A stretch of 53,846 nucleotides of DNA, taken from the sequence record PP180005, one strand, 5' to 3'. Positions 1 through 53,846 of this stretch are shown here, piece after piece (positions within the stretch are counted from its first letter, which is position 1; the number at the start of each line of letters is the position of its first letter). The position numbers and the translations under genes were made by a program. Source of the DNA: Escherichia phage mEp554. The notes beneath the pieces are model-generated. The model made no database searches and was not told the origin of the DNA. It saw only the letters and a program-made list of their open reading frames with translations.

Positions 1-17
1 AGACAGTAACGATTAGT

Positions 18-142
18 GGTGTTCAATCCCGTTCAGACTCGTTCACGGCTGATAAAAAATATCATTTAAATTCACTAGGTTACATCTAAATCATCCTGTA
101 GTGTGTTTAAATCCGTTCAATGGTGTTAATATCCGTTCAGAT
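18..142 (+). repeat. Direct repeats GGTGTT(C)AAT(A)TCCGTTCAGA (18-38, 122-142) plus a third ATCCGTTCA copy (110-118); candidate integrase arm-type sites
   Basis: Three same-orientation copies of ATCC(C)GTTCA within 125 bp immediately upstream of int. Confidence 0.3.
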
Positions 143-147
143 AAAAC

Positions 148-169
148 TGTGTACCAAATCGTGACCAAA
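148..169. repeat. Candidate att core, left copy (TGTGTACCAAATCGTGACCAAA)
   Basis: 21/22 identical to 53753-53774; lies 16 nt upstream of the int start codon. Confidence 0.4.
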
Positions 170-185
170 AAAAAGAGGTATCAGA

Positions 186-1400
186 ATGCTGACGGATACG
201 AAATTACGCGCAATAGCAAACAAGCCATATGACGGCCCGAACGAGATAGCAGATCGCGACGGCTTATCTGCCAGGGTAAGCCCGAAAGGAAAAATAACTT
301 TCCAGTTCCGGTACAGGTTCAACGGTAAGCCAGTGAGGATGAAGATCGGCGATTACGGCAGTATGACATTGAAAGATGCACGCTACGCAGTGGCAGAATA
401 CAAAGAGCTATTAGCGAAGGGGAAGAACCCAACTGTTTCAGTAAAACAAGCGCTAAATATTGAGCGTGGCAAATTAACAATAAGCGCCATTGTGAATGAC
501 TATTTATCCCTGCCGAACGTTATTAAGCTGGTTGCATATAATGACGTCAGGAGCGCGCTTAAGCGCCATGTTGTCGATAAATTCGGTAATTATATTGCCG
601 ATGATGTCAGCACGAAGCAATGGATGGACATATTCGGCGAGATCACTGCGGCGGGACACGCTGTTACGGCTGGCCTGATACTTAAGCGAATGAAGATTGT
701 TGTGAACAGCGCTATCCGGCGCGGGCTAATGACCAGTACAGCGATAAACAATATCAGGGTTATTGATGTAGGCGAAAATTATGCGGTTGGCGAGCGTTAT
801 TTATCATGCGATGAAATAGGTCATTTCTGGCGAACGGTGGATGATTCACAGATCTACCGTCAGAACAAGATAGCATTAAAGCTATTATTGCTCACCGGGT
901 GCAGGGTGGGAGAATTGCAGAAAATGCGGAGGGAACACCTCGACCTGGATAACGGTGTGTGGACCGTTCCGGCAGCGGTGGCAAAAACAAGGAGCGAAAT
1001 CAGGCGGGGATTGTCTGATCTGTCAATAGAAATGCTCAGGGAGGTATTAACCTCCCATGAGTATGATTATGTGTTCCCGCCAGTGATTAACGGCGGCAAC
1101 AGGCCAGTAAACGCATCAGTGATAAAAGTGGCTGCAATCTTCGTGCGTAAAAGGATGGGAGGTAAATCATGGTCCTGTCACGACCTCCGAAGGACGTGCC
1201 GGACGCACCTTTCTGCTATAGGTGTTCCGGTACATATCGCGGAAAAGGTATTAGGCCATTCACTCAGGGGAATACTGGCAGTGTATGACAAATATGATTA
1301 TATTGATGAACAAAAGGAGGCGTTAAATAAATTTGCTGATTACGTCTTATCCCTGGCTGGCGTTAATCCGATCTTATCAAAGAACCGCATCACATCTTGA
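186..1400 (+). CDS. int: Tyrosine site-specific integrase (P4-like family)
   Basis: 404 aa; N-terminal MLTDTKLRA...GKPVRMKIGDYG arm-binding-like domain; C-terminal HDLRRT...HSLRGILAVYDKYDY with R..H..R..Y catalytic pattern. Confidence 0.9.
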   Translation: MLTDTKLRAIANKPYDGPNEIADRDGLSARVSPKGKITFQFRYRFNGKPVRMKIGDYGSMTLKDARYAVAEYKELLAKGKNPTVSVKQALNIERGKLTISAIVNDYLSLPNVIKLVAYNDVRSALKRHVVDKFGNYIADDVSTKQWMDIFGEITAAGHAVTAGLILKRMKIVVNSAIRRGLMTSTAINNIRVIDVGENYAVGERYLSCDEIGHFWRTVDDSQIYRQNKIALKLLLLTGCRVGELQKMRREHLDLDNGVWTVPAAVAKTRSEIRRGLSDLSIEMLREVLTSHEYDYVFPPVINGGNRPVNASVIKVAAIFVRKRMGGKSWSCHDLRRTCRTHLSAIGVPVHIAEKVLGHSLRGILAVYDKYDYIDEQKEALNKFADYVLSLAGVNPILSKNRITS

Positions 1401-1570
1401 TAGCGGTACATGACGCCCCTCCCGGTCCCCAACACATCAACCGGGTCCGGGAATGGAGTTCCGTTTTCCTCCCACTTTTTACGCCATGAATAGAACGTTC
1501 CCCTGCTAATCCCACCAAGCATACGGCAGATGGCAGGGCGACTAAGAAGAATTGTTGCCGTTTTATCCAT
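1340..1570 (-). CDS. AlpA-family excisionase / transcriptional regulator
   Basis: 76 aa; LSRPAICRMLGGISRGTFYSWRK HTH typical of AlpA/Xis; adjacent to int; 61-nt convergent overlap with int 3' end. Confidence 0.7.
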   Translation of the reverse strand: MDKTATILLSRPAICRMLGGISRGTFYSWRKKWEENGTPFPDPVDVLGTGRGVMYRYQDVMRFFDKIGLTPARDKT

Positions 1571-2232
1571 TATCTTTTCCCCGTGTATTCAACGTGTCCG
1601 ATACATCCATCAATAATAGCTTGCGCCATATTGCGATAATCACGCGTAAATTCACTGTCACGGCTAAAGTCGATCTCGCTTGCCGCGTCATTACCCATAA
1701 CCTTAGTGGCAAGTGCGAACGCTATTCCAGCGAGCGCCTTTTCTTTAGGATCTACATACAGCCTGAAAAAGTATGATGCAAATGATAATGGCTTCTCTTC
1801 GCAATCATCTTCCTTGCTTTCACATATACCCCATTTGTCACCAACATATTTAAATTTAACGACATCGAGAACCCTTCCGCTCGTAAGACCTACACAATCA
1901 AGCCACACACCAACCGGAGGTTTTTCGCCTGCCAACCATTCAGTTTTTTCTTGTTGAGCATCACAATCATGTCGCTCATCTTCGATTAATTCATCAATGA
2001 TTTCACTTTCTTTATTCATACCGTCATCATCCTTATTCGATAAATTAGCGTATTCATCAAATTTCCAGCTTGCAGCCATAACCGAATAAGTGCCGCCAGT
2101 GTCAGCGCGAACACCTAATAAATAGTATGATCCAAAATTATATTCTGTGCGGCATGTTGTTACCTCAAACGATGGGTAACACTCAGGGTTAGTTCGATGG
2201 CTAATCACGCCAATTGCTTTGAGTTTATTCAT
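1570..2232 (-). CDS. Hypothetical protein (acidic, 220 aa)
   Basis: Long ORF with GAGGA SD; no recognisable motif. Confidence 0.55.
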   Translation of the reverse strand: MNKLKAIGVISHRTNPECYPSFEVTTCRTEYNFGSYYLLGVRADTGGTYSVMAASWKFDEYANLSNKDDDGMNKESEIIDELIEDERHDCDAQQEKTEWLAGEKPPVGVWLDCVGLTSGRVLDVVKFKYVGDKWGICESKEDDCEEKPLSFASYFFRLYVDPKEKALAGIAFALATKVMGNDAASEIDFSRDSEFTRDYRNMAQAIIDGCIGHVEYTGKR

Positions 2233-2246
2233 TTGCTTATCCTCAA

Positions 2247-2423
2247 TTACGCCACAGTTACATTGTCAACTTTGATAAAATATTCAGGGTGGTTTTCTAT
2301 TTCGTGCTTAAAGTGCGCATGACACAATCGCCAATCACGCGCCTGATTGTGAAAATAGTAAACGTATTCGCCATCAATCTTGTATAAAATGCCCGTAGGT
2401 TTAGCCATGTAGTAACGAACCAT
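2247..2423 (-). CDS. Hypothetical protein
   Basis: Start set at MVRYYMAK ATG sharing TAATG with NinB stop. Confidence 0.45.
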   Translation of the reverse strand: MVRYYMAKPTGILYKIDGEYVYYFHNQARDWRLCHAHFKHEIENHPEYFIKVDNVTVA

Positions 2424-2854
2424 TATTGCCCCCAGCGTTTTATAAATTCCTCGTTTAACTTCGTATCGCCAGACCACTGAACACCGTGTTCAGCGCCGAA
2501 CGAGTAGATCAGTTCGATTAATTCGCTAAATTCTGCTTTACTCATCCGGCTGGTTGACGTACCAAGCACAACAAAACCTGATTTATCAAGGTTAGGGACA
2601 ACGCCATATTTCTTAAGCCCGGCAGTAAATACCGCTTTCCAGTCTTCAGGGGACAGCTTTTTGCCGTACCAATTAACCTGATCGCTAACGTCTGTCAGCA
2701 GCGCCCAAAGCAACGCGTTTTGACTCAGCGACCGGGTTTTCTCCTGGATGGTAATTACCAGCGGGCTTTTGCTATCTGGCTGGATCTCTCTTATCTGCCT
2801 GACAGCATTTTCTTTCACGGCGTCGTTTACTATCTCAAATCTAATTTGCCTCAT
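2423..2854 (-). CDS. ninB: NinB-family recombination protein
   Basis: 143 aa; VITIQEKTRSLSQNALLWALLTDVSDQVNWYGKKL...GFVVLGTSTSRMSKAEFSELIELI matches lambda NinB closely. Confidence 0.85.
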   Translation of the reverse strand: MRQIRFEIVNDAVKENAVRQIREIQPDSKSPLVITIQEKTRSLSQNALLWALLTDVSDQVNWYGKKLSPEDWKAVFTAGLKKYGVVPNLDKSGFVVLGTSTSRMSKAEFSELIELIYSFGAEHGVQWSGDTKLNEEFIKRWGQ

Positions 2855-3048
2855 GATACACCGTTACTATTTTTCCACTGCGCCCGCGCATACATGATCG
2901 CCCGCAAAGAAATTAGGCGCGAGCTTGTCATAAAAGCGCTTTTTAAGTACCTCATATCAACAACAACAGGCTTATCAGGATCGTCGCTGCGCATGTATTC
3001 CGCAATCGTGCTCAAGTCTTCAACTGTCAATTCCAATTCCCTGTTCAT
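2851..3048 (-). CDS. Hypothetical protein
   Basis: Start at MNRELELTV with AAGGTGG SD. Confidence 0.45.
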   Translation of the reverse strand: MNRELELTVEDLSTIAEYMRSDDPDKPVVVDMRYLKSAFMTSSRLISLRAIMYARAQWKNSNGVS

Positions 3049-3058
3049 GATCGCCACC

Positions 3059-3265
3059 TTACACAATCCGCATTGTGTTTCGTAATTCACCGCGCAACGC
3101 CTGTAAAGCGTAACGAATCGACACAAAAGCCCGGTTAAATTTTACGTGCCTGTATTTGCGCATTAGTGGCGGCGTATAAACCATCGCGCCGCAAGGATCG
3201 CATGGGAATTTAAAGTGAGATTCGTCAATAAACGTTTCAACTGAATAAAAAATTACCCGTCTCAT
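3059..3265 (-). CDS. Hypothetical protein
   Basis: ORF with ATGA start/stop overlap to upstream gene. Confidence 0.4.
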   Translation of the reverse strand: MRRVIFYSVETFIDESHFKFPCDPCGAMVYTPPLMRKYRHVKFNRAFVSIRYALQALRGELRNTMRIV

Positions 3266-3819
3266 AATTCCAACCCCGTTTCGCCGTTAAGTTTTTCGAT
3301 CTCAAATATTGGTTTATCCGGTAGCAGGCCGTTATTTTTCCGGTATTCGTTCAGGCGTCTGTCAAAGTCAAAAGCCAAATCATTAGCGTGACCGAAGCGC
3401 CCAGGTTTAAACAATGAGTAAAAATTTACCCCGTGTCGGTTAGGGTCAACGCAAAGCGTTTCATCAATAACCATTAAACGCAGAGTACGAGATAGATAAT
3501 TCCACGGAATACCCGTTTCCGCGCTAATGTCGCGCATACGCTTTTTAACGCTGTAGTCACCAAATAACGCAGCGACGCGCTCGCGACGTTCAGCATATAA
3601 CTGTTTAATACGATAACCAAGCAGTCGGCGGCGGCGTCCAAAACATGTATACACGCGCTCGACGATGCCGTTTTTTATTAAGTGTTTAATTGTCTCAGGC
3701 ATGATTCCATCCTTATCATACCCGACCAATAATCCTGTTTTCTGGCGTAACTGGTGCATTGTTGCGATGCCATCAAGTTCAAGGATATTGATAATTTTTG
3801 TTTCAATTTCAGCGCTCAT
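3262..3819 (-). CDS. Hypothetical protein (185 aa)
   Basis: ORF with GAGG SD; downstream of helicase in the same operon. Confidence 0.55.
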   Translation of the reverse strand: MSAEIETKIINILELDGIATMHQLRQKTGLLVGYDKDGIMPETIKHLIKNGIVERVYTCFGRRRRLLGYRIKQLYAERRERVAALFGDYSVKKRMRDISAETGIPWNYLSRTLRLMVIDETLCVDPNRHGVNFYSLFKPGRFGHANDLAFDFDRRLNEYRKNNGLLPDKPIFEIEKLNGETGLEL

Positions 3820-3895
3820 TTTTAGCCTCGTTTAAAACGCGATAACAGCCACCAGAAAGCGGTAAACTTTCCGGCAAGCTGTTTGCTAATATTGA

Positions 3896-5311
3896 TTAAA
3901 AAGATGCGTTATTCTGATTGTTTCGTTGGTTAAAACGGCTTGTGCGATGATTCATTGACTGAATGCACGCTGCGGCTGCGCGCGCCTGGTCGCATGGCAA
4001 GATATTACCGTTGTCATCAAACCGCTGGTAAACAGTTCCAGACTTACCATGACGGTTTTTTGACACAATAATTTCCATATATTCGCGGGCAACAGACTGT
4101 TCATCGTAATATCCATCTCGGTAAACCATGATTATCCTGTCGGCATCTTGCTCAAGGTTGCCCGAATCACGAAGATCAGAATTGTTAGGTCGCTTGTTCG
4201 GTCGTTCCTCAACACGGCGGGACAATTGCGCCAGCGCCAACACTGGTACACGCAATTCTTTAGCCATCATCTTTAACGACCACGACAATTGCCCTACGGC
4301 GAGATCATGACGTTCGGCCTTAGCCAGCTTCATTAACCCGATATAGTCAATCATTACCATACCCAGGTTCGGGTGATCCTGCTTCATCCGTTCCGTTGTT
4401 GCGCGTATTTCCTCAACCGTTAACTGCGACGCGTCAACGATCCACACATCAAGATTAGCAAGTGCGCTCATACCCTGGCCGACATGCGCCCACCCCTCAT
4501 CATCAAGTTTTACAGGATTGCGCAGGCAGTCGGTTGATAAATTACCAGCGCCCGCGATAGCGCGCTCAGTCATCTGATCGAGTGACATTTCAAGCGTGAA
4601 GAACAAAACGCCAACCCGCTGATCCTTGCTGCCAGGGTAAGGTCGCTCAGCGGCAGCGCGGGCAATTGTCAGCGCCAACGCAGATTTACCAGACCCAGGG
4701 CGTCCGGCGAGAAGTACCAAATCAGTAGCGTTAATGCCGCCCAACATTTCGTCGAGTGGTTCTATACCTGTTTTGATGTTGTCAGAGTTGACACCGCATT
4801 CCATGCGCTTGCTTAAAACGTCAGTATATTCCTGTACCGCATCGCGCAACAGAACAGGAATGATCTTGTCTTTCGTTACCTTTAATTTTGAATACCGGGA
4901 ATCAAAATCTTTCATCGTCTCTTTGACGACCTCAAGCGTCCCAGTCTCCAGTTTGTAGCGCATATCGTCGATTAGTTCCAACATCTGCCGCCGCTGGTGC
5001 TCTTCACGTAGTAACTGTGCGTATCCCTTCAGGTTGGCAGCAGACGGGCACGAACGCGCCGTTTGCATTAGCGGTACGAAATTTTCATTACCAATCTCAT
5101 CACCGACCAGCAACGCATCTATGAGATTTCTGTTTCTGGCTTGTGCCCGGATAACTTCAAACGCACGTTTATAGAGCGGGATCGTGAACACTTCAGGATC
5201 AAGTGTGGCGAGAACATCTTGCGCGTTAGGAGTTAGGCCACCTAACAGCAGCCCGCCGATAACTGACGCCTCACGTTCCTGCCGTAGTGAGTTTATTTGC
5301 TCAGTTACCAT
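3896..5311 (-). CDS. Replicative DNA helicase, DnaB family
   Basis: 471 aa; Walker A GRPGSGKSALALTIA; DnaB-like N-terminal domain; GGAGG SD. Confidence 0.9.
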   Translation of the reverse strand: MVTEQINSLRQEREASVIGGLLLGGLTPNAQDVLATLDPEVFTIPLYKRAFEVIRAQARNRNLIDALLVGDEIGNENFVPLMQTARSCPSAANLKGYAQLLREEHQRRQMLELIDDMRYKLETGTLEVVKETMKDFDSRYSKLKVTKDKIIPVLLRDAVQEYTDVLSKRMECGVNSDNIKTGIEPLDEMLGGINATDLVLLAGRPGSGKSALALTIARAAAERPYPGSKDQRVGVLFFTLEMSLDQMTERAIAGAGNLSTDCLRNPVKLDDEGWAHVGQGMSALANLDVWIVDASQLTVEEIRATTERMKQDHPNLGMVMIDYIGLMKLAKAERHDLAVGQLSWSLKMMAKELRVPVLALAQLSRRVEERPNKRPNNSDLRDSGNLEQDADRIIMVYRDGYYDEQSVAREYMEIIVSKNRHGKSGTVYQRFDDNGNILPCDQARAAAACIQSMNHRTSRFNQRNNQNNASF

Positions 5312-5329
5312 TATGTTATTTCCTCCGGT

Positions 5330-6448
5330 TTACAAAATGGAAAATTCAGGGTAATAAACAAAGCGCCCGATCTCACCATGATCCGGGCTGTAAATTATTA
5401 CCGCCGCCAGGCGACGCGACCGCCAGCCGCCATTAGTTGAATAGGCATCTTTACCAGCTAACGTGCCGTGATACTCAACAACGCCCAACGATGATTCAAT
5501 CATCCGTTGATGATGCCAGTGCCCGCAGTGGGCGTAAACCGCCGCAGACTTGCCGAAATCCTCGCGCCAGTCAGCTACGCAAGCAGCCAATAAGTTTTCC
5601 GGCTTTTTGATAGTGTGCCCGTGGTGGTAAGCAAGGAATGTTTTCCCGTACTGCGTGTGGTGGACGATAGTAGGTGACACATCAACCGTCACGCGCGGTT
5701 CATCTTCGTAAAAAGCCGCCAGCGCCGCACGTAGCCAAATCATACCAGACTGGTCATGATTCCCTGATAACACCTGGATTTCCACATCCTTATGATTTAG
5801 CAACATCTTTCCTACAGCCCGCCGGACAGACCGGATCGCCACATAAACAAGTTTTGCGTAGCGCGAATCGCAATCAAGAACGTGATTGCTTGATGGCGTC
5901 ACTGGTAACAATCCGTCAGTGTGAAGCAGGTCGCCCCCGAGAAGAAGAACCGCTTTTTCACTCATAGGGGCAGCGCCAACTGCGTAGTCAAAGAAGTCAT
6001 TTAACACGCGTTCAGCGATCCCAGTGTCGTAGCTCTCGCCGCATTCAGCTTTATGAGCAAGCGCCCCGATGTGCAGGTCAAACACCGGATAAAGTGCCAG
6101 GCTTTTTTGAAAATCAATTTCAGGCACTGGCACGGCCTCCGCGCGTGGTATTTCTTCCGTGAATGCGTCGCGGGCCGCTTCCATTAACTGTTCCATTTCG
6201 TCGCGGTCACGGGCTGTTTTAATCCAGCGCATGATCACATTGCCATCCTTATCGACTAGCAACGACTCGCCATTAACACCAAAACCAGGAGCGCGGCGCG
6301 TTGATAATAAACCGCGTTTTGCCAGTTTTGCTCCCAGGCGTTCGACATTGCGTTTAGACATGCCGTACTTTTCAGCGATCTGTTTGTACGTTAATCCGTT
6401 GTTATATTCAGCGATCAATTGCTCATCACTGATTTTTCTTTGCGACAT
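5330..6448 (-). CDS. HTH domain protein fused to calcineurin-like metallophosphoesterase
   Basis: Phosphoesterase motifs DLH, GDLLHTDG, GNHD, HHGH, GHWHH; N-terminal LTYKQIAEKYGMSKRNVERL HTH; start at SD-preceded MSQRK. Confidence 0.75.
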   Translation of the reverse strand: MSQRKISDEQLIAEYNNGLTYKQIAEKYGMSKRNVERLGAKLAKRGLLSTRRAPGFGVNGESLLVDKDGNVIMRWIKTARDRDEMEQLMEAARDAFTEEIPRAEAVPVPEIDFQKSLALYPVFDLHIGALAHKAECGESYDTGIAERVLNDFFDYAVGAAPMSEKAVLLLGGDLLHTDGLLPVTPSSNHVLDCDSRYAKLVYVAIRSVRRAVGKMLLNHKDVEIQVLSGNHDQSGMIWLRAALAAFYEDEPRVTVDVSPTIVHHTQYGKTFLAYHHGHTIKKPENLLAACVADWREDFGKSAAVYAHCGHWHHQRMIESSLGVVEYHGTLAGKDAYSTNGGWRSRRLAAVIIYSPDHGEIGRFVYYPEFSIL

Positions 6449-6481
6449 AATGTTAATCCCTCCAGTTAACAAAATGTATAC

Positions 6482-7225
6482 CTATTTGCACGCAAAAAGT
6501 TCAGACACCCAAAGTTGACCCTTAGCAGTAAATAGTGATTGTACATAACCAGCATCCGAACATTTTACCACTCCATAGCCTTTGTCTAAAAACCACTGTT
6601 TGAACATGCGCCCGCCGCGCCTAATTCGCGTATCGTACACGTCAACCTGTTCAAGTTTTTTGTTGAGTTGCGTAGCAGTCATACCCAAAGGCTTGGCAAC
6701 CTGTGTAGCGTTGCGATACTGTTTGTTTCTCACAATCGCATCACAGACAGCCGCTTTTGGCGCTAATTCCTTGTTTTCCAGCTCCAGCCGTTCAGCTTCT
6801 TTCTGTGCTAATAGTTTTTGTTCCACCTCATCAGCCCATGCGCGAGCCGCAGCAACCGGGTCAGTGAAATCCGGCAAAGCTGGTTTAAAACCGTAATGTC
6901 CATTTTCACGCAAAGCAGGGAGAACATCCTCGCACACCCAATCCTGGAAGCGCTCAGCCGATTCTATTTTTGATCGCATCACAAGGCGGTAAACATCTGA
7001 TTCATGGATTAGCGTTACGCCTTGCGGGATTGGAGCGAATCCCAAATGTTCCATTTCAGAACATTTTATTTTTATCAATGACTTACAGTGATCTTTGATA
7101 GCTTTTTGTGGCGTAGCGTAACCAAGCGCCCGCGCCACATCCATTGCAACAAAAGCAGGTTTACCATCATAAATTACAGCAGTGATTTTATTGTCATCAA
7201 AATTAAAGCACATCAACTCAGACAT
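6482..7225 (-). CDS. Antirepressor-like protein (Bro-N N-terminal, KilA-C-like C-terminal domain)
   Basis: N-terminal FNFDDNKITAVIYDGKPAFVAMDVARALGY (Bro-N-like); C-terminal QVAKPLGMTATQLNKKLEQ (KilA-C-like); GGAG SD. Confidence 0.65.
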   Translation of the reverse strand: MSELMCFNFDDNKITAVIYDGKPAFVAMDVARALGYATPQKAIKDHCKSLIKIKCSEMEHLGFAPIPQGVTLIHESDVYRLVMRSKIESAERFQDWVCEDVLPALRENGHYGFKPALPDFTDPVAAARAWADEVEQKLLAQKEAERLELENKELAPKAAVCDAIVRNKQYRNATQVAKPLGMTATQLNKKLEQVDVYDTRIRRGGRMFKQWFLDKGYGVVKCSDAGYVQSLFTAKGQLWVSELFACK

Positions 7226-7357
7226 TGTAATTTCTCCGTAAAACGCGCTACAACGCAAAAATCCCACCGCGTAACCCGATTGCACAGGTTGCAGTGTTTT
7301 ATTGCGTCAGAGGCGCTTTCAGATGGCTAATTTTTGATTTACAGACTGATATGAATG

Positions 7358-7459
7358 TTATGGATTGACTAGAAGGAACAAACCGCCGAACAAAGCGACG
7401 TTAACAGCGATTGCAGCAGCGATGGCAAAAGCCAGGGCGAAAACGTGTTTACCGTCCAT
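7358..7459 (-). CDS. Single-helix hydrophobic mini-protein (33 aa)
   Basis: MDGKHVFALAFAIAAAIAVNVALFGGLFLLVNP; GAGAGGA SD. Confidence 0.35.
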   Translation of the reverse strand: MDGKHVFALAFAIAAAIAVNVALFGGLFLLVNP

Positions 7460-7593
7460 TTTCAAAATCCTCTCTAAAACGCTCTATAACGAGCTAAATA
7501 GCTAAAGGTATGCAAGTGTAGCACCAAATGCTTTTTAGCTCGCTGGTGAGCTTGTTTGGTTGGTTATTTTTGATTTTTGCGGATCGTGGTTGG

Positions 7594-8580
7594 TCAAAGA
7601 GCGCCTGCGCGTGTATCACGTAGCGTTTTTGGTTTAAGCAGGAAATCAAGTGTCGCAGTGAAGCCATCGCCGAAGTAAAAATCTGAAGCATTGTTTTTGA
7701 ACGTTTCAAAGTAGGCGACAAAGCCGTTAATGCTTTTGTCTTTCAGGTAGTCAGTGAACGCGTAGATCTTGCGTTCAAGATCCCGATCCAGTTCGGCAGG
7801 TGGCAACAGGCCATCAAACGTGCTGTTAAATGCCTCCACTACGTCTGCAGCGTTTGCAGTGGCTGACAGGTTGCGCCATTTTTCAGCATCAGCCAGATAC
7901 CCATCAAATTTAGTTACCCGGCAAATGTTAATAGGCTTAGGTGTTCCGCCACGACTACGCCATTGCGTTAAAGCCCACTCAATCACTAATGTGATCTCAT
8001 CCTCTGTGTACGCTTTACGTGTTTTTGTTTCTGTCAGTAGTTCTATGAATGGCTTTGCATCACGACATTTGCATCCTGCCTTGTCGTTATAGAAGGCCAG
8101 GCAACGCAATGCCGCTTCGTTTACTCCATCCTGATTGACCTGTTTTTCTTCTGGGGGGATACAAGGGGGTATATCTTTAATGTTCTCTTTACTGGTTATA
8201 TATGACTGATTAGGGTGTCTCTCTGACACTACCCCCGGTGTCACTGTGACACTACCCCGGTGTCTCTCTGACACTACCCCCGGTGTCTCTCTGACACTAC
8301 CCAGCAATGATGGTAGGACTATCACATAGAAGTTACTCGTTTGCTCCTTTCCTCCGATTAAGTATCTTGGTTGTTTAATCAATAGACCTTTCTCACAAAG
8401 GGCGTCGACGGCCCTCATTGCCGTACTCTTACTGATCTCGCATTCCTTTGCTATGTGATGATAAGAAGGGTAACACTCGCCGTTATCATTAGCGTTATCA
8501 GCTAACTTCAACAGCACTAGTTTGTGCATTGGGTTGCCGACCTCAGTATGGAAGACTTCTACCATTAGCCGCATACTCAT
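7594..8580 (-). CDS. Replication initiation protein (N-terminal winged-helix domain; iterons inside gene)
   Basis: N-terminal HKLVLLKLADNANDNGECYPSYHHIAKECEIS; four 22-23 bp iterons within coding sequence; sits upstream of helicase; start uncertain (8529-8595). Confidence 0.7.
   Translation of the reverse strand: MSMRLMVEVFHTEVGNPMHKLVLLKLADNANDNGECYPSYHHIAKECEISKSTAMRAVDALCEKGLLIKQPRYLIGGKEQTSNFYVIVLPSLLGSVRETPGVVSERHRGSVTVTPGVVSERHPNQSYITSKENIKDIPPCIPPEEKQVNQDGVNEAALRCLAFYNDKAGCKCRDAKPFIELLTETKTRKAYTEDEITLVIEWALTQWRSRGGTPKPINICRVTKFDGYLADAEKWRNLSATANAADVVEAFNSTFDGLLPPAELDRDLERKIYAFTDYLKDKSINGFVAYFETFKNNASDFYFGDGFTATLDFLLKPKTLRDTRAGAL
8214..8303. repeat. Origin iterons: four tandem 22-23 bp repeats GGTGTCTCTCTGACACTACCCCC, each with internal GTGTC/GACAC inverted repeat; AT-rich stretch at 8171-8213
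   Basis: Directly visible tandem repeats in rep gene, encoding SVRETPGVVSERH repeats; lambda O/ori-like arrangement. Confidence 0.7.
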
Positions 8581-8601
8581 AAGCATTAACCTCATGACGG
8601 A

Positions 8602-8847
8602 CTAAAACATTAACTGATAAACACAGAAGAAACCTGGCAGCTGGCTGATTAGGCCGCTTCTTTTCAGTTGATGCAGTGCAGAGATAGTATCGCGTAACGA
8701 AATTTCGCACATTTCCGCGATCTCTTCCGGCGTTACTTCGCTTTTGCCGTTGCATCCGGCCTTTGTTGCCAGTGCAATTAAGATGAGTTTTTGCACATGA
8801 TCATTGTTATTCAGGCGAATATCAAAAGCCTTGCGAACGTAATACAT
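8602..8847 (-). CDS. Small winged-helix DNA-binding protein, paralog of the replication initiator N-terminal domain; first gene of leftward operon (Cro position)
   Basis: VQKLILIALATKAGCNGKSEVTPEEIAEMCEIS aligns with rep N-terminus; GGAG SD before MYYVRK. Confidence 0.5.
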   Translation of the reverse strand: MYYVRKAFDIRLNNNDHVQKLILIALATKAGCNGKSEVTPEEIAEMCEISLRDTISALHQLKRSGLISQLPGFFCVYQLMF

Positions 8848-9112
8848 GTTTCTTTCTCCTATGGTTAGAGTGAACGCGCTGGCGGGTATCAAATTAGCAT
8901 TAGATAGCAGTGACTGACCGCTGAACAGATCCCGCCGTTGCGTGATATTTGTTTTTCGCTTCGCAGCGACACCGGATTTTTAAAGAGCTTTTAAGGTATG
9001 TGCCTTTTGTGCTTTCCCTTATCTTTTTCCTTGCATCATTGCAAGTTCGGCTTTACCTTGTCTGTAAGTTTACAGAATGGCGTTAACAGATCAAGGATTG
9101 AAAATTACATTT

Positions 9113-9128
9113 TGTGACTTGCATCAAA
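9113..9128. promoter_or_regulatory. Palindrome TGTGACTTGCATCAAA in the divergent immunity intergenic region; candidate operator or CRP-like site
   Basis: Near-match to TGTGA-N6-TCACA; adjacent CATTTTGT motif; second TTGCATCATTGCAA palindrome at 9032-9045. Confidence 0.25.
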
Positions 9129-9153
9129 TTTTTTTAGGTTATAGGGTAGCGAC

Positions 9154-9801
9154 ATGAAAACAAAATGGTATGACTTAGCAAAACAACTCATGCGGGCGCA
9201 GGGTATGAGTCAGGATTCATTGGCAGATCTCATGGGGATCACAAAAGGCGGCTTGTCACACTGGCTTAACGGTCGCCGCGAGCCAAATCTTGAAGACATT
9301 GCGCGGATCATGCGGGCGCTTGGGCGTCGGCAGTTCACTGTCACACATGATGGAATGGTCATTGATGATTCTGTTTCTAACACGTTGCCGGGAGCGCCTC
9401 CTCGTGATTTAGGCAGTTACCCGGTTGTTGACTGGAAGGATGTAGCAAACAATATGGAAGACATAAGCAGATCAACATTGCCACACGTTACGACTAGCGT
9501 TATTTGTTCAGATGATAGTTACTGGCTGGTTGCTAAAGGCGAATCAATGAACGCGCCGCAAGGATTGAGTATACCAGCGGGGACGATGATACTTGTCGAT
9601 CCGCACGCGCCAGCTATTGACGGAAAACTGGTTATAGCCCAACTGGAGGAGGGGCAGATACCGACGTTTAAACAGTTGATTATTGATGGAGGCAGAAAAC
9701 TTTTGCGTTCACTGAATCCGTTGTATCCGCCGATCCCTATGAATCCAGAATCTAAAATCATAGGCGTGGTAGTGGATGCGAAGATCGTAAACCTGCCATA
9801 A
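9154..9801 (+). CDS. CI-like repressor, HTH_XRE plus LexA-like S24 peptidase domain
   Basis: N-terminal GMSQDSLADLMGITKGGLSHWLNGRR HTH; C-terminal GESMNAP (Ser) and TFKQL (Lys) S24 motifs; divergent from leftward operon. Confidence 0.85.
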   Translation: MKTKWYDLAKQLMRAQGMSQDSLADLMGITKGGLSHWLNGRREPNLEDIARIMRALGRRQFTVTHDGMVIDDSVSNTLPGAPPRDLGSYPVVDWKDVANNMEDISRSTLPHVTTSVICSDDSYWLVAKGESMNAPQGLSIPAGTMILVDPHAPAIDGKLVIAQLEEGQIPTFKQLIIDGGRKLLRSLNPLYPPIPMNPESKIIGVVVDAKIVNLP

Positions 9802-9808
9802 AACATTA

Positions 9809-9832
9809 GCCGCCTGGTGGCGGCTTTTCTTT
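9809..9832 (+). terminator. Rho-independent terminator after repressor gene
   Basis: GCCGCC-TGGT-GGCGGC hairpin followed by TTTTCTTT. Confidence 0.65.
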
Positions 9833-9925
9833 GCCATAAAAACACCAAAACGTAAACAGAAAACGTTATTTATTATTTAAATATCAATGACATATAAAAT
9901 ATTTTAAAAAAGTATACAAAATGGA

Positions 9926-9954
9926 TTGACTAGGTGTTTTACGGGGCGTATATT
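9926..9954 (+). promoter_or_regulatory. Sigma70-like promoter for rightward early operon
   Basis: TTGACT, 17-nt spacer, TATATT; TATACAAAATGG motif immediately upstream. Confidence 0.5.
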
Positions 9955-10088
9955 GCGAGTCAAAGGAGGAAGCAAGGCAGGGAAAGAAGGTTACTTGCTC
10001 TTTAACAATCTGGTCAGCCGCTGGAAGTGCGGCAATTAACGAAGATGATTTTTATTAAGTATCATCAAGGATATAAGGAGATCAGATC

Positions 10089-10379
10089 ATGACAGTTACA
10101 ATCATGTATGGCAAATGTGATAGCAAAATAAACGCCAGGGAACGCAGAAGAATAAAAAGAGAAAACGAAAGAAAATCATCACCTGCAATTAATAAAACGG
10201 ACAATGTGGATAAAGCCATTCGCTTTGCAAACGATGAAAGATGCAAACCCAATGGCATTAAAGAACGTCGCAAAGGAGCAGTAAAATGGTATACGGAAAA
10301 TGAAAGCGGCAACTACTACCACGCAACGCAACCACGCCAACTAGGGGAGAAACCACTGGATAAAGTCCGTTACCATTAA
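10089..10379 (+). CDS. Hypothetical basic protein
   Basis: AGGAG SD; lysine/arginine-rich. Confidence 0.55.
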   Translation: MTVTIMYGKCDSKINARERRRIKRENERKSSPAINKTDNVDKAIRFANDERCKPNGIKERRKGAVKWYTENESGNYYHATQPRQLGEKPLDKVRYH

Positions 10380-10409
10380 TACATATCGTAAACAATCGGA
10401 GGTGACGTT

Positions 10410-10532
10410 ATGGTTATTAAGGCGCTTCAATTCAAACTTGCGGTAGCGGAAATGCTTCACGATGCCGAAATGTGGAGCGCCGCAAATAAAGCCTTGTACA
10501 TAGTGTTAACAGCTAAGGAGATCAAAGAGTGA
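10410..10532 (+). CDS. Hypothetical small protein (40 aa)
   Basis: GGAGGTGA SD; stop overlaps erf start. Confidence 0.35.
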   Translation: MVIKALQFKLAVAEMLHDAEMWSAANKALYIVLTAKEIKE

Positions 10533-11170
10533 AAACAGAATTACACAAAAAGCTGTGGACGATTCAACAAACGCTGAACGCACCGAAAAATCAGCGCAAT
10601 AATTTCGGTGGGTACAATTACAGGTCGGCGGAGGATATTTTGGAGGCGGTTAAGCCACTTCTTCAAAATATAACGCTGACTGTTAGCGATGAAATCGTCC
10701 TGATCGGCAATCGCTATTATGTGAAAGCCACTGCAACACTAAGCGACGGAGAAGATGAAATTGCGGTAACTGCTTACGCCAGGGAAGAAGAAAGCAAGAA
10801 GGGAATGGACGCAAGCCAGTTAACTGGCGCGACATCAAGTTATGCGCGTAAATACGCGTTGAACGGCTTGTTCTGCATTGATGACGCAAAAGATCCTGAT
10901 ACTGATGCTTACGCGAAACAGACAAATCAACAGCCGCGACAGCAGAAAAACACGCCGAAACAACAACCACAGCAGCAGAAAGCGCCGCCAAATCCTGATG
11001 AAGTATTAGCACGTTTCTGTGATGCGGCAGCGAAAGCGCCGGACGCTAACAAGTTGCGCGAGATATTCGGGAAGTGCTGGAAGATACTTCCTAAAGATTC
11101 AGAGCAGCAACAGAAAGCTAAAGACGTTTATGATATTCGCTTAAAAGAGCTTAACGGGGAGATCGGTTAA
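10529..11170 (+). CDS. erf: Erf-family single-strand annealing protein
   Basis: GGYNYRSAEDILEAVKPLL motif typical of ERF family; GTG start with AGGAG SD. Confidence 0.8.
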   Translation: MKTELHKKLWTIQQTLNAPKNQRNNFGGYNYRSAEDILEAVKPLLQNITLTVSDEIVLIGNRYYVKATATLSDGEDEIAVTAYAREEESKKGMDASQLTGATSSYARKYALNGLFCIDDAKDPDTDAYAKQTNQQPRQQKNTPKQQPQQQKAPPNPDEVLARFCDAAAKAPDANKLREIFGKCWKILPKDSEQQQKAKDVYDIRLKELNGEIG

Positions 11171-11637
11171 TGAGCTTAAATTCAATCACGCTGGGCGGTA
11201 ATATCGGAAATGATATGGAAGTTCGCTACACGCAAAACGGTAAAGCTATTGGTAGCTTTCCGTTAGCTGTAACGAATGGCTACGGTGATAATAAGCGGAC
11301 AATGTGGATCACTTGCCTGGTATTTGGCGAGCGTGCGGAAAAATTAGCTCCACATATTCGTAAGGGTGGAAAAATAGTGGTAAGCGGTCGCCTGGATGTT
11401 CGGCAATATGACCGGAACGACGGCACGAAGGGGACGGCGGTAGAAGTGGCGGTCAATGAATTTGAGTTCATGGCTGTTAACCAGCAAGGCCAACAGCAAG
11501 GCCAGCAGCAGGGCCAGCGCCAGCCGCCGCAACAGAATCAAGGCGGCGGCAATCAACCTCCGATGGATTTTGACGATGATATCCCATTTAGTTGCGTGGG
11601 GTTACAATATGGAAAACATAGAATCTACGCGTTGTAA
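11170..11637 (+). CDS. ssb: Single-stranded DNA-binding protein with 15-aa extension after the acidic tip
   Basis: OB-fold SSB N-terminus; Gln/Gly-rich linker; DFDDDIPF tip at 11566-11589 followed by SCVGLQYGKHRIYAL before stop. Confidence 0.85.
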   Translation: MSLNSITLGGNIGNDMEVRYTQNGKAIGSFPLAVTNGYGDNKRTMWITCLVFGERAEKLAPHIRKGGKIVVSGRLDVRQYDRNDGTKGTAVEVAVNEFEFMAVNQQGQQQGQQQGQRQPPQQNQGGGNQPPMDFDDDIPFSCVGLQYGKHRIYAL

Positions 11638-12139
11638 ACGGTGTATAAAATGTGGGGCGTTATTGCCCCTTTCTTCTTTCTATAAACATAAATTAATGGC
11701 TGACGGTCACTCAAATAAATGTAAGGAGTGTACGAAGCAAGATGTAAAAGATAATCGCAAGAAAAATATAGAACGCTACAGGGAATACGACAGAGAGCGC
11801 AACCAATCAGGGGATAGGAAAGCGTTAAGACGTCGTTATCGTCAAAGCGATGAAGGTAAGGAGGCGCATAAAAGGGCTTGCGACAAGTGGGTTAAAAATA
11901 ACGAGAAGAAGCGCCACGCCGAAATAATGGTAGGTAACGCTATCCGCGATGGCAAATTAATTAAACAACCTTGCGAAGTATGCGGCAGAGAGGACCGCGT
12001 ACACGCGCACCATTGCGATTATGATAAGCCGCTCGATGTTATGTGGCTTTGCCCGATATGCCATCGAGCGTGGCACAACGAACACGGTGAAGGAGCTAAT
12101 GCACACGACGAGGTATTAAATGGTGAGCGAATATCTTAA
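11609..12139 (+). CDS. HNH endonuclease (candidate homing endonuclease)
   Basis: CEVCGREDRVHAHHCDYDKPLDVMWLCPICHRAWH HNH motif; N-terminal CKRCIKCG zinc-finger; starts inside SSB 3' end. Confidence 0.8.
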   Translation: MENIESTRCKRCIKCGALLPLSSFYKHKLMADGHSNKCKECTKQDVKDNRKKNIERYREYDRERNQSGDRKALRRRYRQSDEGKEAHKRACDKWVKNNEKKRHAEIMVGNAIRDGKLIKQPCEVCGREDRVHAHHCDYDKPLDVMWLCPICHRAWHNEHGEGANAHDEVLNGERIS

Positions 12140-12401
12140 AGCACCGCCACCGCCGCGAACAAAAGAGCAAGTTCTAAAAGAAGCCCGTGATCAAATCGAT
12201 CGCGGGCTTTTTTTATGCGGCACGGCGGCGGATCGAATGGCGAAAAGATTTAGTGACCTGTACGCAAAACAAATATGGTTCGACAACTGGCAGGCAAGTT
12301 TTTACCCACTGCAAAGAAAACCGGATATGCATTGGCCTGAATATGTCGATCCACGTATGCGCAAATATCGCGGGCGTATGGGCCAGGTTATTAACGATTA
12401 A
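12120..12401 (+). CDS. Hypothetical protein
   Basis: ORF in operon; no recognisable motif. Confidence 0.5.
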   Translation: MVSEYLKAPPPPRTKEQVLKEARDQIDRGLFLCGTAADRMAKRFSDLYAKQIWFDNWQASFYPLQRKPDMHWPEYVDPRMRKYRGRMGQVIND

Positions 12402-12415
12402 TGAGGTATTAAATC

Positions 12416-12640
12416 ATGATCGAAGAAAAAGAAATTGATAAAGAAACGCCTGATGGTCGTGATGAGCTTATTTATTTTGATGGCGGCATGTATGAGATCG
12501 ATACGTCGGCTGGCTGGCATGATAAATGGCCTCTGCCTACTCGCAAGGAATTGAGCGATCGTAAATCATTCGGCGAAGATGCAGAACGCCTTGCTAATAA
12601 CAAGTGGCTTAACAAGTTTATTGCGGAGGGCGACAAATGA
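12416..12640 (+). CDS. Hypothetical protein
   Basis: ORF in operon; no recognisable motif. Confidence 0.5.
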   Translation: MIEEKEIDKETPDGRDELIYFDGGMYEIDTSAGWHDKWPLPTRKELSDRKSFGEDAERLANNKWLNKFIAEGDK

Positions 12641-12750
12641 ATTTTGCAAAAATTGCCGCACTGATTGCGGCCCTGTCTATCGCCGTGGTGTATCTGAGCG
12701 TATCTCTTTGTATCACGGTAGCGATCATTAAACTTATTACTAACATGTGA
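12637..12750 (+). CDS. Single-helix hydrophobic mini-protein (37 aa)
   Basis: MNFAKIAALIAALSIAVVYLSVSLCITVAIIKLITNM; ATGA overlap with upstream stop. Confidence 0.4.
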   Translation: MNFAKIAALIAALSIAVVYLSVSLCITVAIIKLITNM

Positions 12751-12758
12751 GGCCAATC

Positions 12759-12878
12759 ATGAAAGTCGGTAAGGATATTGTGACAGTCGCGTTTTGCATT
12801 ATTTGTTTCCTGTTTGTGGTTGTGTTTTGTGGCGCATTTGCCGCGCTGGTTAGCCTTATTTTCAGGGGATTGTTGTGA
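12759..12878 (+). CDS. Single-helix hydrophobic mini-protein (39 aa)
   Basis: MKVGKDIVTVAFCIICFLFVVVFCGAFAALVSLIFRGLL; stop overlaps next start (TGATG). Confidence 0.4.
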   Translation: MKVGKDIVTVAFCIICFLFVVVFCGAFAALVSLIFRGLL

Positions 12879-13150
12879 TGAAAACATGGGATGCAAAGGC
12901 TGGTGATCTTGTCGTATTGCCTGAATATCGTGATGACCCTGGCCTGGTTGTACTGAATAAGATGTGTAACGATCTCGAACGTCCATTACTGGTTAAATAC
13001 CTGGACGGAACAATCATAGAGCCGCGTTTCTTTGATGATATTGAACTGAAGGCCCGCAATGTTCGCGTTAAGCCGTTCCGGGCTTATGTTGAAGACCACT
13101 GGCGGAAATTGTTCGCCGGACTGAATGGGATGTACGGCGTATGGCTATAA
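12878..13150 (+). CDS. Hypothetical protein
   Basis: ORF in operon. Confidence 0.5.
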   Translation: MKTWDAKAGDLVVLPEYRDDPGLVVLNKMCNDLERPLLVKYLDGTIIEPRFFDDIELKARNVRVKPFRAYVEDHWRKLFAGLNGMYGVWL

Positions 13151-13332
13151 AGGAAGTAAAGGTCAAAGACCTGAAAGGCGGTGAGCGATTAAAGGCGTGG
13201 TGGGGTCGTGAGTTTACAGCCGCTGCCTTCATGATCATGCATGGCGGGGAAGTCGTTATATACGATGAAGACCTGAAGGAAGTAGGCAGATGGCATCTTG
13301 AGCAATATATCGAGGTGTTAGATGAAAATTAA
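13141..13332 (+). CDS. Hypothetical protein
   Basis: ORF in operon. Confidence 0.45.
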   Translation: MAIKEVKVKDLKGGERLKAWWGREFTAAAFMIMHGGEVVIYDEDLKEVGRWHLEQYIEVLDEN

Positions 13333-13654
13333 ATTCCATAAAGGTTATGATTCGGTCACTAACAAGTTATCGCTATTTATTGAGTTCGAGCGCCGGATCG
13401 TGGTTGTTCCTTATGCGCGTCGCTTTAATGATGCGGCAGGGCGGCGGCAATTCGCATTAGATATGATGTTGCGTGGCTGCGGCCTTATGCGCCCGCTATC
13501 TGATTTAAACCGGATGATGCCTGGATCGTTCGGTCAGATTGATGAAATTGAAATAAGCCAGGACGAGCTAAAACGGGCGCGTGATTTGTTCCTTTCAAGT
13601 GAAGGGAACCCGTTTAATCCAGAGACTGAAATGAAATGGCATCATCCACTATAA
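13322..13654 (+). CDS. Hypothetical protein
   Basis: ORF in operon. Confidence 0.5.
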   Translation: MKIKFHKGYDSVTNKLSLFIEFERRIVVVPYARRFNDAAGRRQFALDMMLRGCGLMRPLSDLNRMMPGSFGQIDEIEISQDELKRARDLFLSSEGNPFNPETEMKWHHPL

Positions 13655-13667
13655 AAGGATAAATATC

Positions 13668-14288
13668 ATGAAAGACATCAAAACGGCTTATTCACTAGGC
13701 AGCGATGGCATGTTAATCACTCGCTACACTGAAGATGCAAGTTTTCATGAAGTGGAAACGAAGGACTATCACGAAGTGCTAAAGGATATGGAAGCTGGAG
13801 CGTATGACGCAGATTTGAACCTGGCGTTACAGGTTGCTGATATTGTGATGGAAGCGTCGATGCGCGACTATGTGTCTTTGGATAATGAAGAAAAAACGGC
13901 TGTAGCTCGTTATGTCTTCTGCCTCACTTTTGTGAAACGCATGGAAGAAGAATATGGTCGCGTGCCAGTGCCGGAAGAGCTTGATCCGCTGGCGTTCGGC
14001 AGTGCTGTTATCTTCCCGTTAGACGAAAACCATATGGGTAGCGCTGCACTGTATTCTGTGCGCGGCGTAATGAAGAAAATATTTGAGGCCAAAGCGCTAC
14101 ATAAGTGCATTGATGAAGGGCACAACGAAGAAGACGTAAGAGCGATCATGCCGCTGTTTTATGGCGAAATGGTTGGTATTAACATGCGTGCAAATGATTT
14201 AGGCGTGCAGGCGGCTATATCTATGCTTAATGAAGCACGAAAAATGTCACAGCCAATGCCTGAACCTGAAAAGCGCGTACTTCATTAA
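13668..14288 (+). CDS. Hypothetical protein (206 aa)
   Basis: ORF; no recognisable motif. Confidence 0.55.
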   Translation: MKDIKTAYSLGSDGMLITRYTEDASFHEVETKDYHEVLKDMEAGAYDADLNLALQVADIVMEASMRDYVSLDNEEKTAVARYVFCLTFVKRMEEEYGRVPVPEELDPLAFGSAVIFPLDENHMGSAALYSVRGVMKKIFEAKALHKCIDEGHNEEDVRAIMPLFYGEMVGINMRANDLGVQAAISMLNEARKMSQPMPEPEKRVLH

Positions 14289-14291
14289 TAT

Positions 14292-14307
14292 TGTGATTGC
14301 GATCACA
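14292..14307. promoter_or_regulatory. Perfect CRP-consensus palindrome TGTGATTGCGATCACA
   Basis: TGTGA-N6-TCACA; intergenic; followed by TACAAAATGTATA motif (minus orientation) and a TGTGATCGCGA half-site. Confidence 0.4.
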
Positions 14308-14387
14308 TAGCTATACATTTTGTACTGTGATCGCGAATCCGTTTTGTAAACTGAAAGCAAAAGGTTTACGGTACGGAGGGAAATAAG

Positions 14388-14606
14388 ATGGCCCGCGAAT
14401 TAATGCTTTATTGTGTTGAGGGTGGAGTAGGTCACGATGCCTACGTCGCTGGGAAAGGCTATCCAGCCGATGAAGTGCTTTCTAATATGCACTTCCGGGA
14501 AAATGAAAGCCGGGTGTCTGTGTGGAAACGGTGCGTTGATGGTATTGAGGTTGTAAGCATCGAACGGTATTTAGGCACGTTTGATTACGGTGTTATTGAG
14601 GCTTAA
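14388..14606 (+). CDS. Hypothetical protein
   Basis: GGAGGG SD. Confidence 0.5.
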   Translation: MARELMLYCVEGGVGHDAYVAGKGYPADEVLSNMHFRENESRVSVWKRCVDGIEVVSIERYLGTFDYGVIEA

Positions 14607-14608
14607 TT

Positions 14609-14701
14609 ATGGACGACACATTGTTTTATATGTGCTGTTGCTGGGGTTTTATTGCCTTATGCCTGTTTATCAGGTGGTTTATTGAATACCATATGAGGTG
14701 A
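14609..14701 (+). CDS. Hydrophobic mini-protein (30 aa)
   Basis: MDDTLFYMCCCWGFIALCLFIRWFIEYHMR; GAGG SD. Confidence 0.35.
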   Translation: MDDTLFYMCCCWGFIALCLFIRWFIEYHMR

Positions 14702-14704
14702 TAT

Positions 14705-14899
14705 ATGAAAAAGGTTGGCGGTTATACGTTGCCTGATAACGCTAAATTGGCGGGAATTGGTTTTAGCGGCTGTTATTACTACAACAATGTAGGCGATATT
14801 TATTGCGTGCGTTTTGTCGATGGTGTACAGCATTTTCGCAGACTACCAGACATTGAATTGAGTAAACTTATCCGTGAGGTGTCATTACATGCGGTTTAA
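14705..14899 (+). CDS. Hypothetical protein
   Basis: ORF in operon. Confidence 0.45.
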   Translation: MKKVGGYTLPDNAKLAGIGFSGCYYYNNVGDIYCVRFVDGVQHFRRLPDIELSKLIREVSLHAV

Positions 14900-15092
14900 A
14901 CATTACAGAGAATGGAAGATTCCAGAATCAGCAACAAAGGCAGCGCCCGGAATATTTTCGGGCGTTTATTTTTATATGGAAGGTAAATGGTATTTCGGCA
15001 GCAGGCCGGATCACTATTATCAAGAAGTATGCAAATCTCACACATGGGACATTAAGGAGCGCGTGCAAGGCGGTGTAATAGACGAGGTTTAA
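14889..15092 (+). CDS. Hypothetical protein
   Basis: Start at MRFKHY with GAGGTG SD. Confidence 0.45.
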   Translation: MRFKHYREWKIPESATKAAPGIFSGVYFYMEGKWYFGSRPDHYYQEVCKSHTWDIKERVQGGVIDEV

Positions 15093-15093
15093 A

Positions 15094-15330
15094 ATGATTA
15101 ATGGTTTTTTAAGCTGGTTAAGAGTGTGGTTTTTTGCCACGCTTTTCGTTTTTTTGGCGTTCAGCGGTGTCATTGTCATATTTACGCTGGCGATGATGTT
15201 CATTACATGGTCAGTACCTGAATTTAACGACTTTGGAGCTATTATTGCCATCGCCCGCGCTTTATTGGCTGGTAGCGCATTTATTGGTTTTTGCTGGACT
15301 GTAGCGCCTGATTGGGGTGATGAATGGTGA
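15094..15330 (+). CDS. Hypothetical membrane protein (two hydrophobic segments)
   Basis: FFATLFVFLAFSGVIVIFTLAMMFI and AIIAIARALLAGSAFIGFCW stretches. Confidence 0.5.
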   Translation: MINGFLSWLRVWFFATLFVFLAFSGVIVIFTLAMMFITWSVPEFNDFGAIIAIARALLAGSAFIGFCWTVAPDWGDEW

Positions 15331-15334
15331 TCCT

Positions 15335-15568
15335 ATGGCTTTGTTCAATATGTCAGAACTGCAATTTAATGCCGTAAAAGCTGCCGCCCGCGCAGCGCTT
15401 TCTGCTTGCAAAGCTGAGGTAGAGAAAAACGGCTACAGCGATAAAGCCACGCGGCTGATATTAGATAAGCATTATCGCAAGGTCGCCCCGCTGATCAGCA
15501 TTGAGCGCTTTGTGTGGTTGGTGGGGTATTTAAACAACCGTTGGGGAACGGAACAGGATTATTTCTAA
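15335..15568 (+). CDS. Hypothetical protein
   Basis: Start uncertain (15320 or 15335). Confidence 0.4.
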   Translation: MALFNMSELQFNAVKAAARAALSACKAEVEKNGYSDKATRLILDKHYRKVAPLISIERFVWLVGYLNNRWGTEQDYF

Positions 15569-15581
15569 GGGGGGGGGCGTA

Positions 15582-16121
15582 ATGAAAAATGATTACGGCG
15601 GCAGCCATACGCCGAAAGAAATAAAAGACCTATGGCAAACGCCAAAACCAGTTTTTAGAGGAATGGATCGAGAATTCGAATTCGTCGCTGATGTGGCGGC
15701 AAACAAGGCAAACGCGCTAGTTCCGCGATATATAACCGAAGAAATGGACACGTTGCATTATCCGTGGGGAGCGGTGGCAATGCCTGGTGAATATGTCTGG
15801 ATGAATCCGCCATACTCAAACCCTGGTCCATTCGTTGATAAAGCGGCGCTCGAACATCAACTGAATCACATTGGTTGCGTAATGCTGTTGCCCGCTGACA
15901 TTTCTGTTAGCTGGTTCATGAACGGCGCGGAGACGGCAAACGAATGCAGATTAATAACGCGCGGGCGGCTGGCGTTTATCAATGCTGCGACTGGTAAGCC
16001 AGTGAGCGGAAACAATAAAGGGAGCTTGTTTTTGATCTGGCATCCACGATGCAGACATGAATGTATTTTTACACACATAACACGTAAAGAGCTATACGCA
16101 AGAGGTGCAGATAATGACTAG
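15582..16121 (+). CDS. Phage Dam-family DNA N6-adenine methyltransferase
   Basis: DLWQTPKPVF...YVWMNPPYS (NPPY catalytic motif) and overall length/pattern of phage Dam family. Confidence 0.8.
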   Translation: MKNDYGGSHTPKEIKDLWQTPKPVFRGMDREFEFVADVAANKANALVPRYITEEMDTLHYPWGAVAMPGEYVWMNPPYSNPGPFVDKAALEHQLNHIGCVMLLPADISVSWFMNGAETANECRLITRGRLAFINAATGKPVSGNNKGSLFLIWHPRCRHECIFTHITRKELYARGADND

Positions 16122-16611
16122 TGCGGCAGATTTACTACGAATCGCAGCGGAAACAATTGAGCAAAGAGGTAAACAAAACGGATACGACAGAAAAGAGGAA
16201 AAATCGGCGCCAAAAATAGCCACTATATATAACGCTAAGAAGGGCGCAAATTTAACCCCGCTTGATGTATGGGATCTGTTGATTTGTCTCAAGGAGGCGC
16301 GTTTAGAGGCCATTTTGGCTAATGGTAGCGATCCTGCTGACACTTTGGTTGACCTAATCAGCTACAACGCACTAAAAGCTGAGCAAATATTGAATGATCG
16401 GGATGAAGAGTTAAAGAAAAATCAGTTCACTGCCGCCAATATTAGCGATGGAATAATAAAAGATGCAGCAATAACAAGCTGTAAGGGCTTACCCCCTTCA
16501 ATGCTTAATCCTCAATGCGGTTGCATTTCAACTCGGCTTGATTTGAGTTTTGACAGATCTGAAGCTATTCGCGATAAGAGGTATGACCCAAATGAAAAAG
16601 GTGACAATTGA
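16114..16611 (+). CDS. Hypothetical protein
   Basis: AGAGGTG SD; between two methyltransferase genes. Confidence 0.5.
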   Translation: MTSAADLLRIAAETIEQRGKQNGYDRKEEKSAPKIATIYNAKKGANLTPLDVWDLLICLKEARLEAILANGSDPADTLVDLISYNALKAEQILNDRDEELKKNQFTAANISDGIIKDAAITSCKGLPPSMLNPQCGCISTRLDLSFDRSEAIRDKRYDPNEKGDN

Positions 16612-17095
16612 CAGGTTATTGGCCTGCGTTTATGTCGCCGTTTTCGTGATCATCAACCTTATTGTTAACCATTGCGGCCCGTGGGTAATTCCGATCACTA
16701 CGGTAGCCGCTGTGTGTGTCAATATGATGATCCGTGACTTCCTGTTATATGACGGCGGCTTGAAATGGTCGGCTACAACATGCGCCGCCGCTGGCGCAAT
16801 CACGGTGCTAATAAATTACGATGCAGGAATGGTAGCAATAGCGTCATTCGTCGCGGTTGTTTCCGGTGCGCTTATATCTGGCGGTGTTTACCGGGTTTTG
16901 CCTGGTGATTTCGATTCGAAACGCTGGCCTGCAAATATAGCTTCAGCCATCGGGGATGCGTTAATTTTCCCGACGCTATCGTTTATGGCGTTTATGCCGG
17001 AAATATCAGCGATGCAATTCATCTCAAAAATGGCAGCGGTGACGGTGATCACTATCATCATGCGCCGCTATTTCACGTTTGAGGGCAAAAAATGA
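16583..17095 (+). CDS. Multi-pass membrane protein, possibly DUF165/YhhQ-like transporter family (uncertain)
   Basis: At least four hydrophobic segments; ASFVAVVSGALISGGVYRV and SKRW motifs recalled as YhhQ-like; start uncertain. Confidence 0.45.
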   Translation: MTQMKKVTIDRLLACVYVAVFVIINLIVNHCGPWVIPITTVAAVCVNMMIRDFLLYDGGLKWSATTCAAAGAITVLINYDAGMVAIASFVAVVSGALISGGVYRVLPGDFDSKRWPANIASAIGDALIFPTLSFMAFMPEISAMQFISKMAAVTVITIIMRRYFTFEGKK

Positions 17096-17874
17096 GCAAG
17101 GCTAAACACTGGTTATATAATTGGCTAAGAAACTGGGTTGTGTGGTCGCTGTACGACGGCAGCGGGTACGCCGTTAAAGACTGGGCGGAAGCGGGATATA
17201 AGTGCTATTGCTTCAACTATGACGGCGCAAATCACGGCGATTATGAAGGCGTTAAAATCATTCATCCGAATATTGAATACGTTAACGTATGGATTGACAG
17301 TCACTTCCTGGTGATGTTCTCGCCTGACTTGTCAGTTTACCCAGAGCCTGACATTATCCTGGGCTTCCCGCCGTGCGACGATCTCGCCGTGTCTGGCGCT
17401 CGCTGGTTCGCTGACAAACGAAAAAAAGATCCTGACTTCCAGGTGAAGGCGGCGAATAGCGCAAAACTGGTAGAAAAACTGGCGGATATGCACAACGTGC
17501 CGTGGATGGTGGAAAATCCGGTGGGGGCACTGTCAACGCTATGGCGTAAACCGGATTTTATCTTCAATCCTTGCGCTTACGGTGGCTACCTGCCGGAAGA
17601 TGACAAACATCCTGCTTTCCCGGATGTTTACCCGGCGCGCGACGCGTATACAAAGAAAACTTGTATTTGGTGCGGTAACGGATTTAAGCAGCCGCTTTTC
17701 AGACCTGTAGATCTTAACTCTGGTGATAACCCGGGGTGGGCGAAAACAGGAGGCAGGACGAAACGAACAAAGATGATCCGCTCACTAACGCCGCGCGGCT
17801 TTGCCCGTGCTGTATTCCTGGCTAACGACCGGGCCATCAATCGTACTACGCTTAACCGTGTTTTGCCGGACTGA
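17092..17874 (+). CDS. DNA cytosine-5 methyltransferase-like protein (compact, 260 aa)
   Basis: Motif I-like LYDGSGY, motif IV-like GFPPC, motif VI ENPVG, motif IX/X-like RSLTPRGFARAV. Confidence 0.65.
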   Translation: MSKAKHWLYNWLRNWVVWSLYDGSGYAVKDWAEAGYKCYCFNYDGANHGDYEGVKIIHPNIEYVNVWIDSHFLVMFSPDLSVYPEPDIILGFPPCDDLAVSGARWFADKRKKDPDFQVKAANSAKLVEKLADMHNVPWMVENPVGALSTLWRKPDFIFNPCAYGGYLPEDDKHPAFPDVYPARDAYTKKTCIWCGNGFKQPLFRPVDLNSGDNPGWAKTGGRTKRTKMIRSLTPRGFARAVFLANDRAINRTTLNRVLPD

Positions 17875-17896
17875 AATTTACAAAATGGCGTCATTG

Positions 17897-17912
17897 CGTG
17901 ATGCGGATCACA
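17897..17912. promoter_or_regulatory. CRP-like palindrome CGTGATGCGGATCACA
   Basis: GTGA-N6-TCACA; centred about 60 bp upstream of predicted TSS of promoter CTTGTT-N17-TATACT (17929-17957). Confidence 0.35.
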
Positions 17913-18033
17913 TAATGGCGCTTTTTGTCTTGTTTGCATGTATCCATTTTGTATACTTCAAGCAAACAAAATGCTCTTTAAAAATCCGGCAGCGCTGAAA
18001 TGCGTAGAAATCACCTGAAAAGGAGAGAGCATT

Positions 18034-18210
18034 ATGCCTTTTGATAATTACCAATGGCATGACGACTATGAACGAGAGAGCGTTATGCGTGCAATGTGCA
18101 ATGTATGCAGCACGAAGAGAGGAGGCTGTAACGAGTGCAACGAATGCTTAGAACATTGGCTAAGGGCCGGACACGCCGAAAGGCTGAACGAAACAGAGAA
18201 TCAAAAATAA
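18034..18210 (+). CDS. Hypothetical Cys-rich small protein (58 aa)
   Basis: AGGAGAG SD; CNVCSTKRGGCNECNEC. Confidence 0.4.
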   Translation: MPFDNYQWHDDYERESVMRAMCNVCSTKRGGCNECNECLEHWLRAGHAERLNETENQK

Positions 18211-18224
18211 TCGGGGTGGTTTTT

Positions 18225-18830
18225 ATGCAAAACCCTAAAAAACCCATAAGACGCCGTTGCAAATGCTGCGGCGTTTTTTTTGAGCCTAAATACCATAATC
18301 AAACGTGGTGCAGTGATGAGTGTCTGGAAGAGCTGAAATTTGATCAGCTATGCCGCGACCGTGAGAAGGCTATGAAGGCTATGGAGCGGAAGAAACGCCG
18401 TGATAGCCAGCGTGAAGAACGCAACCGGAAGCGTAAACAGTTAAATCCGCGTAGTTATTGGATCAAACAAGTTCAAAATGTATTTAACGCCTATATTCGA
18501 GAACGTGACGCGCGCTTGCCGTGTATATCTTGCGGGACTTACTACGGTGAGCAATGCGGGTGGGATGCAGGCCATTACAGGACGGTAGCCGCCGCCGGAC
18601 ACCTTCGCTTCAACGAGGATAATTGCCATAAGCAATGTAGGCACTGCAACCAGACACTAGACGGCAACATCGGAGGGTATCGCCCGGCACTGATTCGAAA
18701 AATTGGCCTCGCCAGGGTGGTAGCTCTGGAGAACAACAACGAAACTCACAAATGGACGATTGCAGAATGTAAGGAGCTAATAAACATCTATCAGGCTAAA
18801 TTGGACGCCTTAAGGAGAAAGGCAGCATGA
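18225..18830 (+). CDS. ninG: NinG-family protein
   Basis: RRRCKCCGVFFEP...YWIKQVQNVFNAYIRERDARLPCISCG...WDAGHYR...LRFNEDNCHKQC closely resembles lambda NinG. Confidence 0.85.
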   Translation: MQNPKKPIRRRCKCCGVFFEPKYHNQTWCSDECLEELKFDQLCRDREKAMKAMERKKRRDSQREERNRKRKQLNPRSYWIKQVQNVFNAYIRERDARLPCISCGTYYGEQCGWDAGHYRTVAAAGHLRFNEDNCHKQCRHCNQTLDGNIGGYRPALIRKIGLARVVALENNNETHKWTIAECKELINIYQAKLDALRRKAA

Positions 18831-19234
18831 ACGAATATACATTTAGCCTACCTTACCCGCCATCGAATAATCGCTATTACCGACATTCGCGCGGTTTTCA
18901 CTATATCAGCAAAGTGGGGAAGGAATACAGGGAACAAGTAAGAGACATCATTGAGCTATTAAATTTAAATATTAACCTGCCTTGCCGACTGGCAATTGCA
19001 ATTTACGCCGCGCCGCCGGATAACCGGATCAGAGATCTGGATAATATCCCTAAATGCCTTTTTGATAGCCTTACTTATGCCGGATTCTGGATGGATGACG
19101 GGCAAATTGACTCAATAAAAATTGTCCGCTGCCGGAAGATAAAAGGCGGACGCTTGTTTATTAAGATCCGCGAACGCGGCGACCTACTACCGGATATTGA
19201 CGAATACGCGACTAATATGTGGGGTGAGCAATGA
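18827..19234 (+). CDS. rusA: RusA-family Holliday junction resolvase
   Basis: LPYPPSNNRYYRHSRG...RDLDNIPKCLFDSLTYAGFWMDDGQI matches RusA motifs. Confidence 0.85.
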   Translation: MNEYTFSLPYPPSNNRYYRHSRGFHYISKVGKEYREQVRDIIELLNLNINLPCRLAIAIYAAPPDNRIRDLDNIPKCLFDSLTYAGFWMDDGQIDSIKIVRCRKIKGGRLFIKIRERGDLLPDIDEYATNMWGEQ

Positions 19235-19413
19235 AAAACGAAATTAAAGATCTGCAAATAGATATTCAGCGCGATGAGCATGATTTAGCTACAGTCCGAC
19301 AAATCCAGGCTTTCCACATGAGAGAACTGCTTGCGCTGAAAGAGCTTGAAAGAAAGTTGGTCCAATCAATATCTGATCGTAAACGTCTGGTTGCTCGTTA
19401 CGGGGGCAAATAA
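19231..19413 (+). CDS. Hypothetical protein
   Basis: ORF in operon. Confidence 0.45.
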   Translation: MKNEIKDLQIDIQRDEHDLATVRQIQAFHMRELLALKELERKLVQSISDRKRLVARYGGK

Positions 19414-20135
19414 TGAATCTGGAATCAATTCTTAAATTCCACTTCCCAAAATCACCGCGTTTGTCAGATGAAAGCCGGGGCACGTCCCCGGATGCGCTTA
19501 ATACTACTGATGCACTAACTGCCGCAGGTATGGCGCAATCGCGCGTAGAGCTTGGTTATAGCGCTTTTTTGGGGAAGATGGAACTATCACAAGCCGAAAA
19601 GCATAAGGCCGTAGTTTTGCTTATAGAGCGTTTAAGGGCTATGGCAAAAGACTATGAATACGTTATGGAACTGGACGAGGCCAAACGCAATGATCTCATT
19701 ATTCTTGTTGCCGTTTTCGCATTTCGGGATTATTGCCAGAGTGCCGCGACGGAAAAAACTTGTATGGAGTGCGGCGGATATAAATTTACGTTTGACGAAT
19801 ACGGGGAAAAACACCTTTGTAAAAAATGCAAGGGGCATGGGACAGTTCGCAATCATTGTAAACAATGCAAGGGCCGTGGCGAAGTACCGGATAAAGCAGC
19901 CAGCGAAGCGGCGGAAATGCCAGTGTTCAAAACGTGCCAGCGCTGCGGCGGGCGCGGGTACTCGCGTTTCCCTGTAGATCTTGTCCGGCAGGCGGTTAAT
20001 CAGCTTGTTTTTCCGGTAAGCCGATCAACATGGTGGAAGAAATACCGGGCTTTCTATGAAGACGCCATTGCCGAATTGTTCAAAGAAGAGGCGCGGGCTG
20101 ACAACGAAATTAAACGAGTGACGCGGGGTGAATGA
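19413..20135 (+). CDS. Q-like late antiterminator (phage 82 type) with four CxxCxGxG zinc-finger repeats
   Basis: N-terminal MNLESILKFHF...SRGTSPDAL recalled as Q82-family; CMECGGYK, CKKCKGHG, CKQCKGRG, CQRCGGRG. Confidence 0.6.
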   Translation: MNLESILKFHFPKSPRLSDESRGTSPDALNTTDALTAAGMAQSRVELGYSAFLGKMELSQAEKHKAVVLLIERLRAMAKDYEYVMELDEAKRNDLIILVAVFAFRDYCQSAATEKTCMECGGYKFTFDEYGEKHLCKKCKGHGTVRNHCKQCKGRGEVPDKAASEAAEMPVFKTCQRCGGRGYSRFPVDLVRQAVNQLVFPVSRSTWWKKYRAFYEDAIAELFKEEARADNEIKRVTRGE

Positions 20136-20335
20136 TGGATAAGCTGGAAATAAACGATCAGTTTGCTGTTATCTTATTCGAAGATAAAACAGGCGGCGCA
20201 TGGTGTAAGAAAGTCACTGGTGCGGAAGCGCGTTTGGTTTTGGGTATGGCAAGCGCGTTAAACGAAGGCGAATTACCAGCCATACCTATTAAGCCAGTCA
20301 AAATATACAAACGGGGTGACGATGATGAAGCCTAA
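20132..20335 (+). CDS. Hypothetical protein
   Basis: ATGA overlap with Q stop. Confidence 0.45.
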   Translation: MMDKLEINDQFAVILFEDKTGGAWCKKVTGAEARLVLGMASALNEGELPAIPIKPVKIYKRGDDDEA

Positions 20336-20594
20336 ATTAAAAGAACATCTATTTGCAAAGCTGGTTAATGACCTGACATTATCCGCGCGGTTGTGCCGTG
20401 ATACACAACAATTGAGGGCGTGGATAGCAAGGGATTTAAGAAAATACATTGAGCCAGGCGGACCAGGCGACAAAATGACTATGGACGAGGCCATCAAGCG
20501 CCGTTCGGCTGATTGGTCAGTTAGTAACACAGGATTAACCGGATACATTGAAGGCTATAACGACTGTTTACAGGATCATAGCAATGAAAAGTAA
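20322..20594 (+). CDS. Hypothetical protein
   Basis: GGGGTG SD. Confidence 0.45.
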   Translation: MMKPKLKEHLFAKLVNDLTLSARLCRDTQQLRAWIARDLRKYIEPGGPGDKMTMDEAIKRRSADWSVSNTGLTGYIEGYNDCLQDHSNEK

Positions 20595-20796
20595 CCGCAA
20601 GCGCCTTGTAAGGGCGTATGACAAAGCATTAAAGGCTTTTGATGATCTGCGACACAACAAACGCCAGCGCCGTAAATGGGCGCGTATGCTTGTAAGGGAA
20701 TGGCATAGCGAGGAATATTTCCTTAATGCCAGGCACATGACTCAGGATGTAGCTGACATGTTAGCTGACGAGAACGTTTATTACATGATGTGGTGA
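20584..20796 (+). CDS. Hypothetical protein
   Basis: AGGAT SD. Confidence 0.45.
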   Translation: MKSNRKRLVRAYDKALKAFDDLRHNKRQRRKWARMLVREWHSEEYFLNARHMTQDVADMLADENVYYMMW

Positions 20797-20800
20797 TAAT

Positions 20801-21166
20801 ATGCAAATAATCATTGATTATCTTTGCCATGCTGTGAATACGCTTTTTGGTTTTTATCAACAACCATTCCTAAAAGAATGGGATGAAATGCTTAACGACA
20901 TTATTGACAAAGGGTTAATAGTTGAAGTCGGCGAGCTAACGATAAAATTCAATTACGAAGGAAAGGAATATGAAATATGGGTAGGGAATAGATGGTACTC
21001 ATACGGTCATATTTATTCAATTGGCGGTATGTACATTAAACGTAGCCAGGAGTTCAGGCCGCGATTCCGCACAATGCGCCGCCTGCGTGACCTGCATATG
21101 AATATATTTGAAAATCAGGAAGCGTGTGAACTATTCAAGATCTACGGGGATAAATCATGGAATTAA
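20801..21166 (+). CDS. Hypothetical protein
   Basis: GGTGA SD. Confidence 0.5.
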   Translation: MQIIIDYLCHAVNTLFGFYQQPFLKEWDEMLNDIIDKGLIVEVGELTIKFNYEGKEYEIWVGNRWYSYGHIYSIGGMYIKRSQEFRPRFRTMRRLRDLHMNIFENQEACELFKIYGDKSWN

Positions 21167-21387
21167 AAATCTGGCAGGCTATCGACGTAGTTGATAATGA
21201 ATTGTCTATGTTCGCCACTAACGGGAAACGCGTTGTGATCGCTACATGGACACGTAACCATGATGATATTGCTTTTCGTCGCGCTGCGGCGGAATTGCTT
21301 TTCTCTGATGGCGGCTACACGATGAACATCGCACAGCTTGCCAGAATGAAAGATGAAAAGCTGGTGGACAGCTACACAACTGCATAA
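21157..21387 (+). CDS. Hypothetical protein
   Basis: GGGGA SD. Confidence 0.45.
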   Translation: MELKIWQAIDVVDNELSMFATNGKRVVIATWTRNHDDIAFRRAAAELLFSDGGYTMNIAQLARMKDEKLVDSYTTA

Positions 21388-21397
21388 CGGGGTGAAT

Positions 21398-21628
21398 ATG
21401 CGTATCTATGAGCACAAGCGGGATAAAACCCGCTTTTTTGTTCGTGCTGGCGTTGCGTACTGGTATCACGAATGCGGATACATTGAGGCACTTGCTTACG
21501 ATCTGGATTTTGAGCAGGAAAAAGAATGGTTCGATTTTAAAATTTACCGTAAGCGCAAACCAACGCGCGACGAGCGACACGCTATCCGTGACTTTTTAAT
21601 CAGTATTGAGCGCTGGGGGACAGATTAA
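21398..21628 (+). CDS. Hypothetical protein
   Basis: GGGGTGA SD. Confidence 0.45.
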   Translation: MRIYEHKRDKTRFFVRAGVAYWYHECGYIEALAYDLDFEQEKEWFDFKIYRKRKPTRDERHAIRDFLISIERWGTD

Positions 21629-21855
21629 TGAAAGTTAAATTTTTGCACGATCACGGTTATCCGTCATTGAAACAGGTTGTTGGTAAGGTGGTTAACGTCG
21701 TTCATAGCGATAATGTCACTTGCATGATTAACGGTGCTGACCTCATTGCCGCTGGCGCTGATGATCATTACATTAATCCGGCATGGTCGTATACGTTCAG
21801 CCTGAGTGACTTCGTTGGCGATAAGGGGCGCGGGCTGGAAGTAGTCGAGGGTTAA
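21628..21855 (+). CDS. Hypothetical protein
   Basis: GGGGA SD. Confidence 0.45.
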   Translation: MKVKFLHDHGYPSLKQVVGKVVNVVHSDNVTCMINGADLIAAGADDHYINPAWSYTFSLSDFVGDKGRGLEVVEG

Positions 21856-21859
21856 CATC

Positions 21860-22108
21860 ATGGACGTTTACGAAGATCTATACCTTCAGACAAATACCAA
21901 CACTTTTTATTTTCTGAATAACGGCGTCGTGTATCGCAGTGACGACGGGGTGATAATGAAAGAGTGGTTATTTAAGCGTGAAGATCTACTCGACGATCTG
22001 GTTTTTGCCGGGGTATTTCGTAAACGTCCGGCTAACCTGGAAGAAGAAATGTTGATAGAGGTATTTCAAAATGAAAATCAGGGTAAGTTATTTCCGGGCG
22101 AAAGATAA
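21860..22108 (+). CDS. Hypothetical protein
   Basis: GAGGG SD. Confidence 0.45.
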   Translation: MDVYEDLYLQTNTNTFYFLNNGVVYRSDDGVIMKEWLFKREDLLDDLVFAGVFRKRPANLEEEMLIEVFQNENQGKLFPGER

Positions 22109-22124
22109 GGCAACAGGAAGGCAG

Positions 22125-22322
22125 ATGGCGATCCTGGTTAACGAGGCGCGTTACATGTTTGTGCTTCAGCCGTGGTGTGTTGTAGACCTTAACGACAATT
22201 GCCGCCGTCACGCCGCGCGGAGTGCTGTAGGAATGAAAGGATGGCAGCCGCGCGACATGGGAAACTATTGTGACTGGAAATTGGTGGCAAAATATACGGT
22301 TGATTATAAAGGGGTTTTCTAA
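22125..22322 (+). CDS. Hypothetical protein
   Basis: Start at SD-preceded MAILVNEAR (alternative 22071). Confidence 0.4.
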   Translation: MAILVNEARYMFVLQPWCVVDLNDNCRRHAARSAVGMKGWQPRDMGNYCDWKLVAKYTVDYKGVF

Positions 22323-22534
22323 TGCAAGTTAAATGCACATGCTCAAGCAATGACAGCGTCTTCACTATTGGGCGTGCTTATGACGTTCATATCGTTTATG
22401 GCAATGCGGTTAGCGACGCTGGAGTTACGCTTGTATTGATTGACAATCATGATAATGTGTGGGGATTTATGCCAAATTACCGGGGCGGTGAGATAACTGG
22501 TGTTCATTTCTCGGCCAGCTTCGAGCGTTATTAA
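22322..22534 (+). CDS. Hypothetical protein
   Basis: AAGGGG SD. Confidence 0.45.
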   Translation: MQVKCTCSSNDSVFTIGRAYDVHIVYGNAVSDAGVTLVLIDNHDNVWGFMPNYRGGEITGVHFSASFERY

Positions 22535-22571
22535 TTGCGTCATAATGTTGATTTTAATGAATAAATAAAAA

Positions 22572-22587
22572 TGTGATCTTTATCACA
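22572..22587. promoter_or_regulatory. Perfect CRP-consensus palindrome TGTGATCTTTATCACA
   Basis: TGTGA-N6-TCACA; centre about 60 bp upstream of predicted TSS of the 22605-22633 promoter. Confidence 0.4.
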
Positions 22588-22604
22588 ATGTATACAAAAT
22601 GGCA

Positions 22605-22633
22605 TTGTTTCGGCAGTGCCGTTTTGTTATATA
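22605..22633 (+). promoter_or_regulatory. Sigma70-like internal promoter
   Basis: TTGTTT, 17-nt spacer, TATATA; TATACAAAATGG motif directly upstream. Confidence 0.4.
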
Positions 22634-22666
22634 TAAGTCACTGAAAGACGAATGGAAGGTAAGAAG

Positions 22667-22792
22667 ATGAACGCTAACGCTAAATATCCGGCATGGGTCT
22701 TTGAACTATACGCCCGCTACTTTGAATTGCTGGCACCAGGTGAAGAAGCATTAAGCATTGACGAATACGCTGAGTGTTTAGGGTTCAAATGA
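22667..22792 (+). CDS. Hypothetical small protein (41 aa)
   Basis: GGAAGG SD. Confidence 0.35.
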   Translation: MNANAKYPAWVFELYARYFELLAPGEEALSIDEYAECLGFK

Positions 22793-22850
22793 GACAAAGA
22801 AGAATAAAACACGGGGCCGGATGGCCCAATCAAACCAGAAGGTTGCAATC

Positions 22851-23150
22851 ATGAAAAGCGATAAGTTCATAGCGTGCTGTTTTGTTGAAGTGCCTAAAGG
22901 TGATGTTTTCTGCAATTATGAATTTAAAGACAGTTTAGGCCGATCTCATGTTGTTGTTGGTAAGCGGGGCGATTGGTTATATATAACAGACGACGACATG
23001 ATTTTTACCAGAAATCAACTATTTCACATCAACTCATTAAATAATTATGCGCCAGTTGCCGCTATATCCATGATGGATCTTAAATCTAATATGTGGCTTG
23101 AAAAGGACACTGTGCATAAAGCGCGTAGCTTACCTAGTGCGGAGTTTTAA
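22851..23150 (+). CDS. Hypothetical protein
   Basis: GAAGG SD before MKSDKF. Confidence 0.45.
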   Translation: MKSDKFIACCFVEVPKGDVFCNYEFKDSLGRSHVVVGKRGDWLYITDDDMIFTRNQLFHINSLNNYAPVAAISMMDLKSNMWLEKDTVHKARSLPSAEF

Positions 23151-23152
23151 TT

Positions 23153-23407
23153 ATGGTTGTGATCAGACTATGGCGCGGTAATAGCCGATTTGATGGTAAA
23201 TATATCCGCGTAATTGAAGATGTTAATCGTGGTCGGTTTTATGAATTGGTATACAGCGAAAAAAGGGAGAAAGAATATCTGAACGAATCGATCCCTATGT
23301 GGCGTAAAGTGGCTGGCCTTGCCTTAATTCTGCGCCGCGGGTTTTATACAGATCACAACACACTAACAGATGCGGAACTAGTGACAATTCTTTACAAAGG
23401 AGAATAA
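23153..23407 (+). CDS. Hypothetical protein
   Basis: ORF in operon. Confidence 0.45.
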   Translation: MVVIRLWRGNSRFDGKYIRVIEDVNRGRFYELVYSEKREKEYLNESIPMWRKVAGLALILRRGFYTDHNTLTDAELVTILYKGE

Positions 23408-23410
23408 CAA

Positions 23411-23734
23411 ATGTCTAAATTTATCAGCGTTAATGTTTTCCGTGGCAATTTTCCAGAAGATAAAGAAATTGGACAATTCGCAGGTGAACGTGGCGTATGT
23501 TTCCGTGTAGCTACTGAAGACGATGCGCACGTTAAATGCTTTCACGTATCTGAACCGCCTTTTAATGCAGACCATCTTGAAGACCTGAATAGAATTAAAA
23601 GCCTTATTTTTGCCTATCTGGCGTTCCCTGGCATAGCTGATGCTGATGTGGAATTGGTTGGGGCCGAACTGGTGGCAGAATACAAAATGACTGAAGGCGA
23701 AAACGGAGGGGTGGAAATTGAGCGCATCAAATAA
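23411..23734 (+). CDS. Hypothetical protein
   Basis: AAGGAG SD. Confidence 0.5.
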   Translation: MSKFISVNVFRGNFPEDKEIGQFAGERGVCFRVATEDDAHVKCFHVSEPPFNADHLEDLNRIKSLIFAYLAFPGIADADVELVGAELVAEYKMTEGENGGVEIERIK

Positions 23735-23972
23735 ACCTTACAAAATCCGTTGTAAAGGCGAATATCCTGGTTTTACGATTGGTTGCGAATACATGGGCCA
23801 CATTGGGTACGGCCCTTTCGGTGAATTAGGAATGAATACGCTGGACGACGACGGCGACAGCAGGACGCTTGATCTCGATTCTGATGATTTCGAATACATC
23901 CCGCCAGTGACTTGCCGCGTCGTTGATGAGTTCCTGGCTGAACATGAAGACGATGAGGATGATTATGATTGA
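23718..23972 (+). CDS. Hypothetical acidic protein
   Basis: TTG start with GGAGGGG SD; C-terminal EHEDDEDDYD. Confidence 0.4.
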   Translation: MSASNKPYKIRCKGEYPGFTIGCEYMGHIGYGPFGELGMNTLDDDGDSRTLDLDSDDFEYIPPVTCRVVDEFLAEHEDDEDDYD

Positions 23973-24159
23973 ATGCCTTATTGCTGTGACTGTTTTGCTT
24001 TATATCGCTGGCGCGATCTTGATGTCATGTTTTATTAAGGTTAGTGAGGCTGACCGTTGCGGATTTGAGATCCCTTTTTGGCCTGTATTGGTTTTTCTCG
24101 CTTTCTTTGATGCTACGGTAGTGCAGATCAAACAAGCTATTAAGGAGCGCAAAAAATGA
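23965..24159 (+). CDS. Small membrane protein (two hydrophobic segments)
   Basis: MIECLIAVTVLLYIAGAILMSCFI...FWPVLVFLAFF; GAGGA SD. Confidence 0.45.
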   Translation: MIECLIAVTVLLYIAGAILMSCFIKVSEADRCGFEIPFWPVLVFLAFFDATVVQIKQAIKERKK

Positions 24160-24338
24160 TTGAAGACGGCATCTATGGTGTAAACCAGATGGAAAACGTT
24201 TTTTACATGGTTGACGGCGATACCGTAACAATCAGCGTAGATGGTGGGGAATACGCAGAGCCATTCTTCAAAACAACAAGGGAAGACATTAAGCGAAGCG
24301 TTGATAAAGGCATACTATTTAAGGTTGGCGAGCTATGA
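24156..24338 (+). CDS. Hypothetical protein
   Basis: GGAG SD; N-terminal MIEDGIYG shared with next ORF. Confidence 0.45.
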   Translation: MIEDGIYGVNQMENVFYMVDGDTVTISVDGGEYAEPFFKTTREDIKRSVDKGILFKVGEL

Positions 24339-24511
24339 ACGAGATCGAAGACGGCATCTATTTGCACATGTTATTTAACATCGCCTATTTGGTTAAAGGT
24401 GATAAGGTGATGATTCAGAATCCAGAAAGTAAATGCTGGGAATCAAGCATGATGGATCGTTGGCACATGCAAATGCTACTTGATAATAACCTGATATACA
24501 GAAAGCAGTAA
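24335..24511 (+). CDS. Hypothetical protein, N-terminal paralog of preceding ORF
   Basis: MNEIEDGIYLH versus MIEDGIYGV. Confidence 0.4.
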   Translation: MNEIEDGIYLHMLFNIAYLVKGDKVMIQNPESKCWESSMMDRWHMQMLLDNNLIYRKQ

Positions 24512-24519
24512 AGCCGTAT

Positions 24520-24548
24520 TTGTGGCTCGAAAACAAACGGATTAAAAT
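24520..24548 (+). promoter_or_regulatory. Sigma70-like promoter immediately upstream of lysis cassette (candidate late promoter)
   Basis: TTGTGG, 17-nt spacer, TAAAAT. Confidence 0.4.
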
Positions 24549-24576
24549 ATTACCTAACAATGCGAAACTGTAACTA

Positions 24577-24598
24577 CCCGGCCCCGTGCCGGGTTTTT
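24577..24598 (+). terminator. Rho-independent terminator about 30 nt downstream of the candidate late promoter (tR'-like)
   Basis: CCCGGC-CCCGT-GCCGGG hairpin followed by TTTTT. Confidence 0.6.
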
Positions 24599-24618
24599 GC
24601 TTTGTTGGAGGTAAATCT

Positions 24619-24819
24619 ATGTTCGACAGAATACGGGAGGCGTGTGCGTATGTGACTGGTGCAGTAACCGCTTTTTTCGGTGCTATAACCATCAATGACG
24701 TCGCTGTTTTCGTTGGTATCTTATCAACCATAGGCACATTTGCCGTTAACTATTACTTTAAATCACAGGAGAACAAGCGAGCGCAAGAGGAACACGACGC
24801 GCGAATGGGGAATAAGTAA
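24619..24819 (+). CDS. Holin (pinholin-like, two TM segments)
   Basis: 67 aa; GGAGG SD; resembles phage 21 S-type pinholin architecture; precedes SAR endolysin. Confidence 0.7.
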   Translation: MFDRIREACAYVTGAVTAFFGAITINDVAVFVGILSTIGTFAVNYYFKSQENKRAQEEHDARMGNK

Positions 24820-25311
24820 ATGATTAGCCAATCGCTGAAAAACAAGATTGTTGCTGCGGCGGCTGGTGGTGCAATCGCTATTGCGGCGGTGATGATTAAG
24901 CCATTAGAGGGCGTGGAATACGATCCATATCGTGATGTTGTTGGCGTATGGACTGTTTGCTACGGTAACACCGGAAAAGACATCATGCTTGGGAAGACTT
25001 ACACGCAATCAGAATGCGATGCTTTGCTGAACAAAGATCTACACAAAACCGCAAAAGCGATTGACCCATATATCAAAGTCGAAATATCAGATTTTACCCG
25101 CGCTGCACTTTATTCCTTCGCCTATAACGTAGGCGCAACCAACTTCAAAACATCAACCTTATTAAAGCTACTCAATGACGGCAAGAAATCGGAAGCGTGC
25201 GCACAGCTTAAACGCTGGGTATACGCTGGCGGTAGGAAGTGGCAAGGCCTGGTAAACCGCCGCGATGTTGAATATGCCGTTTGCGAATGGGGGGAAACGT
25301 GGACAAGGTGA
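24820..25311 (+). CDS. SAR endolysin (GH24 lysozyme, phage 21 R-like)
   Basis: N-terminal weakly hydrophobic [21 protein letters not shown] segment; [34 protein letters not shown] lysozyme core. Confidence 0.85.
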
Positions 25312-25769
25312 AGGCGTTAATTATCGCCGCTGTTGTTTGCATTATTGCCAGCCTTACCGCCGTAACGTGCCATTACCAGAGTGAGGCGACAAGGTTACAG
25401 GAAGAGTTAACGACCACGCAAGGCGCACTGAAAACAGCAAGTAACACTATTCAGCAGATGAAGGAGCGAAACGCCGAACTGTCAAAACTTGATAAGAGGT
25501 ATCACGATGAGATTAAAGCTATCAGATCTGACATTGCCGATCTGCGCACTGGTATTGATAACGGCACTATCAGGCTGCGCGTCAACGCAATACCCGTGCG
25601 AGTGTCCGACCCCGCAGGAACCGCCAGCGCCATTAATGGAGCCTCCTGTAGACTCACTCCCGACGCTGAATCGGCTTATCTATCCCTCAGAGAACAACTA
25701 AAAGAGAAAGACGCGAAGATAACCGCGCTTCAGGGATACATCAAAACGCAGTGCTTACGCAAAGAATAA
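25287..25769 (+). CDS. Inner-membrane spanin Rz-like
   Basis: N-terminal [15 protein letters not shown] then coiled-coil; overlaps endolysin 3' end; start uncertain (25281-25308). Confidence 0.7.
25507..25701 (+). CDS. Outer-membrane lipoprotein spanin Rz1-like, embedded in Rz in +1 frame
   Basis: Lipobox LSGC after signal segment; proline-rich [14 protein letters not shown]. Confidence 0.65.
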   Translation: MRLKLSDLTLPICALVLITALSGCASTQYPCECPTPQEPPAPLMEPPVDSLPTLNRLIYPSENN

Positions 25770-26048
25770 CAGTGCGTTGACGTGTCGCCGTTTCTGCCAG
25801 CCAGCCATAACCGGGCCAATCCTTCCCGCGAGCGACGGCAGAATAGTCAAAAACACGTAATGCCGGATCAACAGTCCCATTAACAGGTCAGGCGCTACCT
25901 GGGTAGAAGAAAGCGCCATCCACCAATTTTATAAAATTCTGTAAACGGTACTCACACAGCGCCGTTTTCAGTGTTTTATAGCTGTTTTCACTCCCTGCGG
26001 TGTCCAGTTTTGCGGGGGTTATATTTTTCAGGATAGAGGAATATTCTG

Positions 26049-26606
26049 ATGGCTAAGGCTAAAGGCATTAAGTTGCCTCAATTCAAAGTCCCGCTCTTTG
26101 AGCATACAACTGTTTTCTTTTGCCCGACCCGCGAGATGTTCTATGAGTTTTGCGAAAAGGCAGGGATCCCAATCGAACCTGATTTCGAACTGGCAGGAGG
26201 ATTAACGCTTACTTGCACTGGTGAGAAAGGCGGTAACTTCTACGTGATCGCAGTATTCGACAATGAGTTAGGAACGCTGGTACATGAAGCGGCCCATACT
26301 ACATTTCACGTTTTAAGTGATGTAGGCGTCGTGGCGACCACTGATCCCAGCCATCCGGCAAACGAGACTTATGCTTACATGGTAGGCCGTATCTTTGATG
26401 CTTTCTTCCCCATCCTGGCAGAATCAAATGAAGCACAGGTGGCAGCAATGCAGGCAGAAGAAATAACCGAACGTCTTAGCGCACAAGAGGCAAGGGATAT
26501 TGCTAATGAGGCAAAAGACAAGCAAAAGCCAGCTAAGAAAGGCAAACGTAAGCCTAAAGCAAAAGAGGCGCTTGTGCCGCGTGTTATGAGCTTTAAACGG
26601 GGGTGA
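26049..26606 (+). CDS. Hypothetical protein with HExxH motif (possible zinc metallopeptidase) and lysine-rich C-terminus
   Basis: LVHEAAHTTFHV; C-terminal KDKQKPAKKGKRKPKAK. Confidence 0.55.
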   Translation: MAKAKGIKLPQFKVPLFEHTTVFFCPTREMFYEFCEKAGIPIEPDFELAGGLTLTCTGEKGGNFYVIAVFDNELGTLVHEAAHTTFHVLSDVGVVATTDPSHPANETYAYMVGRIFDAFFPILAESNEAQVAAMQAEEITERLSAQEARDIANEAKDKQKPAKKGKRKPKAKEALVPRVMSFKRG

Positions 26607-26608
26607 TT

Positions 26609-26704
26609 ATGGGTATCCTTCTGGTATGTGTATTTATTGCTTTAGTTGCGATGGAGGTATTGCTCCCCATTTGGGCGGCGACCTGGATGATGCAAGATGA
26701 TTGA
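26609..26704 (+). CDS. Mini-gene 1 of array: hydrophobic peptide (31 aa)
   Basis: MGILLVCVFIALVAMEVLLPIWAATWMMQDD; GGGGGTGA SD. Confidence 0.4.
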   Translation: MGILLVCVFIALVAMEVLLPIWAATWMMQDD

Positions 26705-26771
26705 CCCGCTCATTATCCTTTCTGCCTGCGTCGCTGTATGGCTGGCGATCATGATATTCATTGAAAGCTAA
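26697..26771 (+). CDS. Mini-gene 2 of array (24 aa)
   Basis: MIDPLIILSACVAVWLAIMIFIES; start overlaps mini-gene 1 stop. Confidence 0.35.
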   Translation: MIDPLIILSACVAVWLAIMIFIES

Positions 26772-26781
26772 AGGCGTTCAC

Positions 26782-26856
26782 ATGAATATTTACGATCTAA
26801 TCTGGTGGTTGTTGGTCGCCGTCATTATCTATTTCTGGTGGAAGAATGTTGTATAG
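26782..26856 (+). CDS. Mini-gene 3 of array (24 aa)
   Basis: MNIYDLIWWLLVAVIIYFWWKNVV; AAAGG SD. Confidence 0.4.
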   Translation: MNIYDLIWWLLVAVIIYFWWKNVV

Positions 26857-26864
26857 GTGACGGC

Positions 26865-26963
26865 ATGGATATATTCGAATTACTGGCGATTATGTTCGGA
26901 ATGATGTTAAGCATTGTCGCCATAATTATCATCATCGGCCTTGTTATGGGTAGCATCAAATGA
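26865..26963 (+). CDS. Mini-gene 4 of array (32 aa)
   Basis: MDIFELLAIMFGMMLSIVAIIIIIGLVMGSIK; AGGTGA SD. Confidence 0.45.
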   Translation: MDIFELLAIMFGMMLSIVAIIIIIGLVMGSIK

Positions 26964-27040
26964 ACGCATACGAAATGCTATTGCTGGTGGCTGTTATTAC
27001 AGTTATCGCCGTAGATTTTTATCGAGGGTTGAAAAGATGA
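26960..27040 (+). CDS. Mini-gene 5 of array (26 aa)
   Basis: MNAYEMLLLVAVITVIAVDFYRGLKR; ATGA overlap. Confidence 0.4.
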   Translation: MNAYEMLLLVAVITVIAVDFYRGLKR

Positions 27041-27108
27041 GAGAAGCAGACTTCTTTTGCATGATTATAGTGATCGTCATCGTTGCCGTGCTTTTAAGCG
27101 TTAACTGA
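27037..27108 (+). CDS. Mini-gene 6 of array (23 aa)
   Basis: MREADFFCMIIVIVIVAVLLSVN; GAGGG SD; ATGA overlap. Confidence 0.4.
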   Translation: MREADFFCMIIVIVIVAVLLSVN

Positions 27109-27125
27109 ATCGCAGGAGGTTAAAA

Positions 27126-27194
27126 ATGAAATTGCTTGATTTCTTTTTCCTGATTGTTGCGATTGTTCTTACCATGACCGCGCTGACTCAATAG
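27126..27194 (+). CDS. Mini-gene 7 of array (22 aa)
   Basis: MKLLDFFFLIVAIVLTMTALTQ; AGGAGG SD 7 nt upstream. Confidence 0.45.
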   Translation: MKLLDFFFLIVAIVLTMTALTQ

Positions 27195-27202
27195 GTGAAT
27201 AT

Positions 27203-27277
27203 ATGGAAACTATCGAAGCAGTATTATTCGTGTTCATCGCTGCGGTTGTTATTGTTGGGTTTATTATCAATGTCTGA
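27203..27277 (+). CDS. Mini-gene 8 of array (24 aa)
   Basis: METIEAVLFVFIAAVVIVGFIINV; AGGTGA SD. Confidence 0.45.
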   Translation: METIEAVLFVFIAAVVIVGFIINV

Positions 27278-27338
27278 CGTCGATTTCTTAATCATAGCTA
27301 TAAGTTCGCTGTTAGTCGTTATCGTTTTCTTCGCATAA
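27270..27338 (+). CDS. Mini-gene 9 of array (22 aa)
   Basis: MSDVDFLIIAISSLLVVIVFFA; start overlaps mini-gene 8 end. Confidence 0.35.
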   Translation: MSDVDFLIIAISSLLVVIVFFA

Positions 27339-27348
27339 AGGGTAAGCA

Positions 27349-27432
27349 ATGAAAGAGCTATTCGACTGGTTGGAAGTATTAACATACTGCGCAAGTTTTG
27401 TGGCTTGCGTATATATCATCAACAAATATTAA
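27349..27432 (+). CDS. Mini-gene 10 of array (27 aa)
   Basis: MKELFDWLEVLTYCASFVACVYIINKY; AAGGG SD. Confidence 0.4.
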   Translation: MKELFDWLEVLTYCASFVACVYIINKY

Positions 27433-27442
27433 GAGGTGAAAT

Positions 27443-27928
27443 ATGGCCCGCACGAAAAAGGCAAAGGCTGAAGACAAAAAGCCAGCAGCCAAAAAGACGG
27501 GCCGTCCACATGGCTATTCAGAAGAAAAGGCATTGGAGATCTGCGAGCTTGTGTCGGACGGCGAAAGTATTAACAAGATTTCGAAGATGCCTGGTATGCC
27601 TGCACGTTCAACAATCCTCAAGTGGTTCAGAGATGTGCCGGAGTTTTCGGACATGTATATGCGCGCGAAGGAGATCGGATTCGAGGTGTTAGCTGATGAG
27701 ATCATCGACCTTGCTGACGCGCCAGAGAACATCAAAAAGGAAGAACTGAACAGACACCATTTGATGATTGAAACTCGTAAATGGCTATTAGCAAAACTGC
27801 AACCGCGTAAGTATGGCGAGCGCGTCACACAGGAGATCGTCGGCAACAAGGAAGAGGCGCCCGTCCAGGTGGAAGTCACGAAAGAAGAGATCGCCCGCAT
27901 CGTCCAGGAAGTAGAAGACGAGGTGTGA
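27443..27928 (+). CDS. Terminase small subunit
   Basis: 161 aa; basic N-terminus, HTH-like segment; AGAGGTGA SD; overlaps terL start. Confidence 0.75.
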   Translation: MARTKKAKAEDKKPAAKKTGRPHGYSEEKALEICELVSDGESINKISKMPGMPARSTILKWFRDVPEFSDMYMRAKEIGFEVLADEIIDLADAPENIKKEELNRHHLMIETRKWLLAKLQPRKYGERVTQEIVGNKEEAPVQVEVTKEEIARIVQEVEDEV

Positions 27929-29409
27929 TTATGCTGACAATCAGAGAACGAGTCATTCAGTCCAAATGTGAAAACGATGGCCTGTTTTTCAATCGCTACT
28001 TCTATAAGCAAGCGAACGGAACGAAGATGTTAATCTCAGGCCATCATTTAGCCATCCGTGATGCACTGCAACGCGTTGTCAATGGTGAGATAACCCGACT
28101 CATCATCAACATTCCCCCAGGGTACGGTAAGACAATGATCGCTACCATCAATATGATGGCACGGTCCCTCGCAATAAATCCCCGCACAAGATTCCTTCAC
28201 GTTTCCTATTCCAATAACCTTGCGTTACTCAATTCATCGACTGTAAGAAACATGATCTGCACGCCTGAATATCAGGCAATGTGGCCCATGAAGATCCGCA
28301 ATGATGCCAACAGTAAATCTATGTGGTGGACAGAATACGGTGGCGGCGTGTACGCGACCTCATCGCTGGGCCAGGTAACTGGGTTCCGTGCCGGGTATAT
28401 GGAACCAGGATTTAACGGCGCGTTAATCATCGACGACCCATTGAAACCTGCTGACGCTTATTCTGACGTGGTGAGAAAGCAGGTAAACACCAACTATAAC
28501 GACACGCTTGCGTCACGTCTGGCAGTGCAAACGACGCCTGTTATCGTCATTATGCAGCGCATCCACTACGATGATTTGTCCGGCTACCTGTTACGCGGTG
28601 GGAGTGGGGAAAAGTGGTATCACCTGAACCTGCCAGTGAAGATTGACAACAGCGTTGACTATTGGGATTTGTACCCTGAAAACGAGTTCGCCATCCCTAT
28701 TGCTCACAACCTGCCTGATGGCTGGCTGTGGCCCAGGAAGCACAATGACGAACATGAAGCAGGACTGAAAGCACACAGGCGGTCATTTGAGGCCCAGTAC
28801 ATGCAGCGCCCGCGTAAATTCGACGAAGAGGGTGCATTGTGGACTGAAGCCATGATAACCGCAGCGCACCGGATGCAGATAACGCAGGACAAGATTCGCA
28901 CAGTGGTAGCCATCGACCCGGCGACAACATCATCGGAAGAATCGGACGAAACGGGGATCGTTGCATGTTCCGCTTACGGTGGCGGCAAGAATGCTCAGTA
29001 TTCTGTTGATGGTGACTACTCAGGACGCATGTCCCCTAATGCCTGGGCGCAAGCAGCAATGAGCGCATACGACATTCATGAGGCTGACGCGATGGTTATC
29101 GAAACCAACCAGGGCGGTGAAATGGCAGAGGCCACGCTACGCAATGCAGGATTCAAAGGCCGCATTGTTAAGGTACACGCAAGCAAGGGTAAATTCGCCC
29201 GCGCCGAACCAATATCTGCACTGTATGCACAAGGAAGGGTGGCCCACACTGGTGAACTGTACACGCTGGAAAATCAAATGATGGAATACGTGCCAGCTAC
29301 CGCCAAAAAATCCCCTGACCGTATGGACGCAATGGTATGGGGCATTACCGAACTGAGCCAGCCACAGGCGATGGGCCTCATGTTACCGAAGCGCCTGCGC
29401 GGATTTTAA
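27925..29409 (+). CDS. Terminase large subunit
   Basis: 494 aa; P-loop NIPPGYGKTM; nuclease-domain acidic motifs (IIDDPLKP, VVAIDPATT); position after terS. Confidence 0.9.
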   Translation: MIMLTIRERVIQSKCENDGLFFNRYFYKQANGTKMLISGHHLAIRDALQRVVNGEITRLIINIPPGYGKTMIATINMMARSLAINPRTRFLHVSYSNNLALLNSSTVRNMICTPEYQAMWPMKIRNDANSKSMWWTEYGGGVYATSSLGQVTGFRAGYMEPGFNGALIIDDPLKPADAYSDVVRKQVNTNYNDTLASRLAVQTTPVIVIMQRIHYDDLSGYLLRGGSGEKWYHLNLPVKIDNSVDYWDLYPENEFAIPIAHNLPDGWLWPRKHNDEHEAGLKAHRRSFEAQYMQRPRKFDEEGALWTEAMITAAHRMQITQDKIRTVVAIDPATTSSEESDETGIVACSAYGGGKNAQYSVDGDYSGRMSPNAWAQAAMSAYDIHEADAMVIETNQGGEMAEATLRNAGFKGRIVKVHASKGKFARAEPISALYAQGRVAHTGELYTLENQMMEYVPATAKKSPDRMDAMVWGITELSQPQAMGLMLPKRLRGF

Positions 29410-29487
29410 AATCTGCCTCACAACTACCCACAAGTTTTTCTATTTTTCGCGTAGCAACGCGTAAACATGTATTCAGGAGTAAACATT

Positions 29488-30858
29488 ATGCCATCCAATT
29501 TAGAATTGGCGGTTAATGCTGCCTTGTCTCAACGCCAGGCGGCCTACGCCCGCTATGCCGCAGCACACCCATTCACTATGGGTATAGATGCCAAACGGGA
29601 TGCAGCGTGGAGTGAATACGGATTCAAAGAAGAAATAACCTATGACGATCTATACAAGCTGTATCGTCGCGGTGGTATCGCTCATGGTGCTGTAGAGAAG
29701 ATTGTTACTACTTGCTGGCGCACTATGCCAACGATGATCGAGGGAACCGAAGACGAGAAAGCCGAAAAGGAAACACCCTGGGAAAGAGAAATCAAGAAAC
29801 AATTCGACAACAGATTTTGGCGCACCATTGCCGAATGTGACCGCCGCCGCCTCATCGGTCGTTATGCTGGCCTGTTGATTCATGTCAGAGATAACCAGCC
29901 GTGGGATAAGCCAGTAACAAAAGGCGTAGGCATTGCCAAATTTACCCCGGTATGGGCTGGTGCTCTGACGCCGAAGGACTTCGAAGAAAACCCGGACAAT
30001 GAAAACTATGGCCTGCCGACGTGGTGGGAGTACAAGGAACGCATTAACAGTAAGACCATAGCAAGAAGGATCCACCCTGACCGCATATTCATCTTCGGTG
30101 ACTATTCTGATGATGCAATAGCCTTCCTTGAGCCGTCATATAACGCCTTTGTCTCGCTTGAGAAGGTGGAAGGGGGTAGCGGTGAATCATTCCTGAAAAA
30201 CGCTGCCCGCCAGTTAGCTATCTCGTTCGACAAGGATATTGACTTCCGGTCACTGGCAGCCACATACGGATGCGACGTCACAGAGCTTCGAGAAAAATTC
30301 AACGAGGCAGCGGATGAAATGAATAAGGGTAACGACGTGATGATGGCATTACAAGGGGCCACAGTTAGCCCGCTGGTGACTGCCGTATCTGACCCGTCAG
30401 CAACCTATGATGTCAACCTGCAAACCGCCGCCGCTGGTATTGATATTCCGACTCGCATCCTGGTTGGGAACCAGCAAGGCGAACGCGCATCAACCGAAGA
30501 TCTCCGCTACTTCAACAGCCGCTGTATGACTCGCAGGGAGGAAATCGGCGGTGAACTTGAGGAACTATTCCGCAAGATGGCAGATCTTCGCCTTATCAGC
30601 ATACCAGTTGACGTATCAGTTATATGGGACGACCTGAACGCCATGACTAAAGCCGAACTACTGGAAGCGGCATACAAAATGGCGCAAATCAATCAGGCTT
30701 GTTTGGCTACTGGTGAAGAAATATTTAGCGGTGACGAGATTCGCGAGGCTGCCGGATACGATGGCCCCGCTAGTGTAGTAGAAACGGAAGAGGGTGACGA
30801 TGATGAAGGTGAAGAAGATAATCAGGCGAATACCTCCAGCCGCGATAATGCCATCTAA
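29488..30858 (+). CDS. Portal protein
   Basis: Size and position after terL; AGGAG SD before MPSNLELAV; acidic C-terminus. Confidence 0.7.
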   Translation: MPSNLELAVNAALSQRQAAYARYAAAHPFTMGIDAKRDAAWSEYGFKEEITYDDLYKLYRRGGIAHGAVEKIVTTCWRTMPTMIEGTEDEKAEKETPWEREIKKQFDNRFWRTIAECDRRRLIGRYAGLLIHVRDNQPWDKPVTKGVGIAKFTPVWAGALTPKDFEENPDNENYGLPTWWEYKERINSKTIARRIHPDRIFIFGDYSDDAIAFLEPSYNAFVSLEKVEGGSGESFLKNAARQLAISFDKDIDFRSLAATYGCDVTELREKFNEAADEMNKGNDVMMALQGATVSPLVTAVSDPSATYDVNLQTAAAGIDIPTRILVGNQQGERASTEDLRYFNSRCMTRREEIGGELEELFRKMADLRLISIPVDVSVIWDDLNAMTKAELLEAAYKMAQINQACLATGEEIFSGDEIREAAGYDGPASVVETEEGDDDEGEEDNQANTSSRDNAI

Positions 30859-31744
30859 CACCGAAGACCCGACCATGACAGGTAAGTTACGGTCGGGAGC
30901 TATCAAGCGTTTTAAAGCCTGCCTGAAGAAAGTTGCGGATCCGTATATTGCCATACTGGACCGTATGCAATATAGCCTTGCTGTTAATAAGAAATACACT
31001 TTTCAGATCTACATCGACGAATTACATGATTTGCTGGAAGACGCCAGCGACATGATTGATGAAATATTCGAGTTAACAGACCCGGAGAACTTCTGGTTCT
31101 GGCAGGAATACGTAAAGGTGGCATATCAGCGCGGCACTTCACAGGAATATGCCAACCTCGCTAACCAGTCGGTCACATATTCCAGGGCTTACCCTGAAGT
31201 GTCGGCGGTATTAACCAGTCAGACCTATCGCACGCGCCTTGCCCTGGTCCGTACCCGTGTATTTGAAGAGATGCGCGGGCTTACCGCACAGATCAAGAAG
31301 GATATGGCCCGCCGATTAACCGAAGGCATGGCCCGTGGCTTAAACCCACTCGAAATAGCGCGCACATTGCAGCAGGAAACGCAATTGCCGCTATACAGGT
31401 GCAAACGTATTGCCCGTACTGAAATATGCACAGCGTTGCGCACAGCGCGTATGGATGAGGCAGAGGCCGCATCTGATGAGCTTAACTTGCGCACTATGCA
31501 AATGCATATTTCGGCATTGTCACCGACTACCAGGCTATCACACGCACAGCGACACGGGAAAACATACACCATAGAAGAGCAGCGCGAATGGTGGAGCAGA
31601 TCACCTAATTCAATTAACTGCAAATGTAGCACAATTACCGTGCTGGTGGATGAATCTGGTAACATATTAAACAAAAGAATCCTTGAGCGAGCGCAAGAGA
31701 ATTACAAAGTTGCGCACGCTAAATATGGCGAAGATTGGGAGTAA
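30800..31744 (+). CDS. Head morphogenesis protein (Mu F / SPP1 gp7-like)
   Basis: Central RCKRIARTEICTALRTARMDEAEA-type motif; position after portal; start uncertain (30794-30875). Confidence 0.65.
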   Translation: MMKVKKIIRRIPPAAIMPSNTEDPTMTGKLRSGAIKRFKACLKKVADPYIAILDRMQYSLAVNKKYTFQIYIDELHDLLEDASDMIDEIFELTDPENFWFWQEYVKVAYQRGTSQEYANLANQSVTYSRAYPEVSAVLTSQTYRTRLALVRTRVFEEMRGLTAQIKKDMARRLTEGMARGLNPLEIARTLQQETQLPLYRCKRIARTEICTALRTARMDEAEAASDELNLRTMQMHISALSPTTRLSHAQRHGKTYTIEEQREWWSRSPNSINCKCSTITVLVDESGNILNKRILERAQENYKVAHAKYGEDWE

Positions 31745-31749
31745 AAACC

Positions 31750-33018
31750 GTGAATAAAGAACTGATTCAGGTTAATACCAAATTAACCGCTAATACCATC
31801 CGCCGGGAAACATATAACGGGCGCGAACACATTGTTGTCCCGTCGTATACGTTGCCCTTCAATATCGTTATGAATCGTGAATATTACCCGGAAGCTGAAA
31901 TCATTGCTAATTATCAATCTCTGGAAGGTACGCTCGCACCGCTGGGCCATCCTACGGTTAACGGTGAATTCGTTTCCGCATTTAGCCCGGAAGGTCTGAA
32001 TATTGGCTTTTGTGGAGCATGGAACAGAAATGTTGAATTACGCGGCAATCGTGTTTATGTGGAAAAATGGGTGGATGTTGAAACCGCCAGCCATTCAGAA
32101 CAGGGCCGCGAATTATTAAGCCGACTTGAAGCACTGGAAAAAGGCGAAAGCAAAGATCCGATCTGGTCATCTGTTGCCGTATATCGTCAGCGTATGCCAG
32201 CTACTGAAGAGATGAAAGCGCAGGGCGCTGACAGCGTTGTCAAAATCATGTCAATTGACCATGACGCCATCTTACTGCATGAACCGCCAGCCGCATCGCC
32301 AGAACAGGGCGTTGGCCTGATGGTTAACACTGACCAGGCGAAGCCGTTAATGGCGGTGGCAATGAAAGAAAACAGCTATCGCACGCTTGAAAGACAATTG
32401 GAAGAAGCGGCGCGTAAACTGTTCCCCGATGCAGATTATGTCTATGTCGTGGACTTCACTGATAAAGAAGTGACGATTGCTACTAATGCCGAAAGTGCTC
32501 AAGTTTGCACGTATGAAAAACAGGCTGATAAAATAATTCTCAATAATGGCGAGCTTGCAACCAATGAGGAAAGTAAATCCTGGTTCGCTCAGTTCGCTGA
32601 ACACCTATCCAATCTTTTCTCACTAAGTGAAAAAATTAAGGCCAATAAATCGGAGGACGATCCCATGCCTTTGACCAAAGAAGAACGCGCCGAACTGGTG
32701 AAAGAAATTAACGAAAGCATCACCGCAAATATGGCTAATGCAATCGCTGAAGCGCTTAAACCAGTACAGGCAAGCGTTGAAGAATTACAGACCAATCAGA
32801 AAGCGATTAAAGAAGAGATCGCAGCAAACGCAAATAAAGAAGTAGCAGAAAAACGCGCCGCAGTAGCAAAAGTGCACGGCGAAATTGTTGCTAACGCATT
32901 AAACGGTGAGGCGTTAGAAGCAATGTTTAAATCCCTGGGCAAAGCCGCGCCGATGGCAACCAACGCAGCAAGCGAAGGTAAAAAAGGCGAAGTTCCAGAC
33001 TTTAACACTTATTTCTAA
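31750..33018 (+). CDS. Putative capsid scaffolding / maturation protein
   Basis: Position before capsid; C-terminal alpha-helical low-complexity (KEEIAANANKEVAEKRAAVAK); GTG start with GGGAG SD. Confidence 0.5.
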   Translation: MNKELIQVNTKLTANTIRRETYNGREHIVVPSYTLPFNIVMNREYYPEAEIIANYQSLEGTLAPLGHPTVNGEFVSAFSPEGLNIGFCGAWNRNVELRGNRVYVEKWVDVETASHSEQGRELLSRLEALEKGESKDPIWSSVAVYRQRMPATEEMKAQGADSVVKIMSIDHDAILLHEPPAASPEQGVGLMVNTDQAKPLMAVAMKENSYRTLERQLEEAARKLFPDADYVYVVDFTDKEVTIATNAESAQVCTYEKQADKIILNNGELATNEESKSWFAQFAEHLSNLFSLSEKIKANKSEDDPMPLTKEERAELVKEINESITANMANAIAEALKPVQASVEELQTNQKAIKEEIAANANKEVAEKRAAVAKVHGEIVANALNGEALEAMFKSLGKAAPMATNAASEGKKGEVPDFNTYF

Positions 33019-33034
33019 TTAAAAGGGGATCACA

Positions 33035-33406
33035 ATGTTTCGTTTTCGTCGTGTAAATATTGATGGTAAATCCATCACTGAAACCCGCCTCGCTGGTGCT
33101 GAATTAAAACCTGGTGAACTGGTTAAACTGGAAGGCGGTAAATTTGTTAAAGCGACCACAGCAGAAGGCCGCTTGTATATCGTTAACCCTGCTTTCCATG
33201 AAGGCAAAACCATCGCCGATGCCATCGCAACGAATGAAACCGTTGTTGCTGACTACTTTGAAACAGGCCGCGAATTCGCAATGCGTGTTGCACTTGGCAC
33301 TTACACCAAAGATCAGGCCATCCAGGTAAACGAAGTTACTGTCGCGTACTGCCAGGAAGACGTGAAACTGGAAGCTGAAGACTTCATCCGCGTTCGCGTA
33401 GCTTAA
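33035..33406 (+). CDS. Putative head structural or decoration protein
   Basis: 123 aa between scaffold and capsid genes. Confidence 0.4.
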   Translation: MFRFRRVNIDGKSITETRLAGAELKPGELVKLEGGKFVKATTAEGRLYIVNPAFHEGKTIADAIATNETVVADYFETGREFAMRVALGTYTKDQAIQVNEVTVAYCQEDVKLEAEDFIRVRVA

Positions 33407-33423
33407 TTTAAAAGGGGAAAAAC

Positions 33424-34476
33424 ATGTACTTTACTAAAGAAAACCTCGCTACCAACGCCCGTATGCAGGGCCATTGGAACGAACTGTGGGCGCAACGTAA
33501 TATCTTCAACGCTCAACATGACGCCATGATTGCTGCAAATAAGGCAAACATGACCGCTGAAATGTTGGCCTGCAACGCTGTTGGTGGCTTCGCTCAAGAG
33601 TTCTGGAAAGAAATTGATAACCAGATCATCGAACTGAACACCGAGGAAATCGGTATCGAAATCGTCAACGACCTGATGGGTGTGCAAACCGTACTGCCTA
33701 TCGGTAAAACGCTGAAAATGTACAGCGTATCCGGTGACATCAACGATGAGGTCGTAATGTCTATGGATGGCCAGGCACCGCACGGCTTTGATCACACCGA
33801 ATACGGCAGCGATGGCGACCCGATCCCGATGTTCACCGCTGGCTACGGTGTCAACTGGCGTTTAGCTCATGGCTTAAACACTGTAGGTATTGACCTAGCC
33901 CTGGACAGCCAGCGCCTGAAACTGAAAAAATTCAACAAACGCCGCGTTAAATTCTACCTTGAAGGTAACGAAAACATCGTTGTTGATGGTCATAAAGCTA
34001 TGGGTATTAAAAAACACAAAAACACCCAGCAACTGACTCTGACCGCTGACCTGACAACTGCAAAATTTGACGCACTGATCGACTTCTTCACCATTGGTGA
34101 ATTTGGTGTTCTGGCCCGCAATAACTTCGTTGCTAAATATGATGTGATGTGGGTATCACCTGAAATCATGGCTAACCTGGCCCGCCCGCACATCGTTAAC
34201 GGTGCTGTCGTTGGCAGTGTACTTAATACGGTTATGCCGTTCGCCCCTGTTGGTGAAATCCGTCAGACCTTTGCACTGAAAGGCAACGAAATCATTGCTT
34301 ATCAGCGCCGCCGTGATGTCATCACCCCGCTGATCGGTATGACTACTGGCGTAGTGCCTGTTCCGCGCACCATGCCTACCGATAACTACAATTTCAAAAT
34401 CATGTCTGCCGAAGGTTTACAAATCACCTGCGACATGCTGGGGCGTTCCGGTGTCGTTTACGGTAAAAAATCTTAA
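33424..34476 (+). CDS. Major capsid protein
   Basis: 350 aa; position; followed by strong terminator. Confidence 0.7.
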   Translation: MYFTKENLATNARMQGHWNELWAQRNIFNAQHDAMIAANKANMTAEMLACNAVGGFAQEFWKEIDNQIIELNTEEIGIEIVNDLMGVQTVLPIGKTLKMYSVSGDINDEVVMSMDGQAPHGFDHTEYGSDGDPIPMFTAGYGVNWRLAHGLNTVGIDLALDSQRLKLKKFNKRRVKFYLEGNENIVVDGHKAMGIKKHKNTQQLTLTADLTTAKFDALIDFFTIGEFGVLARNNFVAKYDVMWVSPEIMANLARPHIVNGAVVGSVLNTVMPFAPVGEIRQTFALKGNEIIAYQRRRDVITPLIGMTTGVVPVPRTMPTDNYNFKIMSAEGLQITCDMLGRSGVVYGKKS

Positions 34477-34496
34477 TTATAACGTTTCCTGTAACT

Positions 34497-34524
34497 CCCC
34501 GGCATCACGCCGGGGATTTTTTTT
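34497..34524 (+). terminator. Rho-independent terminator after capsid gene
   Basis: CCCCGGC-ATCAC-GCCGGGG hairpin plus T8. Confidence 0.7.
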
Positions 34525-34542
34525 GTATGTGGAGAAAACAAA

Positions 34543-34929
34543 ATGGTCACTACAGAACAGGCGCGGGAATATCTTGAAAGCCAGGGTATTGACCTGCCAG
34601 ACGTTATCTTATCTTTGCTGGTGGAGCAGGCAAACAGCGTTAACGAATGCCTTGATGCCAACTATCCGGCCTCCACTGCAACATTGATTCAACTTTACCT
34701 GATTGGCCTGTTAGGACTCACCCAGGCTAATAAATACGTTTCCTCGCATACTGGTACGAACGGCGCAAGCCAGTCATATCGCTATGTTGATTTTAATAAA
34801 AAATGGAAGGCGGCCTATTCGTTGCTTTATTCCCTGGACAAACATCACTGTACAGCAGAACTAATTCCACCAGATCCAGAAAACACAGCACACGCCGGGT
34901 TATGGATAGGTAAAAGCGGGAGGATGTAA
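34543..34929 (+). CDS. Putative head-tail connector protein
   Basis: Position after capsid; start codon lies inside an ACAAAATGG motif. Confidence 0.45.
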   Translation: MVTTEQAREYLESQGIDLPDVILSLLVEQANSVNECLDANYPASTATLIQLYLIGLLGLTQANKYVSSHTGTNGASQSYRYVDFNKKWKAAYSLLYSLDKHHCTAELIPPDPENTAHAGLWIGKSGRM

Positions 34930-34931
34930 CA

Positions 34932-35117
34932 ATGTGGAATGACCTGACATTACCGGATCCGTTATTACCGAAACTGTTTACCCGTGTATGGGTGAAAACA
35001 GACACAGGGCGACAGGTGGCGGCCTACCTCAATGACGCTGGCGAATGGGTAATTCTCTGCCCGCGCGTGGCGAAAACCCATCCGAAAATTGTTAAATGGA
35101 GTTACGGCTATGAGTAA
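34932..35117 (+). CDS. Hypothetical small structural-module protein
   Basis: ORF in operon. Confidence 0.4.
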   Translation: MWNDLTLPDPLLPKLFTRVWVKTDTGRQVAAYLNDAGEWVILCPRVAKTHPKIVKWSYGYE

Positions 35118-35478
35118 GATTGCCAGATTCAGCTACAAGGCGTTAGCCACCATTTACCCCGTAACGCGTGACGACTGGACAAACTCCGACGTATACGGTA
35201 CGCCATACCTGGTAGATTGTGCATGGGAGCGTACTGACGGAACCGCAACAGACGCAAACGGGAATGAGGTTAGCAACACGATAACCGTATATACCGAACT
35301 GCTTTACAAGATGCAGCCAGTACAGCGCCCGGAAAAAGGATGGATGATTGCTACTGGCGACACCACTGCTATTGCTGACCCGCTGGCGGCTGGGGCCAAT
35401 TTTATAACCGGGATCGTTGAATGGGACATGAGTATGTTTAACGACACGCCGGATTATAAGATCGTCACAGGAGGTTAA
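35110..35478 (+). CDS. Putative head-tail adaptor
   Basis: Start at MSKIARFSY with GGAG SD; position. Confidence 0.45.
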   Translation: MSKIARFSYKALATIYPVTRDDWTNSDVYGTPYLVDCAWERTDGTATDANGNEVSNTITVYTELLYKMQPVQRPEKGWMIATGDTTAIADPLAAGANFITGIVEWDMSMFNDTPDYKIVTGG

Positions 35479-35480
35479 TT

Positions 35481-35954
35481 ATGCCACTGAAAGGCGTCAG
35501 ACGCGTCCGTATGAAAATGACGGAAGAAATCAGGAATATAGCAGACAAAAAGACTTATGAAGTGCTGTGGATTGTTGGAAACGTTGCGTCCGGCCTTGCA
35601 TCTGGAATGACGCCAGTTGATACGGGTTTTTTGATTAACAGCATGTACCAGACTGTCGAGAAAAACGGCAACGGCCTTTGCCTAAGGGTTGGATATACCG
35701 CCCGCTATGCTGAATGGGTGCATGACATGCCTGGGACATTAATGGGGCAGCCTCGCGAGCATTTTGGTAAAACCAACAACCTTTCTGATTTCGGCCCGAA
35801 ACAGGTAGTTGAGTTCGGCGGAGGTACTGGGAAAGGTTATTACTGGGATCCTAACGCTGAACCGGAATTTTTGCGCAAGGCGTTCGAGGAACCAGACAAT
35901 TTCAATGAAATCTGGAACACGATAAAACTTGGGTACTGGACGAAACAATCATGA
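35481..35954 (+). CDS. Putative neck / tail-completion protein (HK97 gp10-like, uncertain)
   Basis: Position and size only. Confidence 0.4.
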   Translation: MPLKGVRRVRMKMTEEIRNIADKKTYEVLWIVGNVASGLASGMTPVDTGFLINSMYQTVEKNGNGLCLRVGYTARYAEWVHDMPGTLMGQPREHFGKTNNLSDFGPKQVVEFGGGTGKGYYWDPNAEPEFLRKAFEEPDNFNEIWNTIKLGYWTKQS

Positions 35955-36337
35955 AACGCAGCGAAGTATATGACGAAATAAGGGATTGGATTAAGTCCCA
36001 CGGGTACGACGAAGGTTATATTTTGCAGGCCCGTTTCTGGAATGAGCGATCCAATTCTAATAAAGACAGATACATTGTCGTACAGCAAAACGGCGGCGCG
36101 GCGGGAGAAGAGGCAATAACCCGCGACTATTTCCGCATCCTGGTAATTTCAGCGCGTAATGACGCAAATATTAGTGAAGTGGAAGACCTCGCCGATGCAA
36201 TACGGCAAAGTATGATAACCGAATATAAAACTGATAAAATTACACACATGAAGCCAATTGGCGCTATTCCTGCAATGCAGACGAGAGAAGGGCGCTTTAT
36301 TTTCACCGTAGCTTTCCAAACCATCATATCTAGATAA
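35951..36337 (+). CDS. Putative tail terminator protein
   Basis: Position before major tail gene. Confidence 0.4.
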   Translation: MKRSEVYDEIRDWIKSHGYDEGYILQARFWNERSNSNKDRYIVVQQNGGAAGEEAITRDYFRILVISARNDANISEVEDLADAIRQSMITEYKTDKITHMKPIGAIPAMQTREGRFIFTVAFQTIISR

Positions 36338-36350
36338 GAGGTAACTAAAC

Positions 36351-36827
36351 ATGTCTCAGACTTGTGAAAAAGGTTCGTTCTTAGGCCGTGACGTTGCCGT
36401 ATTTTACGCTATCGCCTGCCCTAATGCGAAACCTAATGATGAAGCCTATAAAGCGTTAGGCATGATGCGTGGCAAATCTCTTTCCGTAGAATGGGAAACC
36501 GCAGACGCCACCGCTGATAAATCAGCAGACTACACCAAAGAATCATTGGTGACTTACAAATCTGTTGCATTCTCCGGCGACGGCGTATCCCGCACCGAAG
36601 AGATCCACAACCAGAAAGCACTTAAACGCCACGTTATTAACCCTGGCGAAACAACTGGTGCGCAGCCTTACGTTTGGTTGAAACTCGTTTCCCCGCTTGA
36701 TGTAACAGAGGGTCCGTTCCTTTGCACTTCCTTTAAGGAAGAAGATCCGCACGACGATGTGTCCACCTGGTCAATTGAGTGCGAAAGCGCTGGCAAGGTC
36801 ACAGTAGGTGACGTTCCGTCATTGTAA
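36351..36827 (+). CDS. Major tail tube protein (putative)
   Basis: 158 aa; position upstream of chaperone and tape measure; followed by terminator. Confidence 0.55.
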   Translation: MSQTCEKGSFLGRDVAVFYAIACPNAKPNDEAYKALGMMRGKSLSVEWETADATADKSADYTKESLVTYKSVAFSGDGVSRTEEIHNQKALKRHVINPGETTGAQPYVWLKLVSPLDVTEGPFLCTSFKEEDPHDDVSTWSIECESAGKVTVGDVPSL

Positions 36828-36844
36828 CAGTAAATATTGACATC

Positions 36845-36869
36845 GGGGCCGCTTGGCCCCTTTATTTTT
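36845..36869 (+). terminator. Rho-independent terminator after major tail gene
   Basis: GGGGCC-GCTT-GGCCCC hairpin plus TTTATTTTT. Confidence 0.65.
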
Positions 36870-36881
36870 AAGGTGACAACT

Positions 36882-37562
36882 ATGATTCACGTTCGAACAG
36901 GACAGTTTGCGGTTGTGGTTGATGGCAGACGTTACGAATTTAATCCCTGCTTTGCTGCAATGGCTAAGATCGGCAGTGACAGGGAACTGGTCGAATATTT
37001 CGCAACGGTTCACGGCGGCAGATACCCACGACGTTTGCCAATGGATACAGACCTCCGCAATCGCATTCTGGCGCGTTGTTATGGTGGACTGGTGCAAACG
37101 TCCATCCACATATTGAAATGTTGCTCAGAATGCGAAATAGGCCAGTTATTGGGCGAATGTAGCTTTACTCCTTCGGGTAAGTTGAGACTGAAACCTGGAT
37201 TGATGCCCACCAGCGACGTTATCACACTTGCGCAGCACTGCATGTTTCACGGTTTAATTGGTGACGGTCCAGAAGAAGACACGGGCGAAAACCAGGATGG
37301 CGAGTACAAGCCCACATTCGACATCCTTGAGTATGTTTATTCTGCCGTTGCTCACCTGGGATTGTCTGAGTCTGAAGCGTGGGGCATGACAATGACCGGA
37401 TACAGGGCCGCAGTACGCGCTAAAACGCCGCCAGACGAAAGAAACGAGAAACGTAAGCCAAACGTTCAGATAAATAAACGTGATTATGATGAGCAAATGG
37501 AGGCCGCTAAGAGGGTGCTGGAATTGATGAAAAAACGCGAGCAAGAAAAAGCCCGGAATTAA
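36882..37562 (+). CDS. Tail assembly chaperone (G/GT-like)
   Basis: Position between major tail and tape measure; start at MIHVRTGQ; no obvious slippery site seen. Confidence 0.5.
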   Translation: MIHVRTGQFAVVVDGRRYEFNPCFAAMAKIGSDRELVEYFATVHGGRYPRRLPMDTDLRNRILARCYGGLVQTSIHILKCCSECEIGQLLGECSFTPSGKLRLKPGLMPTSDVITLAQHCMFHGLIGDGPEEDTGENQDGEYKPTFDILEYVYSAVAHLGLSESEAWGMTMTGYRAAVRAKTPPDERNEKRKPNVQINKRDYDEQMEAAKRVLELMKKREQEKARN

Positions 37563-37578
37563 CCGGGCCTTTATCTTT
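37551..37578. terminator. Bidirectional rho-independent terminator
   Basis: GCCCGG-AATTAA-CCGGGC hairpin flanked by A5 upstream and CTTTATCTTT downstream; ends both the chaperone gene (+) and the convergent minus-strand moron. Confidence 0.65.
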
Positions 37579-37891
37579 ACTTGTATGCTGCGAATCGGCA
37601 TCTTGCTTCATCCAGGTCATGAACATCGTACACGTTATCGTAAATGTAAGTTGCTACCTGTGCTTTCTGTACGTCAGTTGCGTTCGGGAACTCCATGCTT
37701 ACGAAAGTCACTGCATCAACGTAGTGTTTGAACATCTTTTTGTTAACGCACAGTGCGTAAATCAATACGGCAGGCCAGCAAATCAGCGCGCCAAAGAATG
37801 CCATGAGCATATTCAGATGTTTTTTCTGAGCTACAACCATAGTTGCGACGAATCCGATGAAGCAAATTACCAGTTCCATGATGCACCCCAT
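37577..37891 (-). CDS. Membrane protein (two TM segments), opposite-strand moron
   Basis: MELVICFIGFVATMVVAQ...LMAFFGALICWPAVLIYALCV then soluble C-terminal domain. Confidence 0.55.
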   Translation of the reverse strand: MGCIMELVICFIGFVATMVVAQKKHLNMLMAFFGALICWPAVLIYALCVNKKMFKHYVDAVTFVSMEFPNATDVQKAQVATYIYDNVYDVHDLDEARCRFAAYK

Positions 37892-37998
37892 TAATTACGT
37901 TTATCTTCGGTTGTCATTGCCAGCACTAGCACAGCCATCACATTAAATGCTAACCATGCTGTAATATATACATCTATAACCGTTTTGATTGTGTCCAT
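37891..37998 (-). CDS. Single-helix hydrophobic mini-protein (35 aa), moron
   Basis: MDTIKTVIDVYITAWLAFNVMAVLVLAMTTEDKRN; stop overlaps next start. Confidence 0.4.
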   Translation of the reverse strand: MDTIKTVIDVYITAWLAFNVMAVLVLAMTTEDKRN

Positions 37999-38011
37999 TT
38001 ACCCGCCACGC

Positions 38012-38098
38012 TTATTTCTTGTTTTTAAGTGCTTTCAACATTTTTTCGATGAAATCGGCATAACGCTCATGCTCGTTTGGTCGGTAGTAGTTTTTCAT
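38012..38098 (-). CDS. Small basic protein (28 aa), first gene of minus-strand moron
   Basis: MKNYYRPNEHERYADFIEKMLKALKNKK; GAGGA SD. Confidence 0.3.
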   Translation of the reverse strand: MKNYYRPNEHERYADFIEKMLKALKNKK

Positions 38099-38176
38099 TT
38101 TCTTATCCTCTTTTGCTTCCTCCGGTTAATCCGGCCTTCTAAATCCCTTTACTCTATCCCTTTCCTTTAGCCTCTT

Positions 38177-38218
38177 TATACAAAATGTATTCGTTGAAGT
38201 GAAGCCATTTTGTATAAA
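38177..38218. promoter_or_regulatory. Divergent promoter pair built on back-to-back TATACAAAATG motifs
   Basis: Plus: TCGTTG-N16-TATAAA (38191-38218); minus: TTCACT-N17-TATAAA; each -10 lies inside the partner motif. Confidence 0.4.
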
Positions 38219-38255
38219 ATAGAGATCAGGATCACACTTTTTACGAGGTTAAATC

Positions 38256-40604
38256 ATGGCTACCAGTTTAGGTACAATTTATTACGAAGTTGATGCAAAA
38301 ACTGGTCAACTTCTAGTCGCTCAGAGACAGGCGGACCAGGCTTTTGACAGTATCGAGCGTGGCGCAAAACGCGCTGACCGCCAGGTGAACACGCTTAAGA
38401 CTTCAATCAAAGCACTATCCAGGGTCATTCATCTGTTACTTGCTGCGGAGGCTGTGCGCCAGTTTATTGACATGGCGGAGCAAGCAAAAATGCTTCGCGT
38501 AAAAATCAAATTGCTTACAGGTGAAGCGGAGGCAACGGAACGCGTTTTCAACAGACTGAAAGAAATATCAAAAGAAACAGGGCAAAGCCTCAAGGATACT
38601 GGCGACCTGTGGCAAGGGCTTGCTATATCGCTAAAAAACACATCCGCTACTGAAGGCCAGGTCCTCAACCTGGTTAGCACGCTGCAAAAACTCGGCAACC
38701 TGGGCGGCGTGTCTGCGGAACAACTATCAAACTCCATGCGCCAGTTCCGCCAGGCTATTGATGCTGGCGTGTTGCAGGCTGAAGAATTTAACTCAATCCG
38801 TGACAACACCCCAACAATCATACAGGAAATGGCACGCCAAATGGGGTTGTCTATGGGGCAGTTCCGCGCTGAAATGCTGGACGGCAAGATCACGGCTGAA
38901 AGGATGCTCAACGCGATCCAGGCCGCCACGCAGGAAACGAACGAGAAGTTCGCACAGTTGCCGCGCACATCCGGCATGGCCTTCAACGAGCTTAAAGTTG
39001 AGGTTATGGGACTTGTCGAACAGCTAGACGATCTTTTCGGCATATCAGATGGCGTTGTGTCGGCAATAGACTTAATCACTGGTGGCGTTGAGGGATTAGG
39101 TAAAGGCGCAAAATTCGCCGCAACATGTTTCAATACACTAAAAACGGCTGGCAGCGAATTTATCGACATGTTTGATGATGTTGCTGTTAAGGCTGGCGAG
39201 GTGGCGGAAGAGATTATCAGGATGGTAACGCCAATCAAGGCGCTAATGGATGGCTACAAATGGATGAAGGAAATCATTGACAAGCGCAAGGAAGAGCTAA
39301 ATAGCAACAACGAGAAGAAATTTGGCCCTACAGTTGGTAAGGTCATGACGTTTGCAAACGACATTAAAAACGCAACTGCCGCCTATGATGAGTTCATGGA
39401 GAAACAGGGTGAGGCTGACGATGGTAAGATCACGGGATTCGATCAGCCAGTTGGTAAACCGAAAAAAGGTAAAAAGGGCAAAAAAGACAAGAAATCTGAA
39501 GCTGATCGGCTTGGTGATGAAGGTATAAAAGTCTCTGACCAGTACAACAAAGACGCCGCCGCTATGCGTAAAGCACTGGAGAACGGCAAGGCCATTGACG
39601 CCGCATTTGCCCAGGGAAAAATAACCCTCCTTGAGTACAAGGCCGCGCAGAAAGGTATAGGCAAGGAACTGAAGGACGAATTGGCGCAAATCCCTGTTGA
39701 TGAGCTACGCGACAAATGGGACCACATAGTTAGCCCAATGGACCAGCTTAAGGGCGAAATTGACCCAATCAAACAGGCGCAAAATGAATGGGCCGTAAGA
39801 AAGCAAATGCTATTGGACCTGGGCGCTACAGAGGCGCAACAGAGACAGGCGCAATTGGAATACGAACAACAGATCCGGGATCTGAAGTGGGAGCAATGGC
39901 AGGCGCAAAGCGAAACAAACGGACTGATCGGCGCTTGCGTCAGCGGCCTGAAAGGTGGCATGGGCAATGCCCTTACAGGACTGTTAAACGGTACTCAATC
40001 ATTAAGCGAGGTTTTTGCCAACCTGGGAAGTAGCATACTTAACACCGTTGGCAACAAACTATCAGAAATTGCCGCTAACTGGATAGCAGATCAGTTAATG
40101 ATGGAAACACAAAGCAAGGCCACGCAAGCAAGTACCACGGCAGGCGCGGTAGCGGCACAAGGCCAGATTGCAGCGGCGGCGGCCCCGGCAGCGGCGGCTA
40201 CGGCTGCGTCAACTGGTGGTAGCTGGGCGGCGGCTGGTGCTGCGGCGCTTTCTGCGATCATGTCGCTGGCAACGTCAATCTTTGGTGGCGGGCGTTATAA
40301 TGGTGGTTCTGTTAATGGTGGTAGCCTGTATCGAGTAGGGGAACACGGAATACCTGAGCTATTCCAGACGAGCAACGGGCGTCAGTATATGATTCCTGGC
40401 GAAAATGGTAGGGTAATTCCTGGCCGCGATCTCTTCAATGGTGGCGGCATCAATATGCCTGTGCAAATCACAGTTCAGACCACAAACGGATTTAGCGACG
40501 AAGATAGCCGCAGACTTGAGCAGACGATGGAGCGCGTAGCAATGAAAATGATGGCAAGGGAATCGCAACGACCGGGAGGAATGTTGCAACCGCGCCGCAA
40601 ATAA
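38256..40604 (+). CDS. Tail tape measure protein
   Basis: 782 aa, alpha-helical, Ala/Gly-rich C-terminal segment; position. Confidence 0.85.
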   Translation: MATSLGTIYYEVDAKTGQLLVAQRQADQAFDSIERGAKRADRQVNTLKTSIKALSRVIHLLLAAEAVRQFIDMAEQAKMLRVKIKLLTGEAEATERVFNRLKEISKETGQSLKDTGDLWQGLAISLKNTSATEGQVLNLVSTLQKLGNLGGVSAEQLSNSMRQFRQAIDAGVLQAEEFNSIRDNTPTIIQEMARQMGLSMGQFRAEMLDGKITAERMLNAIQAATQETNEKFAQLPRTSGMAFNELKVEVMGLVEQLDDLFGISDGVVSAIDLITGGVEGLGKGAKFAATCFNTLKTAGSEFIDMFDDVAVKAGEVAEEIIRMVTPIKALMDGYKWMKEIIDKRKEELNSNNEKKFGPTVGKVMTFANDIKNATAAYDEFMEKQGEADDGKITGFDQPVGKPKKGKKGKKDKKSEADRLGDEGIKVSDQYNKDAAAMRKALENGKAIDAAFAQGKITLLEYKAAQKGIGKELKDELAQIPVDELRDKWDHIVSPMDQLKGEIDPIKQAQNEWAVRKQMLLDLGATEAQQRQAQLEYEQQIRDLKWEQWQAQSETNGLIGACVSGLKGGMGNALTGLLNGTQSLSEVFANLGSSILNTVGNKLSEIAANWIADQLMMETQSKATQASTTAGAVAAQGQIAAAAAPAAAATAASTGGSWAAAGAAALSAIMSLATSIFGGGRYNGGSVNGGSLYRVGEHGIPELFQTSNGRQYMIPGENGRVIPGRDLFNGGGINMPVQITVQTTNGFSDEDSRRLEQTMERVAMKMMARESQRPGGMLQPRRK

Positions 40605-40610
40605 ACAAAA

Positions 40611-40638
40611 CCCCGGTACAATGCCGGGGTTATCTTTT
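40611..40638 (+). terminator. Rho-independent terminator after tape measure gene
   Basis: CCCCGG-TACAATG-CCGGGG hairpin plus TTATCTTTT. Confidence 0.6.
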
Positions 40639-40913
40639 AGTTATTCTCAAATCTTGTATATCCTCTCTCAATTTTCCCTCCGTGTACACTTCTGGCAAAT
40701 ACCGCGTCAGTATACCTGAAAAATGGACATGTATATGTATCCCCTTTGCTATCCATATATTTTAGCACCCATGCCATACGTTTTACATTGCTTTTATTTG
40801 CCGGGTTTTTCATTTTATTTTCCTCCGCAAATCACAACCTGCCGTTTCTTGCTATGTAGCTGCGAGCAAACATCACCTGCCAGATGTTCCAGATCTCCCG
40901 CCACGTAAATTCA

Positions 40914-41063
40914 TCATCTTCCATATCTCACACCATCGCGCTTGTATGGTTCGCCATCAGCAAACGGGATTAACTCATCGTTTGCCACCATTCGATTGAA
41001 CCAGTCTTTCAGAGCAACCAGGGAGAACCGGATCCCGTAACTGTGCAATTCGCGCCACCTCAT
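40914..41063 (-). CDS. Hypothetical small protein (49 aa), third gene of minus-strand cassette
   Basis: ATGA overlap with upstream stop. Confidence 0.3.
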   Translation of the reverse strand: MRWRELHSYGIRFSLVALKDWFNRMVANDELIPFADGEPYKRDGVRYGR

Positions 41064-41314
41064 TTATGTGCCCCTTTCACTCCACAATGTCGGTTGTATT
41101 CAAGGTGGTCAATAATTAGCCAAACCTTCAAATCTTCACTGAACAGCCGCCAATCAGGGTTTATGTCCATCTTGTAACCGTAACCATCGCGTAACTTTTT
41201 GGGGTAAACCTCTTTTTTAAGAAAAGCATCAAGTAATTGTTTTCCTTTCTTGATGATCCGTTCTTGGGCGTTTTTCTGTGCTTTCAGGTTTTTGCCAATC
41301 ATTACCAATTTCAT
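41060..41314 (-). CDS. RelE/HigB-superfamily toxin-like protein (tentative)
   Basis: GYGYKMDINPDWRLFSEDLKVWLIIDH resembles the conserved core of RelE/ParE/HigB-fold toxins; lysine-rich N-terminus. Confidence 0.4.
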   Translation of the reverse strand: MKLVMIGKNLKAQKNAQERIIKKGKQLLDAFLKKEVYPKKLRDGYGYKMDINPDWRLFSEDLKVWLIIDHLEYNRHCGVKGAHK

Positions 41315-41334
41315 AACTCACCCCACGCAATCAA

Positions 41335-41490
41335 TCAGTTGACCACTTTCAGGAAGAAATCACGGTATTCATCTTCTTTTGCATTCATCATGAATTGACC
41401 GTATTTGAACGCATCATCAAAACCCTTCACAATCGCAACTTCCACCTGTTCGAATGCTTTGTTTAGCATTACCACTACATAGCGTTCCAT
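41335..41490 (-). CDS. Hypothetical small protein (51 aa), first gene of cassette (antitoxin candidate)
   Basis: AAGGGGG SD before MERYVVVML. Confidence 0.35.
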   Translation of the reverse strand: MERYVVVMLNKAFEQVEVAIVKGFDDAFKYGQFMMNAKEDEYRDFFLKVVN

Positions 41491-41659
41491 ATTGGCCCCC
41501 TTTGTTGGTACTGCTTTCTCTTCTTGCTTTCTGTATACATCTTGTTGCGTCCTGTGTGAAGCCATTTCGTAAACTGGGTATAATTCTTGTGACGAAGTTC
41601 TCATTTTTCGCGTAGAAGCGCGTAAAGATGTATGCAATATGTAACTTATAGGGGGAATC

Positions 41660-42013
41660 ATGCCGGAAGTTTTCAGATGGACGCCGCAAAGAAGCTACAG
41701 CGTGACCAGGGAACCAAATGTGTCGGTCGTTAAACTTGGTGATGGTTATGAACAGCGCCAGGCGAAAGGGATTAACACGTTGCTTGATAGCTACACCCTG
41801 GTTTTTAAAGGCAGTAGCGCAGGATGCGGTGATAGTGGGAACGTGGCGATCCAGGCAGAAGCATTCTTGAGGGCGCGCGGCGCTGTCGAGGCTTTTTACT
41901 GGTCGCCGTCTATGGATGGTGTGCAAAGGCTTTTTGTTTGCCGTAGCTGGAGTATGACAAAGGACGGGCCTGTATACACGCTAAACGCAACATTTGAGCA
42001 AGTTGTTGGCTAG
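41660..42013 (+). CDS. Minor tail protein M
   Basis: 117 aa; lambda gpM-like size, position and recalled sequence character. Confidence 0.7.
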   Translation: MPEVFRWTPQRSYSVTREPNVSVVKLGDGYEQRQAKGINTLLDSYTLVFKGSSAGCGDSGNVAIQAEAFLRARGAVEAFYWSPSMDGVQRLFVCRSWSMTKDGPVYTLNATFEQVVG

Positions 42014-42024
42014 TGGGGGTTAAT

Positions 42025-42210
42025 ATGTACGGGACTTGTGTAGTTGACAAAACTGACGCATTTACATTATTTGACGACTATGAGATCAACGACCTTACTG
42101 TAAAGGCTGACAATGGCGATACATGGTATCTTCATGATGTTGGTGACGGGTATGTGGGATGCAGATCCAGGGAAGGCAAGGAGGTTTTATTTTTGGTTGA
42201 TGGCGTGTAA
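42025..42210 (+). CDS. Hypothetical small protein
   Basis: GGGGG SD; inserted between M and L. Confidence 0.4.
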   Translation: MYGTCVVDKTDAFTLFDDYEINDLTVKADNGDTWYLHDVGDGYVGCRSREGKEVLFLVDGV

Positions 42211-42216
42211 TAACAA

Positions 42217-42240
42217 CCCCGCTTCGTGCGGGGTTTTCTT
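42217..42240. terminator. Bidirectional rho-independent terminator, copy 1 of duplicated module
   Basis: CCCCGC-TTCGT-GCGGGG hairpin with T-run; 37/38 nt shared with 50715-50751. Confidence 0.65.
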
Positions 42241-42241
42241 G

Positions 42242-42379
42242 TTAGTAGTGAATATACAGCAAACTCATTGGGTGAGCGTGCGCCATATTATTGGCTATCG
42301 CCGCCCAGTCCCAATCTGCAGCATGAGCGCCAAATACTATCAGTCCCATTATTATTAGCGCCAAAACTTCTATTTTCAT
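42242..42379 (-). CDS. Small secreted protein with signal peptide (45 aa)
   Basis: MKIEVLALIIMGLIVFGAHA then ADWDWAAIANNMAHAHPMSLLYIHY. Confidence 0.4.
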   Translation of the reverse strand: MKIEVLALIIMGLIVFGAHAADWDWAAIANNMAHAHPMSLLYIHY

Positions 42380-42389
42380 AATCTGTCAC

Positions 42390-42638
42390 CTATAAGTTAT
42401 CACGCAGATAATTAACGCCCTTATCAGTGACGAATGAATGATTAACCTGGTTTTCATCCGTCATAATGATGAATAACTTTTCTTGTAGGTACTTAGCTTT
42501 CGGGTACAACGTTAAACAAACCTGATACAAAATCCCGCGCTCAATCAGCAAATCAATAAATTCGTGTTCATGATAACCGATGATGCGGGCGGCCTGTTTC
42601 AACGTGTACACATAATCACCGTGATTGCGCCGCCCCAT
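42390..42638 (-). CDS. Small DNA-binding-like protein (KilA-C-like HTH, tentative)
   Basis: YTLKQAARIIGYHEHEFIDLLIERGIL resembles KilA-C segment of the antirepressor at 6482-7225. Confidence 0.45.
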   Translation of the reverse strand: MGRRNHGDYVYTLKQAARIIGYHEHEFIDLLIERGILYQVCLTLYPKAKYLQEKLFIIMTDENQVNHSFVTDKGVNYLRDNL

Positions 42639-42647
42639 GCTGCCGCC

Positions 42648-42998
42648 TTATTTATCGAATGCGCTCAGGTTATCGATGCAGAAGTCTTTCGCAGCTTTTT
42701 CGTATTCGCGTTTTGCTTGCGGATTGTCTGCCGGGAAACCTTTTGCGTGTATTTCACCAGGGCAAGCCTGATCCATAGAATCTGCAAAGTTAACATTGGC
42801 GTTGAAGTTAATATCTTTCGGGTTCATCTCTTCCACCTTATCCGGCACTTGTACAGGAATAACATAATAATCACGAGCATTAGACCAACAGCGGAGCAAT
42901 TCGCAACCTTCATTGCGCGCTGATTCGAATGTGTCAAATAGTCCCATGCTTTCCCATTCACATTTATCAGTCCACACGTCTAATCTGTATTTTTTCAT
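42648..42998 (-). CDS. Hypothetical protein
   Basis: ORF in minus-strand moron operon; start uncertain. Confidence 0.45.
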   Translation of the reverse strand: MKKYRLDVWTDKCEWESMGLFDTFESARNEGCELLRCWSNARDYYVIPVQVPDKVEEMNPKDINFNANVNFADSMDQACPGEIHAKGFPADNPQAKREYEKAAKDFCIDNLSAFDK

Positions 42999-43170
42999 TT
43001 TTTGCTACAACCTCCCATTTGACAGGTTCGATCCTGTACCCCAAAACGCGTTCGTCTTCAGCGAGTAAGAGCGCGTCGGTAAGTGCCTCGCCTTCATCTT
43101 TATACAGGGCCACAGTCATTTTCCTGCCATCCGCAAGGAACACCGTCAACCTCCACACCTTATCATCCAT
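42967..43170 (-). CDS. Hypothetical protein, first gene of moron operon
   Basis: GGAGGTG SD before MDDKVWRL. Confidence 0.45.
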   Translation of the reverse strand: MDDKVWRLTVFLADGRKMTVALYKDEGEALTDALLLAEDERVLGYRIEPVKWEVVAKNEKIQIRRVD

Positions 43171-43216
43171 TTCACACCTCCGCGCCATTTTGTTAATCAT
43201 GCTTCCTTTTGAGTAC

Positions 43217-43245
43217 AATATACATACTGTAAAAAACGCGATCAA
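43217..43245 (-). promoter_or_regulatory. Sigma70-like promoter for minus-strand moron operon
   Basis: Minus strand TTGATC-N17-TATATT. Confidence 0.4.
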
Positions 43246-43264
43246 CCGTTTTGGTATGATTTAG

Positions 43265-43280
43265 CGTGATGGCGATCACA
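43265..43280. promoter_or_regulatory. CRP-like palindrome CGTGATGGCGATCACA
   Basis: GTGA-N6-TCACA centred about 62 bp upstream of predicted minus-strand TSS; 19 nt upstream of L start. Confidence 0.35.
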
Positions 43281-43298
43281 AAATGACAAGGTGATAAA

Positions 43299-44003
43299 AT
43301 GCGCAACATACCTACAGAGATGATTATTGATTCCGTCGATGCCGGAGTCGGCGCTGTAATTGACTTGTTTGAATTAGACCTCACGCCCCTGGGTGGCGAG
43401 GTTATCCGCTTCCATTCCGGCGCTAATGGCTATTACGGCCCGGTTATCTGGAAGGGCTTGGCTTACAACAGCTACCCGATCGAGGCTACTGGCTTCGAAA
43501 TGAAAAACGAAGGTGTTTACTCACGCCCACAAATGGTAGTGGCAAACATTGGCGGCCTAATCACTGGGATGAATAACGATTTTAACGACCTGCGAGGAAT
43601 GAAGGTTACGCGCCGCCAGGTGGAAGTAAAATACCTGGACGCCGTCAACTTCCCCAATGGCAACCCGGATGCAGATCCATCTATTGAGGCTGTATCTTTT
43701 TACGTCGTTGAGGCGATGAGCGAAGAAACAGCCGACCAGGTGCAATATGAACTGTCAACGCCAATTGACGCTGACAAGGCGGTTATTCCAGGGCGCACAA
43801 TCCTCGCTGACGTTTGCCAATGGCAATACCGTGGCGACGGTTGCGGATACAGTGGCGGCCCTGTAGCTACTGAAAAAGACGAATCGACCAGCGATCCTAA
43901 GCTGGATAAGTGCAGCCACCGCCTGAGCGGTTGCCGTTTGCGTTTTCCGCGCCCGAACCCGTTACCAATTTCATGTTTCCCTGGATCAAGCAAGGTCGGT
44001 TAA
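43299..44003 (+). CDS. Minor tail protein L
   Basis: 234 aa; C-terminal CQWQYRGDGCGY...CSHRLSGCRLRF cysteine cluster as in lambda gpL. Confidence 0.8.
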   Translation: MRNIPTEMIIDSVDAGVGAVIDLFELDLTPLGGEVIRFHSGANGYYGPVIWKGLAYNSYPIEATGFEMKNEGVYSRPQMVVANIGGLITGMNNDFNDLRGMKVTRRQVEVKYLDAVNFPNGNPDADPSIEAVSFYVVEAMSEETADQVQYELSTPIDADKAVIPGRTILADVCQWQYRGDGCGYSGGPVATEKDESTSDPKLDKCSHRLSGCRLRFPRPNPLPISCFPGSSKVG

Positions 44004-44005
44004 TT

Positions 44006-44737
44006 ATGGCACTTGAAGATAAAATGATTCGCTATGCGGCAGCCCACCAGGAAGAGGAAGTGTGCGGGCTGGTGATAGATAACGATTATTTTTACCCGTG
44101 CGCTAACGTGTCTGAAACGCCTCACAACAGCTTTAAAATCTCGCCTGACGATTATATCAAAGCTGACGAATTAGGCGTTATAACCGCCGTTTTTCACTCC
44201 CATACTGACAATTCGTTGATATTGTCAGCGCTGGATCGACAACAGCAGGTTATTTCCGGCATGCCGTGGTATTTGTGTTCCGGCGGCAGGGTAAGAAAAT
44301 TCCGCCCGGTGGCGCACCTGTTAGGACGTAAATTTGAACACGGGAAAGCAGATTGTTACTCGCTTTTCCGTGACGCATATCATCTTTGCGGCGTGGATCT
44401 GCCGGACTTTGAGCGCCACGATGGGTGGTGGCTGCGTGGGGAAAACCTGTACATAAAGAACCTGCCATTGCACGGGTTTTTCATGGTTGACGCTCAAAGC
44501 ATTCAGCCCGGTGATGTGATTATCCGTCAGCCATTTAAAGGCGCTGACCCATGCCACGCGATGATTTACCTGGGCGATAACACTGTTTTGCATCATGACA
44601 ATGCCGGACTGTTAAGCCGCCGCGAGCAAATGCGGCCCGCGTATGTTCGACAGACCAATTCAATATGGAGATCTGACAAATGCTCAAATTTAGATTTACG
44701 GGCAATCTTCGAAGATATTACGGCAAGGTGTGTTTGA
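44006..44737 (+). CDS. Tail assembly protein K (JAMM/MPN plus NlpC/P60-like)
   Basis: HSHTD JAMM-like motif; cysteine/histidine pattern; position after L. Confidence 0.75.
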   Translation: MALEDKMIRYAAAHQEEEVCGLVIDNDYFYPCANVSETPHNSFKISPDDYIKADELGVITAVFHSHTDNSLILSALDRQQQVISGMPWYLCSGGRVRKFRPVAHLLGRKFEHGKADCYSLFRDAYHLCGVDLPDFERHDGWWLRGENLYIKNLPLHGFFMVDAQSIQPGDVIIRQPFKGADPCHAMIYLGDNTVLHHDNAGLLSRREQMRPAYVRQTNSIWRSDKCSNLDLRAIFEDITARCV

Positions 44738-45210
44738 ACGTTGATACACCAGCCCAGGGACTTGGCTTGCTGGTTGCGCAGAATCATGAGTTCAAAAAGG
44801 CGTTTTTAAGCACCCCGTTGCGTTTACGAATTGCCGGGAAAGATTATGACGAAAAGACCGCGCCCGCAGCGGTTAATAGTAAATATCCAGATGGTACTAC
44901 CGTCATTGTTGCGCCAGTGGTGGAAGGTGGTATTGCAGGGATTGGCGTTGTAGGCTGGATTTTGATCGGTGTTTCGGTTGTTAGCGTTGCGTTCTCGATC
45001 TTCATGTCTCGCAATATGAAGATAAAAACATCAGCAGAAAGCGCACAAGATAACACCATATCTAACAACACATACACCAGCGTTGAAAACAAGGTTGGCC
45101 AGGGTAGACCAGTGCCGATCCTGTTGGGTGAAATGAAAATAGGTTCAAACGTCGGATCGTTAGGCATAGACACAAGTAACAACAAAGACGCCTTAGACGT
45201 TGTAAGTTAA
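44680..45210 (+). CDS. Tail assembly protein I
   Basis: 176 aa; hydrophobic central segment; position between K and J; overlaps K by 58 nt. Confidence 0.65.
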   Translation: MLKFRFTGNLRRYYGKVCLNVDTPAQGLGLLVAQNHEFKKAFLSTPLRLRIAGKDYDEKTAPAAVNSKYPDGTTVIVAPVVEGGIAGIGVVGWILIGVSVVSVAFSIFMSRNMKIKTSAESAQDNTISNNTYTSVENKVGQGRPVPILLGEMKIGSNVGSLGIDTSNNKDALDVVS

Positions 45211-45224
45211 CAGGAGAAAAGGCC

Positions 45225-48200
45225 ATGAGTAGCGGCGGCGGCAAAGCCAAAACACCAACATTATTAAACGATAACCTGTATCATAAACAGTTTTATCGTG
45301 TTTTAGACATTCTCAGCGAGGGGCCGATATACGGACCTGTAAACCAGAAAGCGCCATTAAACAGCGTAATGCTTAATGACACGCCTATCACTGACGCCAA
45401 CGGTAATACATCAGTCCCCGGCGTTAGCGTGGCGTGGCGCAATGGTACTGCTGACCAGTCACCAATCAACGGCTTCAACGCCATTGAATCAACCGTTATT
45501 GTCAACGCAAAAGTAACTCACGATACGCCAATAATCAGGACCGTTTCAGATCCAAACGTTAACCGCGTAAGGCTGAATCTTGGCGTTGATTCTCTGGTTC
45601 AGTCAGATGATAAGGGCAATCAATACAATACATCAGTTACGTTGATGGTTGACGTTAAGCCTTCATCTTCAACAACGTGGTCACTGGTTAAGGATATTCA
45701 CATTGGCCCGGGTAAGCAAAGCGGCGAGTACCTCGAAGCGCACATCATCAAAGCACCGGATGAAAAACCGTTTGACATTCGCGTTCGTCGCGTAACGCCG
45801 GACAGCACTGGCGATCTACTTCACAATGATACCAGGTGGAGCAGTTACAGCGAGATAATCGACGATAATTTGTCTTATCCTCATACCGCTGTAGCAGGCG
45901 CGGTAATTGACCACGATCAGTATACTGACACGCCGACACGTACTTATCACATGCGCGGCCTTATTGTTGACGTGCCTGATAACTACGACCCGGAAACGCG
46001 CACGTACTCAGGTTTATGGCTTGGTGGCTTTAAAAAGGCGTACACCAACAACCCTGCGTGGCTTTTCCGGTATCTGGTTAAAAATGAACGCTTCGGGCTT
46101 GCCCGCCACGCTGGTTACATCGACGTTGATGACGGCGCACTGTATACGCTTTCTCAATACTGCGACCAGTTGGTAAACGACGGTTACGGCGGCCTTGAAC
46201 CACGCATGACGCTTAACGCTTACATCACGGAGCAAATGAGCGCCCGCGACTTGCTGGATAACATTGCAGGCATGTTCCGTGGTATCGCATTATGGGACGG
46301 GCAGCGCCTTACGGTGATGATTGATGCACCGCAGGATCCAATTGCCACCATCACAAATGCAAACGTTGTTGATGGTGCGTTTACTCGTTCAAGTATCGCC
46401 CGCGCAGAATCTTACAACGCCGTGATTGTGTCATGGACTGACCCGGAAAACGGTTGGGAACAATCAAAAGAATACGTGGCAGATGATGAACTGATCGCCC
46501 GCGATGGTTACAACGAAACCACGTTGGAGGCTTTCGGTTGCACGTCACGCGGGCAGGCGTACCGCGCTGGCAAATGGCTGATAGAAACAGCAAAACGCGA
46601 ACCCTCAAAATTCACGTTTAAAATGGCCCGTGACGCAATTCACTTCACACCAGGGGATATTATCGAGATACTCGACAATAACCGCGCAGGCGCTCGTTTA
46701 GGCGGTCGCATAGTGGCGAATAATGGGAAAGTTATAACTGTAGACAAAGTTGATTCTGACCTGGTGGCGGCTGGTGACACTATCAGCTTACTGGACAGCG
46801 ACGGCAAGTTTAAAAAACATCAGATCACTGGGGTTAACGGAAACAATATTACCCTTGCGTCAGCGCCCGCATGGATTCGTAACGGAACCGTGTTTGCTGT
46901 ATCGACTGAATCTGCAAAACCCGTTCTGTGTCGAATTACCAGCGTAGCGGAAACCGAAAACAACAGCGTGTACACCATCGAGGCTGCACAGCACGATCCG
47001 CATAAACAGGCTGTAGTTGATGAAGGCGCAATCTTCGAGGTAAACAACGACACGCTTAATCACTTCCGCGTGCCGAACATTGAAAATCTGAAGGTGTTAA
47101 ACGTTGGTTCTGAGACAGTACAATGCCGCGCAACATGGGAAACACAGACGACAACGCATCGCCTGACCTTTGAAATACGCGTATATAACACCGAAGGCCG
47201 CATTGTGGCAACTTATGAAACCACGAATTACCGCTATGATTTTTATGGCCTCGACGCTGGCAGCTACACTATTGGTATTCGCGGGCGTAATGACACTGGC
47301 ATGAAGGGTGCGGAAAGTATTGTGGACCTGGTTATTGGTGCGCCAGCGGCCCCGATTGGAGTCAATTGGGTTCCTGGTGTCTTCCAGGCAACGGTATATC
47401 CGATCAGCAAAACAACCCTGACCACTGACACGGCATATGATTTCTACTACTCAGGTGAAAATCAGATCACTGACCCGTCAAAAGTAACCACGCTGGCACA
47501 GTTTACCGGGCGCGGCTACCAATGGACTTTTGGAGGCATGAACACGGGACACACCTATTACGTTTATGTGCGCACGCGTAATGCCTTTGGTGTGTCAGAC
47601 TTCGTTGAGGTATCAGGTAAACCAACTGAAAACTTCGATGAAATCAGCGACTACGTGATGAAGGATGTCATGGAGTCAGAACAGTTCAAAGATATGATTG
47701 GCGACATTAAAGATCTTGGCGACCGCGCTGATCTTATCGAAAGCGCTACAAATGACCTGAAAAACGCTACTGACAACCTCAAAACTGCAACTGATAACCT
47801 GACAAACATCACTGACGATTTGAGGGTTGAAACTGACAACCTGACAAACATCACTGACGAATTGAGGACTGATACGGACGGCCTAATCACAGAAACAGGG
47901 GCCATAAAAGCTGACACAGACACACTGAAAAAAGAAACGGAAGATCTCTATAAAAAGGTTGAGGAAAACGCCGACGATATTGGACAGCATGAGGCAAGAA
48001 TAGATTCTCTTGAGGTATCTAGCGAAAAAGTTGGCAGTGAACTGGCGCAAGCAAAAGCAAGCCTGCAAAACGCGTCATTGGCGCTTATCAACAACTCCCT
48101 TGCTCAGACCAACACGCGGGTTACTCTCACTGCACAGTACAAGAAAGGCAGGACAGAGACGAAGGCTGAAATTGACCGCATCGACAACGTTATTGCTGAA

Positions 48201-50711
48201 GAGAAAAAGGCTACAGCGGAATCACTGGAAACCATCACAGCAGAAATGAACACGATGGATTCTAATCTTAAGGGTCAGATCTCCAACGTGGAACGCGCAG
48301 TGGCTGACGAATCAAGCGCCCGCGCTGAAGCAATCAACGGCGTTAACGCATCAATAAGCAATCTCGACAAGAAAACCGACGCCAGCGTCAATAGACTTGA
48401 TCAGGCCATCGCAGACGAAACGAACGCCCGCACACAGGCAGTCAGTGACGTTAACGCGAGTGTCTCATCGCTAGACAAGAAAACTGACGCCAGCGTGAAA
48501 CGCCTGGATCAAGCAATAGCAGACGAAACCAGCGCAAGAACTGAAGCCATCAGCGGTGTGAATGCGTCAATTTCCACGCTTGATAGCAAGGTAACAAGCA
48601 ATGTAACGCGCATAGATAAATCTATCGCCGACGAAACGAAGGCCCGCACTGACGCAATCAGCGGGGTCAAAGCAAGTATTGACACACTTGAAGGTAACAC
48701 CAATTCAGAAGTTAAACGCCTTGATCAGTCGATTGCCGACGAGGCCAGCGCCCGCGCCCAGGCTGTGAGCGATGTTAAAGCATCAATAAGCAACCTTGAA
48801 AGCAAAACTGACGCCAGCGTTTCACGTCTCGACAAGGCAATTGCAGACGAAACACAGGCAAGAAGCGCTGCAATAACAGATGTTAAGGCTGATTTGACAA
48901 CGCTTGAAAACAGCACAAACGCCAGCGTTAAACGTTTGGATCAGGCTATTGCAGACGAATCAAGCGCCCGCGCTGAAGCAATCTCAGGCATTAACGCGGA
49001 GATCGGCAGCATTGAAAATAGCGTTGACAAAAACAGCGATGATATAAATCAGACAAAAGCAAGCCTGCAAAACGCATCTATTGCTCTGATTAACAACTCA
49101 ATCGCTCAAACCAACACGCGTGTTACGCTTACGGCCCAATACAAGAAAGGACGCAAAGAAACCAACGCGCAAATTGACCGTATTGACAATGTTATCGCAG
49201 AAGAGAAAAAGGCTACAGCCGAATCAATTGGCGTGGTAAAAGCATCGATCACGGATCTTGATAAGAAAACCGATGCCAGCGTTTCGCGTCTCGATAAAGC
49301 AATTGCAGACGAAACCAACGCACGCAGCCAGGCGGTGAGCGACGTTAACGCAAGCATTTCAGCGCTCGACAAGAAAACCGATGCCAGCGTTAAGCGTCTG
49401 GATCAAGCTATTGCAAATGAAACCAGCGCACGCAGCGAGGCAATCAGCGGCGTGAATGCAAGCATTAACACCCTTGAAAGCAACACCGAATCCGAAGTTA
49501 GCAGACTGGACCAGGCAATTGCTGACGAGGCCAGCGCCAGAGCGCAAGCCATCAGTGGTGTGAATGCGTCAATTTCAACCCTTGATGGCAAGGTTACAAG
49601 CAACGTGACCCGCATCGACAAAGCCATTGCAGACGAAACGAAGGCACGCACAGACGCAATCAGTAGCCTCAATTCATCGCTTACCAGTACGATTAACTCG
49701 AAGGTGTCTGAGGTATCAACGGCGCTTTCTACACATGAAGCATCAAGCGCGGAAAAATTCGGCCAGATCTCAGCGTCTTTCGAATCTGTAAACTCAAGTA
49801 TTACAGAATGGTCGCAGGCTATGGCAACGGCTGACGAGGCATTGTCAACCAAAATTGATCAGTTAACAGTAACCGTTAACGGTAACAAAACGGCGATCGA
49901 GACGACATCGAACGCGCTAACCGATTTCAAGGGTAACGTTGATGCGTCGTATTCCATCAAGCTGGCAACCGATAACAACGGCATGAAGTACGCTACAGGT
50001 ATGTCGCTTGGCCTGACTGGTAACGGTACAAACTTTCAATCGCAGTGTATTTTCCTTGTTGACCGCTTCGTGTTAATGACAGCAGCAAACGGCACATATA
50101 CAACGCCTTTCTATATGTCTAATGGTGCAATGTATGTGAAAGAAGCGTTTATTAAAAACGCATCAATAGGAGAAGCCAAAATTGCAAACGCTGCAATCAC
50201 ATCAGCCAAAATCGCACAGCAAATACAGTCAACAGAATTTGTTAAAAACTCAAAAGGCTGGATGATTAACAAAGATGGGTGGGCTGAGTTCAATAGCGTT
50301 ACGGTGAGGGGTACTGTGTATGCTACGGACGGTAAGTTCGCCGGTTCACTTGAGGCGAAAACCTTTATCGGTGATGTTGCAAATATGTATACAGGAGGTG
50401 ACGTTAGCAGGTTAAATGATGGCGTACTGGAAAAAACAATTACATACAACGATACATCTAACGCAGCGTACAGACGACACATCTGCGTTATGGCAAACGT
50501 TAAAGGTTTTGGTGGCTGTACAATAACTATCGGAAGTTCAGAAAAATCCCTTTCTATGAGTGGAGACGAACGCCTTGTCATGCATTCAGCGGCAATAACT
50601 ACCAGTGGCGTTACAGTTAAAATTAAGGTATCCGCTCAAAATGGTAGGGGTGCATATATAAATTCGCCGACCGTCATTGTGTCGCGCGGTTCTGGTTCAT
50701 TCTCAGGATAA
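45225..50711 (+). CDS. Host specificity protein J-like tail tip / central fibre (1828 aa) with internal repeat expansion
   Basis: Lambda J-like N-terminal 800 aa; long coiled-coil repeat stalk; AGGAG SD. Confidence 0.9.
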   Translation: MSSGGGKAKTPTLLNDNLYHKQFYRVLDILSEGPIYGPVNQKAPLNSVMLNDTPITDANGNTSVPGVSVAWRNGTADQSPINGFNAIESTVIVNAKVTHDTPIIRTVSDPNVNRVRLNLGVDSLVQSDDKGNQYNTSVTLMVDVKPSSSTTWSLVKDIHIGPGKQSGEYLEAHIIKAPDEKPFDIRVRRVTPDSTGDLLHNDTRWSSYSEIIDDNLSYPHTAVAGAVIDHDQYTDTPTRTYHMRGLIVDVPDNYDPETRTYSGLWLGGFKKAYTNNPAWLFRYLVKNERFGLARHAGYIDVDDGALYTLSQYCDQLVNDGYGGLEPRMTLNAYITEQMSARDLLDNIAGMFRGIALWDGQRLTVMIDAPQDPIATITNANVVDGAFTRSSIARAESYNAVIVSWTDPENGWEQSKEYVADDELIARDGYNETTLEAFGCTSRGQAYRAGKWLIETAKREPSKFTFKMARDAIHFTPGDIIEILDNNRAGARLGGRIVANNGKVITVDKVDSDLVAAGDTISLLDSDGKFKKHQITGVNGNNITLASAPAWIRNGTVFAVSTESAKPVLCRITSVAETENNSVYTIEAAQHDPHKQAVVDEGAIFEVNNDTLNHFRVPNIENLKVLNVGSETVQCRATWETQTTTHRLTFEIRVYNTEGRIVATYETTNYRYDFYGLDAGSYTIGIRGRNDTGMKGAESIVDLVIGAPAAPIGVNWVPGVFQATVYPISKTTLTTDTAYDFYYSGENQITDPSKVTTLAQFTGRGYQWTFGGMNTGHTYYVYVRTRNAFGVSDFVEVSGKPTENFDEISDYVMKDVMESEQFKDMIGDIKDLGDRADLIESATNDLKNATDNLKTATDNLTNITDDLRVETDNLTNITDELRTDTDGLITETGAIKADTDTLKKETEDLYKKVEENADDIGQHEARIDSLEVSSEKVGSELAQAKASLQNASLALINNSLAQTNTRVTLTAQYKKGRTETKAEIDRIDNVIAEEKKATAESLETITAEMNTMDSNLKGQISNVERAVADESSARAEAINGVNASISNLDKKTDASVNRLDQAIADETNARTQAVSDVNASVSSLDKKTDASVKRLDQAIADETSARTEAISGVNASISTLDSKVTSNVTRIDKSIADETKARTDAISGVKASIDTLEGNTNSEVKRLDQSIADEASARAQAVSDVKASISNLESKTDASVSRLDKAIADETQARSAAITDVKADLTTLENSTNASVKRLDQAIADESSARAEAISGINAEIGSIENSVDKNSDDINQTKASLQNASIALINNSIAQTNTRVTLTAQYKKGRKETNAQIDRIDNVIAEEKKATAESIGVVKASITDLDKKTDASVSRLDKAIADETNARSQAVSDVNASISALDKKTDASVKRLDQAIANETSARSEAISGVNASINTLESNTESEVSRLDQAIADEASARAQAISGVNASISTLDGKVTSNVTRIDKAIADETKARTDAISSLNSSLTSTINSKVSEVSTALSTHEASSAEKFGQISASFESVNSSITEWSQAMATADEALSTKIDQLTVTVNGNKTAIETTSNALTDFKGNVDASYSIKLATDNNGMKYATGMSLGLTGNGTNFQSQCIFLVDRFVLMTAANGTYTTPFYMSNGAMYVKEAFIKNASIGEAKIANAAITSAKIAQQIQSTEFVKNSKGWMINKDGWAEFNSVTVRGTVYATDGKFAGSLEAKTFIGDVANMYTGGDVSRLNDGVLEKTITYNDTSNAAYRRHICVMANVKGFGGCTITIGSSEKSLSMSGDERLVMHSAAITTSGVTVKIKVSAQNGRGAYINSPTVIVSRGSGSFSG
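47750..49690 (+). repeat. Tandem repeats inside J: short TDNL-type repeats, then about twelve 96-bp units (DKKTDASVxRLDQAIADETxAR...) arranged as a duplicated block of about 1 kb
   Basis: Directly visible periodic DNA and protein repeats; linker QNAS(L/I)ALINNS(L/I)AQTNTRVTLTAQYKKGR occurs twice. Confidence 0.8.
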
Positions 50712-50719
50712 AAAAACAA

Positions 50720-50744
50720 CCCCGCTTCGCGCGGGGTTTTCTTT
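50720..50744. terminator. Bidirectional rho-independent terminator, copy 2 of duplicated module
   Basis: CCCCGC-TTCGC-GCGGGG hairpin plus T-run; follows J and the convergent lipoprotein gene. Confidence 0.65.
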
Positions 50745-50992
50745 TAGTAGTTGGCTACACAGTTCGACGGGCTACCGATGCGGCGCATATTGTGATCGAG
50801 TTCATGACACCATTGCCCAGTATACGGCAGTTTTTCAGTGTCATAGACAAGATGACCACTACCATCATAAACAATATCATGTGGAATTACTCCGCTATTT
50901 GGCAGGTTGTGCAATGCGGCCTCTTTGTCAACAGCACAGCCAGTAAGAGCAACAGCCGCAGCGAACAAAACCACTTTGAACACGTTTTTCAT
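50744..50992 (-). CDS. Small lipoprotein (82 aa), opposite-strand moron between J and side tail fibre
   Basis: MKNVFKVVLFAAAVALTGC lipoprotein signal with LTGC lipobox. Confidence 0.6.
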   Translation of the reverse strand: MKNVFKVVLFAAAVALTGCAVDKEAALHNLPNSGVIPHDIVYDGSGHLVYDTEKLPYTGQWCHELDHNMRRIGSPSNCVANY

Positions 50993-51169
50993 TTTTGAAT
51001 CCTCATTCTTGTTGGTTCATCCGGTTTATCCGGTGGCTTAAATATCCGACAAAACCACATTTCGTATATTGATATAAATCAACAAATACATTTTGTGTAA
51101 GCAGAAAATGCAACAAAGATCACAAAATGGTAGAATTATTCCGTTAATTAACATAATGGAGTCATTGCA

Positions 51170-53695
51170 ATGATTTATACGACTGGAACAATTGCCATCA
51201 ACGGCAATACTGTTACAGGCACGGGAACAAACTTTTCCGCGCCGCTTTCTCTCATTCGTGTAGGTTGCACGCTCATTGCCATCGGCAACCAGGTGCAGAT
51301 CTTTACAGTTACAGAAATTAAAAACGGTACTGAACTGTCAGTAACGCCAGCGGCTAACCCTGCGATCCCTGCCGGAACAAAATTTAGTATTCTGCTATCT
51401 GACTCGATCTCAGTTGATGGGCTTGCTCAGGATGTAGCCGAAACTCTGCGTTACTACCAGGGCAAGGAAACAGAGATTGCAACAGCCGTTGAATGGTGGA
51501 ACGAGTTCGGCGGTGATGGTCAGATGGAACAACTTCTTGCCGACATTCGCGCAGAAACAGCGCAATCAACCGCCAATGCTCAAAAAACAGAATCAGACAA
51601 AAACGCGGCAGCAGCATCAAAAACGGCAGCAGCAAACTCAGCCACAGCAGCAAAAGCGTCACAGGATGCAGCAAAAGCCAGCGAAACGTCAGCAAGCAAC
51701 AGCAAAACGGCGGCGGCTACCAGCGAAACCAATGCGGCAAAATCAGCAGCCGATGCGCTTAACTATCGCAACCAGGCGCAGGGCATTGTGGGGACTGATA
51801 TAGGTTTGGGTGCAAATCGCCGCGACTGGCCTGACTGTAACGATCCGACAGGATATATAGGTTTTTGCCGTGCCGAAGCGTCAACAGCAAAAAACTTTCC
51901 GTCGATTGCATCAGGAGAGCTTTACCTTGTTGGTTGGTTGGCGCGCGGTGACGGTGCAACTATTAACGGCTGTTTCGTTGGTACTGTTACCCGTTCACTG
52001 TATACCTACAGCTATAACAACGCAGACAAATCAGTTGCGTGGACGCGTCACGCAAGAAAAGACGAAGTAGATCGCTTTTCTCAAATAGGTAGCGACCAGA
52101 CCCGTATTTACGCTGGCAACGGTAAAACATATTTAGAAATTGGCAACGATCGTGCATGGGGTGTTTATAATGGCGAGACTGGTCAATGGAAACCGTTAGA
52201 TCTTGCGCAAGGCGGTACATCTGGACGTAATTCAGGACAGGCGCGTACAAACCTTGAGGTTATGCACGAGAAAAAATCAGCTCTCAATTCCACTAATATT
52301 AATACGCTCACTGGTGAGTATTCTGGTTTTTATTACCAGGCATCAAATGTAGGCGCTACGGCAGAGTTAGGTTATCCAGTAGCAGGCGCGGGAGCATTAC
52401 TTGTTATAAAAAACGGCGCAAATAGTGCATCAGGATGTACGCAGCTCTATTTCCCTTACAATGCTGTAAATGGCGCATTTTATATGCGCCAATATATCCT
52501 TCAATCTTCCTCTGCTGGCTGGGAGTGGACTTCATGGAAAAAATTTCAGTCACTTGATTTTGCTGATAGCCCACAATTTGCCAATCTCAATCTTGTAATT
52601 TCTTCGGATAATGAAACCACTAACGGAGGTATACTGCAAAGCATACTCAACGGTACAACAGGAGCGCAAAGAGCCAGAACGCGCATTTACACCGAGTTTA
52701 GGGGTGATGGTAAGGCGTGGGCAACAACTCATCTACAGAGTGGCAGCAGTAATAAATATGCAGGATTGAGCGAAGACGGAGATTTTGCTTTAAGTACAGG
52801 TGATTTTGTCGCCAGAAGTGCACGATTATCATCAAACGTAAGCAATCCATTAACTTTGACGAGCGCACACCCAACAATTAAATTTGATGAGACTGACAGA
52901 CCTGAAGGGTCGCCGGACTACGCTTTTATCTGTGATGGTGGGAACTGGCGTATTGAAAGAGATCATTGGGATACATCAAAAGCCAAAGATTGCATCTCAT
53001 ATAGTTACAGCACACAAGAAATCAAAGTACCAAATCTGTCGACTCAAAATATTGCCATTCATGGAGGCAAAAGTTCCGGCGCTGGTACACTCCGGATTGA
53101 AAGTCAAAAAAGTTCAGACGAAGGGATGTATATTCGGGCATGGGGTAACGGTACGGATCGCTTGTCTGTTCTGGAGGTATCACTAGACTCAGGATTCCTA
53201 TTCTATGCCCAAAAAGTCGCTGACGGAAGCAAGGTACTAAGGGTTAACGGTTCAGTAACATGCACAACAGTTAACCAGACTTCAGATCGCGACCTAAAAG
53301 ACAACATTCAGGTTATAGGTGACGCTACTGAAGCAATCCGTAAAATGAACGGGTACACTTATACCCTTAAGGAAAACGGCCTGCCTTACGCTGGCGTTAT
53401 CGCTCAGGAGGTCATGGAGGCGCTGCCGGAAGCTGTTGGATCGTTCACCCATTACGGTGAAGAATTGCAGGGACCGACCGTTGACGGACGCGAGCTACGC
53501 GAAGAAACGCGTTATCTCAATGTTGACTACGCCGCAGTGACTGGTTTACTTGTCCAGGTGGCACGCGAAACAGATAACCGCGTAACCGAACTGGAAGAGG
53601 AAAACGCCATCCTACGCGCTAACATTGCTGAAATGGATGAGCGTATCGCAAAACTTGAAGCGCTTGTCAGTAAGTTGACAGAAGGCGAAAAATAA
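51170..53695 (+). CDS. Side tail fibre protein with C-terminal intramolecular chaperone (S74-type) domain
   Basis: Ala/Ser/Thr-rich lambda Stf-like N-terminal repeats; C-terminal SDRDLKDNI...NGYTYTLKENGLPYAGVIAQEV...coiled coil. Confidence 0.85.
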   Translation: MIYTTGTIAINGNTVTGTGTNFSAPLSLIRVGCTLIAIGNQVQIFTVTEIKNGTELSVTPAANPAIPAGTKFSILLSDSISVDGLAQDVAETLRYYQGKETEIATAVEWWNEFGGDGQMEQLLADIRAETAQSTANAQKTESDKNAAAASKTAAANSATAAKASQDAAKASETSASNSKTAAATSETNAAKSAADALNYRNQAQGIVGTDIGLGANRRDWPDCNDPTGYIGFCRAEASTAKNFPSIASGELYLVGWLARGDGATINGCFVGTVTRSLYTYSYNNADKSVAWTRHARKDEVDRFSQIGSDQTRIYAGNGKTYLEIGNDRAWGVYNGETGQWKPLDLAQGGTSGRNSGQARTNLEVMHEKKSALNSTNINTLTGEYSGFYYQASNVGATAELGYPVAGAGALLVIKNGANSASGCTQLYFPYNAVNGAFYMRQYILQSSSAGWEWTSWKKFQSLDFADSPQFANLNLVISSDNETTNGGILQSILNGTTGAQRARTRIYTEFRGDGKAWATTHLQSGSSNKYAGLSEDGDFALSTGDFVARSARLSSNVSNPLTLTSAHPTIKFDETDRPEGSPDYAFICDGGNWRIERDHWDTSKAKDCISYSYSTQEIKVPNLSTQNIAIHGGKSSGAGTLRIESQKSSDEGMYIRAWGNGTDRLSVLEVSLDSGFLFYAQKVADGSKVLRVNGSVTCTTVNQTSDRDLKDNIQVIGDATEAIRKMNGYTYTLKENGLPYAGVIAQEVMEALPEAVGSFTHYGEELQGPTVDGRELREETRYLNVDYAAVTGLLVQVARETDNRVTELEEENAILRANIAEMDERIAKLEALVSKLTEGEK

Positions 53696-53724
53696 GAGGT
53701 GATGTGCGAAGAACATCGCCGCGC

Positions 53725-53753
53725 GAAACGAGGCTAACGCCTCGTTTCTTTTT
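53725..53753 (+). terminator. Rho-independent terminator after tail fibre gene
   Basis: GAAACGAGGC-TAAC-GCCTCGTTTC hairpin plus TTTTT. Confidence 0.7.
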
Positions 53754-53774
53754 GTGTACCAAATAGTGACCAAA
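53753..53774. repeat. Candidate att core, right copy (TGTGTACCAAATAGTGACCAAA)
   Basis: 21/22 identical to 148-169. Confidence 0.4.
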
Positions 53775-53846
53775 TATCCAAAACCAAAAACAAAAGCGCT
53801 GTAACATACTGTTTTATAAATGATTACTAACAGCGCTAACCATTCC

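Follow-up and report, generated by a model that had tools for sequence, protein, structure and literature searches.

What is a small gene on the opposite strand doing between the host-specificity gene J and the side tail fibre gene of Escherichia phage mEp554 (sequence record PP180005)? The question is raised by a sequence-only reading of the stretch of DNA analysed here, which is 53,846 nt long and is referred to below as the window. That reading had placed an open reading frame at 50744-50992, on the strand opposite to that of its neighbours, credited its 82-aa product with a lipoprotein signal and a lipobox, and proposed, by analogy with Cor and Llp, a superinfection-exclusion (SE) lipoprotein directed against the receptor recognised by J or by the fibre. 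The coordinates, the strand and the position between J and the fibre gene proved exact (Table 1). We consider it probable that the gene encodes a small outer-membrane lipoprotein which makes LamB, the receptor of the phage's own J tip, unusable for phages. The gene has already been described and a near-identical allele has already been tested; no new biology is added here.

Table 1. Features of the J-lipoprotein-fibre locus of mEp554 (positions of the window)
Feature	Position	Strand	Basis and remarks
J	45225..50711	+	1828 aa; Pfam GpJ domains and Phage_Tail_Tip
J C-terminal tip, last ~115 aa, presumed to bind LamB and to be the functional partner of the lipoprotein	50364..50711	+	DNA identity to CSP1/CSP1C
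Hairpin, candidate bidirectional terminator	50718..50738		Terminator scan of both strands
Lipoprotein gene, type-C Lpp of mEpimmI phages	50744..50992	-	82-aa precursor ORF, stop codon included
Mature lipoprotein	50747..50938	-	64 aa, 7.1 kDa, pI 5.6; Cys1 is the predicted lipid anchor
Codon of Cys19, predicted to be lipidated	50936-50938	-	Next codon after the signal peptide
Signal peptide, aa 1-18	50939..50992	-	Read from the sequence; ends in L-T-G of the lipobox
Divergent intergenic region, 177 bp	50993..51169		AT-rich (~33% GC); carries the Shine-Dalgarno sequence of the lipoprotein gene
Fibre gene	51170..53695	+	841 aa; Peptidase_S74 chaperone domain

Translated from its ATG start codon, the precursor reads MKNVFKVVLFAAAVALTGCAVDKEAALHNLPNSGVIPHDIVYDGSGHLVYDTEKLPYTGQWCHELDHNMRRIGSPSNCVANY. 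The lipoprotein signal and lipobox of the sequence-only reading were borne out: a basic n-region, MKNVFK (with K2 and K6), is followed by a hydrophobic h-region of nine residues, VVLFAAAVA, and by the lipobox LTGC, which contains Cys19 and has Ala at the +2 position. This alanine predicts sorting to the outer membrane. The mature part consists of a variable tether of ~11 residues and a conserved core with two more invariant cysteines (C62 and C78 of the precursor), which probably form a disulfide. A Shine-Dalgarno sequence, GAGG, lies at 51001-51004 on the minus strand, 8 nt ahead of the ATG.

A loose PROSITE-like lipobox pattern also matched ~10 other ORF positions among the 1561 start candidates in the window, hence the motif by itself is weak evidence. 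Among all these matches, only the ORF studied here and an o-spanin embedded in the lysis cassette look credible. Within the lipoprotein reading frame, substitutions fall on third codon positions in 13 of 14 cases in the comparison with phage mEp010 and in 18 of 23 in the comparison with phage MagusPhagus, and the ratios of synonymous to non-synonymous changes are 12:2 and 15:6, respectively; the gene is under strong purifying selection. The protein matches the PHROG family phrog_12984, annotated as 'lipoprotein', over residues 7-82 (E=1.1e-26), while Pfam, NCBIfam and PADLOC hold no family for it and gave only weak matches to the signal peptide. The third-position bias, the phrog_12984 match and the preservation of cysteines and motifs in homologues (see below) together indicate that the gene is real.

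The locus and 25 kb of the remaining window are collinear, at ~87-92% DNA identity, with the genomes of the mEpimmI temperate coliphages, represented in our comparison by mEp010, mEp013, mEp044, mEp021, mEp515 and MagusPhagus. The closest counterpart of the protein, gp116 of mEp010 (Lpp010), is identical at 80 of 82 residues. The sole differences are Q38H and V40I, and both positions vary naturally across the family alignment. Of 50,697 phage records searched by tblastn, 43 contain the family. Homologues from mEpimmI phages are 93-98% identical, and the others share ~59-77% identity over residues 31-82; the latter are carried by Seuratvirus (CAjan, Seurat, slur01, Bas21-24), Nonagvirus 9g, phages of the EP23/PNS1 type, Cronobacter phage CSP1 and an Enterobacter phage.

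The family has a narrow distribution. The database search yielded 25 homologue clusters at 90% identity, and an exhaustive HMM search of 1.84 billion representative proteins yielded ~3 genuine clusters at 50% identity. Homologues occur in 13 of 5426 complete E. coli genomes, where they are always chromosomal and annotated as 'hypothetical protein'. The exhaustive HMM search also returned nine stretches of a 4467-aa metagenomic repeat protein (P0028), which show a weak similarity to the core of the lipoprotein, D-G-x-G-x-L-V-x-D-T-E-K-L-P-x-T-G-Q-W (total E=1.8e-6). The repeats are of the form DANGDITSVTVPGEGTWTVDP (e.g. residues 1831-1859), and the match probably reflects a common beta-hairpin-like motif and not homology.

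The features expected of an exported lipoprotein have been kept within the family. Cys19, Cys62 and Cys78 are invariant among the 25 homologues, except for an arginine at position 62 in one singleton, and the motifs PNSGV.P, TGQW (TGQWC...RIGSPSNC) and S.NC..Y are conserved. The lipobox ends in [AG]C in all 23 aligned members, most of which also fit the strict pattern [LVI][ASTVI][GAS]C; two Salmonella members have AYGC. The residue at +2 is A, G or S, and never D. The constant avoidance of aspartate at +2, together with the two invariant extra cysteines, fits an oxidised, extracytoplasmic outer-membrane lipoprotein. Gene order is likewise conserved: J is followed by the lipoprotein gene on the opposite strand and then by the fibre gene in mEp010, mEp013, mEp044, CAjan, CSP1 and MagusPhagus, and also in a Salmonella prophage and in 44-kb siphophages.

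Phage lambda is the classical LamB phage. Negrete-Mendez et al. (2025) described four sequence types of lipoproteins in the mEpimmI phages, which they call non-lambdoid, and assigned mEp010, mEp013, mEp044 and mEp554 to type C (PMC11893012). All four fail completely on a lamB knockout. Expressed from an IPTG-inducible Ptac plasmid, Lpp010 excludes lambda, which had not been expected, as well as mEp010, mEp044 and mEp554; mEp013 and the OmpA-dependent phages mEp021 and mEp515 escape (PMC11893012). The converse specificity was also found, as Lpp021, a type-A lipoprotein associated with OmpA use, spares the LamB phages. The mEp554 lipoprotein was described in the same work as Lpp010 with Q38H and V40I (PMC11893012), and the protein analysed here carries exactly these two substitutions. 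By its sequence, it is a member of the type-C Lpp/PHROG 12984 family. The proposed role in superinfection exclusion is supported, since a protein that differs from it at 2 of 82 residues excludes LamB phages in a naive host (PMC11893012). As for the target, the receptor recognised by J or by the fibre, the data point to LamB, via the J tip.

An association with LamB is also seen outside the mEpimmI group. Maffei et al. (2021) described receptor-specific modules with cognate superinfection-exclusion proteins encoded directly downstream of gpJ in small siphoviruses (PMC8594841), and van den Berg et al. (2022) wrote of phages that target LamB, with Bas23 as an example, that they 'likely do have SE lipoproteins' at the gpJ locus (PMC9586334). 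According to the supplementary table of the BASEL collection, LamB is the terminal receptor of Bas21, Bas22, Bas23 and Bas24, and all four carry a homologue of the lipoprotein. No homologue from the LptD-using Queuovirinae Bas19, Bas20 and Bas25 was found among the tblastn matches. Within the BASEL collection, homologues are present only in LamB-using Queuovirinae.

A comparison of the J tips provides further information on the target. From 50364/50376 to 50845, the mEp554 sequence is ~90% identical at the DNA level to Cronobacter phages CSP1 and CSP1C. From the J tip, this CSP1-like block extends across the terminator into the lipoprotein gene, of which it covers the 3' third. As it ends at 50845, inside the lipoprotein ORF, the J tip and the lipoprotein have been exchanged together, with one recombination junction located within the ORF. 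The CSP1 lipoprotein itself has a Seurat-type N-terminus and an mEp-type C-terminal CVANY.

Over the last aligned residues, the J tip is identical to the CSP1 fibre tip at 71 of 77 positions (92%), but only ~27% identical to the tips of CAjan and MagusPhagus. It has no alignable similarity to the lambda J tip; the upstream stem alone can be aligned, with 19% identity. In MagusPhagus, a lipoprotein that is 93% identical is paired with a CAjan-type tip. One lipoprotein type is therefore found with at least two types of J tip and acts on a phage with a third (lambda), which indicates that it follows the host receptor and not a particular phage tip. The pairing of one lipoprotein with several tip types is expected if its target is LamB, and not a phage protein. 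The J tip of mEp013 is of the same type as those of the phages excluded by Lpp010.

The relationship of this protein to known exclusion lipoproteins is close in two cases. Lpp010 shares the lipobox and the terminator, and its gene likewise lies between J and the fibre gene, in the same orientation. The predicted SE lipoproteins of the Seuratvirus phages (Bas21-24, CAjan and Seurat), Nonagvirus 9g and EP23/PNS1-like phages are homologous (50-62% full-length identity, ~70-77% over aa 31-82) and share with the mEp554 lipoprotein both the gene order and the association with LamB. They differ in that their phages are virulent and mostly have another J-tip type, that the tether reads GNG.NTGK instead of AVDKEAALHNL, and that the signal peptide is ~3-5 residues shorter.

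With Llp of phage T5 (PDB 8A60, 7QJF) the similarity is of another kind. In outline the two work alike: Llp is a small (~6-7 kDa) lipoprotein encoded beside the gene of the receptor-binding protein, it disables the receptor of its own phage, and it contains an internal disulfide. The two invariant non-lipidated cysteines, the lack of Asp at +2 and the adjacency to the J tip may correspond to these traits here. However, Llp acts on FhuA, a TonB-dependent transporter whose plug it jams, whereas LamB has no plug. An hhalign comparison with Llp (its sequence was checked against PDB 8A60_B) gave a probability of 0.15%. A profile search of the PDB (E<=10) produced chance matches only (E>0.5); 8A60 and 7QJF were present in the database but were not returned. 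Cor (phages phi80, N15, T1 and mEp167; PHROG phrog_1119) is also a small lipoprotein, encoded among the tail genes, and keeps out phages that enter by the same receptor, but it acts on FhuA, whereas the exclusion published for Lpp010 concerns LamB-dependent phages. The phrog_1119 match was confined to residues 1-22, i.e. the signal peptide (E=0.24), and the mature domain showed no homology to Cor.

For the inactivation of a plug-less receptor, Rtp45 of phage Rtp (PDB 9RPS, deposited in 2025) offers the best precedent in terms of mechanism. It is a periplasmic lipoprotein of ~6 kDa with one disulfide, encoded at the same locus downstream of gpJ. Its beta-hairpin runs up the lumen of the LptDE barrel and displaces EL4; the target is LptD, not LamB. 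The PDB profile search, made on a 2026 copy in which the presence of 9RPS was not confirmed, returned no Rtp45-related chain. Nor did the exhaustive HMM search of the 1.84 billion representatives reveal any remote homologue through which the family could be connected with Cor, Llp or Rtp45. The likeness to Cor and Llp put forward by the sequence-only reading thus holds for position and, by analogy, for function, but does not extend to homology, given the Cor match restricted to the signal peptide and the hhalign result. Since homology to Cor or T5 Llp is not detectable, the protein is a functional analogue and belongs to neither family.

According to the mechanism that we propose, the precursor would be exported by the Sec system, lipidated at Cys19 and cleaved by signal peptidase II, and Ala at +2 would direct the product through the Lol pathway to the inner leaflet of the outer membrane. 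The short flexible tether would then hold the disulfide-stabilised core of ~50 residues against LamB, presumably in direct contact. LamB would be bound from the periplasm, possibly with insertion of a hairpin into the barrel, and the extracellular loops that bind the J tip would be changed or occluded. Incoming LamB phages would fail in irreversible adsorption or in triggering ejection, i.e. at the adsorption stage, and after lysis the progeny virions would not be wasted on LamB in debris. The virulent relatives probably profit through 'lytic conversion', in which the progeny are shielded from receptor-bearing debris. We infer that the lipoprotein is expressed from the prophage and that its action is 'receptor-blocking' in this sense.

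The two solved SE complexes, Llp on FhuA and Rtp45 on LptDE, provide, by analogy, structural examples of SE lipoproteins that reshape extracellular loops from the periplasm, and a periplasmic location may be taken from them as the default. It may be speculated that the conserved segment IVYDGSGHLVYDTEKLPYTGQW could form a hairpin that enters LamB. Structure predictions for SE lipoproteins were reportedly found unreliable in the Rtp45 paper. In our hands, AF2 models reached a mean pLDDT of 53.0 with the full-length alignment (23 sequences) and 53.7 with the mature-domain alignment (20 sequences), values too low for a fold search on the models to be meaningful.

The main rival explanation is a post-adsorption block, in which recognition of LamB remains intact and opening of the tail tip, insertion of the tape measure or passage of DNA through the periplasm and the inner membrane is hindered, much as by the Gram-positive lipoprotein Ltp or by HK97 gp15. 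A target in another virion component or at another step would easily explain how mEp013 escapes in spite of its need for LamB and its J tip of the same type. We nevertheless regard this explanation as unlikely, because lambda, which belongs to a different phage group, is also excluded, and because OmpA-dependent mEpimmI phages, whose remaining backbone is ~90% identical at the DNA level, are not. Moreover, in phage groups that are unrelated to one another the gene goes together with the J tip and with LamB use, and the residue at +2, an alanine, points to the outer and not the inner membrane. It is considerably harder to accept that the whole phenotype is an indirect effect of over-expression, in which the Ptac-driven lipoprotein causes envelope stress and lowers the amount of LamB, while the native gene has another role or none, e.g. 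as a moron like lom or bor. Envelope-stress small RNAs do repress lamB, all of the exclusion data come from IPTG-inducible plasmids, and the promoter scans revealed no native promoter (see below). Against this very improbable scenario stands the reciprocal specificity of the lipoproteins, as Lpp010 spares OmpA phages and Lpp021 spares LamB phages. In addition, mEp013 still plates, so functional LamB remains at the surface, and both purifying selection and the strict co-occurrence with LamB use in independent lineages argue for a receptor-specific role. A Bor/Lom-like moron role was rejected in view of the published exclusion phenotype.

A third alternative concerns topology only. The lipoprotein could be flipped to the outside of the cell and cover the loops of LamB, as TraT does with OmpA; this would be a topological variant of the explanation that we prefer, with the same function. 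Surface exposure has been raised as one possibility for SE lipoproteins whose receptors do not depend on TonB, with LptD as the example (van den Berg et al., PMC9586334); neither LamB nor LptD is known for allostery (PMC9586334), and a hairpin may not fit into the narrow channel of LamB. Still, Llp and Rtp45, the two SE lipoproteins for which complexes have been solved, are located in the periplasm, and the mEp554 sequence contains no recognisable surface-export signal. We regard the mask as improbable, if less so than an over-expression artefact.

Exclusion through LamB itself, the reading we prefer, has to accommodate mEp013. As this phage depends on LamB and is not excluded, LamB must stay on the surface in a form usable by at least one phage. 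This argues against simple occlusion or loss of LamB and favours an epitope-specific change. LamB has no plug and no known allostery, and van den Berg et al. asked how such SE lipoproteins act on a receptor without allostery (PMC9586334). We tentatively put forward, as a possibility on which we would not yet rely, that this plug-less trimeric porin is disabled by a mechanism unlike both solved cases, with only some of its phage-binding epitopes changed. A hairpin or extended segment might be threaded into the sugar channel from the periplasm, or the protein might act from the cell surface. A partial change of epitopes would account both for the exclusion of lambda and for the escape of mEp013, a close relative. 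If this were true, uptake of maltodextrins would probably be impaired too, and the lipoprotein would represent a third structural class of receptor-remodelling SE lipoproteins and a natural, genetically encoded inhibitor of LamB.

The mechanistic question posed by the family is how a 7-kDa lipoprotein blocks LamB for lambda and most mEpimmI phages, yet not for mEp013. With its solution, what has been learned from FhuA-Llp and LptDE-Rtp45 would be carried over to classical porins, and cross-resistance between LamB phages in cocktails and in gut lysogens would be easier to predict. For genome annotation, the combination of a lipobox with a location after J can be relied on to reveal receptor-specific exclusion genes.

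The regulation of the locus was also considered. The hairpin between J and the lipoprotein gene has a folding energy of -21.9 kcal/mol (z=-3.6, RNA fold) and is flanked by T-runs on both sides; to judge from these features, transcription of both genes, J on the plus strand and the lipoprotein gene on the minus strand, can be terminated at this hairpin. A Rho-independent terminator is annotated at the equivalent place in mEp010, mEp013 and mEp044. Rfam matches to the Leu and Trp leaders at this site (~19-20 bits, versus gathering scores of 50 and 41) are below threshold and merely reflect the terminator hairpin, and leader RNAs were rejected as candidates.

The intergenic region that separates the lipoprotein gene from the fibre gene is conserved in mEp010 and MagusPhagus, and the promoter of the lipoprotein gene would be expected within it. 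Standard and more permissive sigma-70 scans upstream of the lipoprotein gene found no convincing promoter, the best candidate being ATGACT-19 nt-AATAAT at 51165-51135. On the plus strand, an extended -10-like sequence, TGgTAGAAT, is present at 51128-51136, 34 nt ahead of the start codon of the fibre gene. Transcription of the fibre gene may begin at a promoter of its own; if it did not, it would depend on read-through of the J terminator, and the resulting RNA would be antisense to the lipoprotein gene. ORFs of 37-38 aa occur at 51003-51154 on the minus strand, within the AT-rich region, where PHANOTATE 'hypothetical proteins' of 114-129 nt are annotated in the relatives (mEp010_117, mEp013_105, mEp044_111 and MagusPhagus CDS0020). 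As genes these small ORFs are probably spurious, their annotated lengths varying among relatives, and the conserved DNA at 51003-51154 is more likely regulatory than coding.

Both genes that flank the lipoprotein gene show additional features. J is unusually long, with 1828 aa versus 1132 aa in lambda and 1478-1828 aa among the relatives. Between the conserved N-terminal GpJ domains (to ~aa 811) and Phage_Tail_Tip (aa 1557-1704) it contains an insert of ~700 aa, which is repeat-rich and coiled-coil-like. Tandem repeats are located at 47755-47858 and 49257-49522, with units of 108 bp (36 aa) and 21/42 bp; J repeats are mentioned in the mEpimmI paper (PMC11893012). In the fibre, the Peptidase_S74 intramolecular chaperone domain occupies aa 705-756, near the end of the protein, hence the C-terminus is probably self-cleaved. 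DNA similarity in the fibre gene ends at ~51452 for mEp044 and at ~51474 for mEp010, and continues through 51700 for mEp013, while the length of the fibre differs in mEp010 and MagusPhagus. Taken together, these differences suggest that the distal part of the fibre is variable between relatives.

The lysis cassette mentioned above spans 24586-25769 and contains ORFs for a 77-aa holin-like, a 163-aa lysozyme-like and a 162-aa Rz-like i-spanin protein. The second lipoprotein ORF of the window lies inside the Rz-like i-spanin ORF, at 25507-25701; its product has the lipobox LSGC, is proline-rich and has the appearance of an Rz1-type o-spanin.
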